NCBI GenBank assembly: GCA_018814875.1
Contig: JAHIYH010000045.1
Location: forward strand, 13,316-77,315
Source of the DNA: Patescibacteria group bacterium
Lineage (GTDB): Bacteria; Patescibacteriota; Gracilibacteria; Peribacterales; Peribacteraceae
DNA length: 64,000 nt
Direction: 5' to 3'
Part shown: one piece after another, positions 1 through 64,000 of the stretch
How the letters are laid out: each line of letters begins with the position of its first letter
Numbering within the stretch: the stretch's first letter is position 1
Program-made: the position numbers and the translations under genes
The notes under the pieces: model-generated
What the model saw: only the letters and a program-made list of their open reading frames with translations
Told to the model about the DNA's origin: nothing
Databases searched by the model: none

Positions 1-1
1 G

Positions 2-2947
2 TTGGATGGAGGGCGTTTTGCAGCATCCGATTTGAATGATCTATATCGTCGTGTTATTAACAGAAATAATCGTTTGAAGAAATTGATGAGTATTGGTGCT
101 CCGGAGGTTATCTGTCGTAACGAAAAACGCATGTTACAGGAAGCGGTTGATACGCTACTTAATAACTCTGCAAGAGCTGGTAAGACGCTATTTACAGCAG
201 GGGACAGACGAAAACTGCGAAGCCTTTCCGATATGTTAAAAGGAAAACAAGGACGCTTCCGTCAGAATCTACTCGGAAAACGTGTGGACTATTCCGGACG
301 TAGTGTGATTGTTGTTGGTCCTGATTTGGGTCTACATCAGTGTGGACTTCCTAAGGGTATGGCAATGAAACTATTCAAGCCATTCGTGATTGGTCACATT
401 ATTCGCGATGAGTTAGCTCATAATGTAAAAGGAGCGGAACGACTTGTTCAGGAAGGTGGAAAAGAAGTCTGGGATATTTTGGAAAATGTAATCAAGGACA
501 AGTACGTGCTCCTTAACCGCGCACCGACTCTTCACCGTCTTGGTATTCAGGCGTTTATGCCCAAGCTAATCGAAGGTCTAGCTATCCAGATTCATCCACT
601 TGTGTGTGCAGCCTTTAATGCTGACTTTGATGGTGACCAAATGGCGGTTCACGTTCCGTTGTCAAAAAAAGCACAGCTTGAAGCTAAGGAACTGATGGCA
701 GCTAATACTAACGTACTCAAGCCTTCTGCGGGTGAACCAGTAATCAATCCATCGCAGGACATGGTGTTGGGATGTTATTTCCTTACTCAAGTGCATGATG
801 GAAAGAAGGGAGAGGGCATGATCTTCTCAAGTCCAGAAGAAGCATTTCTTGCACACGAGCAAGGCTATGTAGATCTACAGGCGCATGTGAAGATTCGCTT
901 CACAGATGAAGAAGGAAATCATGAAACGCACGAAACTTCCGTTGGGCGACTCTACTTTGATGAAATTGTTCCTGATGAATTGGGGTTTGTGAATGAGAAG
1001 CAAACAAAGAAGTCACTTTCCAATTTGGTGCGCAGGGCTCTGGATTTGGTTGGTAGCGAAGAGACAGTTGCATTTGCCGATCGAATCAAAGATATTGGAT
1101 TTAAGTATGCAACACTCTCCGGTGTTTCTATCGCAATTAGCGATATGGTCGTACCAGAAGAGAGAGAAAAAATGTTGGCAGCAGCAAACGAGAAAGTCCG
1201 ACTTATCAACAACTATTATTGGAAAGGTCTTATCACTTCTGATGAGCGTTACAGTCATGCTATTCAGACTTGGTCTCAGACTAAGAACGAAATTTCTAAT
1301 GTAATGATCGAGAACTTCCGAAAGCATGAAGAGAATGACATTACATATGTTATTGATTCCGGTGCTCGTGGTAACTGGGGACAGGTAACACAGCTGACGG
1401 GTATGAAAGGACTTGTAGCAAATCCGTCTGGTCGCACGATTGAGTTGCCTATTCAATCCAACCTCAAAACTGGATTCTCGGTGTTGGAATACTTCATTGC
1501 AACACATGGAGGACGTAAAGGAAAATCAGATACAGCTCTTAAAACAGCTGAGGCAGGATACCTCACACGTCGTCTAGTAGATGCGGTGCAGGATATTATC
1601 ATTCGCGAGGAAGATTGTGGTACAGATGAAGTTAACGTGGTGACACGCAAAGAATCAGAGGAGATTGGAGAAAAATTTGAAAGTAGAATCTTCGGTCGTA
1701 CTCTTGCGAGCGATCTAAATGTTGGAAAAGAAATGCTCGCGAAGCGCGATGACGAAATTAACGATGCTCTCATAGAGAAGATCCAAGAACATAATATTAA
1801 TGAAGTACCTGTGCGATCTGTCATGACGTGTCACACGCGTAAGGGTGTTTGTATTAAGTGCTACGGTCGTGATTTGGGAGACAACGAAACTGTTCGTATT
1901 GGAACACCTGTTGGTATCATTGCAGCACAATCTATTGGAGAGCCTGGAACACAGCTAACTATGCGCACGTTCCACATGGGAGGAGTTGCAGAAGGTGCGG
2001 ACATCACACAAGGTCTCACTCGTGTGGAAGAGCTCGTTGAAGCTCGATCACCTCGAACTCCAGCTATCCTTTCGGATATTGCTGGAAAGGTGAAGATAAG
2101 CCACCCAAGTGGAGGAACTACTGCCCATATTTTGGCAACGGAAAAAGGTCAAGATGAGTATCGCATTCCCGCCGGATACGAAGTGCAAGTGAAAAAAGGA
2201 CAGGCAGTAAAAGAACGCACAGTCATCGCCAAATCTTCTATGGATAAGTCTACAATCAAGGCAACAGTGTCTGGAAAGGTGATCGAGATAGAATATGGTG
2301 TGGTAAAGGTCAGGCATTCTGAGATTCAGGATCGTACATACGAATTCGGTGCACGTGAGTCACTACTAGTCAAAACCGGTGACGATGTAGAAGTTGGACA
2401 GCCGCTGAATATGGGGCACTTCAATCTTCAGGAACTTCTGGAGAAGAAAGGTATCATTGCGGTGCAGTGTTACATCATTAAAGAGGTGCAGAATATCTAC
2501 GCATCGCAGGGGCAAACCATTAACGACAAACACCTAGAGATAATCGTTCGAAAGATGTTCTCCAAGGTTCGCATTTTTGATGCAGGAGATACAGCATTCC
2601 TACCCGGAGAAACAGTTGATGTTGGCGAAGTTGATTACGAGAACCGACGATTAAGTGCTAAGAAGAAAAATGCAACTTATGAACATCTTCTCTTGGGTAT
2701 CACGCGTGCTGCGCTTGCTACGGATTCATGGCTTGCGGGTGCTTCTTTCCAAGAAACGATTCGTGTTCTTGTGGAAGCCGCCACCACACGTCGTGTGGAT
2801 ACATTGCAGGGACTTAAGGAGAACGTAATCATTGGACGCCTAATTCCAACAGGAGAAGTATATCGCAAGCGGTTTGTAGGAGAAGGTGAAGAGAATGAGG
2901 CTGAAGAGGAAATAGGACCAAGGGAAGTGAAGTCTGCAACTGAATAA
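2..2947 (+). CDS. rpoC: DNA-directed RNA polymerase subunit beta-prime, C-terminal ~980 aa (5' end outside window)
   Basis: ORF open to window edge; NADFDGDQM catalytic motif; typical beta-prime C-terminal domains; hairpin terminator follows. Confidence 0.97.
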
Positions 2948-2967
2948 GAGAATCGATGAAATCAATA

Positions 2968-3000
2968 AGCCAAGGGTTAAATACTCTTGGCTTTTTGGTT
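2968..3000 (+). terminator. rho-independent terminator after rpoC
   Basis: agccaag-N11-cttggct stem followed by TTTTGGTTT. Confidence 0.7.
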
Positions 3001-3053
3001 TAATTATCTTTCATTCTTTTTTGAACGATCAAAAAAGAACCAAAAAAATCGTT

Positions 3054-3191
3054 GGCAAACGCAAACTCGCTCGTCGCATAATACTCCTCTTGCGGTGTAG
3101 CTCGACAGAGACCCCGCTCCCTGCGGGGCCATCTGCTCGCGTTTGCATTCGCACAGAGCGTAAGCTCCTCTCTCAAACAGATGCGTTTGCC
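3054..3191. other. GC-rich structured intergenic element with alternative pairings
   Basis: ggcaaacgca (3054) can pair with tgcgtttgcc (3182) or with gcgtttgc (~3140); internal ccccgc-tccct-gcgggg and gagc-gtaa-gctc hairpins; visibly GC-richer than flanks. Confidence 0.35.
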
Positions 3192-3331
3192 ATGTCGTTT
3201 CTCTAGTATTTATGCCCTATAACCTAAACTAGCCCCTAGCTGCCTAGTTCCTAGCGCCTATTTAATCAGGATATTCAGGGCTTTTACAGTGGTTTCGTTA
3301 AATAGCAAAACATGCTATAATAAGAGAAAGA

Positions 3332-3670
3332 ATGGCTAAACAAACACAACAGCAAATACCTAGGCAAGAAATAATGAAACAGCTCTTTGATGGGTTGATG
3401 ATACAAATCGAGCCTGATCTTACGCATGAGAATCGTAAGGCAACTGCCAAGAAATTGGCAGCAATGTCCGAAGAAGAAAGACAGGAGGTTTTTAATGGCT
3501 ATCAAAAAGCATATGTGGCGTTTCGTGAATCTTGGCCAGAGTACTTAAAGATAGTTATGAAAAATATGAATGGCATTCAACAGTCAATAGAAGATGGTAT
3601 TGAGCAAAGTGAAGAAAAAGAAATGCAGTCGTTGGAAGATCAAATTAGTTCATCTCCTGAAGCATCATGA
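3332..3670 (+). CDS. hypothetical protein (112 aa, acidic C-terminus)
   Basis: clean ORF, 4-nt ATGA overlap with next ORF suggests translational coupling; no recognisable domain. Confidence 0.55.
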   Translation: MAKQTQQQIPRQEIMKQLFDGLMIQIEPDLTHENRKATAKKLAAMSEEERQEVFNGYQKAYVAFRESWPEYLKIVMKNMNGIQQSIEDGIEQSEEKEMQSLEDQISSSPEAS

Positions 3671-5292
3671 ATTTAGAGTCACGTCATAATTGGCATGAAT
3701 ACGATGCTATAAGAGAGAGCCGTCTTCTTAATAAAAATTTTGAACCCAAGATGACTTTTAATCTTGATCCGTATGAACCGGAGAAAAAGTATGATACGAG
3801 AGGAAATGAGGTTGATAATGAAGCAAGAGAACAAAGAAGCTGGACACGAAAGGAGTTTTCAGAGCATATGAAGAGTATTTTTGAGCATCATTATAATCAG
3901 CATAAGCAGTCTTCAGAGGATCTGGATGAAGCGGCTGAAGGGATGGGAATAGTACTCGATAAAATAGAAGAGGAAATATTCGAAAATAATGAAGAATTTC
4001 AGCGTGGATCTGCTGATTATTACAAGGCATATCAAAAAAGCTGGAAATTATATATGGATAATGCGAAATTTGATGCAAATAATTCAATTCTTAAATCAGG
4101 TGTATTTACACATAAAAAAGCTCCTGGTATTTACAAGAAAGGAAAACTTGTTGCCATCCCTGGTAATCTACCTTCCGGTGTAGGAACGAATTTTAATGCA
4201 CGTAGTGAGGTTGCGAGCGCGAATGTTAGAGAAATAGACGGAAAACCACGAGATTTAGATAGGGGATGGTTACTAAAAGAGTATGCGAATACAAAAGCAA
4301 CTCTTACAGGAATATGGAATAAGGAGAAATACCTCGAGAGTCATCCCGAAGCAACTGAGGAAGATTACAATCGTCTCTTAGAAAAGAGAGTATTCGAGAA
4401 AGCGAAATTTAGTGCAGATGATATTGCACTTTATAATCTTGAAAAGGAGCGTTATGTGGCACCACCTGAGCCGATTCTTGAACTGGGGAAATTGGAGGAT
4501 GCTGTAGATTTCCGTGATCGGGATGAGGTAGCAGAAGTTATGAGAAAAGCACTGGGTTTAAGCATTGACGATGAGAGCGATTTTAATAGTCAAATACATA
4601 TTGAAGAGCTAGAAGCAGAAAATAAACCGGAAGGTTATGCACAAGTGTTGACGTTCCGTACAAAGGGACCAAAACGTGAAGGTGAAGAAGTTAAAAGGCC
4701 GATTGATGGCTTGACATTAGTTGGACGTAAATTGGATAACACCAAAGAGGCAGAAGTGACTGTTCTAGATTTTAGGCAGATTGATGATCTTGCCAGTGAA
4801 GTAATTGGAGGAGATAAGGAAAAATTCTATTCTCATAGGGAACTCAAATTTCTGCATGATTGGTCAGATCAGTTGCAAAACAATGTTTTGAATCCACAAA
4901 TTTCTATAATTAGTGATGATGGTATAAATAACATTGCCTTAGTTCGTGGCATTATTGAACGCGGGAAAAGGCATAAGAAGATAGATAATTTTCTAGTAAG
5001 TAATAATAATAATTGGAAAGATAATGATTTTAGTACTAATGAAAATAAAATGAATACTTTTGTTGATAACATTAAGAAATTTGTTGAAGAGCAAGGTAAC
5101 CAAGAAGCTATGTGGGGAGATATTATAAAAGTATTACCTTCAAAGTTTGAAGGCAGAGTTGCAGAAGTAAAGACTGTGGCATTAATTAATGAGCTGGAAG
5201 CCTTAAGGATGTCTAATCCTTTGTATGCACAAGCACCAAAGGAAGAGAAAGAAGATGAAGAACCTGATGTGATAGCAATTGATACTGTTTAA
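3667..5292 (+). CDS. hypothetical protein (541 aa, charged, no recognisable domain)
   Basis: long uninterrupted ORF in AT-rich DNA; coupled to upstream ORF; ORFan to my eye. Confidence 0.7.
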   Translation: MNLESRHNWHEYDAIRESRLLNKNFEPKMTFNLDPYEPEKKYDTRGNEVDNEAREQRSWTRKEFSEHMKSIFEHHYNQHKQSSEDLDEAAEGMGIVLDKIEEEIFENNEEFQRGSADYYKAYQKSWKLYMDNAKFDANNSILKSGVFTHKKAPGIYKKGKLVAIPGNLPSGVGTNFNARSEVASANVREIDGKPRDLDRGWLLKEYANTKATLTGIWNKEKYLESHPEATEEDYNRLLEKRVFEKAKFSADDIALYNLEKERYVAPPEPILELGKLEDAVDFRDRDEVAEVMRKALGLSIDDESDFNSQIHIEELEAENKPEGYAQVLTFRTKGPKREGEEVKRPIDGLTLVGRKLDNTKEAEVTVLDFRQIDDLASEVIGGDKEKFYSHRELKFLHDWSDQLQNNVLNPQISIISDDGINNIALVRGIIERGKRHKKIDNFLVSNNNNWKDNDFSTNENKMNTFVDNIKKFVEEQGNQEAMWGDIIKVLPSKFEGRVAEVKTVALINELEALRMSNPLYAQAPKEEKEDEEPDVIAIDTV

Positions 5293-5360
5293 AAAACATA
5301 GTAAAACCCCCACCACCGACTAGCGATGGTGAGGATTTTGAGTGGGGGACAGTAACGTGA

Positions 5361-6356
5361 TTACATAGTGACGTACAGCTTCTTGCCGTCTTCGCCGGGA
5401 GTGTAGTACCTTGTTGGCTGGTTCGTTTCGTCGCAGTAAACCTTTACCCCGAGTCCTTTTTGATGCCATGCCGTAAAGATGGCGGCAAGTGCCAAGAAGT
5501 TGGGATTGGGTTTATTGACCCTCGTAAGGAGATTGTCCAGATCGTCGCCGAGTCCCTCGGGTATCGTTGTTTGATGCGATACCTTTTGCTTTAGGGTTTC
5601 AGCGAGATCGGCAATCTCTGTCTGATCTCTGCTGATCAACACTTTGCTGATGGCATCGAATTGTTCGCAGAGGACCGCCGTTTCTTCAACGGCAGCCGCC
5701 GGCTCGGCCGTATAGTCGTCCGGGCATACCATCGAAAGTACACGCACTGCTTCGAAGAACTCGACTCGTGCAGTTTTGCGCGCATTGGTCGCCGCTTCCA
5801 AGTCGGAGGTTATCTTTCCAAGATCGCCCCGATGACTCTCAATCCAAGGCTTCACTTCATCTAGCTTGCTGAAGTTGTACTTTTTCCTGACGGAAGCCTC
5901 GTATTCATCCAAGGCTTTTTGAGCGGCGGCTTGAGCTGAGCGTAGTTGCTCCACCTTTCCTAAGGCTTCTTGAGCAGTAGCTTGAGCTGAGCGTAGTTGC
6001 TCTAATTGAGCCTTCAGTTCTACGGCAGGGTCCGCGGCCGGAGCTTTGGGCTGTTCAGCAGCCGGAATTGGCTTTTGGTTGAACAGTTTGTCCGCTTGCT
6101 TTTTCCACGTCGCCGTAGTCTGGTTGAGATTATCAACCAACTTACTGTGTCTCGCTAGAGCTGACGATATCTCCTTGTACCGCTCTTGCGCCTCTTCCGC
6201 CTTTTTGTAGTCAGCTTTTGCCGACTCCAATTCCTCAAGCGCGGCCAACACTTCTTCTTGCACAGCAACCACTACTAGCTCTGGTACCTGTGCTGCTTGG
6301 ACTGCAGTGGCCAACATGGCGGCCAACAACGCGACGCTGCTAACGAAAGTCCTCAT
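5361..6356 (-). CDS. secreted coiled-coil protein, ORFan, compositionally atypical (GC-rich)
   Basis: N-terminal signal-like MRTFVSSVALLAAMLATAVQA; Ala/Glu/Gln-rich heptad-like repeats incl. duplicated QLRSAQA(T/A)AQ(E/K)AL; GC visibly above genome background. Confidence 0.7.
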   Translation of the reverse strand: MRTFVSSVALLAAMLATAVQAAQVPELVVVAVQEEVLAALEELESAKADYKKAEEAQERYKEISSALARHSKLVDNLNQTTATWKKQADKLFNQKPIPAAEQPKAPAADPAVELKAQLEQLRSAQATAQEALGKVEQLRSAQAAAQKALDEYEASVRKKYNFSKLDEVKPWIESHRGDLGKITSDLEAATNARKTARVEFFEAVRVLSMVCPDDYTAEPAAAVEETAVLCEQFDAISKVLISRDQTEIADLAETLKQKVSHQTTIPEGLGDDLDNLLTRVNKPNPNFLALAAIFTAWHQKGLGVKVYCDETNQPTRYYTPGEDGKKLYVTM

Positions 6357-6576
6357 CGATCTTCCTCCAAAAGGGGTGTAACGAAAGGGTGTAACGAAAA
6401 AAGTTTGTACTGTCTGCCCACACTGAATATCAATAGACCACTATAGCTACAAGCTGGGATCTACTGAAGGCAGCGTGGGTTTCTCCTCCAATTAAAGAGG
6501 AGACCCATGATGTGAATGGACAAAGGATGCGAAATATAGTATATAACAGCCTGTTTGTCAATACAGCTGCAAAAAA

Positions 6577-6747
6577 CCGGTCACTGACTCTGTAGCCGAC
6601 TGGTTCTATAAAGGGCTAAAGCCCAAAATACAAGTCGTTAACCCCGCGCTTACCTGTCGGCCATAGCCCATAGGCGAAGGCTGAAGCGCGGGGTTAACGC
6701 TAAAAAACTTGGGCTTTAGCCCATTTTCATGCAAACCCAGTGATCGG
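6577..6747. mobile_element. MITE-like palindromic element, copy 1
   Basis: terminal inverted repeats ccggtcactg / cagtgatcgg; long internal stem gggctaaagccc...gttaaccccgcgctt / aagcgcggggttaac...gggctttagccc; second inverted copy at 56671..56813. Confidence 0.6.
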
Positions 6748-6964
6748 TTTCATCTGCAATAAAGAGATGCAAAAAGAGATCAGGAGAAATTCAGTGTAGA
6801 CCTTACGACCTTACGACCCCTTACCTTTCTTGATATCTACTGAATTATCCTCTGATTCTCAAAAAGTATATGATTATTCCTTCGAATTCCTTTTGACTCT
6901 GCGCAATTCTCCGTATAGGATTTCTGAGTTGTTTTGGCTTGTAATGGTCGGAACAGAAATTTAT

Positions 6965-7006
6965 ATGCCCCTTCGTCCCGCTGCGGGACTCAGGGCAAGC
7001 CTCTAA
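6965..7006 (+). promoter_or_regulatory. 13-codon uORF (MPLRPAAGLRASL) created by a GC-rich CCTTCG element just upstream of rpsL
   Basis: atgcc start duplicated (tttatATGCC at 6962-6969 vs tttATGCC at 7019-7026); element ccttcgtcccgctgcgggactcagggcaagcc 6970..7001 lies between. Confidence 0.4.
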
Positions 7007-7021
7007 TCGTCAGTAATATTT

Positions 7022-7441
7022 ATGCCAACTGTTAACCAATTAATCCGTCGGCCACGCAAGAAAAAGCGCCAGAAGAGCAAAGCTCCTGCGCTACAGTACA
7101 CGTGGAATGCGCTCAAGATGCGTCAGGTACCTCTAAGAAAGGGTACTCCATTTAAGCGTGGGGTGTGTATAAAGGTAACAACCATGACCCCAAAGAAGCC
7201 AAACTCCGCTCTGCGAAAGATTGCTCGTGTGCGTCTTACCAATGGGCATGAAGTAAAGGCCTACATCATGGGAGAAGGACACAACCTCCAAGAGCACAGC
7301 GTTGTAATGGTTCGTGGAGGACGCGTAAAAGACCTTCCAGGTGTACGTTACCACATCGTTCGTGGAGTCCTAGATACCGAAGGTGTCCAGAATCGCAAAC
7401 AAGGAAGAAGTCGATACGGTGCTAAGAAGCCTAAATCTTAA
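7022..7441 (+). CDS. rpsL: 30S ribosomal protein S12
   Basis: MPTVNQLIR...[10 protein letters not shown] motif, length 139 aa, str-operon context. Confidence 0.98.
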
Positions 7442-7443
7442 CT

Positions 7444-7538
7444 ATTGCTCAATTGCTCCATTTTTCCATTGCTCGCAGGCGATTCTCAAAGCTGATTCAT
7501 CTGATTCCAACAATGGAACAATGAAACAATGGAACCAT
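7444..7538. repeat. hairpin with tandem-repeat arms (CAATGGAA-type 8-nt units)
   Basis: left arm attgctcaattgctccatttttccattgctc is complementary to right arm caacaatggaacaatgaaacaatggaacca; rpsL-rpsG spacer. Confidence 0.65.
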
Positions 7539-7562
7539 CAATTCTTACGATAATTTTCTCTC

Positions 7563-8015
7563 ATGGCCAAGCCTATCAAACAATACATCCCAAAAGATTC
7601 CGATCCTCTGATCGAGAAGTTCATTTGCTGCATGATGATGGGAGGCAAGAAGAGTATTGCGCGTAAGGTGTTTCAGGATTCTCTGGGAGTGATAAAAACG
7701 CGTACGAATGATGATCCAAAAGATATCTTCAATAAAGCTATCTTAAATGTCACTCCGCTTGTGGAAGTGCGTCCAAAGCGTGTAGGAGGTTCGGTGTATC
7801 AGGTTCCTACAGAAGTACCGCCAAAGCGACAGCAGGCACTCTCCATTCGCTGGATTATAAAAGCGGCCCGCGAACGTAAAGGTATGCCCATGTCGCAGAA
7901 GTTAGCTATGGAATTCCTAGATGCATCTGCAGACCAAGGAGCTGCAGTAAAAAAGAAACAGGATGTGTTGAGGATGGCACAGGCGAATAAGGCGTTTGCG
8001 CATCTTGCCAAGTAA
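7563..8015 (+). CDS. rpsG: 30S ribosomal protein S7
   Basis: S7 family sequence (VEVRPKRVGGSVYQVP), 150 aa, follows rpsL. Confidence 0.97.
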   Translation: MAKPIKQYIPKDSDPLIEKFICCMMMGGKKSIARKVFQDSLGVIKTRTNDDPKDIFNKAILNVTPLVEVRPKRVGGSVYQVPTEVPPKRQQALSIRWIIKAARERKGMPMSQKLAMEFLDASADQGAAVKKKQDVLRMAQANKAFAHLAK

Positions 8016-8040
8016 GGAAGGTAAAGAAGGTCAGGAAGGT
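8016..8040. repeat. left arm (GGTMARGAA)n flanking four-helix-bundle gene
   Basis: ggaaggtaaagaaggtcaggaaggt, reverse complement of the array at 8476..8535. Confidence 0.7.
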
Positions 8041-8429
8041 ATTGTTGTTACTGGAGTTTTTGAGCTGCACGACTTTATTAGTTTGAAAAGTAGAAATGAA
8101 ACACAGTTAAGTTGATCTAAGAGTTGTTTGTATATTTCTTCATTCAAATATCCTAAATCGCTCGCGAGTTCCAAAAAATTATCAACTTCTGCTGCAGATG
8201 CATATGCTCTTTCGTAATAGATCTTTCTGTGTGGGGCAGTGCTCATGCGTGATCCTTCAACAATTTGTGCCCCAATAGAACTTGCTGCACGTCGCAATTG
8301 GCTTGTGATACCGAATTTCTCTTCTTTAGGAAATGTAAGAGTTGCACGATAAATCATTAATGTGAATTTGTGTGATTCCTGCCATACGATCAGTTTTCTA
8401 AAGCCGTTCTTAAATTTCATATTTGACAT
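8031..8429 (-). CDS. four-helix-bundle protein (23S rRNA intervening-sequence protein family)
   Basis: LIVWQESHKF...QLRRAASSIGAQIVEG motif typical of this family; antisense to the rpsG-fusA transcription direction. Confidence 0.85.
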   Translation of the reverse strand: MSNMKFKNGFRKLIVWQESHKFTLMIYRATLTFPKEEKFGITSQLRRAASSIGAQIVEGSRMSTAPHRKIYYERAYASAAEVDNFLELASDLGYLNEEIYKQLLDQLNCVSFLLFKLIKSCSSKTPVTTIPS

Positions 8430-8475
8430 GTGTACAAACGTACACCCTATTCAGTTGTTGTGCAATAGAAAAATA

Positions 8476-8535
8476 CCTACTTTACCTTCCTTACCTTCTT
8501 TACCTTCTTTACCTTCTTTACTTTCCTTACCTTCT
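8476..8535. repeat. right arm (CCTTCTTTA/CCTTCCTTA)n flanking four-helix-bundle gene
   Basis: cctactttaccttccttaccttctttaccttctttaccttctttactttccttaccttc; 9-nt period. Confidence 0.7.
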
Positions 8536-8623
8536 CACGCAAATCCATTGCGTCAGACCCCCCTTTTCCGTATAGTTTCTCGGAATTCCCTTTGGGATTT
8601 CGCTTTCTTTTCCTGACTTCACA

Positions 8624-10720
8624 ATGGATCTAAAAAACGTACGAAATATTGGAATCATCGCTCATATCGATGCCGGAAAGACAACTACTACCGAGCGTGT
8701 TCTTTTTTATACAGGTATCAACTACAAAATTGGAGAGGTTCACGAAGGTGAAGCAACAATGGACTGGATGGAGCAGGAGCGTGAGCGTGGAATTACTATC
8801 ACGTCTGCAGCTACGCAGTGTCACTGGAAAGCAAAGAATGTAGAAGGGGAAGAAACAGAATGCATAATCAATATTATCGATACCCCAGGCCACGTAGACT
8901 TTACCGCAGAGGTAGAAAGGTCTCTTAGGGTTCTAGATGGAGGAATCGTCTTATTCGATGGTTCACAGGGCGTGGAGCCGCAGAGTGAAACCGTGTGGCG
9001 TCAGGCAGATAAGTACGATGTTCCACGTATGGCTTTTATCAACAAGATGGATAAAACAGGCGGGGATTTCTTTATGTCTATGGCCAGTATTCATGATCGC
9101 CTTAGTAAGGATGCTGTGGCAGTTCAGCTACCTATTGGTTCAGAGTCTGACTATAAAGGTGTGATAGATATCGTTGGCATGAAGGCTTACACATTTAGTG
9201 GAAAGATGGGAGAGCAGGTGGATGAAGTAGAGATTCCAAGTGATATGGCGGATCAAGTAACTGAATACAGATCACAACTTATGGAGAAGGTCGCTGAATG
9301 TGATGATGATTTGCTTGATGCCTACCTAGAGAATGGAGCACTTACAGATGAGCAACTCATTAAAGGTATTCGCATTGGTACGATATCTAGCAAGATATAT
9401 CCAGTATTCTGTGGTTCATCTCTTAAGAACGTTGGTGTACAGCCACTTCTAGATGCCGTTGTAGCGTATTTGCCTTCACCATTGGATATTCCTCCGGCTA
9501 AGGGGATCAATCCTGATACGGATGCAGAAGAAGAGCGAAAGCCTGATAATTCAGAGCATCTTTCTGCTCTTGCCTTTAAAATTGCAACCGATCCGTTTGT
9601 AGGCAAACTTACTTTCATCCGTGTTTATTCGGGAGTACTTAAGACAGGAGGATCTATTATGAATACTCGAACTTCAAGGAAGGAGCGCATTGGTAGGCTA
9701 GTAAAGATGCATGCCAATTCACGCAGCGAAGTTGATCAAGTGGAAGCAGGAGACATTGCAGCTGTTATTGGTCTGAAGGATTGTAGAACAGGCGATACGC
9801 TTTGTGATGGTGATCATCCAATTAGGCTCGAGTCCATCACATTTGCAGAGCCGGTTATTTCTGTTGCGGTTGAACCAAAGACCAAGCCAGATCAAGAGAA
9901 GATGGGTATAGCTTTGCAGAAACTTGCTGAAGAAGATCCAACATTCCGTGTGGAGTCGAATGAAGAGACGGGACAAGTAATTATCTCAGGAATGGGAGAG
10001 CTTCACTTAGACATTCTTGTTGATCGTATGAAGCGCGAATTCAAAGTGGAAACAAATGTTGGTAAGCCTCAAGTCGCTTATCGTGAGACTATTCAGAAAG
10101 AAGTGGATCATGATGAGAAGTACATTAAGCAGACTGGTGGTAAAGGACAATATGGACACGTTATCTTCAAGCTCATTCCTCAGGAGCCAGGTAAGGGATA
10201 TGAGTTCGTTAATCACGTTGTTGGAGGTAGGATTCCTAAGGAATACATCAAACCTTGTGATAAGGGATTCCAGGAAGGTATGAGTCGTGGAGTTTTGGCT
10301 GGCTATCCTTTGGTGGATATCATGGTCGATCTTTACGATGGTTCGTATCATGATGTGGACTCATCCGAAATGGCGTTTAAAACATGTTCCAGTATGGGTC
10401 TTCAGAATGCTGCTCGTAAGGCAGATCCAACTATTCTAGAACCTATTATGAAGATTGAGGTGGTTACACCAGAGGAATTCCTTGGAGATGTGATGGGTGA
10501 CCTAAACTCACGTCGTGGAATGATTCAGGATACAGGTGAGAGAGGTAATGCTAAAACGATTCTGGCAAATGTGCCTCTTGCTACGATGTTTGGATATGTA
10601 ACAGACCTTCGTTCTATGTCTCAGGGAAGAGCAAGTTCCACAATGGAATTTGGACACTACGACAAGGTTCCAAGGAATGTTGCCGATGAGATTGTTGCTA
10701 AGAGGGTGGGAAGAAAATAG
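8624..10720 (+). CDS. fusA: translation elongation factor G
   Basis: [10 protein letters not shown]1 motif, DTPGHVDF, full five-domain length (698 aa), str-operon position. Confidence 0.98.
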
Positions 10721-10777
10721 GGCTGGGGCTGGGGGAAGCTAAAATTCTATATTTGCTTGTTTTATTGTGATAAAACA

Positions 10778-10806
10778 TTGACACGCCTAAGTGCGTCATG
10801 TAAATT
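10778..10806 (+). promoter_or_regulatory. candidate sigma70-type promoter for the yerC/hisR-like gene
   Basis: TTGACA - 17 nt - TAAATT; inverted gtgcgtc/gacgcac motifs nearby (about 10791 and 10851). Confidence 0.35.
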
Positions 10807-10884
10807 GTTCGCGTCTTCATGTCGCGTCTGTTTTTATTTCGATCATAGGACGCACTACGGCGTGCAGGCACACCTTCTACTATT

Positions 10885-11265
10885 ATGGTTAAGCAACGTA
10901 TCACCGAAGGCAATTGGCGCAGAGATCCGCGATTCCGAGGCTTATGCTCAGCTATAAGATCCTGCAAGAATGAAGAGGAAATAGCTGATCTCCTCAGGGA
11001 TGTTGGCACATTAAGCGAATTGCAGGCATGGAGTGAAAGATTAGAAGTTGCCAAGCAATTAGCGCGAGGCTTTAGTTATAGGCAGGTAGCGGAGAATACA
11101 GGCGCAAGTACTACAACTGTCACCAGAGTTGCAAAATTTATAGAGAATGGCCCTGGAGGGTATCGCCGCTTCTTAAAGAGTAAGCATCATAATCACGATT
11201 CTTCCCCACGTGTGGAGAAGACGGGATCGGTGCTGCAAGGGTATTTGGATAGAGCCCAGAAGTAA
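10885..11265 (+). CDS. TrpR/YerC-YecD family transcriptional regulator (HisR-like by context)
   Basis: LSELQAWSERLEVAKQLARGFSYRQVAENTGASTTTVTRVAKFIENGPGGY matches the YerC/YecD HTH core; sits directly upstream of hisG. Confidence 0.7.
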   Translation: MVKQRITEGNWRRDPRFRGLCSAIRSCKNEEEIADLLRDVGTLSELQAWSERLEVAKQLARGFSYRQVAENTGASTTTVTRVAKFIENGPGGYRRFLKSKHHNHDSSPRVEKTGSVLQGYLDRAQK

Positions 11266-11285
11266 GCCAAAAAGTCCGATTTCGT

Positions 11286-11310
11286 CTCCTCCTCGCCGGA
11301 GGAGTTTTTT
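11286..11310 (+). terminator. rho-independent terminator / possible attenuator between regulator and hisG
   Basis: ctcctcc-tcgcc-ggaggag followed by TTTTTT, 22 nt before the hisG ATG. Confidence 0.6.
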
Positions 11311-11331
11311 ATACGTTACCTTTTTATAATC

Positions 11332-12198
11332 ATGCAATCGAATGGAACAATTCGCATAGCGGTACAGAGGTCGGGAAGACTATCTGAGGGATCACTTGAT
11401 CTTCTGAAGAATATGGGGCTTCAATTTGAGACTTATCAGAATCGTCTTTTTACGCGATGTCGGAATGAGTCTCTTGATATACTGTTTCTTCGTGATGACG
11501 ACATTCCAGAGTATGTTCAGAATGGCACCGCGGATCTGGGGATTGTTGGTAGCAATCTTCTTGATGAGAGTGGTGCAAAAGTGGAGCGTATGCTTTCACT
11601 TGATTTCGGATTTTGTACGTTAGCTATTGCTGTTCCGGAACAGAGCAATTACAAATCTATTGCCGATCTTTCGGGAAAGAAAATTGCCACATCCTATCCT
11701 CAAACACTTAAGCGGTATTTGGCAGACAACAAAGTGGATGCTGAGGTGATCGTTCTAAAGGGATGTGTAGAAATTGCACCTGCATTACAAGTTGCGGATG
11801 CAATTTGTGATTTGGTTTCCACTGGCAGCACACTCAGAACAAATAGACTGAAAGTTCTGGAAGTGGTTTCGAAAAGCCAAGCAACACTTATTTGTACGCC
11901 AAATCGCTCAGGTGGGAAGAAAGAGCTCATTGATCGGCTATTACTTCGCGCCAATGGTGTTCTTGAGGCCGGTGCGTTCAAATACATAATGTTCAATTTG
12001 CCAGAGAAGAGACTTAAGGATGCGAAAGTTCTTGTACCCGGTTGCGATAGTCCAACAGTGATTCCACTTGCGGATCCACAGATGGTTGCTGTCCACTCTG
12101 TAGTAGAAGAAGAGCGATTCTGGGAAGTTGTAGAGAAGATCAAAGGATGTGGTGGATCCGGGATTCTAGTTTCTCCTATTGAAAAATTCATAAGATGA
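11332..12198 (+). CDS. hisG: ATP phosphoribosyltransferase, long form
   Basis: 288 aa with C-terminal regulatory domain; first gene of his operon. Confidence 0.92.
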   Translation: MQSNGTIRIAVQRSGRLSEGSLDLLKNMGLQFETYQNRLFTRCRNESLDILFLRDDDIPEYVQNGTADLGIVGSNLLDESGAKVERMLSLDFGFCTLAIAVPEQSNYKSIADLSGKKIATSYPQTLKRYLADNKVDAEVIVLKGCVEIAPALQVADAICDLVSTGSTLRTNRLKVLEVVSKSQATLICTPNRSGGKKELIDRLLLRANGVLEAGAFKYIMFNLPEKRLKDAKVLVPGCDSPTVIPLADPQMVAVHSVVEEERFWEVVEKIKGCGGSGILVSPIEKFIR

Positions 12199-13493
12199 TG
12201 CAGGTAATCTCACTCTCATCGGCTGGAATGAAAACAGTGCTTAAGGCATTGCAGCGTCCTGTGTTGAATCTTTCTGCATACCAAGGGAAGGTGCAATCTA
12301 TCATTACAGATGTTCGTGAGAATGGCGATGCTGCACTCATGCGTTTCACTAAACAATTTGATGGTGTGGATCTTGATAAGATTCAAGTTCAAAAAAATAC
12401 CATCGTACAAGCTAAAACTGATATTCCCTCTAACCTACTAACAAGTATCCAATTCGCAATCGAAAATATTAAGAAGTTCCAAAGCGAGAATTTAGATGTT
12501 TCCAGAAAAGTACAGGTACTAAAAGGAGTTGAATGCTGGAGTCGGGTGCGACCGATAGAAAGTGTAGGTTTATATGTTCCTGGCGGAACAGCACCACTTG
12601 TATCTACAGTGCTGATGCTCGCTATCCCAGCGAAGCTTGCAGGTGTAAATCGTATTGCTCTCTGCACCCCACCTCAGAAGGATGGAAGCATTGATGCGGG
12701 TATCCTTGCAGCCTGTGCATTAACAGGGATTGATGAAGTGTATGCGGTTGGTGGTTCTCAGGCGATTGCGGCACTGGCGTACGGAACTGAGAGTATTCCA
12801 AAAGTGGCAAAAATTGCGGGGCCAGGCAATGCCTATGTGACGGCTGCCAAAGCACTTGTGAGCATCGATCCGGAAGGTGCTGCCATTGATATGCTAGCGG
12901 GTCCCTCTGAATTACTGGTCATTGCTGATGAAACAGCCAATCCACGATTTGTTGCAGCCGATCTACTTTCGCAAGCTGAACACGATACATTGTCACAAGT
13001 TGTGTTGCTCACTACATCGGAAACAATTGCAGAAGCTGTGAAGGTAGAACTCCGCAGACAGCTTGCTACACTTCCACGTAAAGATATTGCAGAGAAGGCA
13101 CTCGAAGGAAGTTGCTGCGTGATCACAGAGACTCTCGAAGAAGCAGTGGAACTTAGCAATCGTTATGCGCCAGAGCACTTAAGTATTCAGGTACTCAGTC
13201 CACGGAAACTAGTGGAAAGGATTCAGAATGCGGGTTCCATCTTCCTTGGGCCAAATGCAACGGAATCTGTAGGAGATTACTGTTCCGGTACGAATCACGT
13301 TTTGCCTACATCGGGATTTGCTCGAACGCAGAGCGGCGTATCTGTACGTACATTTCAAAAAACTATGAGTGTACAGAGTCTGACTCGGAAAGGTTTGTGC
13401 TCATTAAGAGAAAATACAACTCTGCTCGCGCGAACAGAAGGGTTGGAAGCACACGCTCGTGCAGTGGATATCCGTTTCCAAGAAATGCAATGA
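12195..13493 (+). CDS. hisD: histidinol dehydrogenase
   Basis: 432 aa, SQAEHD and GDY..G.NHVLPT motifs; 4-nt overlaps on both sides. Confidence 0.95.
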   Translation: MMQVISLSSAGMKTVLKALQRPVLNLSAYQGKVQSIITDVRENGDAALMRFTKQFDGVDLDKIQVQKNTIVQAKTDIPSNLLTSIQFAIENIKKFQSENLDVSRKVQVLKGVECWSRVRPIESVGLYVPGGTAPLVSTVLMLAIPAKLAGVNRIALCTPPQKDGSIDAGILAACALTGIDEVYAVGGSQAIAALAYGTESIPKVAKIAGPGNAYVTAAKALVSIDPEGAAIDMLAGPSELLVIADETANPRFVAADLLSQAEHDTLSQVVLLTTSETIAEAVKVELRRQLATLPRKDIAEKALEGSCCVITETLEEAVELSNRYAPEHLSIQVLSPRKLVERIQNAGSIFLGPNATESVGDYCSGTNHVLPTSGFARTQSGVSVRTFQKTMSVQSLTRKGLCSLRENTTLLARTEGLEAHARAVDIRFQEMQ

Positions 13494-14560
13494 GTACTAC
13501 TTCTCCACCAGTACCGGCTCGCATTGAGCAATTGGATCCTTATTCCTGTGCTCGTAATATTATTAAGGGAAAGCGTTGGACATTTCTCGATGCAAACGAG
13601 TCCCCAATGTCACTGATCACTTCTCAGACGTCCATGGATGATATCAACAGATATCCTGATCCAACAGCAGATGAACTTCGAAAGAAAATTGGTGATTTCT
13701 ATGGAGTGCCAATGGATCAGATCATTATTAGCAATGGCTGTGATGAATTGATTTCTCTTTGTGTACAGGCATTTGTCAGGCCATCGTACGGTGTTCTAAG
13801 TGTGGAACCAACGTACGGTATGTACCGTGTTTGCGCTGAGACCTATGGAGCTTCTTATAAAGCAGTGCAAATGGAAGAAGAGTTCTCTCTCGATATTCAG
13901 AAGCTCAGAACTCGTTTTGAGCGAACAGATGTTCTTTTTCTTTGTACTCCTAACAATCCTACTGGAAACATTCTTCCACAGTCTGTACTGGAATTGGTTA
14001 TTGATGAATTCTCAGGACTAATTGTGATTGACGAGGCATACGGTGAGTTTGCAGATGAGGAAGGAATATCGTCATGTATCGAGTATGTGAAGAAAGAAGC
14101 AAAAAATGTCATTGTATTGCGCACCTTCAGTAAAGCATTTGGTGCAGCTGGTATTCGTTTGGGATATGGGATTGCTGATCGTCAAATCATTGAACAGCTC
14201 CTGAAAGTAAAAATGCCATATAACGTGAATATGCTGACTCAGAATCTAGGTCTGGCACTATGGGAAAAGCGTGAATGCATGAAAGCAAATGTTCGATTTC
14301 TCAAAGAGGAACGCCAATATCTAGAAAAACAATTCATGGATTTAGGATTCACAGTTTCTCAAAGTATTACCAATTTCTTCCTTTTAAAATCTCCTGATGA
14401 GATCGATAGCAATGAACTCTGTCGTGCTCTCAAGGATTCTTTTGGTATTGTTGTAAGGAACTTCGGAGACAAGCCTCTTCTAAAAAATACACTTCGCATA
14501 ACAGTTGGAACACGCCAAGAGAATGATCGACTTCTATCCGCTATTTCCTCTCTCGTATGA
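13490..14560 (+). CDS. hisC: histidinol-phosphate aminotransferase
   Basis: class II aminotransferase with LRTFSKAFG lysine motif; start set at the ATGA overlap with hisD stop rather than the upstream 13397 ORF start. Confidence 0.9.
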   Translation: MSTTSPPVPARIEQLDPYSCARNIIKGKRWTFLDANESPMSLITSQTSMDDINRYPDPTADELRKKIGDFYGVPMDQIIISNGCDELISLCVQAFVRPSYGVLSVEPTYGMYRVCAETYGASYKAVQMEEEFSLDIQKLRTRFERTDVLFLCTPNNPTGNILPQSVLELVIDEFSGLIVIDEAYGEFADEEGISSCIEYVKKEAKNVIVLRTFSKAFGAAGIRLGYGIADRQIIEQLLKVKMPYNVNMLTQNLGLALWEKRECMKANVRFLKEERQYLEKQFMDLGFTVSQSITNFFLLKSPDEIDSNELCRALKDSFGIVVRNFGDKPLLKNTLRITVGTRQENDRLLSAISSLV

Positions 14561-15594
14561 AAGTTGCATTTATCGATCGTGATGGCACATTGATCTGGGA
14601 ACCACCGGAATCGAAACAGGTGGACTCCATCGCAAAATTACGTGTTCTTCCGGGAGTAACTGAAGGTTTGCTGACTCTGTTAGACGAAGGATACAACCTT
14701 GTTTTGATTTCTAATCAAGATGGACTTGGTACCACATCTTTTCCGCAAGAAACGTTTAAAGTGGTACAACAGGAATTTTTGATGCAATTGGGGGAGGAAG
14801 GAATTTGCTTTAAAGAAATATTTATCTGTCCTCACACAGAAGAAATCAACTGTGATTGTCGTAAGCCTCGTACAGGACTTGTTGATAAGTTTATTCAAGA
14901 GAATCAAGTTAACCTCGATGATTCGTTGGTTATCGGTGATCGTGAAACAGATCGTGAATTTGCAGAAAATATCGGTGTACGATTTGTGGTTACTGAGACA
15001 AATGGTAGGTTTCCACGTTTCGCGGGTGAGAAGCGAGCGACAAAGGAAACAAGCATTGAGGCATTTGTGAATATAGACGGAAGTGGACGTGTGAACATTG
15101 AAACAGGAATAGGCTTTTTCGATCACATGTTGGAGAATCTCGCAAAGAATGCACTTGTTGATCTTGACCTTAAAGCCAATGGTGATCTAAGAGTTGATGA
15201 ACACCACACTGTTGAAGATATTGGTCTCGTTCTTGGATCAATCTTTTCCAAAGCACTTGGTGATAAGCGTGGTATTGAGAGATATGGCTTCTGGGTGCCA
15301 ATGGATGAAGCACTTGCATATGTCGTTTTAGATCTCTCTGGTCGTCCGTACTTCATATTCGAAGGAGAATGGAACCGTGAATATGTTGGAGATTTACCTA
15401 CAGAGCTTGTGTCGCACTTCTTCGGATCCCTTGCACAGACATTGAAGTGCAACCTGCACATGAAAATTGAACGTGGTGAAAACGAACACCACAAGATTGA
15501 AGCTCTCTTTAAAGGACTCGGTCGCACTCTCAGGCAAGCGTTCCGTCAAAGCCAATACGAGAGTGGTATTCCTTCTACCAAAGGTTCCTTATGA
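14557..15594 (+). CDS. hisB: bifunctional histidinol-phosphatase / imidazoleglycerol-phosphate dehydratase
   Basis: N-terminal HAD-type FIDRDGTLI motif plus C-terminal IGPD domain (DEHHTVEDIG, ENEHHKIEA). Confidence 0.92.
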   Translation: MKVAFIDRDGTLIWEPPESKQVDSIAKLRVLPGVTEGLLTLLDEGYNLVLISNQDGLGTTSFPQETFKVVQQEFLMQLGEEGICFKEIFICPHTEEINCDCRKPRTGLVDKFIQENQVNLDDSLVIGDRETDREFAENIGVRFVVTETNGRFPRFAGEKRATKETSIEAFVNIDGSGRVNIETGIGFFDHMLENLAKNALVDLDLKANGDLRVDEHHTVEDIGLVLGSIFSKALGDKRGIERYGFWVPMDEALAYVVLDLSGRPYFIFEGEWNREYVGDLPTELVSHFFGSLAQTLKCNLHMKIERGENEHHKIEALFKGLGRTLRQAFRQSQYESGIPSTKGSL

Positions 15595-16172
15595 TGATTC
15601 GACTTCACTCACCACAGATTGGCATACTACGTTACTCTGCAGGTAATACGGGAAGCGTTCAGCGCGCGCTTACGCGTCTTGGCATCCCTTCTCGGATTAT
15701 TGAGAAGCCGACGGAGCTTAAGGATGTAGATGGCATTATTTTCCCCGGAGCAGGTGCTGCTGGAACTGCAATGAAATGTTTGCGAGAGACGGGATGGGCA
15801 GAAGCCATTCAGTCCTACAGGAAGCCATTTCTTGGACTTTGTCTTGGTATGCAGCTCCTCTTTGATTTTTCCGAAGAGGATTCGACGCAGTGTCTTGGAA
15901 TTATAAATGGTAGAGTTACAGAACTCTCAGATAAGCTAATTAAACCACACATGGGTTGGAATAAATTAAGTACAGGTGACTATGCCTACTTTGTGCACAG
16001 TTACGTGTGTGAACCGACTGATCCTTCGGTTATAACTATAAAAACAGCATACGGAGATGATCTGTGTGCAGGTGTACAACAAGATAACTTCTTTGGTGTG
16101 CAGTGGCACCCAGAAAAATCGGGTTATGTTGGTGATCAGTATCTTCTTTCCTTCTATGAACTATGCAGGTGA
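15591..16172 (+). CDS. hisH: imidazole glycerol phosphate synthase, glutamine amidotransferase subunit
   Basis: class I GATase with GLCLGMQLL catalytic Cys and VQWHPEKS. Confidence 0.92.
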   Translation: MMIRLHSPQIGILRYSAGNTGSVQRALTRLGIPSRIIEKPTELKDVDGIIFPGAGAAGTAMKCLRETGWAEAIQSYRKPFLGLCLGMQLLFDFSEEDSTQCLGIINGRVTELSDKLIKPHMGWNKLSTGDYAYFVHSYVCEPTDPSVITIKTAYGDDLCAGVQQDNFFGVQWHPEKSGYVGDQYLLSFYELCR

Positions 16173-17644
16173 TTCCCGCCATTGACGTGCTTGATGGGCG
16201 TATCGTGCGTCTTAAACAGGGCGACTTCGCGCGTACCACAGACTATGGAGACGATTCTGTATCTCTTGCAACAAAGTATGCTTCTCAGGGAGCTGCGATG
16301 TTGCATGTGGTCAATTTAACAGGAACAAAAGATGGCGCGCTACAACAAGACTTCGTTGAACTTGTTCGGCGTATCACATATCAGACGAATCTTGCGTTAC
16401 AAGTTGGCGGTGGCATCCGCAGTATTGCTGACATATATGCGCTTTTTGAAGCCGGTGTGAATCGAGTTGTCTTAGGTACAATAATTTTCTCCGATCCAGA
16501 GCTTGTACGACGTGCTCTTCTCCTCTTCGGGCCATCGCGCATAATCGCTGCGCTTGATAGTCGCGATGGCGAAGTATGCATAAAAGGATGGCAGGAATGT
16601 TCGGGAACAAAACTGGATGATGCTATTGCGCGGATACAAGAGCTCGGCTTTAGCGAAGTCCTCATTACTGATATCAAACGTGATGGCATGGAACGAGGAG
16701 CAAATACCAATCTTTATGCACAAATTCGCCGCAAATATCCTTCACTTAGTATTACAGGCAGCGGAGGGGTGCGGGATATCGGAGACATCCGCTCATTGCG
16801 GGATGCTGGTTGTAGTGCCGTGGTTGTTGGTAAGGCACTTTTAAACGGCCAGGTGCAATTGCCTCAACTTATCCGAGCTTCGCAGTCCGATCTTGCCATA
16901 CGAATTATTCCCTGCCTTGATGTTGCGGGTGGACGTACTGTTAAGGGGACGAAGTTCCAAAACTTACGTGATGCGGGTGATCCTGTTGAACTTGCAAGGC
17001 GGTATTGCGAAGAAGGTGCAGATGAACTGGTGTTCCTAGATATCAGTGCTACTCGCGAGGAGCGTGATACGATGTTTGACTTGGCTGCAAAGGTTGCAGA
17101 AGCAGTGAACATTCCATTCACCATAGGTGGAGGTGTACGATCAGTAGAAGACGCACTCAAGCTACTTGATGCGGGTGCAGATAAAGTTGCTGTGAACTCT
17201 GCAGCAGTGTTGCGTCCGGCACTTCTTTCTGAAATGGCAGAGCAGTTTGGAAGAGCAAACACAGTCTGTGCAATTGATGCACGACGAAAGGGTAAGAAAT
17301 GGGTTGTCCTTGTTAAGGGGGGGACTGAGGAAACTAGAATGGATGTGATTAAATGGGCTCAAGAAGCTCAAAAACTAGGTGCCGGTGAAATTTTGCTCAC
17401 ATCATTTGATAGAGATGGAACAAAAGAAGGTTTCGATACCGAACTACTTTCAAGCGTAAAAGAATGTGTAACAGTTCCCGTTATCGCTTCTGGTGGAGCA
17501 GGAAGTTTGCAGTCTTTTGTGGAGGCTGTGGAAAAGGGTAAAGCTGATGCGGTACTTGCAGCCAGTGTATTTCACTACAAGACATTACAAATAAGGGATG
17601 TAAAAAAAGCTTTCAAGTCAGCTTCCTACCCTGTTCGTTTATGA
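16163..17644 (+). CDS. hisA-hisF: fused HisA (ProFAR isomerase) - HisF (IGP synthase cyclase) protein, 493 aa
   Basis: residues 1-~240 start VIPAIDVLDGRIVRL (HisA); residues ~245-493 start IRIIPCLDVAGGRTVKGTKF (HisF); single uninterrupted frame. Confidence 0.85.
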   Translation: MQVIPAIDVLDGRIVRLKQGDFARTTDYGDDSVSLATKYASQGAAMLHVVNLTGTKDGALQQDFVELVRRITYQTNLALQVGGGIRSIADIYALFEAGVNRVVLGTIIFSDPELVRRALLLFGPSRIIAALDSRDGEVCIKGWQECSGTKLDDAIARIQELGFSEVLITDIKRDGMERGANTNLYAQIRRKYPSLSITGSGGVRDIGDIRSLRDAGCSAVVVGKALLNGQVQLPQLIRASQSDLAIRIIPCLDVAGGRTVKGTKFQNLRDAGDPVELARRYCEEGADELVFLDISATREERDTMFDLAAKVAEAVNIPFTIGGGVRSVEDALKLLDAGADKVAVNSAAVLRPALLSEMAEQFGRANTVCAIDARRKGKKWVVLVKGGTEETRMDVIKWAQEAQKLGAGEILLTSFDRDGTKEGFDTELLSSVKECVTVPVIASGGAGSLQSFVEAVEKGKADAVLAASVFHYKTLQIRDVKKAFKSASYPVRL

Positions 17645-18249
17645 TTACTCCATCTTCCCTCGATTGGCAGAAAAATCCTGATGGATTGCTTCCTGCTATT
17701 GTACAGGACAGCGATACAGCACAAGTGCTTATGCTGGGGTACATGAATCAGGAGGCGCTTGAAAAAACACTTAAAACAAAGATGGTGACTTTCTACAGCC
17801 GATCCAAAAAACGTCTTTGGATGAAGGGTGAAACTTCTGGGAATATTCTTGAGGTTGCAACTGTTTGTCCAGATTGTGATAAAGATTCAATTCTCATTCA
17901 GGCACGACCAAAAGGCCCAACCTGTCACAATGGAACTAGATCATGTTTTGAAGATGGAGAAGAATTACCTTTAGAGACATTGGGGCTTCTCATCAGAACA
18001 ATTGATGAGCGTGCATTGGCAGGGTCCGAGGCTTCGTATACGAAAAAGTTACTGATTGGTGGCTTGGAAGCATACGGAGCAAAGGTGCTCGAAGAATCCA
18101 TAGAGGTTGTAAAAGCTGCCGAAGAAGAAGGCAGGCAAAGAACTGTTGAAGAGGTATCAGATTTACTTTATCACTTATTTGTTCTGTTAAGAGGCGAGGG
18201 AATTGAGATAGGAGAAATTTCAGAAGAGCTGAGAAAAAGGAGAAAGTAA
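17641..18249 (+). CDS. hisIE: bifunctional phosphoribosyl-AMP cyclohydrolase / phosphoribosyl-ATP pyrophosphatase
   Basis: N-terminal HisI (LLPAIVQD...CPDCD) plus C-terminal HisE (SYTKKLL...LLYHLFVLL). Confidence 0.92.
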   Translation: MITPSSLDWQKNPDGLLPAIVQDSDTAQVLMLGYMNQEALEKTLKTKMVTFYSRSKKRLWMKGETSGNILEVATVCPDCDKDSILIQARPKGPTCHNGTRSCFEDGEELPLETLGLLIRTIDERALAGSEASYTKKLLIGGLEAYGAKVLEESIEVVKAAEEEGRQRTVEEVSDLLYHLFVLLRGEGIEIGEISEELRKRRK

Positions 18250-18274
18250 GAGGTTTTTGTGGGAAACTGGATGT

Positions 18275-19273
18275 ATGAACCACGCCACCTTCATCCACCG
18301 CTGCCTATTACTTGCCCAACAAGGCCGTGGCAAAGTTGGCATAAATCCAATGGTTGGTTCTGTCCTCGTTAGAAATGACGAGATAATTGCGCAGGCTCAC
18401 CACGAAGGCTTTGGACTTCCACATGCAGAACGATCACTTCTGGAAAGCATAGAAGGTTCCATCAAGCCAGATGATGTTTTGTATGTGAATTTGGAACCCT
18501 GCTGTCATCAGGGCAAGACACCACCATGCACAGACATTATTATCAAAAAAGGAATCAAACATGTTGTGTATGGGATGAAAGATCCAAACTTGGAAGTTTT
18601 GGGGAAGGGGATTGAAGCTTTGAGGAAGGCAGGCATAGATGTCGTGGGTCCAGTTCTTCCTGAGCTTTGCCAGCGATTAAACAGAGGATTCATATCACTT
18701 CAGAAGAATGGAAGACCTTACATCACACTTAAACATGCACAGACTCGTTCAGGTGAGATTTCTAAGCCCGATGGTTCACCTCTTAAGATCACTTCTCAGG
18801 AACAAGATGAATGGTCACATTCTTATTTGAGAGCGAGACATGATGCAATTCTTGTAGGTGCAGGAACTGTTATTACCGATGATCCACAGTTAACAGTACG
18901 ATTAAAGAACAAAAATTTAGAACAGAGTTTAACCCTACGCATAGTGCTAGATCCAAATTCAAGTATTCCAAAAGACGCTCAGATTATGGGGGAGGGGACG
19001 CTCTTGATAAATAAAGAAAAAAAGGATTGCGATCAGCCGAGAGAGCACCCCTTCGTGGGTGCGGATGTTATACAAGAAAAAGGAGTGATGGCGGAGGAGG
19101 TTCCTGTGAAGAACGGGGTGTTTGATTGGGAATCTCTTTGGAAAGTACTCACAACTCCAAAAGATAATTTCAACGGGATTACTAGCATTCTGGTTGAAGG
19201 GGGAGCTAAGACTTGGGATGTCTTCAAAAAGGCTGGAATGATTGATGAGGAGGTGTGGTTGGTGGGGAAGTAA
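18275..19273 (+). CDS. ribD: riboflavin biosynthesis deaminase/reductase
   Basis: HAE and PCCHQGKTPPC zinc-deaminase motifs plus C-terminal reductase domain; ATG at 18275 preferred over TTG at 18257. Confidence 0.85.
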   Translation: MNHATFIHRCLLLAQQGRGKVGINPMVGSVLVRNDEIIAQAHHEGFGLPHAERSLLESIEGSIKPDDVLYVNLEPCCHQGKTPPCTDIIIKKGIKHVVYGMKDPNLEVLGKGIEALRKAGIDVVGPVLPELCQRLNRGFISLQKNGRPYITLKHAQTRSGEISKPDGSPLKITSQEQDEWSHSYLRARHDAILVGAGTVITDDPQLTVRLKNKNLEQSLTLRIVLDPNSSIPKDAQIMGEGTLLINKEKKDCDQPREHPFVGADVIQEKGVMAEEVPVKNGVFDWESLWKVLTTPKDNFNGITSILVEGGAKTWDVFKKAGMIDEEVWLVGK

Positions 19274-19276
19274 GAT

Positions 19277-19960
19277 TTACTTCATCTTCTTCATCACACT
19301 CTGCCCCAAGTCATAGATATGTTTTACTGCACTTTGCTTTACAGGTAACTTCCCAGACTTTGCGAATTCTTCAACGACCTGAGCGTACTTAAGTCCTTCT
19401 TCGCGCATATGTGCCAAGCTCTTTGGTCGTTCATCCACAACAAGTCCAAACTTACCCTTGCCCTTTGTACATCTTCCTTCGAAGTGAGTACCAATTATAC
19501 TTCCTCCAAAGAATTTGATAGCTTCGGGAACAGCGCTGGTTGTCTTCTTCATGAGCCCTGTCCACGCTGCTGCCGGAGCTCCGCCTGTGAAGATTAAGAA
19601 GAATGGCTTTCCGCCTAATGTTCCTTTTGATCGTGTTTCATCCAAAGCAAAGCTACCAAAGCGGTCTATTAGGTTCTTTAAATGTGCAGGAACTCCAAAG
19701 TTCCAGATCGGAGAAGCAATTACGATGCCATCCGCATTTTGGACGAGTTCTTGAATTTTGCAGAAATCTTCTTCCTGTGGGCACTGTGTTTCGTAAAAAT
19801 CGAGGTTAAAGTGTTCAATTGTTAAATCTTTTAGTCTTTTGTTATCTACATGCACATTACCAAGCTGATGAATTCCTTGTGTAAAAGCTGAAGCAAGAGC
19901 GTGAGAATTGCTTGGTTCGTTTGTTCCTGCGATTAGTACGAGGATGTTCATGATAGCCAT
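19277..19960 (-). CDS. NAD(P)H-dependent FMN reductase / flavodoxin-like-fold oxidoreductase
   Basis: MNILVLIAGTNEPSNS...IVIASPIWNFGVPAHLKNLIDR pattern typical of the family. Confidence 0.75.
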   Translation of the reverse strand: MAIMNILVLIAGTNEPSNSHALASAFTQGIHQLGNVHVDNKRLKDLTIEHFNLDFYETQCPQEEDFCKIQELVQNADGIVIASPIWNFGVPAHLKNLIDRFGSFALDETRSKGTLGGKPFFLIFTGGAPAAAWTGLMKKTTSAVPEAIKFFGGSIIGTHFEGRCTKGKGKFGLVVDERPKSLAHMREEGLKYAQVVEEFAKSGKLPVKQSAVKHIYDLGQSVMKKMK

Positions 19961-20014
19961 GATAGCATGATCTTCAGATTATTTTGTGTTGAATGTTACA
20001 TTTGAGGGCTTGCG

Positions 20015-20052
20015 GCAATTAGCTTATTGGCTAGAAGCTAGCAGCTAATTGC
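20015..20052. repeat. hairpin gcaattagc-N20-gctaattgc
   Basis: 9-bp perfect stem in the divergent spacer upstream of nrdJ; loop contains ctagaagctagc (same AGCTTCT/CTAG theme as 28089..28156). Confidence 0.5.
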
Positions 20053-20126
20053 TTGAATTATCTGTCAACATCATATGATTGCAGTAGTGCGAACAACTAT
20101 ATATCGTGCCATGTTGCTGCACCAAG

Positions 20127-20142
20127 ACACAGTATGTAGTGT
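20127..20142 (+). promoter_or_regulatory. candidate NrdR box
   Basis: acacagtatgtagtgt matches 14/16 positions of the acaCwAtATaTwGtgt consensus as I remember it; 16 nt before the nrdJ ATG; weaker partner acaactatatatcgtg at 20093. Confidence 0.3.
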
Positions 20143-20157
20143 TTTCTTTCCTTTTCT

Positions 20158-23100
20158 ATGGAACCTTCTTCTGCCACAAAATCACACTCTACCCCAAGTT
20201 CTAAAGCAGGAAATCCATCTGCTGATATGCCCAAGACAGAAGGAAAAGGGCTTACGATCGAGAGGCGATTTACAACTCCGGGAAGTGATCCTCTGGAAGA
20301 AGTAACATACGAGAAGCGTCGCAGTTGTATTAGTAATTCTGATGGATCTGTAGTATTCGAGATGGATGGAGCAGAGATTCCTGTGGATTGGAGTCAGATG
20401 GCTACGGATATCATGGTCAGCAAATATTTTCGTAAGGCAGAAGTACCTCAAGTTGATGAACAGGGGAATGTTCTCAAAGATGATAAAGGTAATGTTGTTA
20501 CGGGCCCAGAACGCAGCGTAAAGCAAGTAGTGCGTCGTCTTTCGGGATGTTGGAGACATTGGGGTCAGCAGTATAATTACTTCGAGACAGCACAGGATGC
20601 GCAGGCCTTCGAGGATGAACTCAGTTACATGTTGGTTCATCAGATGGCAGCCCCAAACAGTCCTCAGTGGTTTAACACTGGATTAAATTATTCTTATGGC
20701 ATCACGGGTCCTGCGCAAGGACATCACTATTGTGACCCCAAAACAGGTGAGGTACAGCAGAGCATGGATGCGTACACTCATCCGCAGCCACATGCATGCT
20801 TCATTCAATCCGTTAGTGATGACATGGTAAATCCAGGAGGACTCATGGACTTGTGGGTTCGCGAAGCACGCTTGTTCAAATATGGATCAGGTACCGGCAC
20901 CAACTTTTCCGAGATTCGCGGATTTGGAGAGGCACTCTCCGGTGGAGGGGTAAGTAGTGGGCTGATGAGCTTCCTAAAGATTGGTGATCGCGCTGCTGGT
21001 GCTATCAAATCCGGTGGAACCACACGACGTGCCGCCAAAATGGTTACACTCAATCTGGATCATCCGGATATCGAGGAATTTATCGATTGGAAAGTAAAAG
21101 AAGAAAAGAAAGTAGCTGCAATGGCAGCTGCAGGATATTCGACAGACTTCAATAGCGAAGCGTATCAAACTGTTTCTGGTCAGAATTCCAATAACTCCGT
21201 TCGTGTTCCGCATTCGTTCTTCGAACAAGTGGAGAAAGATGGAGATTGGGATTTGTATTGGCGTACAGAGCTCAAGTGTGCTGCAAAAGAAGGGCGGACT
21301 CCACAGTCATGTAAGACACTAAAAGCGCGCGATCTATGGGAGAAAATTGGTTATGCGGCATGGGCGTGTGCAGATCCTGGAGTGCAATACGATACAACCA
21401 TTAATGATTGGCACACGTGTCCCAAAGACGGGCGCATCAATGCAAGTAATCCATGTAGCGAGTATATGTTCTTAGATAACACTGCGTGCAATCTAGCCTC
21501 GATCAACCTAATGAAATTCTACGACGAAGAGCATGGAACATTCGAGTTGGAAAAGTTCAAGCATGCTGTGCGCATTTGGACAATCGTTCTAGAGATTTCT
21601 GTTTTAATGGCGCAATTCCCAAGTGAAGAGATTGCAAAACTAAGTTATCAATTCCGAACACTTGGTTTGGGTTATGCAAATCTAGGTGCATTACTTATGC
21701 GTATGGGCATTCCATATGATTCCGATAACGGACGTGCACTTTGTGCAGCTATCACATCAATTCTTACTGGAGAGTCTTATGCAACATCCGCAGAAATGGC
21801 GAAGCACTTGGGTCCGTTCCCGCGCTTTGAACACAATCGTGAAGATATGTTGCGTGTGATCCGTAATCACAGGCGTGCTGCTTACAATGCGCCAGCTGCA
21901 GAATACGAAGAACTAAATGCACTCCCTGTAGGTATCGATCAGAAAATATGCCCTGCAGATCTTCTGGAGTCGGCCAAAGAATGTTGGGACAGAGCACTCG
22001 CTCAAGGAGAGAAGAACGGTTTTCGCAATGCACAGGTCAGCGTGATTGCACCTACTGGCACGATTGGGTTACTTATGGATTGTGATACCACAGGAGTTGA
22101 GCCGGATTTTGCACTCGTTAAATTCAAGAAACTTTCTGGTGGTGGATCTATGAAGATTATCAATCAGTCAGTTGCATCTTCTTTGAAAAAATTAGGACAC
22201 AGCGAACAAGAAATCTATGACATCATACGTTATGTCTCTGGTAGTTTGTCACTCGAAGGTGCACCGCACATAAATAGTCAATCGCTCAAAGACAAAGGAT
22301 GCACCGACGAGGACATTGCACAAATTGAAAAGACATTGCCCGGAGTCTTTGAACTTTCGTTCGCCTTCACGCGATTCATACTGGGTGATGAGGCCATGGA
22401 ACGTCTTGGCATTACTTCGGAGCAACTGGATGATCCGGCTTTCAATCTATTAAAGGAGCTCGGGTTCTCTAAAAAAGAGATCGAAGAAGCTAATATTTAC
22501 ATCTGTGGTCATATGACACTGGAAGGTGCTCCTTATATAAAGGATGAGAATCTCGCGGTCTTCGATTGTGCCAGCAAGTGTGGCAAGGATGGCAGGCGTT
22601 ACATATCTGCAGAAGGCCACATTCGCATGATGGCAGCAGTTCAGCCATTTATTACCGGATCCATTTCCAAGACCATCAATCTTCCACACGAAGCAACTGT
22701 GGAAGACATCAAACAGGCATATTTCCTCAGTTGGAAACTAGGGCTAAAATCGAACGCCCTATATAGGGATGGATGCAAACTAAGTCAGCCACTCTCTGTT
22801 TCTTCCGATAAAGAGAAAAAGGAGTTAAAGGAGAAAAAGGAAACAAAGGAGGTTGTTGAAAGGATTGTCATCAAAGAAGTACCGCGAAGGCGCAAACTTC
22901 CTGATGAGCGCATGTCTATTACTCACAAGTTCTCGGTTGCTGGGCACGAAGGATATTTGCATGTAGGGCTTTACGAAGATGGCACACCGGGCGAGATCTT
23001 TATCAAGATGAGTAAAGAAGGATCCACACTCTCTGGCGTTATGGATACTTTGGCTCTTAGTTTGTCCATGAACCTACAATATGGAGTACCTTTGGATGTT

Positions 23101-23565
23101 CTATGTCAGAAGCTTGTTCGTACACGCTTCGAACCGATGGGTATGACTATTAACAAAGAAATCCCAATGGTAAAAAGCCTGATGGACTATCTCGGTAGAT
23201 GGCTTGCGCTCAAGTTTCTTCCACGTGAACAGGCAGAACAATTCCACAATAAGGATTTGGTAAATCTTGCTTATACTGAGGGGACCAAGAGTAAAGATGC
23301 ATTTGCGATGCGGCTTCCTGTTGTAGATGAGGGGGCACAAGCTCAGACTCCAAAGCTGGATTTCGAAACAGCAGTGGAAAAGAAGACACGCGAAGAGGTA
23401 GTAGAGGCTTCCGAAGAAGTTGGAATTGTAGAAACAAAACTTACTATGGCGCGCCAACAGGGATTCACAGGTTCTATGTGTGGGAACTGTGGTTCTCTTA
23501 GGGTTAAAGCAAATGGTTCTTGCGAAGTTTGTTTGGATTGTGGGGGGACCTCTGGTTGTAGTTAG
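20158..23565 (+). CDS. nrdJ: adenosylcobalamin-dependent (class II) ribonucleotide reductase
   Basis: 1135 aa; NPCSEY active-site region, long-type NrdJ layout, C-terminal CxxC...CxxC tail (CGNCGS...CEVCLDCGG). Confidence 0.9.
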   Translation: MEPSSATKSHSTPSSKAGNPSADMPKTEGKGLTIERRFTTPGSDPLEEVTYEKRRSCISNSDGSVVFEMDGAEIPVDWSQMATDIMVSKYFRKAEVPQVDEQGNVLKDDKGNVVTGPERSVKQVVRRLSGCWRHWGQQYNYFETAQDAQAFEDELSYMLVHQMAAPNSPQWFNTGLNYSYGITGPAQGHHYCDPKTGEVQQSMDAYTHPQPHACFIQSVSDDMVNPGGLMDLWVREARLFKYGSGTGTNFSEIRGFGEALSGGGVSSGLMSFLKIGDRAAGAIKSGGTTRRAAKMVTLNLDHPDIEEFIDWKVKEEKKVAAMAAAGYSTDFNSEAYQTVSGQNSNNSVRVPHSFFEQVEKDGDWDLYWRTELKCAAKEGRTPQSCKTLKARDLWEKIGYAAWACADPGVQYDTTINDWHTCPKDGRINASNPCSEYMFLDNTACNLASINLMKFYDEEHGTFELEKFKHAVRIWTIVLEISVLMAQFPSEEIAKLSYQFRTLGLGYANLGALLMRMGIPYDSDNGRALCAAITSILTGESYATSAEMAKHLGPFPRFEHNREDMLRVIRNHRRAAYNAPAAEYEELNALPVGIDQKICPADLLESAKECWDRALAQGEKNGFRNAQVSVIAPTGTIGLLMDCDTTGVEPDFALVKFKKLSGGGSMKIINQSVASSLKKLGHSEQEIYDIIRYVSGSLSLEGAPHINSQSLKDKGCTDEDIAQIEKTLPGVFELSFAFTRFILGDEAMERLGITSEQLDDPAFNLLKELGFSKKEIEEANIYICGHMTLEGAPYIKDENLAVFDCASKCGKDGRRYISAEGHIRMMAAVQPFITGSISKTINLPHEATVEDIKQAYFLSWKLGLKSNALYRDGCKLSQPLSVSSDKEKKELKEKKETKEVVERIVIKEVPRRRKLPDERMSITHKFSVAGHEGYLHVGLYEDGTPGEIFIKMSKEGSTLSGVMDTLALSLSMNLQYGVPLDVLCQKLVRTRFEPMGMTINKEIPMVKSLMDYLGRWLALKFLPREQAEQFHNKDLVNLAYTEGTKSKDAFAMRLPVVDEGAQAQTPKLDFETAVEKKTREEVVEASEEVGIVETKLTMARQQGFTGSMCGNCGSLRVKANGSCEVCLDCGGTSGCS

Positions 23566-23620
23566 TTGATTACTTGATACTCTGCGCTTAGCCCGCAGGC
23601 GTAGCGCAGACACCTTTAAA

Positions 23621-23968
23621 ATGGAAGAACTTGATATCCCCATTCTTCGCAAATGTTATGATCTTTATAAGACCTTTCACGGACTGCGCGGTCTTGTATC
23701 CAAAGCAGACCGTTATACTCTTTGGCAAAGGTCGGAAAATCTGATCTTGGATGTTATCGAAGGTATTCTGTTTGCAAGTCAGCTTCCTAAGGCTAAAAAG
23801 CTGCCACACTTGGAACAAGTGAGTATGAAACTCAATATGCTTCGTATTTTTCTGCGTCTCACAAAAGAAACAAAGATACTCGATCTTAAGAAGTGTCTCC
23901 TCTTACAAGAGATAGTCGACGAAATTGGTAGAATGCTTGGAGGATGGATGAAATCAGTGAAGGACTAA
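23621..23968 (+). CDS. avd: Avd-like accessory variability determinant (small basic four-helix-bundle protein)
   Basis: 115 aa, helical and Lys/Arg-rich, distant relative of the IVS-protein family; TR starts 47 nt after its stop codon. Confidence 0.7.
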   Translation: MEELDIPILRKCYDLYKTFHGLRGLVSKADRYTLWQRSENLILDVIEGILFASQLPKAKKLPHLEQVSMKLNMLRIFLRLTKETKILDLKKCLLLQEIVDEIGRMLGGWMKSVKD

Positions 23969-23996
23969 AAAACTCCCTCTGTCAGATTGGAGGGAG
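23966..23996 (-). terminator. rho-independent terminator of the TR-sense (minus strand) transcript
   Basis: minus strand reads ctccct-N12-agggag followed by TTTTTT; no T-run on the plus strand. Confidence 0.6.
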
Positions 23997-24014
23997 TAGT
24001 AGAGATGGGGAGAA

Positions 24015-24131
24015 GGACTGCCGAGCGGCCGACAACCACAAGTTGTCATTGCGATTGTCATCCAAGTTTCAGTTGACGTTCACGCGACCCTCGTTGATAT
24101 CGAGTTCGACGTAGTTGTCATCAGGGAGCGC
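24015..24131 (-). other. DGR template repeat (TR), 117 nt
   Basis: aligns gap-free to VR1 and VR2; the minus-sense TR has 29 A; in-frame reading gives ALPDDNYVELDINEGRVNVN*NLDDNRNDNLWLSAARQS (AAC-rich, contains a stop, so non-coding). Confidence 0.9.
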
Positions 24132-24291
24132 TATTTGCCCATTCCCTTCTAGGAGCACTGGAAGTCGAGGTTTACTGTCTTACGACCTATATCCTCTTCT
24201 CCCTGTATTTCATTTGGGAGCAATCCCGCGCATGCGGGATACCTCCACTAGAAATGAGCAAGAAGTTCTTCTCGATCTCAGCTCACTCGCT

Positions 24292-24538
24292 ATCGTGCTC
24301 CATAGAGACACGTTACTCTGGTGAGTTTCCACAATCGCTATCCGCTTAGTGGTAGCAGAGATGAGGTGCACTGCGAGACGAAATCGTAATCTCGGCTACA
24401 AAAGCATTGCACATATTGAGTATATCAAAAAAAGAACCCCCGCGAAAAAAATGTCGCGGAGGTTCCAGCCTTCGCCTATCGGCTACGGCCGGCAGGCAAG
24501 GTGTCAAAAGGGTCAAGCCCTCAAGACTTCAAGGTTCA
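24292..24538. repeat. conserved 3' flank of target gene 1 (copy a of ~247-bp repeat)
   Basis: about 6 mismatches in 247 nt versus 25437..25683 by hand alignment; contains terminator and GC-rich element 24466..24500. Confidence 0.85.
24427..24465 (-). terminator. rho-independent terminator of target gene 1
   Basis: minus strand gaacctccgcga-N8-tcgcgggggttc followed by TTTTTTT. Confidence 0.7.
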
Positions 24539-25225
24539 GGACTTCCGAGCGGCCGACAGCCACAAGTGGCCATAGCGACCGCCACCCAAGCCGCAGACGA
24601 CGACCACGCGACCCCCGTCGATATCGAGCGCGACGTAGTCGCCATCAGGGAGCGCTTCTTCGCAACGACACCAGTCGTTTCTCAGGAGATCGTCGCCAAC
24701 CTCCGTCAGATGGACAAGTAGGGCTGTCGCGGCGACACAAACAGGTGCCGGTTGCCATTCAGCGTCAATACCGGACAGATGTTCAGTCTGCTCACTCCAT
24801 TTTTTGCGGTTCGAGTTCGGAACAGGTAGTAGTAGACGGTAATAGCCCGACTCTGCTTTCCATTCGTGCTGCTCGTACCAGTCCTGATCTTGCATCATGC
24901 GCTCTTGTCCAGCTTTGCTTTCGCGCAGCTCTTTTAGACTCCAACCACCGTAATAGATGACGACTTCGCCATCTTCGGGCTTCGGAGTTGGGACGTTGCA
25001 CTCTGCAGGCAGACCGAGGATACGGCTTACCGCAGTAGCATCGTAGACGATGCCATGCTGGGGACATCCTGCTTGCATGTGACGGACGAGACGTTGCATT
25101 TGAGACGGATCATCAATGCTCGGCTGAAGATCAGTCGAGAGATCGAGACCCTGCTTAGCAGCGCGTTCTGCCCATGCCAGCAGCTTCTTGGTAACAGCAA
25201 ATTCGTCGACAATAGGGTTAGCCAT
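24536..25225 (-). CDS. DGR variable protein 1 (229 aa from the ATG with RBS)
   Basis: aaggag RBS before ATG 25225 (ORF-track start 25282 unlikely); C-terminal 39 codons are VR1; paralog of 25681..26355; no N-terminal hydrophobic segment. Confidence 0.85.
   Translation of the reverse strand: MANPIVDEFAVTKKLLAWAERAAKQGLDLSTDLQPSIDDPSQMQRLVRHMQAGCPQHGIVYDATAVSRILGLPAECNVPTPKPEDGEVVIYYGGWSLKELRESKAGQERMMQDQDWYEQHEWKAESGYYRLLLPVPNSNRKKWSEQTEHLSGIDAEWQPAPVCVAATALLVHLTEVGDDLLRNDWCRCEEALPDGDYVALDIDGGRVVVVCGLGGGRYGHLWLSAARKS
24539..24655 (-). other. DGR variable region VR1
   Basis: 20 substitutions versus TR, all at TR adenines, plus 1 non-A difference and 1 in the terminal GC-rich IMH-like segment (hand count); encodes ALPDGDYVALDIDGGRVVVVCGLGGGRYGHLWLSAARKS*. 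Confidence 0.9.
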
Positions 25226-25329
25226 TATCGTTCTCCTTTTGTCCTCAAACCGTGAGGAACGGGCTTGCTCGGAATGAGACAAGCATGCTACGCCCTTTCA
25301 AAGGCACAGGACGCTTGTCTCAGTGAGAC

Positions 25330-25437
25330 CTTGACGATGCTCTGAAAGACCATCATTATATAGTTTATAACTAAATTCATATCTGTCAATGTTCGATTTT
25401 GTCCTATACTGCCAAATCTGTTTGTAAATATGGTTAA
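25330..25437. repeat. 108-bp repeat, copy a (5' region of target 1)
   Basis: identical by eye to 26488..26595; carries TTGACG-N17-CATTAT on the plus strand. Confidence 0.85.
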
Positions 25438-25683
25438 TCGTGCTCCATAGAGACACGTTACTCTGGTGAGTTTCCACAATCGCTATCCGCTTAGTGGTAG
25501 CAGAGATGAGGTGCACTGCGAGACGAAATTGTAATCTCGGCTTCAATAGCATTACACATATCAAGTATATCAAAAAAAGAACCCCCGCGAAAAAAATGTC
25601 GCGGAGGTTCCAGCCTTCGCCTATCGGCTACGGCCGGCAGGCAAGGTGTCAAAAGGGTCAAGCCCTCAAGACTTCAAGGTTCA
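25437..25683. repeat. conserved 3' flank of target gene 2 (copy b)
   Basis: see 24292..24538. Confidence 0.85.
25572..25610 (-). terminator. rho-independent terminator of target gene 2
   Basis: same hairpin plus T-run as 24427..24465. Confidence 0.7.
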
Positions 25684-26355
25684 GGACTTCCGAGCGGCCG
25701 ACAACCACAAGTTGCCACGGCGATTGCCATCCAAGAAGCAGTAGACGTACACGCGACCCTCGTGGATATCGAGTACGACGTAGAGGCCATCAGGGAGCGC
25801 CTCTTCGCAACGACACCAGTCGTTTTTGAGAAGATCGTTTCTGGTCTCCTTCAAATGAACGAGCAGGGTGGAAGCGCAGAGTGCAACTGGAGCAACTTCT
25901 TCACCAGGCAGAAGGAGATCCTTCTGTTCGGTTAAGTTTTTCCTGTTGCTGTCCGGCACTGGCAAACGGACACGGTAGATGCCCGCCGTCAGCTTCGCAC
26001 TTGCGCAGTCGTACTTGTCGTACCAATCCTGCTGGTGCATCAGCTCCTTGCCGACCTCACAGTCACGCAGATCTTGCAAAGACCAGTCTCCGACGCGGAT
26101 AATGATCTCGTCAGGTGCGGGTTCTGGGAGCGGTTCCGTACTCGCTTCTCCGAAGCCGAGGATTGCAATGGCATCGTAGGTGAAGGACGGAAGTCGCACC
26201 GGCCACACGTCTGCAAGACGTTGCATAGAAGCAGCGTCAGCGTCGAGCATGGCAAGCCATCGCTCTGGCGTGATACCCGCCTCTTGGAGTCGCTTTAGGC
26301 CTGTCGTAATCTTCTTCTGTGGCAGACCAGTCAAGCTTGTTGCGGCGGTCTTCAT
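25681..26355 (-). CDS. DGR variable protein 2 (224 aa)
   Basis: aaggag RBS; C-terminal VR2; roughly half of residues shared with protein 1 over the C-terminal ~150 aa (GDWSL..L, QDWY, LPVP.SNRK, NDWCRCEEALPDG). Confidence 0.85.
   Translation of the reverse strand: MKTAATSLTGLPQKKITTGLKRLQEAGITPERWLAMLDADAASMQRLADVWPVRLPSFTYDAIAILGFGEASTEPLPEPAPDEIIIRVGDWSLQDLRDCEVGKELMHQQDWYDKYDCASAKLTAGIYRVRLPVPDSNRKNLTEQKDLLLPGEEVAPVALCASTLLVHLKETRNDLLKNDWCRCEEALPDGLYVVLDIHEGRVYVYCFLDGNRRGNLWLSAARKS
25684..25800 (-). other. DGR variable region VR2
   Basis: 14 substitutions versus TR, all at TR adenines, plus the shared IMH-like difference; encodes ALPDGLYVVLDIHEGRVYVYCFLDGNRRGNLWLSAARKS*. Confidence 0.9.
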
Positions 26356-26487
26356 GAGATTCTCCTTTACCCCTTAGGGGCATACAAGTATTACCGATTG
26401 TACCGTCGGCTCGGACTTACTCGGAAACGAGACAAGCACCCTATGCACTGCAAAAAATACACAGAGCGCTTGTCTCTTTACATGAAT

Positions 26488-26595
26488 CTTGACGATGCTC
26501 TGAAAGACCATCATTATATAGTTTATAACTAAATTCATATCTGTCAATGTTCGATTTTGTCCTATACTGCCAAATCTGTTTGTAAATATGGTTAA
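26488..26595. repeat. 108-bp repeat, copy b (divergent region between target 2 and RT)
   Basis: identical by eye to 25330..25437. Confidence 0.85.
26489..26517 (+). promoter_or_regulatory. candidate promoter for the RT gene
   Basis: TTGACG - 17 nt - CATTAT, about 85 nt upstream of RT ATG; the same motif is duplicated at 25331..25359. Confidence 0.4.
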
Positions 26596-26603
26596 ATGAA
26601 CAA

Positions 26604-27653
26604 ATGAAAGTATATAGAAACATCTTTGAACGGATCATTTCGATGGAGAACATTTTTACTGCGTGGGAGGAGTTTCGTAAAGGAAAGCAAGCACGAATGG
26701 ATGTGCAGCAGTTTGAGCGCCACCTTGAACAAAATCTTTTTCAATTACACAGGGAACTTTCGGGCGGCACCTATAAACATCAACCCTATAGTGCCTTTAC
26801 AATCTGTGATCCAAAACAACGTCATATTCACAAAGCATCTGTTCGTGATCGTATCGTTCACCATGCCGTATTCTCTGTTCTCAATCCGATTTTCGAGCCG
26901 ACGTTTATTGCTCATTCTTTCTCGTGTAGAAAGGACAAAGGTACACACAAAGCAGTAGATGCGCTGGAACGAATGTTGCGTAAGGAAAGCAGAAATAATA
27001 GCCGTACCTGTTTTGCCCTTCAGTGTGATATCAGCAAATTTTTCGATTCTGTGTCGCACCCAATTCTAAAATCCCAGATCACAAAGCGCATCCGTGATAG
27101 AGATGTCCTCTTACTGATGGATGAAATAATCGGTAGCTTCACTGCTCCGCAATTCGATACCGTTTCGCAGTCTGGCATTCCCATTGGGAATCTCACGTCA
27201 CAGCTCTTTGCCAACGTGTACCTCAATGCCTTGGATCAATTTATGAAGCATGAATTGAAGGTATGTCACTATGCACGCTACACTGACGATTTTGTGATCG
27301 TATCTACAGATCGTGTGTATCTACAATCTCTCATTAAGACTATTGGATCATTCCTCCAACAGGAACTTTCTCTTGATCTGCATCCACGCAAGGTCACAAT
27401 CCGAAAGTTCACACAGGGTATAGATTTTCTTGGATATGTACTTCTTCCTCATCATCGGGTTCTGCGCACACGCACAAAACATCGCATGTTTCGCAAGCTT
27501 CATAAGAGGGCATCGATACATAAAACAGGATCGGAAACCGCTGAAAGTGTTGAGCAATCTCTGTATTCGTATCTTGGTGTTCTCTCTCATGCCAACACCT
27601 ACAGGCTTCGCTCCAAACTTCTCAATCATTATTGGTTCTGGATGACGGAGTAG
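26604..27653 (+). CDS. DGR-type reverse transcriptase
   Basis: RT motifs 1-7 with IGNLTSQ (the I/LGxxxSQ DGR signature in place of the group II QGxxxSP) and YTDDF (YxDD); 349 aa, no maturase or endonuclease domain. Confidence 0.9.
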   Translation: MKVYRNIFERIISMENIFTAWEEFRKGKQARMDVQQFERHLEQNLFQLHRELSGGTYKHQPYSAFTICDPKQRHIHKASVRDRIVHHAVFSVLNPIFEPTFIAHSFSCRKDKGTHKAVDALERMLRKESRNNSRTCFALQCDISKFFDSVSHPILKSQITKRIRDRDVLLLMDEIIGSFTAPQFDTVSQSGIPIGNLTSQLFANVYLNALDQFMKHELKVCHYARYTDDFVIVSTDRVYLQSLIKTIGSFLQQELSLDLHPRKVTIRKFTQGIDFLGYVLLPHHRVLRTRTKHRMFRKLHKRASIHKTGSETAESVEQSLYSYLGVLSHANTYRLRSKLLNHYWFWMTE

Positions 27654-27678
27654 CACTATTTGGTGGTAAACTAAAAAC

Positions 27679-28086
27679 ATGTCACACTGGTTAGATCTCC
27701 TTCCCTCAAATGAAAAGGCAAAAATTCGTTCCAAGCTTAGGAGCCCCGAAGCATACGAAAGGTTACGCGAAAGTGTGAAGGGTCCTGAGGATCTGGAACG
27801 TGAAATGAAAGTAAACGAGTCTTTTGCTTCTATCAGTTTCCAGTTAGAGACACAGCCTAAATTAAAAGAAGAACTTAAAGATCAAGTACTTAAAGATATT
27901 GATGCACATGGTATAGAAGAAGTTTTGGAATCATCAATCGAAGTAGGAGGGGAGTTTGAAGTTTTGATTGAAGAGAACCCAGATACACACGAGGATCAGT
28001 TGGTAGTTTCGCCGGAGGGGAATGTTTCTGAATCTATTCCTATAAAATCCTCTTATAGTGAGAAATATTTATCTATGTTTGGTTGA
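27679..28086 (+). CDS. hypothetical acidic protein (135 aa)
   Basis: clean ORF 25 nt after RT stop, same strand; no recognisable domain. Confidence 0.5.
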   Translation: MSHWLDLLPSNEKAKIRSKLRSPEAYERLRESVKGPEDLEREMKVNESFASISFQLETQPKLKEELKDQVLKDIDAHGIEEVLESSIEVGGEFEVLIEENPDTHEDQLVVSPEGNVSESIPIKSSYSEKYLSMFG

Positions 28087-28088
28087 TT

Positions 28089-28156
28089 TTAGCTTCTAGC
28101 TTCTAGCTTATAGGCATCGTACTTCTCGTACCCTAACAGCTAAAAACTAGAAGCTG
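28089..28156. repeat. hairpin with (AGCTTCT)n arms
   Basis: ttagcttctagcttctagct ... agctaaaaactagaagctga. Confidence 0.6.
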
Positions 28157-28309
28157 ATTAAGAGAACTCCGAACATTGCAACAAGAAGGAAAGCCTTCAT
28201 AAGTTGTGGGGGAAGGGACGCCAAGATTACATTCTCACAGATTAGTTGCGCAACCCTAACTAAAGAAAGTCGGCTTGTCAGAGGGCAGAAAACTGTACAC
28301 AAATTTACT

Positions 28310-28600
28310 TCACCAAGAGGCCAAATCATCATCAGGAGCTGCTTTATTTTGAATCCGTTTTCCGCACAGAGCGCATTCATGAAGGATGACCCACCCTTTT
28401 TTGGCGTTTTGATTGAGTTCAATAGGATGCATCAATCCGCCACATTTTGATTCTCTGTCTCCGGGGCCTTCTTCATCAACATGTTTTGAGCATAGGCAGT
28501 ACGAACAGTGGTTTCTGTAGCTACCATTTTCGAGTGGTTGCACTTCTTTATTGCAATTATCACAGACGAACGGTTCTTGGCGGGGGATGAAAGTGGACAA
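28310..28600 (-). CDS. RNHCP domain-containing zinc-ribbon protein
   Basis: CDNC...YRNHCSYCLCSKHVD...CGG...CALCG pattern; TTG start. Confidence 0.6.
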   Translation of the reverse strand: MSTFIPRQEPFVCDNCNKEVQPLENGSYRNHCSYCLCSKHVDEEGPGDRESKCGGLMHPIELNQNAKKGWVILHECALCGKRIQNKAAPDDDLASW

Positions 28601-28640
28601 GGGGGAAAAAGAGGAAAAGGAATTAAAGGAGAAAAAAGAG
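28601..28640. repeat. purine-rich arm (plus strand) flanking four-helix-bundle gene
   Basis: gggggaaaaagaggaaaaggaattaaaggagaaaaaagag, complementary to 29027..29070. Confidence 0.65.
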
Positions 28641-28641
28641 A

Positions 28642-29019
28642 TTACTTATTAAGTATGCCAGATCGAAATTTATTGAGTAGATAACTAACTTTTCCAACTT
28701 GATTGTTGAGTTCCTCGTATTGTTCTGCGGTGATGTAATCTAATCTTGAGCTAAGCGAGAGTTGGTAGTCCAATTCTTCCAATGAACCTTCGGCATGCTC
28801 AAGATAGTGAAGTCGCTCCTTATTTGAGCGTTTCGTATTGCCTTCAACAATGTTGGTCGGGACACTTGTGGCAGATCGTCTTATCTGCGCACAGAGAGCA
28901 TATCGTTCTTCAGGAGGAAATTTAGGAAGTAATTTATAAACTTCGAGACAGAGTGCATCTGCCTCTTTCCAAACAATCAAATTCTGATAAGGGCGTTTTC
29001 TCATAGAAAAGTTATTCAC
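28642..29019 (-). CDS. four-helix-bundle protein (23S rRNA IVS protein family)
   Basis: LIVWKEADALCLEVY...QIRRSATSVPTNIVEG motif; GTG start. Confidence 0.85.
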   Translation of the reverse strand: MNNFSMRKRPYQNLIVWKEADALCLEVYKLLPKFPPEERYALCAQIRRSATSVPTNIVEGNTKRSNKERLHYLEHAEGSLEELDYQLSLSSRLDYITAEQYEELNNQVGKVSYLLNKFRSGILNK

Positions 29020-29026
29020 GATAACA

Positions 29027-29070
29027 CCCTTTTTCTCCTTTGTCTCATTTTTCTCCTTTATCTCCTTTAT
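29027..29070. repeat. pyrimidine-rich arm (plus strand) flanking four-helix-bundle gene
   Basis: ccctttttctcctttgtctcatttttctcctttatctcctttat. Confidence 0.65.
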
Positions 29071-30164
29071 TAGACATTAAACTTAAACAGCATCACATCC
29101 CCATCCTTTACTAAGTATCCCTTCCCTTCGCTTCGCATCTTCCCCCTTTCCTTTGCGCCAGCTTCCCCGCCAAATTCTACAAAGTCATCGTAAGCAATTG
29201 TTTCTGCACGAATGAACCCTTTCTCGAAGTCTGTGTGGATCACCCCTGCAGCCTGTGGTGCTTTGGAGCCTTCGCGAACAGTCCACGCGCGTGCTTCCTT
29301 GGGGCCTGCTGTAAAGAAGGTGATGTAACCTAGTGCAGAGTATGCGGCTCGTGCAAGTGAATCGAGTCCTGACGAATTTACTTTGAATTCACTTAAAAAC
29401 TCTTTGGTTTCTTCTGCAGAGAGATCTTGCAAATCTTCTTCTATCTTTGCAGAAATCGTCACCACTTCACTTTCTTCCGGAAGCCCAAGTTGTTCACGTG
29501 CTTCGTGCACACTAAGAGTGTGAAGTTGATTTTCGGAAACATTTGCTGCGTAAATAATCGGTTTATTGGTCATAAGATTAAATGTGCTCATGATCTTTGC
29601 TTCATCTTCGTTAAGCTGAGTAGTAGATGCGAAGAGCGTTTGTTCTAGTTGAGCTTTTACTTTCTCCAGAACTTGGGCTTCCTTTTGTTTTTCTGTACCC
29701 CCAATCTTGGCAGCATTACCGATCTTATCGAATCGATTCTCTATTGTCTGAAGATCAGAAAGGCAAAGTTCTGTTTCTATTGTCTCTCTGTCACGTTTGG
29801 GATCTACTGCTCCTTCCACATGTGTTACGTTTTGATCATCAAAGAATCGTACTATGTGGCAGAGAGCATTAACTTCTCGTATTGCTCCCAGAAATTTGTT
29901 CCCCAGTCCTTCTCCTTTGTGGGCTCCTTTAACTAGTCCTGCAATGTCCAGAAATTCAACTGTTGCTGGTACAACCTTTTCTGGTTTCACTATCTCAGTA
30001 ATTTTGTCTAATCGTTCATCAGGAACTTTTACAATTCCAACGTTAGGATCAATAGTACAGAAAGGGAAGTTTCCTGCTTCTGCTCCACGTGTTCTAGTGA
30101 GCGCATTAAAGAGCGTGGATTTGCCTACGTTAGGAAGACCGATGATGCCGATTTGCATAGCCAT
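29070..30164 (-). CDS. ychF: ribosome-binding ATPase YchF
   Basis: IGIIGLPNVGKSTLFNALT G1 motif, C-terminal TGS-like domain (GFIRAE...); start trimmed to MAMQIGIIG. Confidence 0.93.
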   Translation of the reverse strand: MAMQIGIIGLPNVGKSTLFNALTRTRGAEAGNFPFCTIDPNVGIVKVPDERLDKITEIVKPEKVVPATVEFLDIAGLVKGAHKGEGLGNKFLGAIREVNALCHIVRFFDDQNVTHVEGAVDPKRDRETIETELCLSDLQTIENRFDKIGNAAKIGGTEKQKEAQVLEKVKAQLEQTLFASTTQLNEDEAKIMSTFNLMTNKPIIYAANVSENQLHTLSVHEAREQLGLPEESEVVTISAKIEEDLQDLSAEETKEFLSEFKVNSSGLDSLARAAYSALGYITFFTAGPKEARAWTVREGSKAPQAAGVIHTDFEKGFIRAETIAYDDFVEFGGEAGAKERGKMRSEGKGYLVKDGDVMLFKFNV

Positions 30165-30217
30165 TGATGGGCATAGTACTTTGTTCGATTGATGTAGCAA
30201 AATATTCTCTTGTGATA

Positions 30218-30383
30218 GGAAACCAAGGAATCCTAAGAAACCTAAGAATCCAAAGAATGGTTATGTTTTTATCGACATAAATCTTGATAGATGTTTCACA
30301 ACAGCCCCTTGGATTCCTTGGTTTCCTTGGTTTCTTAGGATTCCTTGGTTTCTTCGGATTCCTTGGTTTCCTTAATTTCTTAG
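30218..30383. repeat. long hairpin with (CCAARGAAW)n 9-nt-unit arms
   Basis: ggaaaccaaggaatcctaagaaacctaagaatccaaagaatgg ... cccttggattccttggtttccttggtttcttaggattccttggtttcttcggattccttggtttcc; lies in a divergent promoter region. Confidence 0.7.
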
Positions 30384-30482
30384 ATTACCAATAAATTGCC
30401 TCCAAAACGGTAATTCAAAGCCAAATACGACCATCTCAGAGCATTGACAATTATGCATAACTCTTTACAATAAGACCCTTAC

Positions 30483-31739
30483 ATGCGCAAACGTCTAGTA
30501 TCATTTTTGGCTTACCACGCGTCGCTCGCGAGCGCCGTGGCTTATATAGCGCTTCTGAGCGTCACAGTGGCAGCGAATGCCGCTTCGTTTGCGGATGTCT
30601 CTGGAACGCCATACGAGACAGCATTTGTATATCTTTCTCAAAAAGGGATCATTAATGGGTACATAACAGGAGAAGGAAGACCCAACGGACCTCTTAATAG
30701 AGCGGAAGCTTTAAAAGTTATTATGGGACTTAGATATAAAGATCGTGTTGAGTGGTTCGAGCAAAACATGGTTCCAATGCCGCTTTTTGTAGATATCGAT
30801 CAGAATGCATGGTATGCGCCATACATCGAAGCGGCTTTTGAAGCGAATCTTATAACTGGTTATTCCGATCGTACCTTTCGTCCATCACATTATCTGACGG
30901 TGGAAGAGGCTGTGACGATGGCGTTACGTGCGTATGGAGTGTTAGGTTCCGACAATGGGGCAGAGCTTTCCCCATATATTCAGAATCGTGATAGTGAATG
31001 GTTTACACCATATATAAATGCGGCAATCACAAAGAACCTGATTATGCATCAGGGCAGATTGGAACTTGGTCAGGTGATGACGCGCGGGCGCTTCTTCGAT
31101 TTAGTTTACCGTTTGGATAAAGTGCAGAAAGATGGGTCACTGGCATATCGTGGTCTAGAGCCGCAATCTCCTGTGTCAGCGCAACAGAGAGTACAGATTG
31201 TGCAGGCCGTGCAGTCACGAACGACTAGTCAGATATCACAAGGAACGATCAATGTGCCACAGACAGTTGCAGTTGCACAGAATTCCCATGCATCCGAGAA
31301 ATATTTCTCCCTTTCTATGCCAACACTTGGGGTAGATGATTTGACCGTGACGCATCCCTCCGATCCTTTTACTTCTGATGGAGTACTTAATCCGTTGCAG
31401 CAAGGTGTTGGGCACCTATTTAGTTATCCTGGTGCAGGAGGAAAGATTATGATTTACGGGCACTCTTCCGGCTATCCATGGGATGTTTCGCAGTACACGA
31501 AGATCTTCCGTAAGGTGAATCAGCTAACTGTTGGTGATCGTATATATGTAACTTATGAAAATAAGCTATTCGCGTACGAGGTAAATTATAAGCAGACGAT
31601 TGCTGCAAGTGATACTAGTCCGTTCAATGATTCAGGTAGTGGAGAAGAGCTCATTCTCTATACTTGCTGGCCACCGGATTCAATCAGTCAACGTTATCTG
31701 GTGCATTCGGTGCCGGTGAGTGCGGTAGCATTGAGATAG
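30483..31739 (+). CDS. SLH-domain protein fused to a sortase-like transpeptidase domain
   Basis: signal/TM, SLH-like repeats (FADVSGTPYE...GIINGY, WYAPYIEAA...ITGYSDRTFRP), C-terminal IYGHSS...LILYTCWP...QRYLV matches the sortase His/Cys/Arg triad pattern. Confidence 0.6.
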   Translation: MRKRLVSFLAYHASLASAVAYIALLSVTVAANAASFADVSGTPYETAFVYLSQKGIINGYITGEGRPNGPLNRAEALKVIMGLRYKDRVEWFEQNMVPMPLFVDIDQNAWYAPYIEAAFEANLITGYSDRTFRPSHYLTVEEAVTMALRAYGVLGSDNGAELSPYIQNRDSEWFTPYINAAITKNLIMHQGRLELGQVMTRGRFFDLVYRLDKVQKDGSLAYRGLEPQSPVSAQQRVQIVQAVQSRTTSQISQGTINVPQTVAVAQNSHASEKYFSLSMPTLGVDDLTVTHPSDPFTSDGVLNPLQQGVGHLFSYPGAGGKIMIYGHSSGYPWDVSQYTKIFRKVNQLTVGDRIYVTYENKLFAYEVNYKQTIAASDTSPFNDSGSGEELILYTCWPPDSISQRYLVHSVPVSAVALR

Positions 31740-31945
31740 TGTGTGGGATTATTGGGAAGGATATGCATGTGCATTCGAATAATAGATTAATCGAATAATC
31801 GATTATTCTAGTATTCAATTATTCGAATCAATATGCTTCGTGTTGTCAATAGCCTTGCAACTATTCAATATAAAAAAGAGAGCGAATTGCATACATTCCA
31901 CTCTCCTTTTAATTACTCAGGAAATATTAGGATTGTTTATCACTG

Positions 31946-32317
31946 TTACTGTTGTGGCTGGTAGATAATGTCGTTGTCACGGAATTCAACGATACACTTT
32001 ACTAAGCGTGATCCGGAGTAGCCTTCACAGTGTTTAGGCATATCGTAACTAGGAGCTGCAGATCGGGTTGTTTCGCTGCCGAGAACCAAAGGAATCTCGA
32101 TGCGACGAGGAAAGCGCAGCATATAGGATCCGATGTCACTTCGTTCACGAATGACACCTATGGAATAGTGATCTACACCATCCAGTTCCATAGCTGCGGA
32201 AGGAGGCGTGCCTTGGAAGGCCAGTACCTGAGCATACTGTGCCGCTCCAGCGCTTAATAGGGCTCCTGCAACGATCCCGACGAGTGCTGCAATTGCAACA
32301 TTGTTATTGCACTTCAT
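31946..32317 (-). CDS. small membrane-anchored protein, paralog family member 1
   Basis: N-terminal TM VAIAALVGIVAGALLSAGAAQ; C-terminal HC..YSGSRLVKCIVEFRDNDIIYQPQQ shared with 33078..33413. Confidence 0.65.
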   Translation of the reverse strand: MKCNNNVAIAALVGIVAGALLSAGAAQYAQVLAFQGTPPSAAMELDGVDHYSIGVIRERSDIGSYMLRFPRRIEIPLVLGSETTRSAAPSYDMPKHCEGYSGSRLVKCIVEFRDNDIIYQPQQ

Positions 32318-32416
32318 GTGGGAAAAGGGAAAGAAATAAATATGTGTTTATATATATTATAACATATATCTGCATAATTAGGAAGTATTAAATAGGAAGT
32401 ATTAGATATTTGTTGA

Positions 32417-32532
32417 TTAGGCACTAGGTTCTAGGCTCTAGGGACTAGATTAGGGACTAGGCAGCTAGGCACTAGGGGCTAGTATTATTGAACTAATTGC
32501 TTGTTGTATCTAGTCCCTAGAGCCTAGTGCCC
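32417..32532. repeat. hairpin with (NNNTAGG)n CTAG-rich arms
   Basis: ttaggcactaggttctaggctctagggactag...ggcactaggggctag versus tctagtccctagagcctagtgccc. Confidence 0.65.
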
Positions 32533-32641
32533 AAACACAGTTGGGTATAAAAAAGAAGAGAAGAATGACTAAAGCGTTCTTCTCTTCCAATGTGTCTTCT
32601 TGAATTGATCTTAAGAAGACTTCGCGAAATCTTCGAGAATA

Positions 32642-33031
32642 TTATTCAAGAGAACCACCAATGCGCTGTACGCATCGGCCGAGTGATCCACCAATAAGAC
32701 CTCTACATTGGTTTGGGACTCTCATGTTTACGTACGAGGATGTAGCTCCGTTCTGAGATTGCCTTTGAAGTATATCACTAGGATCGACTACTTCTGCAGC
32801 CGAACGAAGCATCTCGTCAGAGGTTCCTTGTTCAGCAGAAAGGCGAACACTGCGTGTGTTGCGGTACACTCTGGCAAAATGTGGAGCTGCGTAATGCATA
32901 CTTACATTTGATGTGGAAATACCCTGTCTACGAGCAACCAATTGTGCAAGTTGATTAGCTCCTGAGCTAAGAAGTGTTCCTACCATTACACCTGAGAGTA
33001 TTGCTACGGCCATGTTTTGTTTGCAGTTCAT
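32642..33031 (-). CDS. small membrane-anchored protein, paralog family member 2 (divergent)
   Basis: same N-terminal TM (MAVAILSGVMVGTLLSSGANQ) and a C-terminal Cys pair (QCRGLIGGSLGRC). Confidence 0.6.
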   Translation of the reverse strand: MNCKQNMAVAILSGVMVGTLLSSGANQLAQLVARRQGISTSNVSMHYAAPHFARVYRNTRSVRLSAEQGTSDEMLRSAAEVVDPSDILQRQSQNGATSSYVNMRVPNQCRGLIGGSLGRCVQRIGGSLE

Positions 33032-33077
33032 GAATGTATGGGTGAAAGAAATAAAAACGGTACATTTAGTGTTTAAC

Positions 33078-33413
33078 TTATTGCTGAGGCTGATAAATCA
33101 CCTCATTATCGCGGAATTCAACAAAACATTTTGCTAGTCTTGCTCCACTTAATTTCATGCAATGCGATGGCACTCTATTGTTAGGAGCAGCCATGCGCAT
33201 ACTTCCCTGATCTTCGATGCGGTTTTGGATACGTGGCAGACTAAATACTTGATTGATACTTCCGTAGTCACGAATGTTGTCGAGTGATTTGATGTATGTT
33301 GGATTAATCCCCTGTGCGAGTATTTTGCTGAATTGCATAGTACCAGCGCCCATAAGCATACCGGCGACTACTCCAACTAGCGCAGCAACTACAACATTTC
33401 TATTTGTTTTCAT
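33078..33413 (-). CDS. small membrane-anchored protein, paralog family member 3
   Basis: start trimmed to MKTNRNVVVAALVGVVAG; C-terminal HCMKLSGARLAKCFVEFRDNEVIYQPQQ. Confidence 0.65.
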   Translation of the reverse strand: MKTNRNVVVAALVGVVAGMLMGAGTMQFSKILAQGINPTYIKSLDNIRDYGSINQVFSLPRIQNRIEDQGSMRMAAPNNRVPSHCMKLSGARLAKCFVEFRDNEVIYQPQQ

Positions 33414-33733
33414 ATGTTTGTTTGGAAGTTTGTATTCAGTTATATTATAGCGAAAATGGCGAGAATTAGCAATATTGTGAATTTGTGACCAATATGCCAT
33501 TGTAAGATTAATGACAGATGCAAAAGGTGATCACAGGCCTGAATGGATGGAAGTAGCTGATAAAGCTTTAAGTGCTGCTGCCAAGTATATTGAGGAAAGG
33601 AAGAATGATCCTGAGGTAATTAAGCTTGCTAGGCAAGATTCGTACGCAATCATCTGCTACTCTTGAGAAGCTTCAGCTAGGTGTCCGAATCGGGCGATAG
33701 TAAGATCGAAGCACATGAGTCAATAGGAGTGGA

Positions 33734-36214
33734 TTACCCAATCCTTCTCAATATTTCCCTATCCACGAACTCCTTCTGTCTTCCATACGTCAAACGGCTT
33801 AATTGTTTAAATGCTTCTGCTGCCTGTGGGTCTTTTGGATATGTTGTATCCAGCCATGGGCGTGGTACTTCTATCGAGAATGGGCGTGAAGGCTTGCCAT
33901 CAATACTCAGTTTCATCGCTCCCTTGAATGCATCCATATTCACCAGATCTTGTTCCGAGAAGACTGGTGCCATTTCTTTAGCTCCAACTTCAGCATCTTG
34001 CGGTCCAATTTTGTAGAACATCATCGTACCGACGTTTCCAAATATTGCTCCTTTGAGGCTGGTCTTACCGGAGAGTCTGTCATCTTTTTCTAGCTGATCT
34101 ATGTATTGATGAGCTAGAACCAAGCCAAGGCGATACTTTCTGGCTTCAGAAAGAATCGATTCAATCGAATCGGTTACAAAGTTTTGGAATTCATCAATGT
34201 ATAGGAAGAAGTCACGTCGCTCCTCACTTGATTGCTGTTGCCTTCGCATTGCAGCAACTTGGATTTTATTTACAAAGATCATACCAAGAAGTTGTGAGTT
34301 GATATCTCCTATCAGTCCCTTGGATAGATTCACCAGTAGAATCTTCCCATTATTCATGACTTCCGAAATATCAAAAGAGCTCTTGGTTTGTCCTACTATA
34401 TTGCGGATGAGTGTGTTGGTGTAGAACTGTCCGAATTTAGCCGCAAAATAGGGGATCATCTCTTGTTTCTCGCGTTGACCGGTTTGTGCCATTTGCTTCT
34501 CCCAGAAGGATCTTACGATAGGGTTCTTTACTTTGGATACTTTGTATTTCTGCCAATCATCATCTGTGAATAGTTTGACGAGGTCGGTAATTGCTCCACC
34601 TTCTTCTTCATCTTCCATCAAAGTAAGACATCCATTTCGGAAGTAATCCTGAAGACGAGGTCCAAAGACTTCGTTTCCAAACATCTTCACCATCATGTTC
34701 ATGGCATCAAGTGCGATCAGGTCTCTCTCTTCTGCTGTTTTCCCTTCCAGTAAGTTAAGACCCATAGGACGCTGAGTATCTGCTGGATTAAAGTAGATCA
34801 CATCATCGGCACGTTCACGTGGGATGTATGGGAGCAGATCTTCGACCAATGATCCGTGCGGGTCCACTATGCACAACCCCTTTCCATCATGAAAATCCTG
34901 CCGTGCCATTAGTTGCATGATCGAAGACTTACCAGTACCAGTTTGTCCGATTATGTATAAATGACGGAAACGATCTTCGTTTTTCATGAAAACATCACGT
35001 TTTTCTCCGCGGTGTGTATTGGTTCCAAGTCTTAATCCTTCTTCCGGAAGATCCTTTGGAGCAGGGGCAATTTTAAAGTTCTGCCATTTAATTGTTTCTA
35101 CTTTGTTATATTTGATATTGGGCAAATGGAAGAAGCTGGTGAGCTCAGTTGTACCAAGGAGCATCTTGGGTGACAGGAGTGTTTGCTTTAGTGTGCGATG
35201 TGGAGAACGTCTAATAAAATTCGTAATGGTTTTCTTCAGTTGGACTATTCGTGGCTTCTTAAAGCCATTGCCACGGACGGCTGTGAATTGTCCAAAGGAT
35301 GCTGCTAGTGAGTTTAGAAGTGTCTGAGTACGCGCTTGATTATCTGCAGAGGTAACTAGTCGTATCACACAATTGAATCCTGGTTGTCCGGCCTTCTCGT
35401 CTATTGCTTTGCTATATTCCTCTACCATTTGCGAAACACGTTCACCTGTTGCTTGCGCTTCGCCTTGTATATTAATCAGCTCATTGCCATGTGTGATTAT
35501 GCTGAAAGCTGCTGATAACCATCCGATAGGATTCCACCATTTTATACTTTTCTTTTTTGGATTAATGATTTGTGCGGCTGCTTTTTGCAGATGTTTCTGC
35601 CATCCCGATTTTACAGGTTGAAGAACTAATTGCACCGCTGCACCCTCGCCTACTTCCAGTTTGGAAAATGCATTCGTAATGTTATTAAATGGATCACTCT
35701 TGAGTTGTTGATACGTACGGAATACTGACGTGAATGGTTTGGCGGGAGAGAGTGGTTGTACTGCGACTACTGATTTTTCTGTGAAGATGTTGTAGTCTTC
35801 CACTTCGTCGATGATCGTATCAGGGTAGAAGGATGTAATTTGTTTTTCTATTAAAGAAGCGTACTTTCGTGGGCAGACTACGAAGAAAAGAATCTCTCCT
35901 GCAAGTGCTGCGTATTCCAAAGAAAAGAACGGCTGCCCGCGCCAGAGTCGTTCGATGCGGGATTCATAGATTCCGTGCAATGCTTCAAAAAGATGTTCCA
36001 TTACACCAAGAACTTCACGGAAGTCCTGACCTGTGGAGAAGCGCTCCGATTCAACCTCTTTGTCTTCTTTGCTTTCCTTCTTTGGTATTAAAAGTTGCAG
36101 AAAAACTAAGTCTCTCTCATATCTACGTTCAGCCGCACGGCGGCAGAGCCAGAGTAGGCCCATAGTGCCTCCAGCTAGAGAAATAAGTGCAATGATAATG
36201 AAAAGGATGTTCAT
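33734..36214 (-). CDS. membrane-anchored VirD4/TraD-TraG-like (FtsK/HerA superfamily) P-loop ATPase, paralog 1
   Basis: N-terminal TM; Walker A IIGQTGTGKSS; CIVDPHGSL; Walker B FLYIDEFQNF; paralog of 58432..61044. Confidence 0.65.
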   Translation of the reverse strand: MNILFIIIALISLAGGTMGLLWLCRRAAERRYERDLVFLQLLIPKKESKEDKEVESERFSTGQDFREVLGVMEHLFEALHGIYESRIERLWRGQPFFSLEYAALAGEILFFVVCPRKYASLIEKQITSFYPDTIIDEVEDYNIFTEKSVVAVQPLSPAKPFTSVFRTYQQLKSDPFNNITNAFSKLEVGEGAAVQLVLQPVKSGWQKHLQKAAAQIINPKKKSIKWWNPIGWLSAAFSIITHGNELINIQGEAQATGERVSQMVEEYSKAIDEKAGQPGFNCVIRLVTSADNQARTQTLLNSLAASFGQFTAVRGNGFKKPRIVQLKKTITNFIRRSPHRTLKQTLLSPKMLLGTTELTSFFHLPNIKYNKVETIKWQNFKIAPAPKDLPEEGLRLGTNTHRGEKRDVFMKNEDRFRHLYIIGQTGTGKSSIMQLMARQDFHDGKGLCIVDPHGSLVEDLLPYIPRERADDVIYFNPADTQRPMGLNLLEGKTAEERDLIALDAMNMMVKMFGNEVFGPRLQDYFRNGCLTLMEDEEEGGAITDLVKLFTDDDWQKYKVSKVKNPIVRSFWEKQMAQTGQREKQEMIPYFAAKFGQFYTNTLIRNIVGQTKSSFDISEVMNNGKILLVNLSKGLIGDINSQLLGMIFVNKIQVAAMRRQQQSSEERRDFFLYIDEFQNFVTDSIESILSEARKYRLGLVLAHQYIDQLEKDDRLSGKTSLKGAIFGNVGTMMFYKIGPQDAEVGAKEMAPVFSEQDLVNMDAFKGAMKLSIDGKPSRPFSIEVPRPWLDTTYPKDPQAAEAFKQLSRLTYGRQKEFVDREILRRIG

Positions 36215-36267
36215 AATGGATATCGTACCATTTTACCATTTATTTTGCCTATTTGATAGACCTGCTC

Positions 36268-36384
36268 CCTAGGAGCTAGGGGCTAGGGACTAGGCGTCTA
36301 GGGACTAGTAGAAACGAACTATAGGCTTGTTTAATCTAGCCCCTAGTTCCTAATGCTTAGTCCCTAAACTAGCCCCTAGCTGCC
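36268..36384. repeat. hairpin with CTAG-rich arms
   Basis: cctaggagctaggggctagggactaggcgtctagggactag versus tctagcccctagttcctaatgcttagtccctaaactagcccctagctgcc; the last 23 nt recur at 3223..3245. Confidence 0.65.
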
Positions 36385-36770
36385 TATTTTTTCCACATTT
36401 TTTTTGTCTTCAACAAATTCTCAACCATCTCTAGAAGAGATTTGATTGTCATCTCGTTCTTTACAAAGTAGTCATCAGCACCCAATTTGGTAGCTCTGGC
36501 TCGGTTTTCTTCATTTCCGAAGTTCGTTAGGACTAGAATTGGGAAGGTACGTTTTCCTTTTGGAAATTTCTCCATAACAGCAAAGCCATCCAGAACAGGC
36601 ATGTTCAAATCAAGTATTAGGATATCTGGCGATTTGGCTGAGAGCGAAGCAATAGCTTCTTCTCCGTTTTTCACTGTCTCAATTTCGAATCCATTTAGTT
36701 TGAATTTCTTCGAGTAGACTTCTCGTAAAACGGGGTCGTCTTCAGCGATAAGGATGTATACATTATTCAT
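36384..36770 (-). CDS. stand-alone response-regulator receiver (CheY-like)
   Basis: ILIAEDD...ILILDLNMPVLDG...LTNF...K pattern; start trimmed to MNNVYILIAEDD. Confidence 0.85.
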   Translation of the reverse strand: MNNVYILIAEDDPVLREVYSKKFKLNGFEIETVKNGEEAIASLSAKSPDILILDLNMPVLDGFAVMEKFPKGKRTFPILVLTNFGNEENRARATKLGADDYFVKNEMTIKSLLEMVENLLKTKKMWKK

Positions 36771-36857
36771 TACTGGTAACTTTAGCGCATTAGGAGTGAT
36801 AATCAATAGGTTCTTTGCTTTACAGATAGTGGTAATTGTCTCGTTTATATAATAGGT

Positions 36858-36937
36858 TGGAAAGAAACCAAAGAATCCGAGGAAACCAAAGAATCCAAAG
36901 GGTAAGACTGTTAGTCCTTTGGTTTCCTAGGTTTCTT
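36858..36937. repeat. hairpin with (CCAARGAAW)n arms
   Basis: tggaaagaaaccaaagaatccgaggaaaccaaagaatccaaaggg versus cctttggtttcctaggtttctt. Confidence 0.65.
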
Positions 36938-37712
36938 AAGAAATTGCAAATCTTACATACTCAACAACAGTTGCGCCCTCAAGATAATCAGAGATTTTCT
37001 TAGATGGATCTTTAACAAACTCCTGAGTGGTTAGTGAATTTTCCTCACGGAATTTCTTCTCTTTGCCAATCATAATTTTTTCCATGATTTCTGCAGGCTT
37101 TCCTTCGTTAGCGAGCTGTTCCTTCCAAATAGTTTTTTCACTTTCGACAGCTTCTGTGGTTACATCATCAGGAGTGGTGTAGATAGGATTCATCGCCGCT
37201 GCATGCATAGCAACATCTTTTGCCTTTTCTTCCTCGCCTTCGTTTATTCCAACAATAACTCCTATTTTGTTATTAGAGTGAACATAACTTCCTACGACTG
37301 GGGCTTCTATTACGACTACTTCCCCGACAGAAATATTTTCTCCGAGTTTTTGTACCACATCCGAGAGAATTCCTTCTACATGCTTTTTTAGTTCCTCCTC
37401 GCCTTTTTCCAGTAGGAGATTAGATAGTTCCTGACCAAACTTTTGGAAGTCGTCATTACGTGCGACGAAATCTGTCTCGCAGTGAATCATAAGCATCGCT
37501 GCCTTATTCCCTTCTTGTGTACAGAAGATGGCGCCTTCCTTTTGATCACGTTCTGCCTTTTTTACAGCTTGTGCTGCACCACTTTTACGAAGTAGTTCAA
37601 TAGCTTTTTCTTCATCGCCATTGGCTTCATCGAGCGCCTTTTTGCATTGTAAGATAGAAACGCCGGTACGGGTGCGAAGTGAGTAAATAGCTGATGCGGA
37701 AGTGTCTGCCAT
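36936..37712 (-). CDS. tsf: translation elongation factor Ts
   Basis: N-terminal UBA-like LRTRTGVSILQCKKALDEANGD; follows rpsB. Confidence 0.93.
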   Translation of the reverse strand: MADTSASAIYSLRTRTGVSILQCKKALDEANGDEEKAIELLRKSGAAQAVKKAERDQKEGAIFCTQEGNKAAMLMIHCETDFVARNDDFQKFGQELSNLLLEKGEEELKKHVEGILSDVVQKLGENISVGEVVVIEAPVVGSYVHSNNKIGVIVGINEGEEEKAKDVAMHAAAMNPIYTTPDDVTTEAVESEKTIWKEQLANEGKPAEIMEKIMIGKEKKFREENSLTTQEFVKDPSKKISDYLEGATVVEYVRFAIS

Positions 37713-37716
37713 GATT

Positions 37717-37752
37717 AGAAAAGTGAAAAGTGTAAAGTGTAAAGTGAAAAGT
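37717..37752. repeat. tandem (AAGTGWAA)n tract, no obvious partner arm
   Basis: aaaagtgaaaagtgtaaagtgtaaagtgaaaag in the rpsB-tsf spacer. Confidence 0.5.
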
Positions 37753-37762
37753 TCTAAACGTC

Positions 37763-38455
37763 TTATGTTTTCTTTTTTGCAGGAGCTCCTTTGAGTTCAG
37801 TTTCGATAACATCTAGAATCGCACTGAGTGATTTTACAGCATCATCATTCGCAGGAATAAATTCAGTGAAGCTGTCGGGATTTGAATTGCTATCACAAAT
37901 TCCAAATAGAGGAATGCCTTTTTTGTTCGCTTCGCGAACTGCTACATTGTCACATACTGCATCTACTACAAAGATTGCATCAGGAAGTTCTGTCATATTA
38001 GAAACACCAGAGAGCGCATTATCTAGCTTTGCGAGTTTTTTTCTGAGCATTTGCTGTTCCTTCTTTTTGTACTTCTCTATTTCTCCTGTCTGAAATGATT
38101 GCTGTAGATCTAGATAATACTTAATACGCCTTTTGATGGTTTGCCAGTTCGTCAGTAGTCCTGGGATCCACTTTTTGGTTACCACTGGTTGATTAAGTGA
38201 GTTGCCAAGTCTTTCGATTGGAACAATACTTTGCTGCTTGGTGGAGATAAAGAGGATAGTCTTTCCCTCAACGTAGAGCTTCTTGAGTTCTCTGCAAACG
38301 CGTTCCAAGTGCTCTTTGGTTTGCACCAGATCGAATATGTGAATACCTTTTTGTGTGCCATATAGGTATGGTGCCATCTTTGGATTCCACTTCTGTTTGC
38401 GGTGCCCAACGTGACATGTGGCTTCGAAGAGGTCTTTCTCAGTGATTGTAGACAT
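37763..38455 (-). CDS. rpsB: 30S ribosomal protein S2
   Basis: LFEATCHVGHRKQKWNPKM...IHIFDL; start trimmed to MSTITEKDL. Confidence 0.95.
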   Translation of the reverse strand: MSTITEKDLFEATCHVGHRKQKWNPKMAPYLYGTQKGIHIFDLVQTKEHLERVCRELKKLYVEGKTILFISTKQQSIVPIERLGNSLNQPVVTKKWIPGLLTNWQTIKRRIKYYLDLQQSFQTGEIEKYKKKEQQMLRKKLAKLDNALSGVSNMTELPDAIFVVDAVCDNVAVREANKKGIPLFGICDSNSNPDSFTEFIPANDDAVKSLSAILDVIETELKGAPAKKKT

Positions 38456-38490
38456 ATGGGAATGGGGTGAAGTTACGAGAGAATCGGATT

Positions 38491-38597
38491 GTTTCATTGT
38501 TCCATTGTTGGTGACTACTTCGAGAATCGCTTGCTTGCCCTGAGTGAGTGTAGTGATATCGAAGGGCGAACAATGGAGCAATGAAGCAATGGAACAG
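38491..38597. repeat. hairpin with CAATGGAA-type arms
   Basis: gtttcattgttccattgttg versus gaacaatggagcaatgaagcaatggaacag. Confidence 0.6.
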
Positions 38598-38693
38598 TAT
38601 CTTATTGAAGAGCAGACTTCAGCAATCTATGTAGAATCCTTATTCTTCCTCTCTCCGTCTTTTCGCCACTTTGCGGAGGACCCGCTAGGTCAC

Positions 38694-38735
38694 CCTTCGA
38701 TTCACCCGCTAAGGCGGGTTCACTCAGGGTAACGC
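38694..38735 (+). repeat. GC-rich CCTTCG-hairpin element
   Basis: ccttcgattcacccgctaaggcgggttcactcagggtaacgc, inside a larger GC-rich block about 38650..38770 bounded by ctctctccg / cgggagggag. Confidence 0.5.
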
Positions 38736-38823
38736 TTCGCGTTAGGACCGCGGCGATCGGGAGGGAGTGATGGATCTATTTTTACTTATTGAGATGGTAT
38801 AAGGCAAGAATTTACCGAAGAAA

Positions 38824-38890
38824 GTTTCTAGTTTCTGGTTATTAGTTTCTAGTTGGGATCGTTAACTAGAAACCAGAAACTAGAAACCAG
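38824..38890. repeat. hairpin with (GTTTCTA)n arms
   Basis: gtttctagtttctggttattagtttctagtt versus aactagaaaccagaaactagaaaccag; right arm overlaps the glyQS stop codon. Confidence 0.65.
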
Positions 38891-40472
38891 CCAACTTCTC
38901 AATCAGTTCCCCAACTGCAATTCGTTCTTGTTTCAGGCTATCACGATCACGAATCGTCACAGTATCTTTCTTACCTTGTTTCTTATCTTCACCAAGAGTT
39001 CCAAAATCGACCGTAACTGCTTTAGGAGTTCCGATTTCGTCCTGTCTGCGGTAGCGCTTTCCAATTGAACCTGTGATGTCGAAGTCGGTGACTAGGTCAG
39101 TTTTATCCAAAATCATCTTATGAATCTCCTGTGCTTTTTCGATCAAGTGATCTTTTTTGCTGAGAGGAAGAATTGCTATGTCAACAGGGGATAGGCGCGG
39201 ATCAAATTTCATAAGAGTTCGCACGTCACCATTTTCTAATTCTTCTTCTGTGTATGCATCCAGCAAGAAAGTGAGGACAGTACGGTCACATCCAAAGCTT
39301 GGTTCTATCACATGTGGAATAAACTTATTCTTAGGATCATTTGGATCGGTGTACTTAAGCTCCTCTCCGGAGAACTTTTCATGTTGAACTAGATCGAAGT
39401 CACCACGATTTGCGAGACCAAACAGTTCACCCCATCCCCATGGGAACTTGTATTCAATGTCTATTGTGCGGGAGCTGTAGTGGCTAAGTTCATCTTTATC
39501 ATGTTCGCGAATGCGCATCGTATCTTTATCAATCCCCAAATCCATGTACCAATCCCATACTTGCGCTTTCCATTCTTCAAATGCATCTGCATCTTTTCCG
39601 GGTTCCACAAAATATTCAATTTCCATCTGTTCAAATTCACGTGTTCGGAATGTGAAGTTGCCAGGCGTGATTTCGTTCCTGAATGCCTTTCCGATCTGTG
39701 CGACTCCAAAGGGGAGGCGAGGGCGCTCAGTATCAATAATATTCTTAAAGTTTGCGAAGATTCCTTGAGCAGTTTCGGGACGTAAGTAAATAGGAGTTCC
39801 TTCGCCTTCTATTACCCCTTGATGAGTTTTAAATAGAAGATTAAATGACTTGCCCTCTGTTAATTCTCCACCACAGTAAGGACAAGGAGTTTGCAATCCG
39901 TCGCGTGTTAGTTGTTCTGTAGCTAAGTAGCGAATTAGTTCTCTTATGGAGCTTAGAATTTCTGTTTCAGACCAACTTAGTGATTCGAGCTTTTCTGAGA
40001 CCCACGAAATAGTGATGGAAGGATTCCTAACAAGGGCAAGATTTGGTGCAAGTTTTGTCGCTGTTTTTTCTCCCCATGTTTTAAGATCGGATAATGTCAC
40101 TTCTTTTTGTTTGTATAATTCTGTAAGTGATTGGAACCATGAGCTTTGTTCAATCAACATGTCCCAATGATCCATGCGGATGTGTTTTTTGCAAAACTTG
40201 CATGTGCTCATTAGATCTGTGAATAAATCGAGGTGCCCGCTTGCTTCCCAAACTTTTGGGTTCATCAAGATTGCACTGTCTAACCCAACAATCTCTGGAC
40301 GCTTGTGTACAAATGTCCGCCACCACTGTTTCTTCACATTGTTTTTCAGCTCTGCTCCAAGTGGGCCGTAGTCCCATGTGTTTGCCAGTCCTCCGTAGAT
40401 TTCTGATCCAGGGAAGATAAAGCCCCTGCGTTTGCAGAGGGAGACGATTTGGTCGAGAGATTCAGCTGGCAT
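38880..40472 (-). CDS. glyQS: glycine--tRNA ligase (dimeric class II type)
   Basis: RRGFIFPGSEIYGGLANTWDYGPLG N-terminus, class II motifs, anticodon-binding C-terminus. Confidence 0.93.
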   Translation of the reverse strand: MPAESLDQIVSLCKRRGFIFPGSEIYGGLANTWDYGPLGAELKNNVKKQWWRTFVHKRPEIVGLDSAILMNPKVWEASGHLDLFTDLMSTCKFCKKHIRMDHWDMLIEQSSWFQSLTELYKQKEVTLSDLKTWGEKTATKLAPNLALVRNPSITISWVSEKLESLSWSETEILSSIRELIRYLATEQLTRDGLQTPCPYCGGELTEGKSFNLLFKTHQGVIEGEGTPIYLRPETAQGIFANFKNIIDTERPRLPFGVAQIGKAFRNEITPGNFTFRTREFEQMEIEYFVEPGKDADAFEEWKAQVWDWYMDLGIDKDTMRIREHDKDELSHYSSRTIDIEYKFPWGWGELFGLANRGDFDLVQHEKFSGEELKYTDPNDPKNKFIPHVIEPSFGCDRTVLTFLLDAYTEEELENGDVRTLMKFDPRLSPVDIAILPLSKKDHLIEKAQEIHKMILDKTDLVTDFDITGSIGKRYRRQDEIGTPKAVTVDFGTLGEDKKQGKKDTVTIRDRDSLKQERIAVGELIEKLAGF

Positions 40473-40522
40473 ATCGAAGCATACGGTACAGTAATGGTGT
40501 GGGGGTCACAATAATATCAGAT

Positions 40523-40616
40523 GCATTGTTCAATTGTTCCATGGTTCCATTGTTCTAAAGAGGCACAAGCCTGTTTATCGCTTGCGAACAATGGAGCAAT
40601 GAAACCATGGAGCAAT
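40523..40616. repeat. hairpin with CAATGGAA-type arms
   Basis: gcattgttcaattgttccatggttccattgttc versus gaacaatggagcaatgaaaccatggagcaat; divergent spacer. Confidence 0.65.
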
Positions 40617-40706
40617 ATACAGAAAAACACCACTACCTAATATCGTCAATTTATGTTATAATTAACCCAAATACCCACATTCACTATACGCGTACTTTCT
40701 AGATGT

Positions 40707-42359
40707 TTGGCAATCCTAACAGGACTAACTATTCCGTTGAGTGTATTAGCAGTAGAAGTGGAAGGAGAAGTCGCCGGTTTGAGTAATGGCAATCTGACGT
40801 TAATTGGATGTATTGCAGTTGGAGCAATTATCGGATGCTTACTCGCACGATTTTGGATGGGCATTTGCAATAATGTTTTGCTGGATCATGAACCGATTTC
40901 TTCTATTCAAAAACGCAAACCTTACTTCCCACGATCGCGCATGGTTTTTGGCACTGTGTTAGTGACCGGTGCGGTTTTCATTTTTTCTATGCGTGTGCTG
41001 GGTGGAGTGGCTCCATTTGATACGATGCAAAACTCTACGTTGCTTCTGGGATTCCTCGTAGCAGGAACAGCTTGTGTATTACTACAAATAAAATTCAAGT
41101 GGTCACGCGATTATATCTTCGCAGCGCTGATGGGAACCGTGCTTGCATTTGGGTTGCTTGGTCTTACACAAGTACTTCTGTACACGGATGCTCATCAAGA
41201 TCCTTTCATTATGGCATTGGGAATTGTATGCGCGATAGTGCTTTGGAGATTTCTGTTTGGACCTTGGACACCACGCATTAAAGCTGTTGTTCTTGGATCA
41301 TTTATTTTGTGGGTTGGTGTAAATGTGCTCTTCAAAGAAAATTCAGATGAGCGATTTGCACATTTGATTGCAGCTGGAGTTGCACTCATTCCGGCGTTTA
41401 TCTGGTGTTGGTTCTTTTTGGAATATCACAAACAACGATGGAGCATGGTATTACTCATGTTCTTTGCTGGAATGTTATCTACGGCGCCGATTCTCTTTTA
41501 CGATTCACTGGTACGGCGTGGCGTAGAATTGCAGTTCTTCCTATTTAAGATTGTTCCACAAAACTTCAGCAGCGTATCCAATGCATTTGTGTCTGGTGAT
41601 ATAATCAGATCGTCTGGTGTTAAGTCGACGATTCTGTCGATGTTCATATCATTCCTAATCGTGGGACTTATAGAAGAAGCATCCAAATTGTGGGTGCTCA
41701 AAAAGAGCGGAAGACAGTTCTTTTCCAGTATTGATGATGTCATTCAGATGGCAGTGATTGTTGCAATTGGATTTGCATTTGCAGAGAATGTGCTCAATCC
41801 CACGTACTTCTTGGGATTTGTGCGCGAGTTTCTTACTCAGTCTTCTGAGCCGCAGTGGTTGGCATTTATTGGAAACGTTTCGGGGCGAGCGATCCTTACA
41901 ACTATGGTGCATATTGTTGCATCGGGTGTGATGGGATACTTCTTGGGGCTTGCGATCTTTGCAAAACCATATTTGGATGATGTACATAAAAAAGGACGTG
42001 TTCCCATTGTTGCAGGCTTGCTGCACTTCATATTCCGTTTCCCGGAAAAAAGAGTGTTTCGTGTACAGATGATTCTTATGGGACTCACGCTCTCAACGGT
42101 TTTACATGGGCTCTTCAACTTCATGGTTACGTTGCCTGATATGCTTCCCGGACGACCAGAAACCTTTGGAGCTCTTCTTGGACTTTCGGAAAGCAATTTC
42201 TTAGGTGGGATTCCAATCTTGCTATTGCCGTCTTTCCTTTACATCGTTGGAGGGTTCTGGCTATTTACAGTTCTGTTCTATCGTCAGGAAAGTGTGAAGG
42301 AACGTGGCAGACTGGTTACGACTGATACGTTTGTTAGGGGGGAAATGGCTGGGGCTTGA
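40707..42359 (+). CDS. polytopic membrane protein, PrsW-family intramembrane protease-like
   Basis: >=10 predicted TM helices; GLIEEASKLW (EE motif) and HGLFNF (HxxxN) resemble PrsW signatures; TTG start. Confidence 0.55.
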   Translation: MAILTGLTIPLSVLAVEVEGEVAGLSNGNLTLIGCIAVGAIIGCLLARFWMGICNNVLLDHEPISSIQKRKPYFPRSRMVFGTVLVTGAVFIFSMRVLGGVAPFDTMQNSTLLLGFLVAGTACVLLQIKFKWSRDYIFAALMGTVLAFGLLGLTQVLLYTDAHQDPFIMALGIVCAIVLWRFLFGPWTPRIKAVVLGSFILWVGVNVLFKENSDERFAHLIAAGVALIPAFIWCWFFLEYHKQRWSMVLLMFFAGMLSTAPILFYDSLVRRGVELQFFLFKIVPQNFSSVSNAFVSGDIIRSSGVKSTILSMFISFLIVGLIEEASKLWVLKKSGRQFFSSIDDVIQMAVIVAIGFAFAENVLNPTYFLGFVREFLTQSSEPQWLAFIGNVSGRAILTTMVHIVASGVMGYFLGLAIFAKPYLDDVHKKGRVPIVAGLLHFIFRFPEKRVFRVQMILMGLTLSTVLHGLFNFMVTLPDMLPGRPETFGALLGLSESNFLGGIPILLLPSFLYIVGGFWLFTVLFYRQESVKERGRLVTTDTFVRGEMAGA

Positions 42360-42376
42360 GGGGATAAAAGTAATAG

Positions 42377-42565
42377 AGGAATGTAGAGGAATCCAAAGAA
42401 ACCAAAGAAACCAAGGAATCCGAAGGGCGATTTTAGTCTTTGTGTAGCGAATCTATATTATTCTTTGGATTCCTTGGATTCTTAGGTTTCCTTGGATTCT
42501 TAGGTTTCCTTGGATTCTTAGGTTTCTTTGGATTCTTTGGATTCTTTGGATTCCTTCCTCTACAA
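42377..42565. repeat. long hairpin with (CCAARGAAW)n arms
   Basis: aggaatgtagaggaatccaaagaaaccaaagaaaccaaggaatccgaaggg versus about 100 nt of ttctttggattccttggattcttaggtttcc repeats. Confidence 0.7.
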
Positions 42566-42641
42566 TGATCTGAGGAATTTTTACTTCTCAACACACATTT
42601 TTTCGTCCATACTTTCCACCCTACGTCCTCCATATTCTTCT

Positions 42642-44303
42642 ATGAATTTCACTTCCCGTTTAGCAAAGATTTTAGTTCTCAGCGTGTTCTGTATCACGGT
42701 AACAGTTCCGCAGAATGTTGGAGCAGCCAGTGTTGCAGACACTTTGCGTGTCCCCGATGCACTTCCGATTTCCCGTGGTGACTTTGTGCGTGCAGCCGTG
42801 AAAGTATTACGCATGAACGTTGGGAATGGAAAATCAGCACTGCCATATGTGCGTGTTCCAGATGCACTAAGGCCGTATATCGAGACAGCACATATCAAAG
42901 GAGCACTTGAAGTATTTACAGATGATCTTCAACTTGCACGTTCCATTACACGTGGGCAAGCACTTTTTGTTTTAATGAAATTACAGGGATTGAGTGGGAA
43001 TGAGACTGGATTGACGTATGAAGATGTACATAGTGGCACACCCGAAGCAAAAGCAGTATTAACGGCTGTGAGACTTGGGTGGATGGCTCCGGTAAGTTCT
43101 AAGTATTTTGGTGTTCGTCGTGTTCTCAAGGGTACAGACGCGAAGAGTCTGCTGCGTAAAGTGGTAGGAGAAGCAGAGCCCACGCGTACTGCTCCAACTA
43201 GATTTCAAACAACAGCTCCTACTCCTAATATTTCTGTTACAGTAAAGAGTGTTGGCACTTCGTCATCATCTAAGTTGCCCAAGGCGCAGATCCTAGAAGC
43301 GATTTGGTCATATATTGGAGATAATTTCCTTTACACCGAAGATATTGATTCGGAGGAAGCGGCTTATAGTGCTGCCGAAGCAATTGTAAAATCTCTTGGT
43401 GAGCCATATACCACATTCCTACGACCTGCAGGCATCAATAATTTGGAGACTCAGATTCAAGGTGTTGTTACTGGAATTGGGGCACAGGTGGAGCAGCGTC
43501 ACGGAATTTTGACGATTGTATCTCCTTTGCGTTCATCTCCTGCAGAATCTGCAGGTCTAAAACCAAATGATGAGATTTTAAAGGCAGACGGAGTTGATTT
43601 GACAAGTCTTCCGTTTATGGAGGCTGTAGACAAAGTGCGAGGTCCAAAAGGAACGAAAGTGAAGCTCCTGATTCGTCGAGATGGGGAAGAGTTTGAGGTG
43701 AATGTAACTCGGGATACGGTGCGTGTACCGGAGATTGAAGTGACATGGCAGGATGGAATTGCAATTGTGCTCCTCATGCAATTTGGCAAAGCGACTGAGA
43801 ATGATTTGCGTTCTACAATGGAAGGGATTCAAAGAGAGAACCCAAGAGGGATTGTTCTAGATTTGCGCAGTAATCCAGGTGGACTTTTACATGCAGCGAA
43901 CATTGTTGTGAGTAATTTTACTCCATCCGGAACTTTGGTTGCACGAATCGTGTCACGTGATGGTGTGAGAACTGACGAGACTACTCAACCGCCAACTATC
44001 CGTTCAGATATTCCTATGGTGGTTCTTGTAAACGAAGGTTCTGCCAGTGCATCAGAGATTGTTGCAGGTGCTCTCCAAGATCATGGTCGCGCAACTGTGG
44101 TTGGTACTAAAACGTTTGGAAAGGGAACAGTTCAGCAGGTTATTCGTTTTAATGATGAATCGGGGCTTAAGATAACTGTTGCAGAATGGCGTACTCCAAA
44201 TGGTCGTCAAATTGATGGCACAGGTCTCCAGCCGGATGTCACGGTTCAGTATGATTCTGAGCGTGACGAGCAAATGGTGAAGGCTATGGAGATATTGAGA
44301 TAG
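42642..44303 (+). CDS. S41 family C-terminal processing peptidase
   Basis: signal peptide, PDZ region, LDLRSNPGGLL and VLVNEGSASASEIVAGALQD motifs; start trimmed to MNFTSRL. Confidence 0.85.
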   Translation: MNFTSRLAKILVLSVFCITVTVPQNVGAASVADTLRVPDALPISRGDFVRAAVKVLRMNVGNGKSALPYVRVPDALRPYIETAHIKGALEVFTDDLQLARSITRGQALFVLMKLQGLSGNETGLTYEDVHSGTPEAKAVLTAVRLGWMAPVSSKYFGVRRVLKGTDAKSLLRKVVGEAEPTRTAPTRFQTTAPTPNISVTVKSVGTSSSSKLPKAQILEAIWSYIGDNFLYTEDIDSEEAAYSAAEAIVKSLGEPYTTFLRPAGINNLETQIQGVVTGIGAQVEQRHGILTIVSPLRSSPAESAGLKPNDEILKADGVDLTSLPFMEAVDKVRGPKGTKVKLLIRRDGEEFEVNVTRDTVRVPEIEVTWQDGIAIVLLMQFGKATENDLRSTMEGIQRENPRGIVLDLRSNPGGLLHAANIVVSNFTPSGTLVARIVSRDGVRTDETTQPPTIRSDIPMVVLVNEGSASASEIVAGALQDHGRATVVGTKTFGKGTVQQVIRFNDESGLKITVAEWRTPNGRQIDGTGLQPDVTVQYDSERDEQMVKAMEILR

Positions 44304-44335
44304 TTTCAGGTCTTTTGTTTAGGATTCTTTTTCTT

Positions 44336-44396
44336 GATGAGGTGTCGGGTGTCGGGTTTTAGGTTTCAAAAACTGGTATTCAGGTTTGTTTCTGCC
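44336..44396 (+). repeat. 61-bp direct repeat, copy 1
   Basis: gatgaggtgtcgggtgtcgggttttaggtttcaaaaactggtattcagg(t/c)ttgtttctg, one mismatch versus 44718..44778. Confidence 0.8.
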
Positions 44397-44465
44397 ATTT
44401 AACACATGATACATATAAATGCAGTAATCTCTTGTTCATGTTACATGAGGTGCTATTGTCGATTT

Positions 44466-44657
44466 ATGATTGACGAAATGATGCGAGAAACATTAGAAAA
44501 TCTTTCAGAACTTTCTCCTGAACAGCGTAAGAAAGTATTGAGTGGTTTAGGTTTATCTTTAACCGCACGAAAAAATATTGAGTCTTTGCTGAAGCTATTG
44601 CCACTGGATGATGATCCTGAAATGGGAACCGGTTGTGGCGTACTGCGTCCGTCTTAG
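44466..44657 (+). CDS. small hypothetical protein (63 aa) bracketed by the 61-bp direct repeats
   Basis: MIDEMMRETLENLSELSPEQRKK...; gaggtg about 15 nt upstream; no known domain. Confidence 0.4.
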   Translation: MIDEMMRETLENLSELSPEQRKKVLSGLGLSLTARKNIESLLKLLPLDDDPEMGTGCGVLRPS

Positions 44658-44717
44658 TATCCAGAACTTCCGGGCAAAGCAGCGAAAGATCTGCCACGAA
44701 ATATTAAATAACTTTCT

Positions 44718-44796
44718 GATGAGGTGTCGGGTGTCGGGTTTTAGGTTTCAAAAACTGGTATTCAGGCTTGTTTCTGTAACCTGACACTTGACACCT
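44718..44796 (+). repeat. 61-bp direct repeat copy 2 plus complementary right arm (complete hairpin)
   Basis: aggtgtcgggtgtcgggtt pairs with aacctgacacttgacacct; both mismatches are G:U-compatible only in a plus-strand RNA. Confidence 0.7.
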
Positions 44797-44807
44797 GTAA
44801 CCTAGTC

Positions 44808-45023
44808 CTACATATTTGAATAAAACTGCTTCTTCCTATTAACAGCCCTGTACTCCTCGCGTTTGAGAGCAGATCGACGACCTGCACGCCTAGTGAGCTT
44901 CTTTTTGAATGTGGCTCGTGTTCGCATCATCTTCATTAGCCCGGTTTTTTGTACCTGCTTCTTGAAGCGCTGCATGAGAGCATCATTACTTTCGTTGCCT
45001 TTTCTGTTAGCGTAGATTGCCAT
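44808..45023 (-). CDS. rpsU: 30S ribosomal protein S21
   Basis: 71 aa, basic; ALMQRFKKQVQKTGL...REEY pattern. Confidence 0.9.
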   Translation of the reverse strand: MAIYANRKGNESNDALMQRFKKQVQKTGLMKMMRTRATFKKKLTRRAGRRSALKREEYRAVNRKKQFYSNM

Positions 45024-45088
45024 TTCTGGTAGAGGTTAAGGGAGAGGCGTGTATTTATCAAGAAAAATAGAGAAAAAAGAAAGTAACA

Positions 45089-45181
45089 AGTTCCAAGTAC
45101 CAAGTACCAAAAAGGTCCAAGTTCCAAGTACCAAGTACCAAAAAGGTAGTCTTGGGCCTTGGAACTTGGTACTTGGAACTT
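45089..45181. repeat. hairpin with (CCAAGTA)n arms
   Basis: agttccaagtaccaagtaccaaaaaggtccaagttccaagtaccaagtaccaaaaagg versus ccttggaacttggtacttggaactt; divergent spacer rpsU/gyrB. Confidence 0.7.
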
Positions 45182-45197
45182 CCTATAAGGAAGATAA

Positions 45198-47282
<2,085 letters not shown>

Positions 47283-47286
47283 CACA

Positions 47287-47425
47287 AGGGGTAAGGGGAA
47301 AAGGGAAAAGGGAAAAGGGTAAGGGGAAAAGGGAAAAGGGTAAGGGGAAAAGGGAAAAGGGTAAGGGGAAAAGGTAAAGGGAAAAGGGTAAGGGGAAAAG
47401 GTAAAGGGAAAAGGGTAAGGGGAAA
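47287..47425. repeat. purine-rich arm: about 140 nt of GGGTAAGGGGAAAAGGGAAAAG-type tandem repeats
   Basis: higher-order repeat of GGGAAAAG / GGTAAGG units; complementary to 47840..47907. Confidence 0.75.
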
Positions 47426-47479
47426 ATGAATGCATGGAATGTTTGACATGCATAAATGATTGAATGAAGATGAGAAGCT

Positions 47480-47839
47480 ATGGCTGGTAATCCTATTCTT
47501 CGGCAAAAGGCATTCACGTTTGCATTGAGCACTGTCACTTTTTGCAAAAAATTGAATGAAAATAGAGAGTATGTACTTAGTAATCAGTTGCTCAAATCAG
47601 GTACTTCTATTGGTGCTAATATTGAAGAGGCTCAACAAGCAGAAAGCAGAAAGGATTTCATTTCGAAATATTCCATTTCTCTAAAGGAGGCTTACGAAAC
47701 ACGCTATTGGCTAAGACTAATTGGTAAAGGTGTAGAAGGGACTGAAGAAGTTACTGCAAAGCTATTGAGCGATGTTGATGAAATCATTCGCATTCTTGTT
47801 GTAAGCATCAAAAGCTTGAAAGCAGGTCTAAAAAAATAG
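47480..47839 (+). CDS. four-helix-bundle protein (23S rRNA IVS protein family)
   Basis: QLLKSGTSIGANIEEA...ETRYWLRL motifs of the family. Confidence 0.85.
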   Translation: MAGNPILRQKAFTFALSTVTFCKKLNENREYVLSNQLLKSGTSIGANIEEAQQAESRKDFISKYSISLKEAYETRYWLRLIGKGVEGTEEVTAKLLSDVDEIIRILVVSIKSLKAGLKK

Positions 47840-47907
47840 TTTCCCCCTTTCCCTTTACCCCTTACACCTTTTACATTCCCCCTTACCCTTTCCCCCCTTT
47901 CCCTTTC
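47840..47907. repeat. pyrimidine-rich arm complementary to 47287..47425
   Basis: tttccccctttccctttaccccttacaccttttacattcccccttaccctttccccccttt... Confidence 0.7.
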
Positions 47908-47908
47908 G

Positions 47909-49255
47909 TCAGTCTTCATCCACATCCACAAACTGATCTCGCATCGTGTATGTGTCGAGTTTGTCTTTTCCGCCGAGAAGTTCGATTACTTTTGGAATAG
48001 CTTCTTCGAACGGTATCTCTTTTTGTTTTCCTGCCGCCATATCTTTCAAAATAATCGTGCCACCTTTTACTTCCATCTTACCAAGCAAGAGCGTGTAGCG
48101 TGCATCAAATTTATCTGCCAAGCGCATCTGACTCTTCAGACTTGCTTCGCCGAGTGCTCCCAATGTGTGTACACCCTTGTCACGAAGTTCTGAGATGAGT
48201 TTTAGGCATGTCTTCTTTGCCTCCGGTCCTAATTGTGCCACAAAGACATCAACTTGGTCTTTGTGTGGAACTTTTATACCAGCTTGTTTCATGTGCCAGA
48301 CTATGCGCTCGAGCCCACCAGCGAAGCCAATGCCAGGCGTAGGTTGTCCTCCAAAGAGTTCTATTAGACCGTCATAGCGTCCACCTCCGCCAACCGCATT
48401 CTGGGAGCCTGTTTCGTTGTCTAGGAATTCAAACACGGTTTGTGTGTAGTAATCTAGTCCTCGTACGAGTGTTGGATTTTCAACGTACTTAATATCCAAT
48501 TCATCCAGATATTCCAGAACTGTTTTGTGATATTCCTTACTCTCATCGTCCAAGAACTGATCCATAGCTGGTGCGTTCTTAAGAAGAATTTGAGTATCCT
48601 CTTCCTTGGAATCCAAAAGTCGAAGAGGATTAGTTTGAAGTCTTGCCTGATCAAGTTCGGGCAGATTACGTTCTTTTCCAATGAAGAAGTCTTTTAGAGC
48701 TTCGGTGTATGCTGCGCGATTCTCCGCGGTCCCAATGTTATTAATATTTAGTTCTAAGCGGTCTAGAATCTTGATGTCACCAAAGATCTTGGCTAGCACA
48801 AGAATTAGCTGCGCATCAATACTTGGATCCTTGAGCCCGATCACTTCCATATTGAATTGATGGAACTGACGGTAGCGTCCTTTCTGTGGGCGATCATGCC
48901 TAAAGCACTGACCAATGGCATATAGTTCCACTGGTTGTGGGAGTTGTTGCATCCCGTGTTCTATGAAGGATCGGCAAATACCGGCAGTAAATTCCGGGCG
49001 TAATGCAAATTTAGCTTCCTCATCTTCCTTTTGCTTGGAGGTAACCAGAAATAGCTCCTTTTCCACGATATCCGTGTGTTCGCCAATTCCACGTTCAAAG
49101 ATTGCTTTGTTCTCGAACATTGGTGTATCAATCCGCTTGTAACCAGCTTGCCTAGCTCTATGACGCACAGCTTTCTTTATATACGTCATGTATTGATGAT
49201 CCTCTGGGAGGACATCGTGTGTGCCTTTCGGTGTTCGGAATAATGGTTGTGACAT
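47909..49255 (-). CDS. hisS: histidine--tRNA ligase
   Basis: class II motifs (FRHDRPQKGRYRQF, GGGGRYDGL), 448 aa. Confidence 0.95.
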   Translation of the reverse strand: MSQPLFRTPKGTHDVLPEDHQYMTYIKKAVRHRARQAGYKRIDTPMFENKAIFERGIGEHTDIVEKELFLVTSKQKEDEEAKFALRPEFTAGICRSFIEHGMQQLPQPVELYAIGQCFRHDRPQKGRYRQFHQFNMEVIGLKDPSIDAQLILVLAKIFGDIKILDRLELNINNIGTAENRAAYTEALKDFFIGKERNLPELDQARLQTNPLRLLDSKEEDTQILLKNAPAMDQFLDDESKEYHKTVLEYLDELDIKYVENPTLVRGLDYYTQTVFEFLDNETGSQNAVGGGGRYDGLIELFGGQPTPGIGFAGGLERIVWHMKQAGIKVPHKDQVDVFVAQLGPEAKKTCLKLISELRDKGVHTLGALGEASLKSQMRLADKFDARYTLLLGKMEVKGGTIILKDMAAGKQKEIPFEEAIPKVIELLGGKDKLDTYTMRDQFVDVDED

Positions 49256-49356
49256 ATGCGGTATCTAGAAGTATAGCAGCTTAGGAGATCCCTCCGTAGC
49301 CTACGCGATAGCGGAGCGAAGGGGGATCGGTGTTCGGAATAAAGGTTGTGACATAT
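49229..49356 (-). repeat. 29-nt direct duplication of the hisS start region bracketing a 70-nt GC-rich insert
   Basis: cggtgttcggaataa(t/a)ggttgtgacatat at 49229..49257 and 49328..49356; insert contains gatccctccgtagcctacgcgatagcggagcgaagggggatc; upstream copy opens the uORF MSQPLFRTPIPLRSAIA* (49301..49354). Confidence 0.75.
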
Positions 49357-49465
49357 AAAGAGGTATTCGATTGTTGAGTGTACCGAAGTTTGGCTATCTA
49401 GCCAAGGGGTATTAAAAAGAGGAATAGTTCGCTGGCTTAGGCCTTTTCCTTTATTATTGGTATTA

Positions 49466-49522
49466 CATGGCGAGAGTAGCTTCAGCCTTCGTCCCGCTGA
49501 GGCGGGACTACGGCCGACAAGC
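49466..49522 (+). repeat. duplicated tRNA-His 5' fragment followed by GC-rich CCTTCG element
   Basis: catggcgagagtagct identical to 49561..49576; followed by cagccttcgtcccgctgaggcgggactacggccgacaagc. Confidence 0.75.
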
Positions 49523-49563
49523 AGTTGGTTCATGTTCATTCTTCAATCATCGTTGCCTATCAT

Positions 49564-49641
49564 GGCGAGAGTAGCTCAGTTGGTTAGAGCGTCCGGTTGT
49601 GGTCCGGAAGGTCGAGGGTTCAAAACCCTTCTCTCGCCCCA
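49564..49641 (+). tRNA. tRNA-His (GUG) with genome-encoded G-1 and CCA
   Basis: hand-folded cloverleaf: acceptor gcgagag/ctctcgc, extra 5' G opposite C73, D arm gctc/gagc, anticodon stem tccgg/ccgga with loop ttGTGgt, T arm gaggg-ttcaaaa-ccctt, 3' CCA. Confidence 0.9.
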
Positions 49642-49697
49642 GATTAAATATAAACACCCCCAAATGACTTTAATCACTTGGGGGCGTCTTTGAATAT

Positions 49698-50549
49698 TTA
49701 TTGATGGCTTGATACTAATCGAGTCCCTTCATCTCCAGATTCAAGAAGTAATAGAATTTTTTCTTTGGTGCCATTGCCAATGTATGCAATTCCATCTGGT
49801 ACTGCTTCAAGATAAGAATGAACTGCTCTAAGTTTTGTATCAAAGCCGCCTGTCCCATCCTTAGATTTATATTGATCGATATATGCAAATTCTCTCGAGT
49901 TTTCAATAGCTATACAAGTATCAATATCTACCTCTGTGACAAGCCGAGAATCGGAGTGCTTTGGATTTCCTGTGAACAAACCATCAACATTTGATAAAAG
50001 AAATAATGCCTTGGCAGAAATTGCACTAGCAAAATCACTCGCAAGACGGTCATTATCATTTAAAATAGGATCTTTTGCTATGAGATCATTACCATTTTCA
50101 ACAAAGAAAATAAGATCATGACCTGTTGATTCTAAGTGTATTGCTTCACGCATTACTGCTTGCAAGTTGGCAATTGCGTCATCCTCTTTGAAGTCACGTC
50201 GAGTTAATATTCCTTCAGAGGTGTGTATACGTTTATCAGTGCCTAAGTCTTTACCGGCATGAATAAAGGCATCTTCCCAACTGCGCATGAGCTTCTTTTG
50301 CCCAATAGTTGAGTAAAGTCGCTTTGCAGCATTCTTATCAAGAAAGCCGCGCTCATTGAATTCTGCTTTACCCAGCACAACTGCGCCTGAAGAGAAAAGT
50401 GCAGTCCATTTGCCTTGCAATCTTCGTTCAATTATTTCTCGTGCAATATTGTATTGTACCTGCTCGTTAATGTGCATGCCATCAACAATGCTGTTAGAAC
50501 CAGCTTTTGCTACGTAGTATTGTACCGATGATGATTCAAAATTATCCAT
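49698..50549 (-). CDS. amino-acid kinase family protein, glutamate 5-kinase-like (no PUA domain)
   Basis: KAGSNSI N-terminus, SSGAVVLG, NDNDRLASDFASAISAKALFLLSNVDGLFTGNPK resembles the ProB core. Confidence 0.55.
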   Translation of the reverse strand: MDNFESSSVQYYVAKAGSNSIVDGMHINEQVQYNIAREIIERRLQGKWTALFSSGAVVLGKAEFNERGFLDKNAAKRLYSTIGQKKLMRSWEDAFIHAGKDLGTDKRIHTSEGILTRRDFKEDDAIANLQAVMREAIHLESTGHDLIFFVENGNDLIAKDPILNDNDRLASDFASAISAKALFLLSNVDGLFTGNPKHSDSRLVTEVDIDTCIAIENSREFAYIDQYKSKDGTGGFDTKLRAVHSYLEAVPDGIAYIGNGTKEKILLLLESGDEGTRLVSSHQ

Positions 50550-50732
50550 AGTAATAAAAAAAGAACATAATAAAAAATTACTACGTGAGACTGAGTACTA
50601 GATTGAATATTGAATTTCTACGAACGCAGTCTCGCTCCAGGAGTTACTGGGCGGGTATTTGTAACCTGCGGCAAGAAATTACCTAATTTCATCAAGTTCA
50701 TATTAAATTACTTTGTTGTTAGTTGTCAATAG

Positions 50733-52568
50733 CTAGTTTTTAGGATGTTCCTGAGTACCTTGATCATGTCCTTCTTTTTTCTGCTCTTCCTCCACACTTT
50801 CAGCTCTCAAGAACGCTACAGGCTCATCATCCGATTTAGGAGGTTCTTGAGCCAGAGGTTCATTTGGTGCAGATTCCTGATCGTTACCGGTTTGTAACCA
50901 TTCTGGTACGGGGCCTTCGGGATTGGATTCGGGTGTAGGGCGTTGGGTGTTGGGTGTTGGTTCGGGCGTGGGTTCGGGTTTGGGCGTGGGTTTGGGCGTA
51001 GGGCGTTGGGCGTTGGGCGTGGGCTTGGGTTCGGGCTTCGCGGGGCGAGCGGGTTCGGATTCGGGTTCGGGTTCGGGTTCGATTGGAGCTGGTGTTGGTT
51101 CAGGAGCTGCAGGTGGCTTAGGTTCTTCTTGAGCTTTAGTAGCTTCTACTTTTTCTGCTGTTGGTTGTAGCCATGGGGGGAGGTTTGGTTCGGGCTGAGG
51201 CTGAGGCTGGGGCTTGGGCGTAGGGCGTGGGGTGTCCGTCTCGGCGCGGCCGATCCGCGACGGATTGGGCGTGGGCTGAACGGGTTCGGGCTTGGGCTTG
51301 GGCTTGGGCTGGGGCTTGGGTTCGGGTTCGGGTGTTGGTTCTTCAATCACTTCTGCTTCTTCTATAATTTCCATTGGAGGAAGAGTTTCTTCTTCATCAT
51401 TTTCTTTACCAACTATCTTTTGTTCAGCTGCTTCCAATTTTTCTTGCAAGGAAGATCCTCTCTTCAATTTGGAAATCAGGAAGACCACTACTATACCAAG
51501 AAGGACAGCGATTCCTCCCACTAGCGCAACCTTAAGAAGAAGCCCTAGGAGTGAGCCTTTGTCTGTATTATCTTCTGGTTTATCATCTGGTGTAATTGGA
51601 GATGCTGGGACAGTTGTTACTATTATAGTTTCCGATACTTCATTGGACGATTCGCCATTTTCCAAGTTGCGAACAATCAAACGTACTGTGTATGTGCCAT
51701 TGCGTGTATATTTGTGCACAGGTGCATCGAGTAAACTCTGTTTGCCATCTCCAAAGTCCCACTGAAAAAGAGCAGGATAGGAAATATTTTCTCTAAGTTT
51801 GGTTGCGAATGAATACACTCCTCCTTGTAGATCGGATGATTCGATAGCGGTTGTTTTTTGTTCAACTGCATCTTCCTGATTAGCTGTACGACTATCTACC
51901 AAGCGAATCTGTTGCGTTTGAGTAGTGTCGTCTTTGAATATTGCTCTTAGTGTGAGTGTGTGATCGGACTTTGGTGTAGTGAACCATACAAAGAGTGGAG
52001 TGGCTTTGTTTGCAAAGTAGGTGCCGGCAACATCGTTGTTGTTGGTTGGATCTCCATGATTATCACTATCTACCTTTGCATCAAGATCCAATGTGAATTT
52101 GGTTATATCCTCATCAGCGGATTCCATTTGGAGAACCATTTGATCAGCAGAAGAAATGATTCTGTTATTCTTATCAAGGCTTGGATGTGTGGTGACGAGC
52201 GTATCATTTTTATCTTGTGGTTGAGTTGTATCTCTATTTTCTGCAGGAACAGATATAAGAATCACATTCTGTATTCGTTGCGTTCCATCGGGACTTGAAA
52301 TTTCTGCATTGAGAGAATAATTCCCTGCCTCTATGAGTCTGTATCGAAATAGAGAATCACGTTTTGCTTCTACAAATGTACCATCGCGCGATAGGATCCA
52401 ACTGTATTGTGGGGATGCGATGGAATGCTGTGCGACTATCTCGAAGATCGATCCGCGTTGGAGTGTAAATGGTGCTTGTGATTGTGCTGCAAGTGTCGCA
52501 CATGTTAGAACTACCATTCCGCCAAGAGTCGTAAGGATCGCAAGCCGTTGGAGTAGAGGGTGACGCAT
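50733..52568 (-). CDS. single-pass membrane protein with PKD-like domain and Pro-rich repetitive C-terminal tail
   Basis: signal peptide; FQWDFGDGKQS...HKYTRNGTYTVRL (PKD); TM LLGLLLKVALVGGIAVLLGIVVVFLI; PEPKPQPKPKPKPEP / PTPKPTPKPEPTPEP repeats. Confidence 0.75.
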   Translation of the reverse strand: MRHPLLQRLAILTTLGGMVVLTCATLAAQSQAPFTLQRGSIFEIVAQHSIASPQYSWILSRDGTFVEAKRDSLFRYRLIEAGNYSLNAEISSPDGTQRIQNVILISVPAENRDTTQPQDKNDTLVTTHPSLDKNNRIISSADQMVLQMESADEDITKFTLDLDAKVDSDNHGDPTNNNDVAGTYFANKATPLFVWFTTPKSDHTLTLRAIFKDDTTQTQQIRLVDSRTANQEDAVEQKTTAIESSDLQGGVYSFATKLRENISYPALFQWDFGDGKQSLLDAPVHKYTRNGTYTVRLIVRNLENGESSNEVSETIIVTTVPASPITPDDKPEDNTDKGSLLGLLLKVALVGGIAVLLGIVVVFLISKLKRGSSLQEKLEAAEQKIVGKENDEEETLPPMEIIEEAEVIEEPTPEPEPKPQPKPKPKPEPVQPTPNPSRIGRAETDTPRPTPKPQPQPQPEPNLPPWLQPTAEKVEATKAQEEPKPPAAPEPTPAPIEPEPEPESEPARPAKPEPKPTPNAQRPTPKPTPKPEPTPEPTPNTQRPTPESNPEGPVPEWLQTGNDQESAPNEPLAQEPPKSDDEPVAFLRAESVEEEQKKEGHDQGTQEHPKN

Positions 52569-52571
52569 GGT

Positions 52572-53003
52572 TTAACTAGGGTCAGGAGGAAGAGTCTCGC
52601 CTCCTTCTCCGGTATTAATGACGAATTGCACAATAGCTCCAGCGAGGATAATCACCAGAAGTCCGACAATTGTGTAAATAATTATTTTCTTTGCTTTTTC
52701 TATTGAGGTATCAGAACCTGCGCCGGCGATAAGATATATGCCACCAATGATGATAACGATTGTGGCAAGGAGTGCTACATACGTTAGTAAATCCGTAATA
52801 ACATCTACGATAAAATCTTTTATGGATGAATCTTCACCTACACCTTCTATGCCTGTGATTAGGTCAGCATCACCCAGACCGCTTCTAACTGTATCCGTGG
52901 CCGAATTTGCTAATGGAATAAATAAAGTAGTACTTAATGCAATCATTGCAGCTATGCATGTGCATTTTAACTGTTGCCGATGTAAGAGTAGATATGTGTT
53001 CAT
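52572..53003 (-). CDS. TrbC/VirB2-like T4SS pilin family protein
   Basis: signal peptide plus two C-terminal TM helices flanking GAGSDTSIEKAKKIIIYTIVGLLVIILAGAIVQFV. Confidence 0.7.
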   Translation of the reverse strand: MNTYLLLHRQQLKCTCIAAMIALSTTLFIPLANSATDTVRSGLGDADLITGIEGVGEDSSIKDFIVDVITDLLTYVALLATIVIIIGGIYLIAGAGSDTSIEKAKKIIIYTIVGLLVIILAGAIVQFVINTGEGGETLPPDPS

Positions 53004-53419
53004 ATTTCACCAGTGGATTGACCCATTCCAAGGGACTTAATAAGTTCAACGAATACTTTGGAGAGAATAATTACCAAGAGGCCAACGATTGTGTAAATAA
53101 TTATTTTTTTTGCAGTCTCTTTAGAGGTGTCGCTTCCCATTCCCAAGATGAGATAGAAGCCTGCAATAATAATTACAGTAACGGCAAGAAGAGAAACAAA
53201 GGTTAGTGCTTCGTTTACAATATTGCTGATGGCTACTTTTAAGCTAATTGCGTTACCAACACCAAGGTCTTCACCTGCTTGATTGATACCTCCTTGGATT
53301 CCTTCTCCTGAATATACCGAAGCTAAAGCATTACTTGCTGAGGCAATCCAGACAGCACCTGAGAGTGCTAGGTTTATCAGTAATTGTTTCGGATGCATGG
53401 CGAGAGATGTAATAGTCAT
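53000..53419 (-). CDS. TrbC/VirB2-like T4SS pilin family protein
   Basis: same layout: LLAVTVIIIAGFYLILGMGSDTSKETAKKIIIYTIVGLLVIIL. Confidence 0.7.
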   Translation of the reverse strand: MTITSLAMHPKQLLINLALSGAVWIASASNALASVYSGEGIQGGINQAGEDLGVGNAISLKVAISNIVNEALTFVSLLAVTVIIIAGFYLILGMGSDTSKETAKKIIIYTIVGLLVIILSKVFVELIKSLGMGQSTGEI

Positions 53420-53468
53420 AATTCCTACTATGATAGCAGAAAATGGCTTTTGACGCTACTCTAGGGAC

Positions 53469-54464
53469 GTGTTACCTCAGTCACCATCAAGGTTTCTTTC
53501 TCAGGCTAAGACACAGGCGTTTCTCGTCTCAGATCTTGTAAATATTCGATATTTGACAGGATTAGATTTAAGTTATGGTTTCGTGCTTGTGACTTCTCGT
53601 GCATTCCGTTTATTTGTAGATGATCGTTACAAGGAGGAGGCAGCCGAGAGCATACAGAATTCTGTACATGTGTTGGATATAGATGATCTGGAGAAATATT
53701 TGAACAAATGTAGCCAATGTGGCTTTGAATCTAATAAGGTAACAGTCGAACAATTACGCAAGTGGAAGAGCAAATATAAGAACACAAAATTTGTTCGAAG
53801 GAAGGGTGTTATTGAAGAATTTCGTAGGCAGAAAAGTGATAGTGAACTCAGGCGATTTAGTCGTGCTCAACGTATTACTAAAGAGATGCTAAGGCGTGTT
53901 CCAGCTGCTCTTCGTTTGTATCCAACAGAAAAAAAGCTAGCGTGGAATTTGGAGAGTTGGGCAAGGGAACTTGGAGCGGACTCACTTTCTTTTGAACCTA
54001 TTGTTGCATTTGGCACTAACACCAGTCGTCCGCATCATCATGCAACTAACAGGAAACTTAAGAAGGGGCACATAGTTCAGATTGATGTAGGTGCAAGGTA
54101 CAAAGGATACTGTGCAGATCGTAGCGAAGTGTTTTTCACTGCTCAGCCTACAAGTTTGCAGAAAAAAGTTTATCGTGCAGTAGAAGAAGCAAAAGAAGCT
54201 GCGCTCGAAAAAGTTCGAGCAGGTGTTACTACGCATATACTTGATAGAGCTGCTCGAAAAGTTTTGGAAGAGTATGACTTGGAAAAATATTTCACGCATG
54301 CACTTGGGCATGGTGTTGGATTGGAAGTACACGAAGGTGTATTGCTTACGCAGAATGCACCGCGCAAAAAATTGCTCGAACATGAAATCGTCACAATAGA
54401 ACCAGGAGTCTATCTGCCAGGAAAATTTGGCATCAGGCTAGAGGAAGAAGTTGTAGTGATCTGA
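53469..54464 (+). CDS. M24 family Xaa-Pro aminopeptidase/dipeptidase
   Basis: creatinase-like N domain plus pita-bread domain with HALGHGVGLEVHE and IEPGVY motifs; GTG start. Confidence 0.8.
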   Translation: MLPQSPSRFLSQAKTQAFLVSDLVNIRYLTGLDLSYGFVLVTSRAFRLFVDDRYKEEAAESIQNSVHVLDIDDLEKYLNKCSQCGFESNKVTVEQLRKWKSKYKNTKFVRRKGVIEEFRRQKSDSELRRFSRAQRITKEMLRRVPAALRLYPTEKKLAWNLESWARELGADSLSFEPIVAFGTNTSRPHHHATNRKLKKGHIVQIDVGARYKGYCADRSEVFFTAQPTSLQKKVYRAVEEAKEAALEKVRAGVTTHILDRAARKVLEEYDLEKYFTHALGHGVGLEVHEGVLLTQNAPRKKLLEHEIVTIEPGVYLPGKFGIRLEEEVVVI

Positions 54465-54469
54465 TACGA

Positions 54470-54832
54470 TCAAGTAGTAGTACCTTGTACGGCTGTACCG
54501 ACGAATTGGACAATGGCTCCTGCAATAATGATCAGAATAAGACCTACAATTGCCCAGAGGATTGTCTTCTTCGCTTTTTCTAACGCAGTATCATCTCCTT
54601 GCGAGACAACCATTCGGACACCTGCAATAATGATAACGATCGTGGCAACCAATGCCATCAATTTCAGAAGTCCTACTACAACATTTGTTACTGTGTCTTC
54701 AATAGTTCCGGTTCCACTAGATAGACCTTCTGGGACTTCACCCAAGTCGATTGCAAAGGCATACGCTGTTGTTGAGAACCAGAGATAAAGTGCTGTTGAT
54801 GATCGCAAGAAATTATTCTTCAAAGATGTCAT
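54470..54832 (-). CDS. TrbC/VirB2-like T4SS pilin family protein
   Basis: LMALVATIVIIIAGVRMVVSQGDDTALEKAKKTILWAIVGLILIIIAGAIVQFV. Confidence 0.7.
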   Translation of the reverse strand: MTSLKNNFLRSSTALYLWFSTTAYAFAIDLGEVPEGLSSGTGTIEDTVTNVVVGLLKLMALVATIVIIIAGVRMVVSQGDDTALEKAKKTILWAIVGLILIIIAGAIVQFVGTAVQGTTT

Positions 54833-54999
54833 AGTCGATAGGGGGAAGACTTTTTTCTATTCTCTTTCAAAAGAGTACTGCTTGGCAAGGTGCTCTTTTA
54901 TGTAGAGGCGTACTATAACTTGACGATACGTATGTAATATTTGCTGATGGGCTTATAAGTGGCTTATTTGCTTAATTTTAGCTTAAGTATGCTGAATGG

Positions 55000-55073
55000 C
55001 TATCAACAATCAACAATCAACAGTCAACAATCCACCTTCAACGAAGTTGTTGATAGTTGATAGTGGAAGGTGG
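55000..55073. repeat. hairpin with (CAACAAT)n arms
   Basis: ctatcaacaatcaacaatcaacagtcaacaatccaccttcaac versus gttgttgatagttgatagtggaaggtgg. Confidence 0.65.
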
Positions 55074-55249
55074 TTTACTGTCTTTTAGATGTATCGAAAG
55101 TTTAATATCCCATTTGCAATGTGGTACTAATAGGTGTGTGAAGAAATATATACATTCTATTTCTATTAATAAGTTATCAAGGTTTGTCACTTGTACACGG
55201 AAGCCAAAAAAGTGTTCTTGTGCTAGAATAGTGAGATTCTTACTTGTCT

Positions 55250-56650
55250 ATGAACCAAAAAAGATTTTCTTTACCGCGCATTCCACGTCACGTAATTGCA
55301 ATCTTCGTGGCAGTGATCGTAGTAGCTCCGGTTAAAACCTTGAGTGACGAAGATCCGTTCAATGGAATAGAACCTTTTGAGCAAGAGTTTTTGATCACGG
55401 CGTACTATTCACCAATCCCAGGACAATGTTGCTATGTAAAAGGGGGACTTAAAGCTGATAAGATTCTAAATGGTGAAGGATTAATTGCAGCCGATGGAAC
55501 AGGAGTGTATCCGGGAATGATTGCAGCACCTCCTAGTTATAAATTTGGTACACATATTGCGCTTCCTGGGTTGGGTATGTTTGAAGTTCACGATCGTGGT
55601 GGAGCTATTCTGGAACGTGAAGATGGCGTGCATCGTTTGGACATTTGGGTGGGACATGGCGAAGAAGGATTAGCGCGTGCACTTACTTTTGGATTGCAGA
55701 GTTTTACAGGAACCGTCTATCCAACAGGTGGACCGCAACCGCAGACAAGTTTTCTTTTCGATTCACTTCCGCTCTTCTTCGCGCGTTTGAATCCTTACAA
55801 ACCGTCTGATGGGAATTTCTTATCAGTTCGTCCAAAACTTGGTGATCGTGGTCTTTCTGTGATGATGTTACAAGAACACTTAAAAGCGGCAGGGTACTTT
55901 GATCATTCGGAGACAGATTTATTTGGACCAGAGACTCAGCGTAGTCTTGCAGGATTTATTCGAGATTATCAACTTGATGAGCCCGAAGATGAGTTAACAG
56001 AAAAGACTGCTGCATATCTACTTGCTGCATCTTACAGAAGTGATGCACGCGATCCTGTTGGTGGATATGTGGACAAGTCATCTGCACCAAGTGTTGTTAC
56101 CGAAGCACAACGTATTTTGCGTTTCCTTGGATACTACAAAGGGAGAACAGATGGTGAATATTCAGATGAACTTGCGAGCACCATTCTCAAATTTCAACAG
56201 GATAACAAGTTAGTTGGAACCATAAATGATCCGGGTGCAGGACGCATTGGTCCGATTACTACTAAGGCACTTGAACTTGCATGGAACAGAAAGCTTGTTG
56301 CAAAAAGAGCCGAGAGACTTTTTGATCTCAAGCGCATAGAAGATATGTTGGTGGATCGCGGAGAAATTATTGAACGTTATCTGGGAGAAGGTGAAGGTTG
56401 GTCAGAAGTACGTCAATTGCAGCAGATTTTAGCGGATAAAGGATATTTCCCGTCAGATCTCATTTCAGGATACTTTGGAGGGCAAACTCGTGAAGCTGTT
56501 TTGAGTTATCAAATGTCGCATGGGCTTATTTCGGGTCCCGATGATGTAGCGGCTGGATTTGTAGGTCCAATGACGCTTGAACAAATGAATAAGGAACGTG
56601 TGCGTGAATATTACAGTTTGATGCGAGCTGAGGGGTGGGGAGCGCTATAG
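55250..56650 (+). CDS. 3D-domain (MltA/YocH-like) protein with three peptidoglycan-binding repeats
   Basis: ITAYYSP...ADGTGV...GTHIALPGLG.FEVHDRGGAI (3D domain) followed by three LQ..L...GYF...G.FG..T..A...FQ repeats; ATG 55250 preferred over TTG 55244. Confidence 0.75.
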   Translation: MNQKRFSLPRIPRHVIAIFVAVIVVAPVKTLSDEDPFNGIEPFEQEFLITAYYSPIPGQCCYVKGGLKADKILNGEGLIAADGTGVYPGMIAAPPSYKFGTHIALPGLGMFEVHDRGGAILEREDGVHRLDIWVGHGEEGLARALTFGLQSFTGTVYPTGGPQPQTSFLFDSLPLFFARLNPYKPSDGNFLSVRPKLGDRGLSVMMLQEHLKAAGYFDHSETDLFGPETQRSLAGFIRDYQLDEPEDELTEKTAAYLLAASYRSDARDPVGGYVDKSSAPSVVTEAQRILRFLGYYKGRTDGEYSDELASTILKFQQDNKLVGTINDPGAGRIGPITTKALELAWNRKLVAKRAERLFDLKRIEDMLVDRGEIIERYLGEGEGWSEVRQLQQILADKGYFPSDLISGYFGGQTREAVLSYQMSHGLISGPDDVAAGFVGPMTLEQMNKERVREYYSLMRAEGWGAL

Positions 56651-56670
56651 TGCGAAGAGAAAGTAACTAC

Positions 56671-56813
56671 TCACTGTGTTTGCATAAAATGAGCTAAAGC
56701 TCATATTTCCTGCACGTTAACCCCGCATTTAAATGCGGGGTTAACGACTTATAGTTTGGGCTTTAGCCATTTATAAAAACCAATCAGTTGTGAGGTCATA
56801 CAGTCAGTTGACA
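56671..56813. mobile_element. MITE-like palindromic element, copy 2 (inverted relative to copy 1, central loop deleted)
   Basis: tcactgtgtttgcataaaatgagctaaagc...gttaaccccgcatttaaatgcggggttaacg...gggctttagcc...cagtcagttgac aligns with the reverse complement of 6577..6747. Confidence 0.6.
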
Positions 56814-56842
56814 CTACACTTTGTCAATGGAACAATCCTACT

Positions 56843-57091
56843 ATGCATAGAGAAGATTTTTGTAATCAGCCCGATGTGCAGTGTAGTTACCATTCATATG
56901 GAAATTGTCGTAATACGATTGTTCTTAATAATGGTGGCCAGGTACAAAGATTGTTTGAAGGGGAGTGTAGTCATGCAATGGTTGGTGGTGAATCGGGGAC
57001 ACTGACAAGTGAGGGTTTTGAAGTAGATTCTAAAGATCCAAAAGGCTTAGAGAGGTTTTTGAGTGTTGCCTGTGCACAAAGTAAACGTTAA
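56843..57091 (+). CDS. possible small Cys-rich protein (82 aa)
   Basis: ORF only; 6 Cys; no RBS or homology that I can see. Confidence 0.25.
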   Translation: MHREDFCNQPDVQCSYHSYGNCRNTIVLNNGGQVQRLFEGECSHAMVGGESGTLTSEGFEVDSKDPKGLERFLSVACAQSKR

Positions 57092-57163
57092 TTGTCGGGT
57101 TTAGTTTCTAGATAGTGAATTACGTCAATTGATATTTGAAAAAGTTTTCTGCAAGCTACCGTC

Positions 57164-58210
57164 GTGCGTAGAGTAATACTTCTGCTAATTGTTTTGGTGC
57201 TTCCGTTTCCTCTTTCGGCAGAGGAAGACTACCTCACACGTCGTGATGGATTCCTTTTGATTTGGGAGAGTATTCGTCGTCCTTCCGAAGAAATAGCATC
57301 TCCTAAGTTTACTGATGTACAAGAAGTAGATGAAGGTTTTCAGGAAATCAATTACGCAGCAATTCGTGGAATACTTGATAGTGAAGAGTACTTTGTTCCC
57401 GATGGAAGATTGATGATGAGCGATGCATTGTTGTGGATTATGCGTTCACGCAATGTGGCAGAACTAAGTCACATGCAGATGAATAATTTGTCCGGGCTTC
57501 TTAAGATGTATCCAATTATTGATTTTGAAGGTGATTTGGGATCAATTGAGGTCACACGTGATTCATTAGTCAATCTTTTACGTACTTTGGATACTATGAT
57601 GATGGAAGAAGTGCACACCGTTAGTTATTATGCAGATGATTTTCATGGAAATGGAACTGCTTTTGGTGAGACATTTGATATGAATGACATCACTGCTGCG
57701 CATCGTACTATGCCGGTAGACACTCTTGTGGAAGTGACGAACATAGAAAATGGAAATCAAGTAACAGTTCGCATCAATGATCGAGGTCCTTATGTGGATG
57801 GACGAGATATGGATTTGAGTTTGGCTGCGTTCGAAAAAATTGCAGATCTATCTCGGGGTGTATTACGTGCAAGATTCAAGCGTCTAGGTGATGAGCAACT
57901 GATAGATACTTGTACTCACACTGTACGTCGGTATCAGAAGCGCATCACACGTGATATTCGTTTTCATCGAGGGGTTCCACATTCATGGAACATAGGTGAA
58001 AAGATTTCCCTAGGTGCTAATCGTTGGTTTGTAATTCGCGGTATTACCTATCCAGATGGTACATTTGTAAAGATGCAGGATTTTGTTGGAGCAAAAGAGC
58101 GCTTCCACTTTACGCCTTCAAAAGAAGGGGAGTATGTGTTCAAAATAGGGACTGCCGATGGGAGATTACGGGATATGAGGATGGAGGTGCATGGGTGTAC
58201 TGCGCTCTAA
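57164..58210 (+). CDS. rlpA: RlpA-like (double-psi beta-barrel) lytic transglycosylase family protein
   Basis: signal peptide; VSYYADDFHGNGTAFGETFD...VTVRINDRGPYVDGRDMDLSLAAF; GTG start. Confidence 0.8.
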   Translation: MRRVILLLIVLVLPFPLSAEEDYLTRRDGFLLIWESIRRPSEEIASPKFTDVQEVDEGFQEINYAAIRGILDSEEYFVPDGRLMMSDALLWIMRSRNVAELSHMQMNNLSGLLKMYPIIDFEGDLGSIEVTRDSLVNLLRTLDTMMMEEVHTVSYYADDFHGNGTAFGETFDMNDITAAHRTMPVDTLVEVTNIENGNQVTVRINDRGPYVDGRDMDLSLAAFEKIADLSRGVLRARFKRLGDEQLIDTCTHTVRRYQKRITRDIRFHRGVPHSWNIGEKISLGANRWFVIRGITYPDGTFVKMQDFVGAKERFHFTPSKEGEYVFKIGTADGRLRDMRMEVHGCTAL

Positions 58211-58243
58211 GTCGGTGGGGGGGGTATTTCTGCGTTTGGTGAG

Positions 58244-58355
58244 TCAAGAAGGTAAAGAAGGTCAAGAAGGTAAGGAAAGTAGGGGTTGTTATTCAGAATA
58301 CCGTCTTTACCTTCAATACCTTCCTTACCTTCCTTACCTACCTTACCTTCCTTAC
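58244..58355. repeat. hairpin with (GGTMARGAA)n arms, no cargo gene
   Basis: tcaagaaggtaaagaaggtcaagaaggtaaggaaagtagg versus ctttaccttcaataccttccttaccttccttacctaccttaccttccttac. Confidence 0.7.
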
Positions 58356-58431
58356 ACTTCGTTTTTCTGCTATAATCAAGTGATTCTATGAACCCAAATA
58401 TCACTCTCTCTATTACACTAATCCTAAACCC

Positions 58432-61044
58432 TTGATCAAGTTCCTGCGATATCTCTTCTGGCCAACTCTCTGGTTGCTCCTAGCGATCAGTGTCACAGTT
58501 GTCTATCCGGCATTCTGGGGGAATTTTGGATCGGCGTTTATGGATGCACCATTTGAAAGCATCATTCTCCTTGTAGGTATATATGTGGGCTGGCGTCTAT
58601 TTAAGTACTGGGGTCGATATTTTTATGCTGTAAAGCAAGCAAAGAATCTAGTGTCTCTTAAAGTGATTCTCCCACGTGATGACAGTAAAATTGATCAGGA
58701 GAAGCGTACCGAAAAAGACTTCAAAGAAAAGATAGCTGTAATGGAACAATTGTATCGTGCAATTTGGGAAGTGAAGAGTCTCAACCTTAAGCAGATGGTA
58801 CATTTTTGGTTCTTCCGTTATTTAACGCTCAGTTTTGAGTTTTTTCTGGAAAAAGGACAACTTACATTTTATGTAGTCACTCAGCCAAAACTTCTTTCCA
58901 TTGTGGAAAAACAAATCACAGCTTTCTATCCCAATTCAGAAGTGATTCCACAAAAAACGCCGGAAATCTGGCAGAAGGGATACAAACTTATGGGATACAA
59001 CATGGTCTTAGAAAGATCCTTTCCATATCCACTTAGGTTCTATAATGACATGCAAGACGATCCACTTAATTCTCTTGCTAATGTTCTTAGTAAATTAAAA
59101 GAAGATGAAACTGCAACAATTCAGGTGGCGCTAACTCCATCGTTTTCTAATAAGTGGACCAAGAAAGCCAGGGCACTTGCTACTGAACGATTTAAAGGAA
59201 AGAGCGATAGCTGGACGGGTCATATCCCCATCCTTAGTTCTTTTCTGAAAGTATTTGACGGTGTTTTAAGTGGGACAGATGGCAAAACGATGGCACCGGG
59301 AGCATCGGAAGGAGATCGCTACGTGCGCATGATTCAGCCAGAGGAAGAGCTCTATAAGCGTATGGGGGAGAAGGCGGGAATGAATTTCTTCCATGCTTCC
59401 ATTCGAATTCTGGCTTCTGCTAAGACATACGAACGTTCGATGGATATTACAAATAACTTACAAGTTGCGTTTAATTCGTTTAAAGATCTTTACGGAAACT
59501 TCCTAGTAAACAGGCGAATGTTTGTGGACTTCTTCCCGCTTGGTTGGAATGCAAAGTTGATTCATAAACTCTGGAAGAACCGCATTACCGGAGGATACCT
59601 ACAGAAGGATACTCTCCTTGGTGAGCGCGAACTTGCAGGTATATATCACTTCCCAGACAGCCGATACAACAAGATTCCTATTATAGAATGGAGCACATAC
59701 AAAGCACTGCCACCTCCGCCAAATGCTCCGCGAGAAGGAATTATATTGGGGCTCAATAAACATCGTGGTGAAGAGACGCCTATCAGGTTCCTAGACAAAG
59801 ATCGCACTCGTCATCACTACATCATAGGAAAATCTGGATCAGGTAAGTCAACGCTTCTTTCGTACATGTCACGACAAGACATTGCGAATGGTCAGGGTGT
59901 TTGTATTGTAGATCCGCATGGTGACTTGATTGAAGATGCTTTGGCGCATGTACCAAAAGAACGCGCAAAGGATATTGTTGTGTTCGATCCGTCTGATATG
60001 CAACGTCCTATGGGACTTAATTTGCTTGAAGCTAAGTCTGATGAACAAAAAGATCGTGCGTCACTCGATGCTATGGAGATCTTTATCAAGCTTTTTGGGA
60101 ACGAGATCTTTGGACCGCGTATTCAACACTACTTCCGCAATGGTTGTCTTACTCTGATGGATGACGAAGAAGAGGGTGCAACACTAATCGATGTTCCTCG
60201 TTTGTTCGTTGATGAAGAGTTCCAACGGTACAAAGTTTCCAAGTGTCGCAATCCTGTGGTCTTAAGTTTCTGGAATCACGAAATGGCAAAGACGGGAGCA
60301 CGCGAAAAAGAAGAGATGATTCCGTATTTTAGTTCTAAATTTGGTCCGTTCATAACGAACACAACGATGCGTAATATCATTGGGCAACCAAAGAGTGCGT
60401 TCGACATTCGTCAGATTATGGACGACGGAAAAGTTCTTCTTGTGAACTTGAGCAAAGGAAAGATTGGAGATGTGAATGCACAACTCCTAGGGCTTATATT
60501 CGTCAACAAGATAAATATGGCTGCTCTATCGCGTGCAGACACTCCGCGTCCTGATCGTCGTAGATTCTATTTGTACGTTGATGAGTTCCAAAACTTTGTA
60601 ACTGATGCATTCGTAACAATCCTTTCCGAAGCACGAAAGTACGAACTGGCACTCATCATGGCGCACCAATATATCGGACAGCTGGTTGGAAAAACTGCAG
60701 CGTATGGGGATGCTAGTACACAGATGCGCGATGCAATCTTTGGTAACGTTGGTACAATCATGAGTTTTAAAGTCGGTGCAGAAGATGCAGAATATATGGC
60801 CAAAGAATATGCACCAGTTATTTCGGAACAAGATGTTATTGGTATTCCAAACTTTAGTTGCTATTGCAAACTCAATATCAATAATGTCCCTTCACGTCCA
60901 TTTTCCATGACTACGATTTATGATGAATCGGATAGAAATGAGAAGTTGGGAGGGTTGATTAAGGAATACAGCAGGATGAAGTATGGTCGTAAGAAGGTAT
61001 TTGTGGACCAAGAGATCGAGGATAGGATTGGGATAATTCGATAA
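58432..61044 (+). CDS. membrane-anchored VirD4/TraD-TraG-like P-loop ATPase, paralog 2
   Basis: two N-terminal TM helices; Walker A IIGKSGSGKST; CIVDPHGDL; Walker B FYLYVDEFQNF; collinear with 33734..36214; TTG start. Confidence 0.65.
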   Translation: MIKFLRYLFWPTLWLLLAISVTVVYPAFWGNFGSAFMDAPFESIILLVGIYVGWRLFKYWGRYFYAVKQAKNLVSLKVILPRDDSKIDQEKRTEKDFKEKIAVMEQLYRAIWEVKSLNLKQMVHFWFFRYLTLSFEFFLEKGQLTFYVVTQPKLLSIVEKQITAFYPNSEVIPQKTPEIWQKGYKLMGYNMVLERSFPYPLRFYNDMQDDPLNSLANVLSKLKEDETATIQVALTPSFSNKWTKKARALATERFKGKSDSWTGHIPILSSFLKVFDGVLSGTDGKTMAPGASEGDRYVRMIQPEEELYKRMGEKAGMNFFHASIRILASAKTYERSMDITNNLQVAFNSFKDLYGNFLVNRRMFVDFFPLGWNAKLIHKLWKNRITGGYLQKDTLLGERELAGIYHFPDSRYNKIPIIEWSTYKALPPPPNAPREGIILGLNKHRGEETPIRFLDKDRTRHHYIIGKSGSGKSTLLSYMSRQDIANGQGVCIVDPHGDLIEDALAHVPKERAKDIVVFDPSDMQRPMGLNLLEAKSDEQKDRASLDAMEIFIKLFGNEIFGPRIQHYFRNGCLTLMDDEEEGATLIDVPRLFVDEEFQRYKVSKCRNPVVLSFWNHEMAKTGAREKEEMIPYFSSKFGPFITNTTMRNIIGQPKSAFDIRQIMDDGKVLLVNLSKGKIGDVNAQLLGLIFVNKINMAALSRADTPRPDRRRFYLYVDEFQNFVTDAFVTILSEARKYELALIMAHQYIGQLVGKTAAYGDASTQMRDAIFGNVGTIMSFKVGAEDAEYMAKEYAPVISEQDVIGIPNFSCYCKLNINNVPSRPFSMTTIYDESDRNEKLGGLIKEYSRMKYGRKKVFVDQEIEDRIGIIR

Positions 61045-61054
61045 GGGATTTTTA

Positions 61055-61131
61055 TTCGTATCTAGTATTTCGTATCTAGTATTTCGTATGAGATTCATGA
61101 GTTATACGAAATACTAGATACTAAATACGAT
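61055..61131. repeat. hairpin with (CGTATCTAGTATTT)n arms
   Basis: attcgtatctagtatttcgtatctagtatttcgtat versus atacgaaatactagatactaaatacgat; 10 nt after the ATPase stop. Confidence 0.7.
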
Positions 61132-61168
61132 TTCACAAAGTTAGAATCGTGTGTATGATCGCACCACT

Positions 61169-61480
61169 ATGGTATCTTTCTCTCAAGCAAAAGACATGTT
61201 CCGCCTCCAAAAGGAGGCAAAGAAGGTTAAAAAAGAACTGAAGAAGATTCAGGTCGAAGCTGAAGCACATGGTGTAAGTGTGGTTATTAGTGCAGAGCAA
61301 GAAATCCTTTCGATCAATATTGCTGCTGATGTTCCTCGTGAGAAGATTCCTGAATTACTTAAAGATGCTCTTAATCGTGCAATGAAGAAAGCTCAGGTTG
61401 TTTCTGCAGAAAAAATGCAGAGTGTAATGGGAGAGATGGGAATGCCAACAGAACAAGGTATGCGCGGTATGTCTGAATAA
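61169..61480 (+). CDS. ybaB: YbaB/EbfC family nucleoid-associated protein
   Basis: MFRLQKEAKKVKKELKKIQVEAEAHGVSVVISAEQEILSINI pattern; ATG 61169 preferred. Confidence 0.8.
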   Translation: MVSFSQAKDMFRLQKEAKKVKKELKKIQVEAEAHGVSVVISAEQEILSINIAADVPREKIPELLKDALNRAMKKAQVVSAEKMQSVMGEMGMPTEQGMRGMSE

Positions 61481-61644
61481 TGATTCCTAACGAGTAATTG
61501 ATAATTGACAATCGATAATTGACAATTTTTTTTCATAAAAATGCTTGTTCTAGGAAAGTCCCACGACCGTCTCGGTCGTGTAAACAAGTATGTTGATCCT
61601 AAGATCGTCTCGATTGCGGATCATGATTCTAGTACTATTACCTC

Positions 61645-62649
61645 ATGAAAAAACTCCTCTTCATCACTCTCATCGTTCTTACTAGTATTTCACTTTGGTA
61701 CAAGGCGTCTCTACGTCCTGTGGATATATCCAGTGATACACGACTGGCACTAAAGATTGATCCCGGAATGGCTGTACAAGATATAGCTCAGGTTCTTTAT
61801 GATCGTCAGATAATTCGTTCGCGCAAAGCTTTTATGATTTTTGCAAAATTGCATGGCAAAGAGACTGCATTACAGGCAGGTAAGTTTGTGTTACGTCCTT
61901 CTATGAATGTTTCTGAGTTGATAGAAGTTTTGCAAGATGGCAAAGCAGAAGAGATGATAATTACTATTCCAGAAGGATTTACGGTTAAGCAGATAGATGA
62001 GCTTTTGGCAAAGAAGGGGATTATAGAAGAAGGTGAAATTATGAATTGCTTAGTTGAATGTGATTTTTCCTATTTTGATTTCCTGCCATCTGGAGAGGGT
62101 CAAGCTGATCGTGGCGGAAGGCTGGAAGGGTATTTATTCCCGGAAACGTATTACATAAACGTAGATGAGTTTGTTCCTAAGTTCTTTTTAGAAAGAATGA
62201 TGACAACGTTTAGAAGGCGAGTTATAGAAACGTTCCCAGATCAGTTTGTAGATCCCAAACGTTCTTTGCACGAAATAATTACAATGGCTTCGCTAATCGA
62301 GGAAGAGGCAATAAGAGATGACGAACGAGCAGTTATAGCTGGTATTCTTTGGAAGAGATTTGATGATGGTAGGGGATTGGGTGTAGATGCAACTGTTCGT
62401 TATATTATTAATAAGCCGACAGCTGCAATCACAACCGCAGACCTGAATACAAATTCAGATTACAACACACGTAAATTCAAGGGGTTGCCGCCAGGGCCAA
62501 TTGCAAGTCCGGGTGAAGCAAGTATTCGTGCGGCAATCTTCCCAGAAGAAAGTGAATATTGGTACTACTTACATGGTGATGACGGGCAGATTAGATATGC
62601 CAAAACTAATGAGGGGCATAATACGAATAGATTTATGTATATTAAGTAG
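61645..62649 (+). CDS. mltG: endolytic murein transglycosylase (YceG-like)
   Basis: N-terminal TM, ITIPEGFTVKQI, ASLIEEEA, GLPPGPIASPG motifs. Confidence 0.9.
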   Translation: MKKLLFITLIVLTSISLWYKASLRPVDISSDTRLALKIDPGMAVQDIAQVLYDRQIIRSRKAFMIFAKLHGKETALQAGKFVLRPSMNVSELIEVLQDGKAEEMIITIPEGFTVKQIDELLAKKGIIEEGEIMNCLVECDFSYFDFLPSGEGQADRGGRLEGYLFPETYYINVDEFVPKFFLERMMTTFRRRVIETFPDQFVDPKRSLHEIITMASLIEEEAIRDDERAVIAGILWKRFDDGRGLGVDATVRYIINKPTAAITTADLNTNSDYNTRKFKGLPPGPIASPGEASIRAAIFPEESEYWYYLHGDDGQIRYAKTNEGHNTNRFMYIK

Positions 62650-62834
62650 GGGTTAGGCACTAGGGGCTATATTAAGGGATGGATTTAATAGATGCACATT
62701 GTCTGAACTAAGATTTACAGGATTAATTGATTAACATGATTAATACCTCAGAGATATGTTTCAATTTAGAATCCTGTAAATCCTAAAATCATGTGAATCA
62801 TGGTCCCGACTTTTCTCTGTAATAACTTCTTCCC

Positions 62835-62966
62835 TTGTCTGAATCACGGATTAAATGGATTAAGAGGATTACACGAATTATTTCGATTAGATTTGGTGCT
62901 TCATAAAATAAGAATCCGTGTAATCCGTTCGATAAGCGTAATCCGTGATTCAGACAATTATCCGTG
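62835..62966. repeat. long hairpin with GGATTA-rich arms plus partial tandem duplication of the right end
   Basis: ttgtctgaatcacggattaaatggattaagaggattacacgaatt versus aagaatccgtgtaatccgttcgataagcgtaatccgtgattcagacaa; a second hairpin lies at about 62701..62810. Confidence 0.6.
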
Positions 62967-62976
62967 ATTCAGACAA

Positions 62977-63813
62977 TTATCTGATATTAAGCAATACCAC
63001 TCCTACAATAACTATGCAGCTGGAAATTATAAGTCGTGATAATGACTGATCTTTTTCTTTAAACAAGAAGTACCCTCCAAGTGATGCCAAGAGGATGCTT
63101 GTTCTCTTAATTGCAACAACGTAAGGAGCAGGTGCCATAGTGAGGGCGATGAGTGTTACTATATCTTGCGAAAATACTGCAATGGCAAAAGCACCAAGGA
63201 GTAAAAGAAGTGATCTAGTGAAGTGTGTTTGTGACCATGCACGCTTTGCGAACAAGCTATTCCAAATCAAGGTACTTGTCATCCCCAGTCCGATTATTGC
63301 AAATGGATGCGGGAAGAATGTGAGAACTTTTGAAAGTATTGAAACATTGATTCCAAGGAGTAGAACACATATGAGTATTATCCACGGCCATATATTTTTC
63401 CATTTACTCCACTGTCCGTGATACAGGATCAAAAGTCCTGCGGTGATAACAGATAGTCCTAATATTCCTTTTAGTGAGAACTGCTCAGAGAATACAAATA
63501 CTGAAAAGAGAAACGTAGTAATGGTTGATAGTGCAGAGAGCGGCTTGATGATAGTTACATCACTACGTTGACTACTTGCCGTCATAAGCCACATCATGAT
63601 CGGTAATATAACAGTGGGGATTGGGAGGTACCAATACCACCAAGATTCATCCCATGGGAAATCAATGTTGCGCAGAGAGATGATCAGAACTACAGGACCA
63701 AGAATATTGGCAGATGCAGCAACGACGCTGGTTGGCGTCCCTCTACTAGCACGGGCAAAGAGCCATAAGGAGGCGTAGAGAACTGCCGATGTAAGGGCAT
63801 AGGCAAACCACAT
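62977..63813 (-). CDS. EamA/DMT-superfamily transporter
   Basis: about 10 TM helices in two repeated halves; start trimmed to MWFAYALTSAV (the upstream extension translates a repeat arm). Confidence 0.6.
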   Translation of the reverse strand: MWFAYALTSAVLYASLWLFARASRGTPTSVVAASANILGPVVLIISLRNIDFPWDESWWYWYLPIPTVILPIMMWLMTASSQRSDVTIIKPLSALSTITTFLFSVFVFSEQFSLKGILGLSVITAGLLILYHGQWSKWKNIWPWIILICVLLLGINVSILSKVLTFFPHPFAIIGLGMTSTLIWNSLFAKRAWSQTHFTRSLLLLLGAFAIAVFSQDIVTLIALTMAPAPYVVAIKRTSILLASLGGYFLFKEKDQSLSRLIISSCIVIVGVVLLNIR

Positions 63814-63816
63814 ATG

Positions 63817-63931
63817 GGGGTAAGGAAGGTATTGAAGGTAAGGAAGGTCAGGAAGGTCAGGAAAGGAGGGCAAGGTTATACCTTCCTTACATTCTTTACT
63901 TTCTTTACTTTCTTTACATTCAATACCTTCC
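63817..63931. repeat. hairpin with (GGTMARGAA)n arms, no cargo gene
   Basis: ggggtaaggaaggtattgaaggtaaggaaggtcaggaaggtcaggaaagg versus ccttccttacattctttactttctttactttctttacattcaataccttcc. Confidence 0.7.
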
Positions 63932-64000
63932 TATTGTACACAAAATCGAGGGATTGCAGAATACATCAAAATATTGTATAATATAAGTATATGAAATTTC

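What the first reader, a model, noticed from the sequence alone, without database searches (positions are those of the whole stretch)
49229..49356. 29-nt duplication of the hisS translation start brackets a 70-nt GC-rich insert and creates a start-mimic uORF
The first 24 nt of hisS plus 5 upstream nt (cggtgttcggaataatggttgtgacatat on the plus strand) recur 99 nt further upstream of the gene with one mismatch. Between the copies lies a GC-rich palindrome-ended element (gatccctcc...ggggatc). The upstream copy opens an ORF that reproduces the first nine HisRS residues and then terminates inside the element: MSQPLFRTP-IPLRSAIA*. This looks like a long target-site duplication from insertion of a small element into the 5' end of the gene. 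It could alternatively be a decoy initiation region with regulatory function.
Basis: seen in the sequence. Interest (0 to 1): 0.6.

Follow-up and report, generated by a model that had tools for sequence, protein, structure and literature searches.

The report
Twin-start hisS with hairpin insert
The histidyl-tRNA synthetase gene of this uncultured Peribacteria (CPR) bacterium has two copies of its start region separated by a small GC-rich hairpin. This is not a fresh transposon footprint but an old allele that comes and goes among relatives and is exchanged between them, and the same layout sits in front of about a third of tRNA genes in the family.

Summary
A 30-nt direct repeat (29/30 identical, 99 nt apart) duplicates the hisS start around a GC hairpin, and the upstream copy opens the 17-codon uORF MSQPLFRTPIPLRSAIA*.

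The "fresh long TSD" reading holds only in part. The hairpin belongs to a dispersed REP-like family (CCTTCG..stem-loop..CTACGG) with about 30-60 copies in this genome. The same junctions occur in 20+ Peribacteria hisS loci: 9-codon start copy, hairpin, 29±1-nt spacer, working ATG. There the two copies differ at up to 11 of 27 nt.

Close relatives have clean empty sites. The upstream copy is the resident, ancestral start. The 5' half of the downstream copy is of a type shared between distant carriers.

In one lineage the whole allele sits in a ~350-nt recombination tract. In this genome the copies share lineage-specific bases, so they were recently homogenised by gene conversion.

Best reading: an old insertion-with-long-target-duplication allele that strands the ancestral start as a decoy uORF. 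It moves by recombination.

Unexplained, and pointing to function or a dedicated mechanism: coding-type conservation of the stranded start, and the fixed 29-nt spacing. In three genera, 35 of 110 tRNA genes carry the analogous 5'-copy plus hairpin.

The parts
49327..49356 (-). Upstream copy (A) of the hisS start: 2 nt, ATG (49354-49352), codons 2-9, 1 nt. This is the ancestral start, still attached to the native upstream region.
   Evidence: - Repeat found.
- Native upstream of single-copy relatives (CCCCTTGGC motif) aligns with the DNA upstream of this copy.
- It resembles the real start of the nearest single-copy relatives.
49301..49354 (-). uORF of 17 codons plus stop (MSQPLFRTPIPLRSAIA*). 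It runs from the stranded start into the hairpin.
   Evidence: - Translation.
- Homologous uORFs of 17-36 codons in 15 of 79 related hisS loci, plus further metagenome loci.
49287..49328 (.). GC-rich hairpin: GATCCC outer stem, CCTTCG/CTACGG internal motif, variable inner stem-loop. A member of a dispersed REP-like family.
   Evidence: - Fold of -18.8 kcal/mol.
- 30 strict and 59 loose copies of the motif in the 1.42-Mb genome.
- The inner stem varies with complementary changes between carriers, and the outer stem shows paired changes in L080, L035 and L043.
49256..49284 (-). 29-nt spacer between the hairpin foot (GATCTC) and the working ATG. It contains TGcTATACT (49270-49278), an extended -10-like motif.
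   Evidence: - Length is 28-30 nt in all carriers although the sequence is not alignable between clades.
- Unique in the genome.
- The promoter role is inferred. The strict sigma-70 scan found nothing.
49228..49257 (-). Downstream copy (B): the working start of hisS (ATG 49255-49253) and codons 2-9.
   Evidence: - Repeat found.
- Contiguous with the 448-aa HisRS ORF.
47909..49255 (-). hisS, histidine--tRNA ligase, 448 aa.
   Evidence: - TIGR00442 equivalog, 440.8 bits.
- Orthologues at 69-91% identity across the same family.
49377..49405 (-). Predicted ancestral promoter P1 (TTGGCT, 17 nt, TACACT), ending 22 nt upstream of the stranded ATG.
   Evidence: - Read by eye.
- Positionally equivalent TTGGCA/TTGGCG .. 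TACCAT/TACACT motifs precede the single start in same-genus relatives.
- Not confirmed by the strict scan.
49466..49576 (+). Sister instance at the divergent neighbour tRNA-His. A 16-nt copy of the tRNA 5' end (49466-49481) is followed by a hairpin of the same family (49482-49517), a tail, and then the real tRNA (starting 49561/49565).
   Evidence: -.
- After the hairpin, CAGTTGGTT continues the D-loop sequence.

Best explanation
**What it is.** The repeat marks an old 'insertion with long target duplication' allele of hisS. A block of about 100 nt sits exactly after codon 9 of the original gene. The block is a REP-like GC hairpin, a 29-nt spacer and a second copy of the start.

**How it works.**
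- The ancestral promoter and start (copy A) are stranded. They can now only make a 17-codon uORF that runs into the hairpin.
- HisRS is made from the second start (copy B). Transcription probably comes from a promoter inside the spacer, from read-through, or from both (inferred).

**History.**
- The allele arose long before this genome.
- It is present or absent among close relatives.
- It moves between Peribacteria lineages by homologous recombination, using the conserved start codons and gene body as arms (shown for one lineage, inferred for others).
- In this genome the two copies were recently homogenised by gene conversion. That is why they look like a fresh target-site duplication.

**Wider context.** The same kind of event (a copy of the gene's first 13-20 nt, a hairpin, a tail) is common at tRNA genes of the family. 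It therefore reflects a general mutational process acting on transcription-start-proximal DNA.
For: - **Shared junctions.** 15 of 79 genome loci carry the same junctions, and 7 more carrier loci came from the pattern scans.
- **Only hisS.** The full pattern hits nothing but Peribacteria hisS.
- **Scattered on the tree.** The carrier state needs at least 10-11 changes on the HisRS tree.
- **Clean indels.** In the sister pairs L035/L038, L040/L053 and L043/L041 the indel is exactly hairpin + spacer + copy B. There is no excess divergence in the adjoining gene body.
- **One imprecise loss.** L071 keeps spacer + B but has lost most of A + hairpin.
- **A is resident, B is partly foreign.** Mismatches to the nearest single-copy relative are A 5' half 21/132, A 3' half 23/132, B 5' half 48/132 and B 3' half 25/132.
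- **Cassette does not track host.** L100 vs L175: host identity 0.78, cassette 0.86. G000 vs L100: host 0.87, cassette 0.85.
- **A transferred tract.** L082 carries a tract of about 350 nt (150 nt upstream, A, block, about 75 nt of gene). It is 95-97% identical to the L038/L166 type, against about 70% in the flanks.
- **Concerted evolution.** G000, L021 and L100 share one spacer family, yet A-B mismatches are 1, 4 and 6. A of G000 is closer to B of G000 than to A of L100. Lineage-specific bases are shared by both copies in G000 and in L021.
- **The hairpin is a dispersed repeat and the spacer is unique**.
- **Precedent in print.** Insertions flanked by long, variable target duplications with no mobile gene, mostly in naturally competent species (PMC2853133).
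- **Parallel at tRNA genes.** 35 of 110 tRNA genes carry a 5' copy, with filled and empty pairs.
Against: - **A stranded start should decay, but it has not.**
  - All carriers scored keep nine sense codons in copy A. The ATG is kept too, although in L172 it lies one codon further upstream, which is my own reading of the flank.
  - Change in A is mostly synonymous: L067 vs L175 is 7 synonymous to 0 non-synonymous; L035/L040/L082 is 4 to 0; sister pairs sum to 12 to 3.
  - L034 and L054 have A + hairpin identical over 85 nt while hisS third positions differ by 20%.
  - L080 has Ser8 in both copies through different codon families.
- **The spacer length is fixed.** It is 29±1 nt although its sequence is saturated between clades. 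A neutral scar does not predict that.
- **Precise boundaries.** Three sister pairs show them, and with only 27 nt of imperfect homology on the left this is not easy to obtain by ordinary recombination.
- **The founding event is unknown.** Its mechanism is not identified, and whether the spacer began as a copy of the native promoter region is only weakly supported.
Confidence: 0.55

Rival explanations
1. Functional leader. The stranded start, the hairpin and the fixed 29-nt spacer form a selected regulatory unit. The uORF, which copies the hisS initiation region and its first nine codons, is translated and competes with or gates initiation at the real start. One possibility is that ribosomes on the uORF open or close the hairpin. 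Another is that the upstream unit is a short decoy RNA.
For: - Carriers scored keep nine sense codons in the uORF, with ATG as start in all but L172, where it appears to lie one codon upstream.
- Synonymous change far exceeds non-synonymous change.
- A + hairpin has 0 differences in 85 nt between L034 and L054, against 20% at silent sites in the gene.
- There is a parallel Thr-to-Ser change at residue 8 in both copies of L080.
- The hairpin foot is invariant and the inner stem covaries.
- The hairpin-to-ATG distance is 29±1 nt in all carriers.
Against: - Only about 20% of lineages carry it, and the state changes at least 10 times on the tree.
- Close sisters do without it.
- Decay is tolerated: L039 has ATG changed to ATT, and L071 has A + hairpin deleted.
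- The uORF has no His codons, the hairpin has no U-tract after it, and no Rfam family matches.
- The same layout at tRNA genes cannot work through a peptide.
- The uORF tail and stop position vary freely.
Confidence: 0.22
2. Dedicated mini mobile cassette. Hairpin + 29-nt spacer + start copy is a non-autonomous, site-specific element. It carries its own replacement 5' end so that it can sit inside an essential gene. It is inserted and excised precisely by a hairpin-recognising enzyme, for example one of the two Y1/HUH transposase homologues. The resident start therefore returns to service regularly and stays intact.
For: - Exact block boundaries in three sister pairs, with no recombination tract in the gene body.
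- The 5' half of copy B is of a type shared between distant hosts.
- Cassette similarity is incongruent with host distance.
- The hairpin foot is conserved and the length to the right end is fixed, like a ruler.
- Two Y1_Tnp genes are present in the genome.
- The resident-type start stays coding-like.
Against: - There is no second hairpin or defined right-end structure.
- The spacer and copy B diverge freely while only the hairpin is conserved (L034/L054).
- The one transfer that could be traced (L082) is ordinary homologous recombination that also brought in copy A and its upstream region.
- No second copy of the block exists at any other locus.
- tRNA instances would need a separate cassette for each tRNA.
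Confidence: 0.15
3. Fresh insertion of a small element in this genome, with the 30-nt repeat as its pristine target-site duplication.
For: - 29/30 identity.
- The hairpin belongs to a dispersed family.
- Empty sites exist in same-genus relatives.
Against: - The sister genome G001 and L100 carry the homologous hairpin and spacer at the same junction, with 4 and 6 mismatches between their copies.
- The insertion therefore predates the split of these genomes. The identity in G000 is secondary, shown by derived bases shared by both copies.
- The spacer part of the insert is not repeated anywhere.
Confidence: 0.04
4. Recoding. Translation that starts at the upstream ATG yields full-length HisRS, either by ribosome hopping from Pro9 of copy A to Pro9 of copy B or by RNA-level removal of the block. 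Both copies would then encode real N-termini.
For: - Both copies show the same coding-type constraint.
- A stable hairpin starts right after the would-be take-off codon.
Against: - Take-off and landing codons differ in most carriers (CCC against CCG).
- No stop codon follows the take-off codon.
- The gap is about 95 nt. By my recollection this is about twice the known 50-nt case.
- Copy-to-copy distance is not held in frame (81-109 nt).
- Codons 1-8 of copy B would be free to decay but do not.
Confidence: 0.02

Closest known systems
Insertion with long target duplication (Nobusato et al. 2000, cited in Furuta et al. 2010, PMC2853133)
   Same: - Inserted DNA is flanked by direct repeats far longer than transposase footprints. 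These repeats correspond to one copy in relatives.
- No transposase or integrase lies in the insert.
- Repeat length is variable.
- The cases are seen mainly in bacteria that take up DNA.
- This window has a second case, a 61-bp repeat around a 320-bp insert at 44336/44718.
   Different: - The published cases carry restriction-modification genes and are kilobases long. Here the insert is about 70 nt and carries no gene.
- It sits inside the 5' end of an essential gene, recurs at many tRNA genes, and always carries a REP-like hairpin.
REP / REPIN elements and their RAYT (Y1 HUH) transposases (e.g. PMC3116915)
   Same: - Short GC-rich imperfect palindromes with a GTAG-containing conserved foot (CCGTAG on the other strand).
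- Tens of copies per genome, with nested insertions.
- Y1_Tnp homologues are present in the genome.
   Different: - The inner stem-loop differs from copy to copy, and only the CCTTCG/CTACGG foot is constant.
- REPs are not known to duplicate 13-56 nt of target or to sit in gene starts.
- No link between these hairpins and the Y1 genes was tested.
Integrating elements that supply a new promoter and 5' coding end to the target gene (SXT at prfC; from my own knowledge, not checked here)
   Same: The insertion lies in the 5' end of an essential translation gene. The gene survives because the inserted DNA brings a replacement start region, and the original start is left stranded upstream.
   Different: Those elements are about 100 kb and have an integrase and attachment sites. 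Here the block is about 100 nt with no recombinase.
Small dispersed repeats of heterocyst-forming cyanobacteria (Elhai et al. 2008, recalled from my own knowledge; the paper was not retrieved)
   Same: Very small repeats are found nested in hairpin loops and in each other, with no known mobilising enzyme. Here the hairpin sits at position 13/14 of the pseudo tRNA copy, which is the start of the D-loop.
   Different: The sequence family and phylum are different. No duplication of gene starts has been reported for them, to my knowledge.
Leader-peptide attenuators and aaRS autoregulatory leaders (his operon leader, T-box, thrS operator; textbook knowledge)
   Same: A short uORF and a stable hairpin lie in front of a gene of the histidine/tRNA-His system.
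   Different: - The uORF has no His codons.
- There is no terminator/antiterminator pair and no U-tract.
- No T-box or other Rfam match was found.

Membership tests
Insertion with long target duplication | The insert is flanked by direct repeats longer than about 30 bp that align to a single copy in a relative lacking the insert. | tested here: met
   - 30-nt repeat, with weaker similarity extending further upstream.
- Empty sites with one copy in L038, L053, L041 and the same-genus genomes G005-G007.
Insertion with long target duplication | There is no transposase, integrase or other mobility gene in the insert. | tested here: met
   The insert is 69 nt and holds only a hairpin and a spacer.
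Insertion with long target duplication | At origin, the two repeats are copies of the resident target. | tested here: inconclusive
   - In many carriers the 5' half of copy B is not resident-like.
- This could reflect later transfer of the allele rather than how it arose.
MITE or transposon insertion with target-site duplication | The whole inserted element recurs elsewhere in the genome with the same ends. | tested here: not met
   Only the hairpin part has other copies. The 29-nt spacer and the tRNA-locus tails are unique.
MITE or transposon insertion with target-site duplication | The duplication length is fixed and characteristic of the family. | tested here: not met
   Copies are 10-30 nt long at tRNA genes (37 nt as an exact repeat at tRNA-Arg tcg) and about 30 nt at hisS.
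REP/REPIN with RAYT | Short imperfect palindromes with a conserved GTAG-type foot, present in many copies per genome. | tested here: met
   30 strict and 59 loose matches to CCTTCG..CTACGG, with nested copies.
REP/REPIN with RAYT | A cognate RAYT gene flanked by, or acting on, these repeats. | tested here: inconclusive
   Two Y1_Tnp homologues exist (C3:2201-2533 and C41:13850-14062). Their flanks and activity were not examined.
Leader-peptide attenuation (his-type) | The uORF is rich in codons of the regulating amino acid, and there are alternative terminator and antiterminator hairpins with a U-tract. | tested here: not met
   The uORF MSQPLFRTPIPLRSAIA has no His. There is a single hairpin with no T-run after it.
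T-box or other catalogued RNA leader | A match to an Rfam covariance model. | tested here: not met
   Only tRNA-His scores in 49100-49750 at E up to 1, apart from one chance-level NsiR1 hit outside the leader.
Programmed translational bypass (T4 gene 60 / mitochondrial byp type) | Matching take-off and landing codons. | tested here: not met
   The Pro9 codons match in G000, L021, L043 and L100. They are CCC against CCG in 10 of the 15 genome-collection carriers, and CCA against CCG in L085.
Programmed translational bypass (T4 gene 60 / mitochondrial byp type) | A stop codon or block immediately after the take-off codon, with a hairpin at take-off. | tested here: inconclusive
   The hairpin starts right after codon 9, but the next in-frame stop is 8 codons later.

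The most novel reading that the evidence does not exclude
Peribacteria harbour an undescribed process, or an undescribed tiny element, that acts on transcription-start-proximal DNA of highly expressed genes. About one third of tRNA genes are affected, along with hisS and possibly lysS.

- It installs a REP-like hairpin together with a second, working copy of the gene's 5' end.
- The stranded first copy is then kept matched to the gene.
- Evidence for that matching is the coding-type conservation at hisS, and the tRNA-Lys copy that tracks its own tRNA at position 6.
- The matching would be explained if the block is inserted and excised precisely by a dedicated mechanism.
- It would also be explained if the upstream copy + hairpin + fixed spacer has a function in expression.
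Probability: 0.25. Interest if true: 0.8.

Novelty: new variant of a known kind. Interest (0 to 1): 0.6.

Why it matters
- **Essential genes tolerate DNA inside their 5' ends.** A synthetase gene and many tRNA genes of a reduced CPR genome survive this because the event leaves a complete second start. Such alleles persist and are exchanged among lineages for a long time.
- **It is a caution for annotation.** A near-perfect long repeat around a small repeat element can be an old structure refreshed by gene conversion. It need not be a recent transposition footprint.
- **Possible undescribed mechanism or leader.** If the conserved stranded start and the fixed 29-nt spacing reflect function or a dedicated insertion/excision mechanism, this would be one of two things:
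  - a new kind of very small mobile unit;
  - a new type of leader for translation-apparatus genes in a phylum with almost no experimental genetics.
- **It may be testable.** The tRNA-gene pattern (35 of 110 genes in three genera) may make the question testable on public metagenomes and metatranscriptomes.

Tried and rejected
- **Chance or assembly artefact.** Rejected: the architecture recurs in 20+ independent assemblies.
- **Known RNA leader.** Rejected: no Rfam hit.
- **Canonical promoters and terminators.**
  - The strict scan found no sigma-70 promoter in 49150-49700.
  - It found no terminator at the hisS hairpin.
- **Whole insert as a repeated MITE.** Rejected: BLAST of 11 inserts against the genome found only the hairpin parts repeated.
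- **Other protein genes in this genome with the same start duplication.**
  - A genome-wide scan for direct repeats of 18 nt or more, 45-220 nt apart, around a stable hairpin gave hisS.
  - The few other candidates (C60:17114, C23:143761, C18, C63, C43:90981) do not open long ORFs.
- **Donor tracts in the gene body.** Absent in the sister pairs L035/L038, L040/L053 and L043/L041, but present in L082.
- **Spacer as a promoter with fixed geometry (17 + 6 + 6 = 29).** A -10-like hexamer lies at the right place only in the G000/L100/L175 type, so this is not general (my reading).
- **Duplication bounded exactly by the transcription start.**
  - Native tRNA upstreams have TAnnnT ending mostly at -9 to -15.
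  - Starts therefore lie a few nt upstream of +1. That is close to the boundary but not proven identical to it.
- **Literature.** Searches on Peregrinibacteria repeats and on small dispersed repeats gave nothing describing this layout.
Full report
**Observation.**
- The window holds a 30-nt direct repeat, 49228-49257 and 49327-49356. It is 29/30 identical and the copies start 99 nt apart.
- The minus-strand ORF 47909..49255 is a 448-aa histidine--tRNA ligase (TIGR00442, 440.8 bits).
- In gene sense, the repeat is AT + ATG + codons 2-9 + A.
- Between the copies lie a 42-nt GC hairpin (49287-49328; -18.8 kcal/mol) and a 29-nt spacer (49256-49284).
- The genome is a 1.42-Mb, 42.8% GC, 70-contig assembly. 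Titles of related records place it in Peribacteria/Peregrinibacteria, in the CPR.

**The hairpin is a dispersed repeat; the spacer is not.**
- The motif CCTTCG-(variable stem-loop)-CTACGG occurs 30 times under a strict pattern and 59 times under a loose one. Copies are often nested in one another or in tandem-word arrays.
- BLAST of the hisS insert and of ten tRNA-locus inserts against the genome found further copies of the hairpin parts only.
- No Rfam family matches the leader.
- The strict promoter/terminator scan finds nothing at the hisS hairpin.

**Relatives.**
- Among 79 Peribacteria hisS loci, 15 have the same layout. In order, the layout is:
  1. an upstream ATG and nine codons, M-[SA]-[EQ]-x-x-[FY]-R-[TS]-P;
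  2. the junction ATCCCCCTTCG;
  3. a variable inner stem-loop;
  4. CTACGGnGGGATCTC;
  5. a spacer;
  6. the working ATG.
- Two pattern scans of public genomes and metagenomes added seven carrier loci. The full pattern hit no gene other than Peribacteria hisS.
- The distance from the hairpin foot to the working ATG is 29 nt in 11 carriers, 28 in 2 and 30 in 2. This holds although the spacers of different clades cannot be aligned. The new carriers that I measured also fall within 28-30 nt.
- The two start copies differ at 1 to 11 of 27 nt within a genome.
- On a HisRS tree the carrier state needs at least 10-11 changes.

**Which side is ancestral.**
- In same-genus and same-clade relatives with a single start, the native upstream region aligns with the DNA upstream of the upstream copy.
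- In L035/L038, L040/L053 and L043/L041 the indel is exactly hairpin + spacer + downstream copy. Divergence along the adjoining gene is flat.
- L071 instead keeps spacer + downstream copy and has lost most of the upstream copy and the hairpin. L039 has a decayed upstream copy.
- I compared each carrier with its nearest single-copy relative (at least 88% protein identity), counting mismatches:

| Segment | Mismatches |
|---|---|
| Upstream copy, 5' half | 21/132 |
| Upstream copy, 3' half | 23/132 |
| Downstream copy, 5' half | 48/132 |
| Downstream copy, 3' half | 25/132 |

- So the upstream copy is the resident start. The beginning of the downstream copy (ATGTCAGAACCnTTG in many unrelated hosts) travels with the block.

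**Movement and homogenisation.**
- Block similarity does not follow host similarity. L100 vs L175 has host identity 0.78 and block identity 0.86. G000 vs L100 has 0.87 and 0.85.
- L082 contains a tract of about 350 nt that is 95-97% identical to the L038/L166 type. It covers 150 nt upstream, the upstream copy, the block and about 75 nt of gene. Its flanks are only about 70% identical. This is direct evidence that the whole allele was moved by homologous recombination.
- G000, G001 (L021) and L100 share one hairpin/spacer family, and therefore one origin.
- Yet their copy-to-copy mismatches are 1, 4 and 6.
- Each of G000 and L021 has lineage-specific bases present in both copies: G000 has TCA at codon 2 and CGA at codon 7, and L021 has GCT, TTG and TTT.
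- The near-perfect repeat in this window is therefore the product of recent gene conversion, not a pristine footprint.

**What remains odd.** The stranded start behaves like coding DNA.
- L067 vs L175 differ at seven codons, all synonymous (both encode MAEAKYRTP).
- L035, L040 and L082 differ by four synonymous changes.
- Sister-pair comparisons sum to 12 synonymous against 3 non-synonymous codon differences.
- L034 and L054 have the upstream copy and hairpin identical over 85 nt, while silent sites in hisS differ by 20%.
- L080 has Ser at residue 8 in both copies through TCC and AGT.

Recent arrival of the block in each lineage, import of the upstream copy with the allele (as in L082) and gene conversion can each explain part of this. 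Together with the fixed 29-nt spacing, I cannot exclude selection on the uORF-hairpin unit or a dedicated precise insertion/excision mechanism.
- Translational bypass is unlikely. The would-be take-off and landing codons differ in most carriers, and the copy distance is not kept in frame.

**General process.**
- The divergent neighbour tRNA-His has a 16-nt copy of its 5' end, a hairpin of the same family and a tail in front of the real gene.
- Counts of tRNA genes preceded by a copy of their own first 10-30 nt:

| Genome | tRNA genes with a 5' copy |
|---|---|
| G000 | 12 of 48 |
| G001 | 10 of 32 |
| G018 | 13 of 30 |
| Total | 35 of 110 |

- The median copy is 14 nt. It starts within 0-3 nt of tRNA +1, and the median period is 88 nt.
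- In empty/filled pairs between G000 and G001, the native upstream again aligns with the DNA upstream of the copy.
- In many cases the D-loop sequence resumes after the hairpin. The hairpin is therefore nested at position 13/14 of a longer pseudo 5' fragment.
- The sets of affected tRNAs differ between the two same-genus genomes, so turnover is fast.
- The window also holds a 61-bp repeat around a 320-bp insert at 44336/44718.
- These features fit the published category 'insertion with long target duplication'. That category has been seen mostly in naturally competent bacteria and has no known mechanism (PMC2853133).
- The genome encodes two Y1/HUH transposase homologues and two reverse transcriptases. 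Neither was linked to the hairpins here.

**Verdict.**
- I take it (0.55) as an old, recombination-spread insertion allele. It strands the ancestral start as a decoy uORF and drives hisS from a second start. In this genome it has been homogenised by gene conversion.
- The rivals are a selected uORF-hairpin leader (0.22) and a dedicated mini cassette (0.15).

Noticed in passing
window 49466-49576; genome-wide in G000, G001 (L101-L130) and G018 (L179-L208): - 35 of 110 tRNA genes in three Peribacteraceae genera have a copy of their own first 10-30 nt upstream (median copy 14 nt, median period 88 nt). The copy starts at tRNA +1.
- In most of them a GC hairpin and a unique tail follow the copy.
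- There are two hairpin classes: CCTTCG..CTACGG at position 13/14, and CCTAG-hairpin-CGTAAAAA after position 19-20.
   Followed up: partly
G000 C6:1979/2059, C69:4254/4327, C24:14162/14330, C36:36849/37100: Partial duplications of tRNA 3' ends also occur near tRNA-Trp, tRNA-Pro, tRNA-Arg and tRNA-Gly. They are 18-29 nt long, include the CCA end or T-arm, lie 73-251 nt apart, and some have hairpins between the copies.
   Followed up: no
window 44336-44803: A 61-bp direct repeat (one mismatch) brackets a 320-bp insert that encodes a 63-aa ORF. This is a second insertion with long target duplication in the same window.
   Followed up: partly
G000 C7:7853-7942 (tRNA-Arg tcg): The first 35 nt of the tRNA plus 2 upstream nt are repeated perfectly with a 45-nt period. 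Only an 8-nt filler lies between the copies and there is no hairpin. This may be a young example of the same process before any hairpin arrives.
   Followed up: no
G000 C29, about 25.1 kb (minus strand): The RNase P RNA region (GGAGGAAAGTCCGGGC motif) is flanked or interrupted by copies of the same hairpin family.
   Followed up: no
L151 (Doudnabacteria contig JAHFJK010000005.1), 1467-1531: A hairpin with the same foot (ATCCCCCTTCG..CTTCGGGGGATCTCC) occurs in another CPR class, not at hisS. The hairpin family therefore extends beyond Peribacteria.
   Followed up: no
G000 C3:2201-2533, C41:13850-14062, C29:68223-68780: The genome has two Y1_Tnp (IS200/RAYT-like) homologues and a second reverse transcriptase besides the DGR one in the window. 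These are candidate enzymes for hairpin mobility, and none was tested.
   Followed up: no
single-copy hisS loci L038, L041, L057 and the upstream-copy flank of L043: Native hisS promoters look like extended -10 boxes (TGATACnnT) ending only 8-12 nt before the ATG. hisS mRNA in these Peribacteria is therefore probably leaderless or nearly so.
   Followed up: no

Follow-up and report, generated by a model that had tools for sequence, protein, structure and literature searches.

Results

The window, the whole 64-kb stretch of DNA analysed here, lies in a Peribacteria genome of 1.42 Mb and contains a single tRNA gene. ARAGORN identified it as tRNA-His(GTG) at 49565–49641, with both G-1 (at 49564) and CCA encoded, and this working gene (49564–49641, plus strand) scores 66.6 bits against the Rfam tRNA family RF00005. 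A terminator-like hairpin, recognized as an inverted repeat, lies past the gene at 49652–49689. A direct-repeat search revealed exactly two copies of the 16-nt sequence CATGGCGAGAGTAGCT, at 49466–49481 and 49561–49576; the chance of an exact 16-nt repeat within 100 nt is approximately 1e-8. The downstream copy consists of CAT (49561–49563) and the first 13 nt of the working tRNA-His. The upstream copy, on the same strand, is a displaced 5' end made up of CAT, G-1 and positions 1–12, in which neither ARAGORN nor Rfam calls a tRNA. A preliminary description of this DNA had placed a duplicated tRNA-His 5' end at 49466 and 49561 and had expected one functional tRNA; the exact repeat and the single ARAGORN call in the window agree with both points.

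The two copies are separated by 79 nt (75 nt in the preliminary description). This interval begins with a 40-nt GC-rich hairpin element, TCAGCCTTCGTCCCGCTGAGGCGGGACTACGGCCGACAAG (49482–49521, plus strand), an inverted repeat that interrupts the old copy after position 12. It is followed by 9 nt, CAGTTGGTT (49522–49530, plus strand), that continue the D-loop. This continuation had been called weak, yet it is exact, with all nine nucleotides identical to 49577–49585 in the working gene. As these nucleotides are tRNA positions 13–21, the upstream fragment spans positions -1 to 21 and is broken at 12/13 by the element. A T/C-rich spacer of 30 nt (49531–49560, plus strand) then leads to the working gene. 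The locus thus shows a partial end copy beside an intact gene, with an outer edge at the mature end, where identity runs only 3 nt (CAT) past G-1, and, at the margin of the D-loop, a break filled by a GC-rich hairpin. There is no ORF, and hence no GIY-YIG ORF, in the 79-nt interval between the partial and the intact copy, which holds neither an integrase gene nor the body of a larger element, and no 3' tRNA fragment was found downstream of tRNA-His at this locus.

On the other side of the native intergenic flank U (49357–49465), which is common to the old tRNA-His start on the plus strand and an old hisS start on the minus strand, a second junction of the same design was observed. The working hisS gene, a 448-aa ORF for a putative histidyl-tRNA synthetase (47909–49257, minus strand), begins at an ATG where the matches to congeners also begin. 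A 30-nt block, TCGGTGTTCGGAATAATGGTTGTGACATAT, at 49228–49257 is repeated at 49327–49356 with one mismatch (29/30). The downstream copy is the first 28 nt of the gene with 2 nt upstream of it, and the upstream copy is the displaced old start, likewise on the minus strand (2 nt, the ATG and 25 nt of coding sequence). Between them lie a GC-rich hairpin element, TCCCCCTTCGCTCCGCTATCGCGTAGGCTACGGAGGGA on the minus strand (49289–49326), and a 31-nt spacer (49258–49288, minus strand) that occurs once in the genome. The hisS locus of congener G001 has the same order of old start, element, spacer and new start, with a shorter and different GC-rich piece, and its spacer is approximately 88% identical to the one here; no similarity to the upstream region of congener G005 was found. 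The empty site is represented by G005 and G004, in which flank U directly adjoins the ATG. Old and new hisS starts differ only synonymously, by 4 nt in G001 and 1 nt in this genome, and the peptide MxQPLFRTP is kept in the old start. The preliminary description had extended the layout to hisS and rpsL. It stands for hisS, with its 30-nt block, element and spacer, while at rpsL only ATGCC (6965–6969 and 7022–7026) and loosely similar AT-rich bases flank an element at approximately 6967–6999, a match too short to judge.

Origin of the fragment and of the spacer

The last 25 nt of flank U align with the tRNA-His upstream region of G005 (TTTTCCTTTA[T/A]TAT, p<0.002), with the aligned block 25 nt from G-1 in both genomes, and on the hisS side the end of flank U can be aligned to the DNA upstream of hisS in G001 and G005. 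The fragment therefore adjoins a flank that corresponds to the native tRNA-His upstream region of a congener, in keeping with the earlier suggestion that an older tRNA-His 5' end had been split off. We take this piece to be the gene's former 5' end, severed when a small insertion with a hairpin arrived and brought a replacement start.

The spacer of tRNA-His is foreign to the locus and is not a copy of the local flank: it is present once in the genome and bears no likeness to flank U. It resembles the tRNA-His spacers of other genera, those of G130 (p=0.004) and G022 (p<0.002), and by eye that of G065. It lies directly ahead of the gene and is probably the proximal promoter or leader of the working tRNA-His; a scan of the locus with the sigma-70 consensus returned no promoter in the spacer. 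All eleven spacers tested were single-copy, with only chance 12–13-mers recurring, and hairpin plus spacer was rejected as a repeated mobile unit.

Fragments of this kind accompany tRNA-His in approximately 9 of the 25 family loci read. Five congeners have no tRNA-His fragment, which points to fast gain and loss. Position 7 of tRNA-His is A in this genome and C in G130, G022 and G016, each time in both copies. A fragment that tracks lineage-specific changes of its tRNA needs gene conversion or repeated re-insertion. A search for empty and filled alleles in metagenome contigs, a set that may exclude records of this genome itself, gave 0 matches to the flank-fragment junction.

Recurrence in the genome and in the family

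The preliminary description had called for a genome-wide search for further examples, and there are many. When 450 nt upstream of each tRNA gene were screened for sense matches of at least 10 nt, matches were obtained for 12 tRNAs, and all of them begin at tRNA position 1–3. Altogether, 13 of the 48 tRNA genes of the genome have a copy of their own 5' end upstream, and reading a congener gave 10 of 43; this recurrence agrees with the earlier view that one process is at work. Each copy begins no more than 2 nt from +1 and is interrupted in a loop, where a hairpin of the same family usually fills the break, at tRNA-His as at the 12 other tRNAs of this genome. Most breaks fall at 12/13 or 13/14; those of tRNA-Asn, -Cys and -Arg(GCG) fall at 17–20, that of tRNA-Arg(TCG) in the anticodon loop and those of 3' copies in the T-loop. 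Fragments stop within a narrow span, positions 19–27, and spacers measure 10–70 nt. The old copy of tRNA-Tyr lies 924 nt upstream of its gene and has many hairpins in its D- and anticodon loops.

The same design is found in mirror image. Downstream of tRNA-Trp, -Gln(CTG), -Arg(GCG), -Cys, -Leu(CAA) and -Leu(GAG) lie copies of the 3' end whose last base is that of CCA, and all short downstream matches stop at this base. One longer match ending in CCA, to positions 17–77 of tRNA-Ile(GAT), is part of a second, hairpin-disrupted tRNA-Ile copy. In the preliminary description the process was tied to the 5' ends of genes or transcripts; copies that end exactly at CCA at six or more tRNAs contradict this. 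Arrays in tandem (Ile x2, Asn x3, and His x2 in G022) and nested copies also occur. The interval between a tRNA and the copy of its own 3' end is longer at tRNA-Met (approximately 4 kb) and tRNA-Thr(GGT) (approximately 2.4 kb).

Across the family, the motif of the junction between D-arm and hairpin, TAGCTCCNNCCTTCG, is present in 65 of 121 genomes (53 of 84 genera), with approximately 130 matches in the 121 genomes compared with approximately 15 for the reversed control. Of the 33 junctions read, 23 have the same 13-mer again 60–135 nt downstream, there as the beginning of an intact tRNA. Identity to the left of +1 is mostly 0–3 nt in the junctions read, and past the element the fragments in other genomes resume the D-loop variant of their own tRNA. 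Few affected tRNAs are shared between this genome and congener G007. In a motif scan of all species, chance matches dominate in GC-rich genomes, and the layout was seen in only one Peribacteria and one Patescibacteria locus of the 80 loci read. Literature searches found no published description of the layout.

The hairpin element

The tRNA-His element has the frame NCC-TTCG-hairpin-CTAC-GGN...CAAG and belongs to a family with the frame TTCG-hairpin-CTAC or CTCA. Shuffling the window 100 times gave 0 chance matches to its 23-nt core. The genome contains at least 10 close paralogues of it, the strict pattern is matched by more than 50 copies, and the motif is found in 352 GC-rich islands. The tRNA-Pro(TGG) fragment on C28 has this element too, at the identical place in its D-loop. 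It also occurs at hundreds of sites unrelated to tRNA genes and at the protein gene hisS, and it may be an independent mobile element that simply piles up in dead DNA. In an Rfam search of the locus only the tRNA matched; the element has no Rfam family, and a known RNA family was rejected. In a simple five-pair reading, its outer stem has many central mismatches or bulges. Clean covariation was accordingly rejected, and we make no structural claim.

GIY-YIG minigenes

Eight minigenes of 79–86 aa with a Pfam GIY-YIG match are present in the genome. Among their products, the one searched has the UPF0213 structures 1zg2 and 1ywl as relatives; NCBIfam matches were weak. Four of the genes lie within approximately 230 nt downstream of tRNA genes (P ~7e-7), and each of these four is preceded by hairpins of the TTCG...CTCATGG frame. 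Three of the four are then followed by a 3' fragment or a disrupted copy of the tRNA concerned. At tRNA-Leu(CAA), tRNA-Leu(GAG) and tRNA-Ile(GAT) here, and at tRNA-His of G160, partial and intact copy are separated by a GIY-YIG gene. The G160 locus has the order 5' fragment, hairpin, spacer, tRNA-His, hairpins, GIY-YIG gene, 3' fragment and native downstream flank; this flank, CAGTTGAAT, is found directly 3' of an uninterrupted tRNA-His in G001. A 5' fragment and a GIY-YIG gene occur at the same tRNA in 2–3 of 13 cases, compared with 2 of 35 tRNAs that lack a fragment, a difference that is not significant.

Discussion

The anatomy of the tRNA-His locus, its recurrence in this genome and throughout the family, the breaks in loops, the edges at mature tRNA ends, the native position of the fragment and the association of GIY-YIG genes with tRNA genes are best read together. 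We consider it somewhat more probable than all else that the locus belongs to a group of related small insertions housed in the loops of Peribacteria tRNA genes, here reduced to a relic without its nuclease. Approximately 95 nt of extra DNA would have entered the D-loop, stranding the old 5' end (G-1 to position 21) beside its native flank. This DNA would have three parts: the GC-rich hairpin element, the unique spacer, and a fresh copy of positions -1 to 12 (to position 21 if the element is taken apart). The spacer would now act as the proximal upstream region, and the fresh copy would restore the intact gene. The D-loop, the anticodon loop and the T-loop would all be targets, and an intact tRNA would always be left because the insertions carry or create a replacement for the end they cut off. 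Complete members are proposed to combine hairpins of the same frame with a gene for a GIY-YIG nuclease of the UPF0213 type, 80–86 aa long. With no gene in its insert, the tRNA-His locus can be filed only as a relic, and our best reading is that it is the nuclease-less relic of such a selfish, tRNA-lodging cassette.

The proposed cycle joins the hairpin relics on the 5' side and the nuclease-bearing cassettes on the 3' side into one system, a union we infer. The predicted nuclease would cut tRNA-gene DNA, with repair or homologous recombination driving spread, and occupied alleles may convert empty ones through the flanking tRNA homology. Several observations count against this cassette reading: there is no nuclease gene at or near the tRNA-His locus of this genome; all GIY-YIG genes here lie 3' of tRNAs, whereas most relics lie 5'; 5' fragments and GIY-YIG genes do not share tRNAs significantly often; the hairpin element is also dispersed away from tRNA genes; and the fragments follow changes in their own tRNA.

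The strongest alternative, which we regard as unlikely, has two unrelated processes. Partial tRNA copies would arise through illegitimate or homology-anchored recombination with DNA of related strains, and a REP-like palindromic element with a preference for folded tRNA-gene loops would insert independently and survive in the redundant, dead copy alone, the GIY-YIG genes being bystanders. Identity would extend from +1 to CCA because donor and recipient would resemble each other in the tRNA alone, and a spacer foreign to the locus and edges at the gene ends on both sides are expected in this case. The dispersal of the element family over the whole genome, the palindromes in loops of redundant full copies (the second tRNA-Ile and the old tRNA-Tyr) and the purely synonymous differences between old and new hisS, as for two once-functional alleles, also fit. 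However, nearly every fragment has its hairpin at the same place and ends within the span 19–27, which argues for one coupled event. Nor would random donor ends be expected to give spacers as short as 10–70 nt, and the strong tie of the GIY-YIG genes to tRNA genes also counts against this reading.

A selected regulatory architecture appears very unlikely. Here the hairpin would insulate against or terminate read-through, the spacer would be a promoter, and the 5' copy (at hisS, an upstream ORF that mimics the start) would tune processing or translation. Many spacers contain a -10-like box (TATAAT or CATAATAGA) 8–20 nt from +1, although the consensus promoter scan was negative at tRNA-His. Conservation of the tRNA-His spacer across genera, retention of MxQPLFRTP in the old hisS start and fragments that keep step with their tRNA would suit a function, but the layout is patchy within the genus, with the five congeners that lack the tRNA-His fragment and the small overlap between this genome and G007, and tandem arrays and nested copies also count against it.

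Scars of integrases are less probable again, and we give them little credence. Elements with an attachment site holding the 5' part of a tRNA would have entered the D-arm and later been deleted to a stub. A block of identity from the crossover point to the tRNA end is the textbook signature of such events, the genome has 3–4 tyrosine recombinase genes, and the longer intervals at tRNA-Met and tRNA-Thr(GGT) would agree. At least 13 different tRNAs would, however, demand as many specificities, and the stubs all measure 40–130 nt and share a hairpin family. No integrase gene lies beside any stub, and the tyrosine recombinase genes are on other contigs than tRNA-His. The 5'-side orientation, the exception among known integrases, is moreover the rule here.

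Slightly less credible still is a reverse transcriptase that copies a tRNA or mRNA to its 5' end and then switches template, producing the 5'-end duplication. The genome has two reverse transcriptase genes, and in over 30 loci the duplication begins, on its left side, at the mature 5' end or 1–3 nt from it. A mechanism that halts at RNA 5' ends cannot produce the CCA-ending 3' copies, however, and the spacer is neither tRNA-derived nor repeated. The native flank adjoins the fragment and not the working copy, and the hisS block, which begins at the start codon, corresponds to an RNA end only if the mRNA is leaderless. The route through a diversity-generating (DGR) reverse transcriptase raised in the preliminary description is thus opposed by the 3' copies, and nothing ties that enzyme to these loci.

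Least probable of all is that the tRNA 5' region was simply duplicated in tandem on the spot, then decayed and took up a hairpin by chance, a course that the arrays of tRNA-Ile, -Asn and G022 tRNA-His might recall. We rejected it on comparing flank with spacer: under a tandem duplication the upstream flank should end in the sequence of the spacer, yet the two are unrelated here, though the tRNA-derived parts are 100% identical, and they differ at eight further loci in other genomes.

A bolder proposal, which we hold to be distinctly improbable, is that the 80-aa GIY-YIG proteins and the hairpins form a new mobile system that reads the loops of cloverleaf-folded single-stranded tRNA-gene DNA, installs hairpins, and survives because each time it supplies a replacement gene end with a promoter of its own. 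In a variant of this, fragment and hairpin, transcribed from the native promoter, may serve as a guide-like RNA or DNA that steers the cutting of, or recombination with, empty tRNA genes, a role that would explain why fragments stay identical to their own tRNA. If the cassette reading itself is right, the tRNA genes of these ultra-small bacteria would be a main habitat of a very small selfish element that spares its host by bringing a spare gene end. It would account for a considerable part of the non-coding sequence in this streamlined genome of 1.4 Mb, for stranded ends and new promoters at approximately one quarter of the tRNA genes, and for the fragments met by tRNA-gene finders here. With only 80 residues, the proteins would also be candidates for nucleases directed by structure or by hairpins, and the hisS layout suggests that essential protein genes can be hit and rescued likewise.

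Comparison with known systems

Integrative elements in tRNA genes leave attL and attR repeats of the tRNA 3' end, and the 178-bp repeats downstream of E. coli tyrT stand in tandem, each ending in the tRNA 3' terminus. As in those cases, a partial copy of a tRNA end lies by an intact gene and identity stops at the tRNA end; downstream of tRNA-Arg(GCG) there are likewise tandem repeats that each end in the tRNA 3' terminus. In contrast to integrative elements, the inserts here are 40–130 nt long and lack an integrase, the 5' side dominates, and one hairpin family serves many tRNAs.

The element resembles REP sequences in being a short GC-rich imperfect palindrome with a conserved CTAC/GTAG-like tetranucleotide by the stem, present in hundreds of mostly intergenic copies. 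To our knowledge, REPs do not occur in tRNA-gene loops with a restoring duplication. Two RAYT-like (Y1_Tnp) genes are present in the genome, flanked by palindromes of the GCAGCACGCGTCCCGCGTGCGG and GCAGCGGTTTTCGAACCGCTGC types. Neither is flanked by an element of the tRNA-His type, and RAYT was rejected as the driver.

The Ssn enzymes are single-domain GIY-YIG nucleases that cleave single-stranded DNA beside a hairpin, and hundreds of copies of the NTS/SRM hairpin repeats exist and flank the enzymes' own genes (Chenal et al. 2025, PMC11893778). The likeness lies in single-domain GIY-YIG proteins tied to a high-copy hairpin repeat; in the sections consulted, PMC11893778 does not link tRNA-gene fragments to Ssn. 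The one protein searched here matches UPF0213 structures. The published SRM pattern is not enriched in this genome (5 matches, compared with 1–6 in shuffles), the tRNA-His element does not fit it, and membership of the hairpin in the Ssn/SRM group was rejected.

Close parallels are also offered by free-standing GIY-YIG homing endonuclease genes, such as phage T4 SegB in a tRNA gene cluster, and the mobile ORF elements of fungal mitochondria (atp6, atp9 and cox2 of Allomyces and Glomus), which bring a replacement host-gene end and leave the native end as an adjoining dead remnant. These systems likewise have a small GIY-YIG gene beside or inside an essential gene. The targets here differ in being bacterial chromosomal tRNA genes that are split in their loops, and the protein is a bare 80-aa UPF0213 domain with no DNA-binding domain. 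GC-rich hairpins are part of the unit here, and most copies, that at tRNA-His included, are nuclease-less.

The tRNA-His locus and hisS

The duplicated tRNA-His 5' end proposed in the preliminary description is present: CATGGCGAGAGTAGCT occurs exactly at 49466-49481 and 49561-49576. The second copy begins tRNA-His(GTG) (49565-49641), the sole tRNA gene in the window, which has both G-1 (49564) and CCA encoded. The 79 nt between the copies comprise a 40-nt GC-rich hairpin element (49482-49521), whose core has zero chance matches in window shuffles; CAGTTGGTT (49522-49530), identical to tRNA-His positions 13-21; and a 30-nt T/C-rich spacer (49531-49560). The upstream piece thus corresponds to tRNA-His positions -1 to 21, interrupted by the element between 12 and 13. 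tRNA detection gave this fragment no tRNA score.

The twin layout described for hisS was also recovered. A 30-nt block with the start codon (49228-49257) is repeated at 49327-49356 with one mismatch; between the blocks lie a spacer of 31 nt and a GC-rich element. The old start opens an upstream ORF (MSQPLFRTPIPLRSAIA followed by a stop; 49327-49290, minus strand) that ends inside the GC-rich element; its counterpart in G001, the closest relative, is identical over the first nine residues apart from Ala in place of Ser at residue 2, with otherwise synonymous changes only. At the clean empty site in the congener G005 and in G004, the native flank abuts the ATG directly. The genome containing the window and G001 have a common order of flank, old start, GC element, spacer and new start. 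The nucleotide differences between old and new start (4 in G001, 1 here) are all synonymous; as no more than a hint, this fits a pair of formerly functional alleles, or an upstream ORF that is translated, better than a decaying copy. The further example at rpsL did not hold up, as only ATGCC is repeated there, which is not beyond chance.

Partial gene ends across the tRNA genes of the genome

All 48 tRNA genes of the assembly (1.42 Mb, 43% G+C, 70 contigs) were each compared with their own flanks. At twelve, a stretch of 10-35 nt from the 5' end recurs upstream in sense orientation, its first base being one of positions 1-3: Arg-TCG, Gln-CTG, Thr-CGT, Ile-GAT (two units), Arg-GCG, Pro-TGG, Gly-GCC, Lys-TTT, Cys, Ala-CGC, Asn (three units) and His. 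Short downstream sense matches are all 3' ends that run exactly to the end of CCA (Trp, Gln-CTG, Arg-GCG with two units, and Cys; Leu-CAA and Leu-GAG at greater distance). A longer match downstream of Ile-GAT (positions 17-77) also ends at CCA and is part of a second, hairpin-disrupted tRNA-Ile copy. In this comparison no 3' end lay upstream of its own tRNA and no isolated 5'-end fragment lay downstream. The working tRNA-Tyr gene is preceded, 924 nt upstream, by a nearly full old copy with separate hairpin insertions in the D-loop and anticodon loop (contig C43:114824-115747, outside the window); a 95-aa ORF lies between the two.

Two tandem 84-nt units follow tRNA-Arg(GCG) (C24:14160-14331, outside the window), each consisting of diverged tRNA positions ~24-60 and then the exact last 18 nt including CCA. 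Elsewhere on this contig (C24:9048-9303, outside the window) are two adjacent odd tRNA calls, a tRNA-Ile with anticodon AAT and one without an assigned anticodon, which may be fragments or mobile-element cargo.

The breaks fall in tRNA loops. The majority are at the D-loop edge (12/13 or 13/14); those of Asn, Cys and Arg-GCG are at 17-20 in the D-loop, that of Arg-TCG is in the anticodon loop, and those of the 3' copies are in the T-loop. Nearly all are occupied by a GC-rich hairpin in one frame, NCC-TTCG-hairpin-CT(A/C)N-GGN...CAAG. At many tRNAs such a hairpin also stands straight after CCA, in the form CCA/TTCG...CTCATGGCAAG/CCA. The genome has 352 GC-rich islands with a motif of this frame, and direct repeats of at least 11 nt flank such islands about twelve times as often as they do mismatched flank pairs.

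One short unit, made of two GCAAGATGAGCCTGAA copies 35 nt apart and with the same spacer each time, recurs at many contig ends (C1:10837, C20:13392, C24:29287, C62:8818, C69:8799 and C60:77); this multi-copy repeat breaks the assembly. A variant, ACAGAATGAGCATGAA, is found on C6 and C68.

Distribution and turnover in the family

The layout is family-wide and its turnover quick. The junction motif TAGCTCCNNCCTTCG, in which a D-arm runs into the element, is carried by 65 of 121 family genomes and 53 of 84 genera, with ~130 matches against ~15 for the reversed control. At 23 of the 33 junctions read, the same 13-mer recurs 60-135 nt downstream, where it opens an intact tRNA. Past the element the fragment continues with its own tRNA's D-loop variant (AGTTGG, AGCTGG, AATTGG or AGTGGT); identity left of +1 is mostly 0-3 nt. 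The congener G007 carries 5' fragments at 10 of 43 tRNA genes read, largely other tRNAs than those affected here. The tRNA-His fragment is absent from five congeners and present at about 9 of 25 tRNA-His loci read across the family. All genomes compared are metagenome assemblies; an assembly artefact is unlikely, because the layout recurs in more than 100 independent assemblies.

A second layout consists of a fragment of positions 1-21, a GTCGAG-hairpin-CGAGCA module, an A-rich stretch, an antisense D-arm and ~31 nt with a CATAATAGA box. It occurs at three Ala and two Pro genes of G007, at His in G022, G016 and G066 (other genomes of the family), and at Pro-TGG here. The antisense D-arm (e.g. 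GTGCTCTAGCCAAC), ~45 nt upstream of the working tRNA, is an exact copy of that tRNA's own D-arm (exact and tRNA-specific at loci L049, L058, L059, L065 and L066 of G007, L003 of G022 and L012 of G016). In G007, a conserved CATAAT box follows 17 nt after its TAGCCA part at four of the five loci, so that it may double as a -35 element. Paired with the fragment's sense D-arm, it can form a three-way junction.

Native flank and new spacer

The flank preceding the tRNA-His fragment can be aligned with the upstream region native to G005, and the distance from G-1 is 25 nt in both (p<0.002). No such alignment was obtained for the spacer; it resembles the spacers preceding tRNA-His in G130 (p=0.004) and G022 (p<0.002), both from other genera and both with tRNA-His fragments, and, by eye, that of G065. 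Each of the eleven spacers tested occurs only once in the genome, and at eight further loci in other genomes flank and spacer are likewise unrelated. This excludes a local tandem duplication, and the hairpin plus spacer is not a repeated transposon either.

At the tRNA-His locus of G160 the order is 5' fragment, hairpin, spacer, tRNA-His, hairpins, GIY-YIG gene, 3' fragment and CAGTTGAAT; G067 has a hairpin-only version. Since CAGTTGAAT follows the 3' fragments of G160 and G067 as well as the uninterrupted tRNA-His of G001, the distal 3' fragment is the native end, as on the 5' side.

GIY-YIG minigenes

Eight GIY-YIG genes, coding for 79-86 aa, are present in the genome. The one protein searched matched the UPF0213 structures 1zg2 and 1ywl; NCBIfam yielded only weak matches, to group I intron endonucleases. 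Four of the genes are found downstream of tRNA genes at distances of up to ~230 nt (Arg-TCG, Ile-GAT, Leu-CAA and Leu-GAG), and the probability of at least four of eight being so placed by chance is ~7e-7. Hairpins precede all eight, with a TTCG...CTCATGG frame in those after tRNA genes. At Leu-CAA and Leu-GAG the nuclease gene is followed by a 3' fragment of the respective tRNA. At C20:2858-3260 (outside the window), tRNA-Ile(GAT) is followed by an 84-aa GIY-YIG gene and a second tRNA-Ile copy in which the palindrome TCCGCCTAGGCGGA replaces the D-arm GCTCAGC; the nuclease ORF terminates within this copy. A fifth gene is located in the 4 kb that separate tRNA-Met from a copy of its 3' end. Between tRNA-Leu(CAA) and its GIY-YIG gene (C36:6914-7140, outside the window), an initial hairpin is followed by three ~62-nt tandem repeats, each ending in a ...GGGGCTCCTCATGGCAAGCC-type hairpin.

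Proposed mechanism and alternatives

The best-supported reading, which we consider somewhat probable, sees the tRNA-His insert as a relic, now without a gene, of a small tRNA-lodging cassette with a replacement end. The locus lacks the nuclease gene characteristic of the cassette family and is therefore classed only as a relic. Such a cassette would lodge in a tRNA-gene loop and carry or create a substitute gene end that has an upstream region of its own, leaving the native end stranded beside the native flank. To judge by its position, a GIY-YIG protein may make the initiating cut. Because tRNA sequence borders the insert on both sides, occupied alleles could spread to empty ones through ordinary recombination; recombination between the repeats would lose the insert and restore a simple gene. 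If the replacement end came on DNA with flanks unlike the resident ones, the sharp edges at +1, CCA and the start codon need no RNA step.

The main rival, considerably less likely, separates two components: related DNA from outside would have left the partial copies by recombination, and a REP-like palindrome would independently settle in the loops of dead copies. The genome also encodes two RAYT-like HUH (Y1) transposases (C3:2050-2589 and C41:13790-14236, outside the window), each bordered by its own palindrome family, unlike the CCTTCG element. Two reverse transcriptases and 3-4 tyrosine recombinases are further candidate enzymes; no gene of these three types lies near the tRNA-His locus. 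A selected promoter or insulator architecture is improbable, and integrase scars more so. Reverse-transcriptase template switching at RNA 5' ends, raised in the preliminary description, has slighter prospects still, and the mirror 3' copies that end at CCA count against it. Tandem duplication, against which the flank and spacer comparison counts, comes last.

Comparison with known systems

A literature search found no published description of this layout. Among the nearest systems are the Ssn nucleases with NTS/SRM hairpin repeats (PMC11893778); the SRM pattern is not enriched in this genome. REP/RAYT elements are also among the nearest, as are attachment-site repeats in tRNA genes and the repeats that follow E. 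coli tyrT; the 84-nt units after tRNA-Arg(GCG) are reminiscent of the tyrT repeats. The group further includes phage SegB as well as the mobile ORF elements of mitochondria, which bring a replacement gene end.
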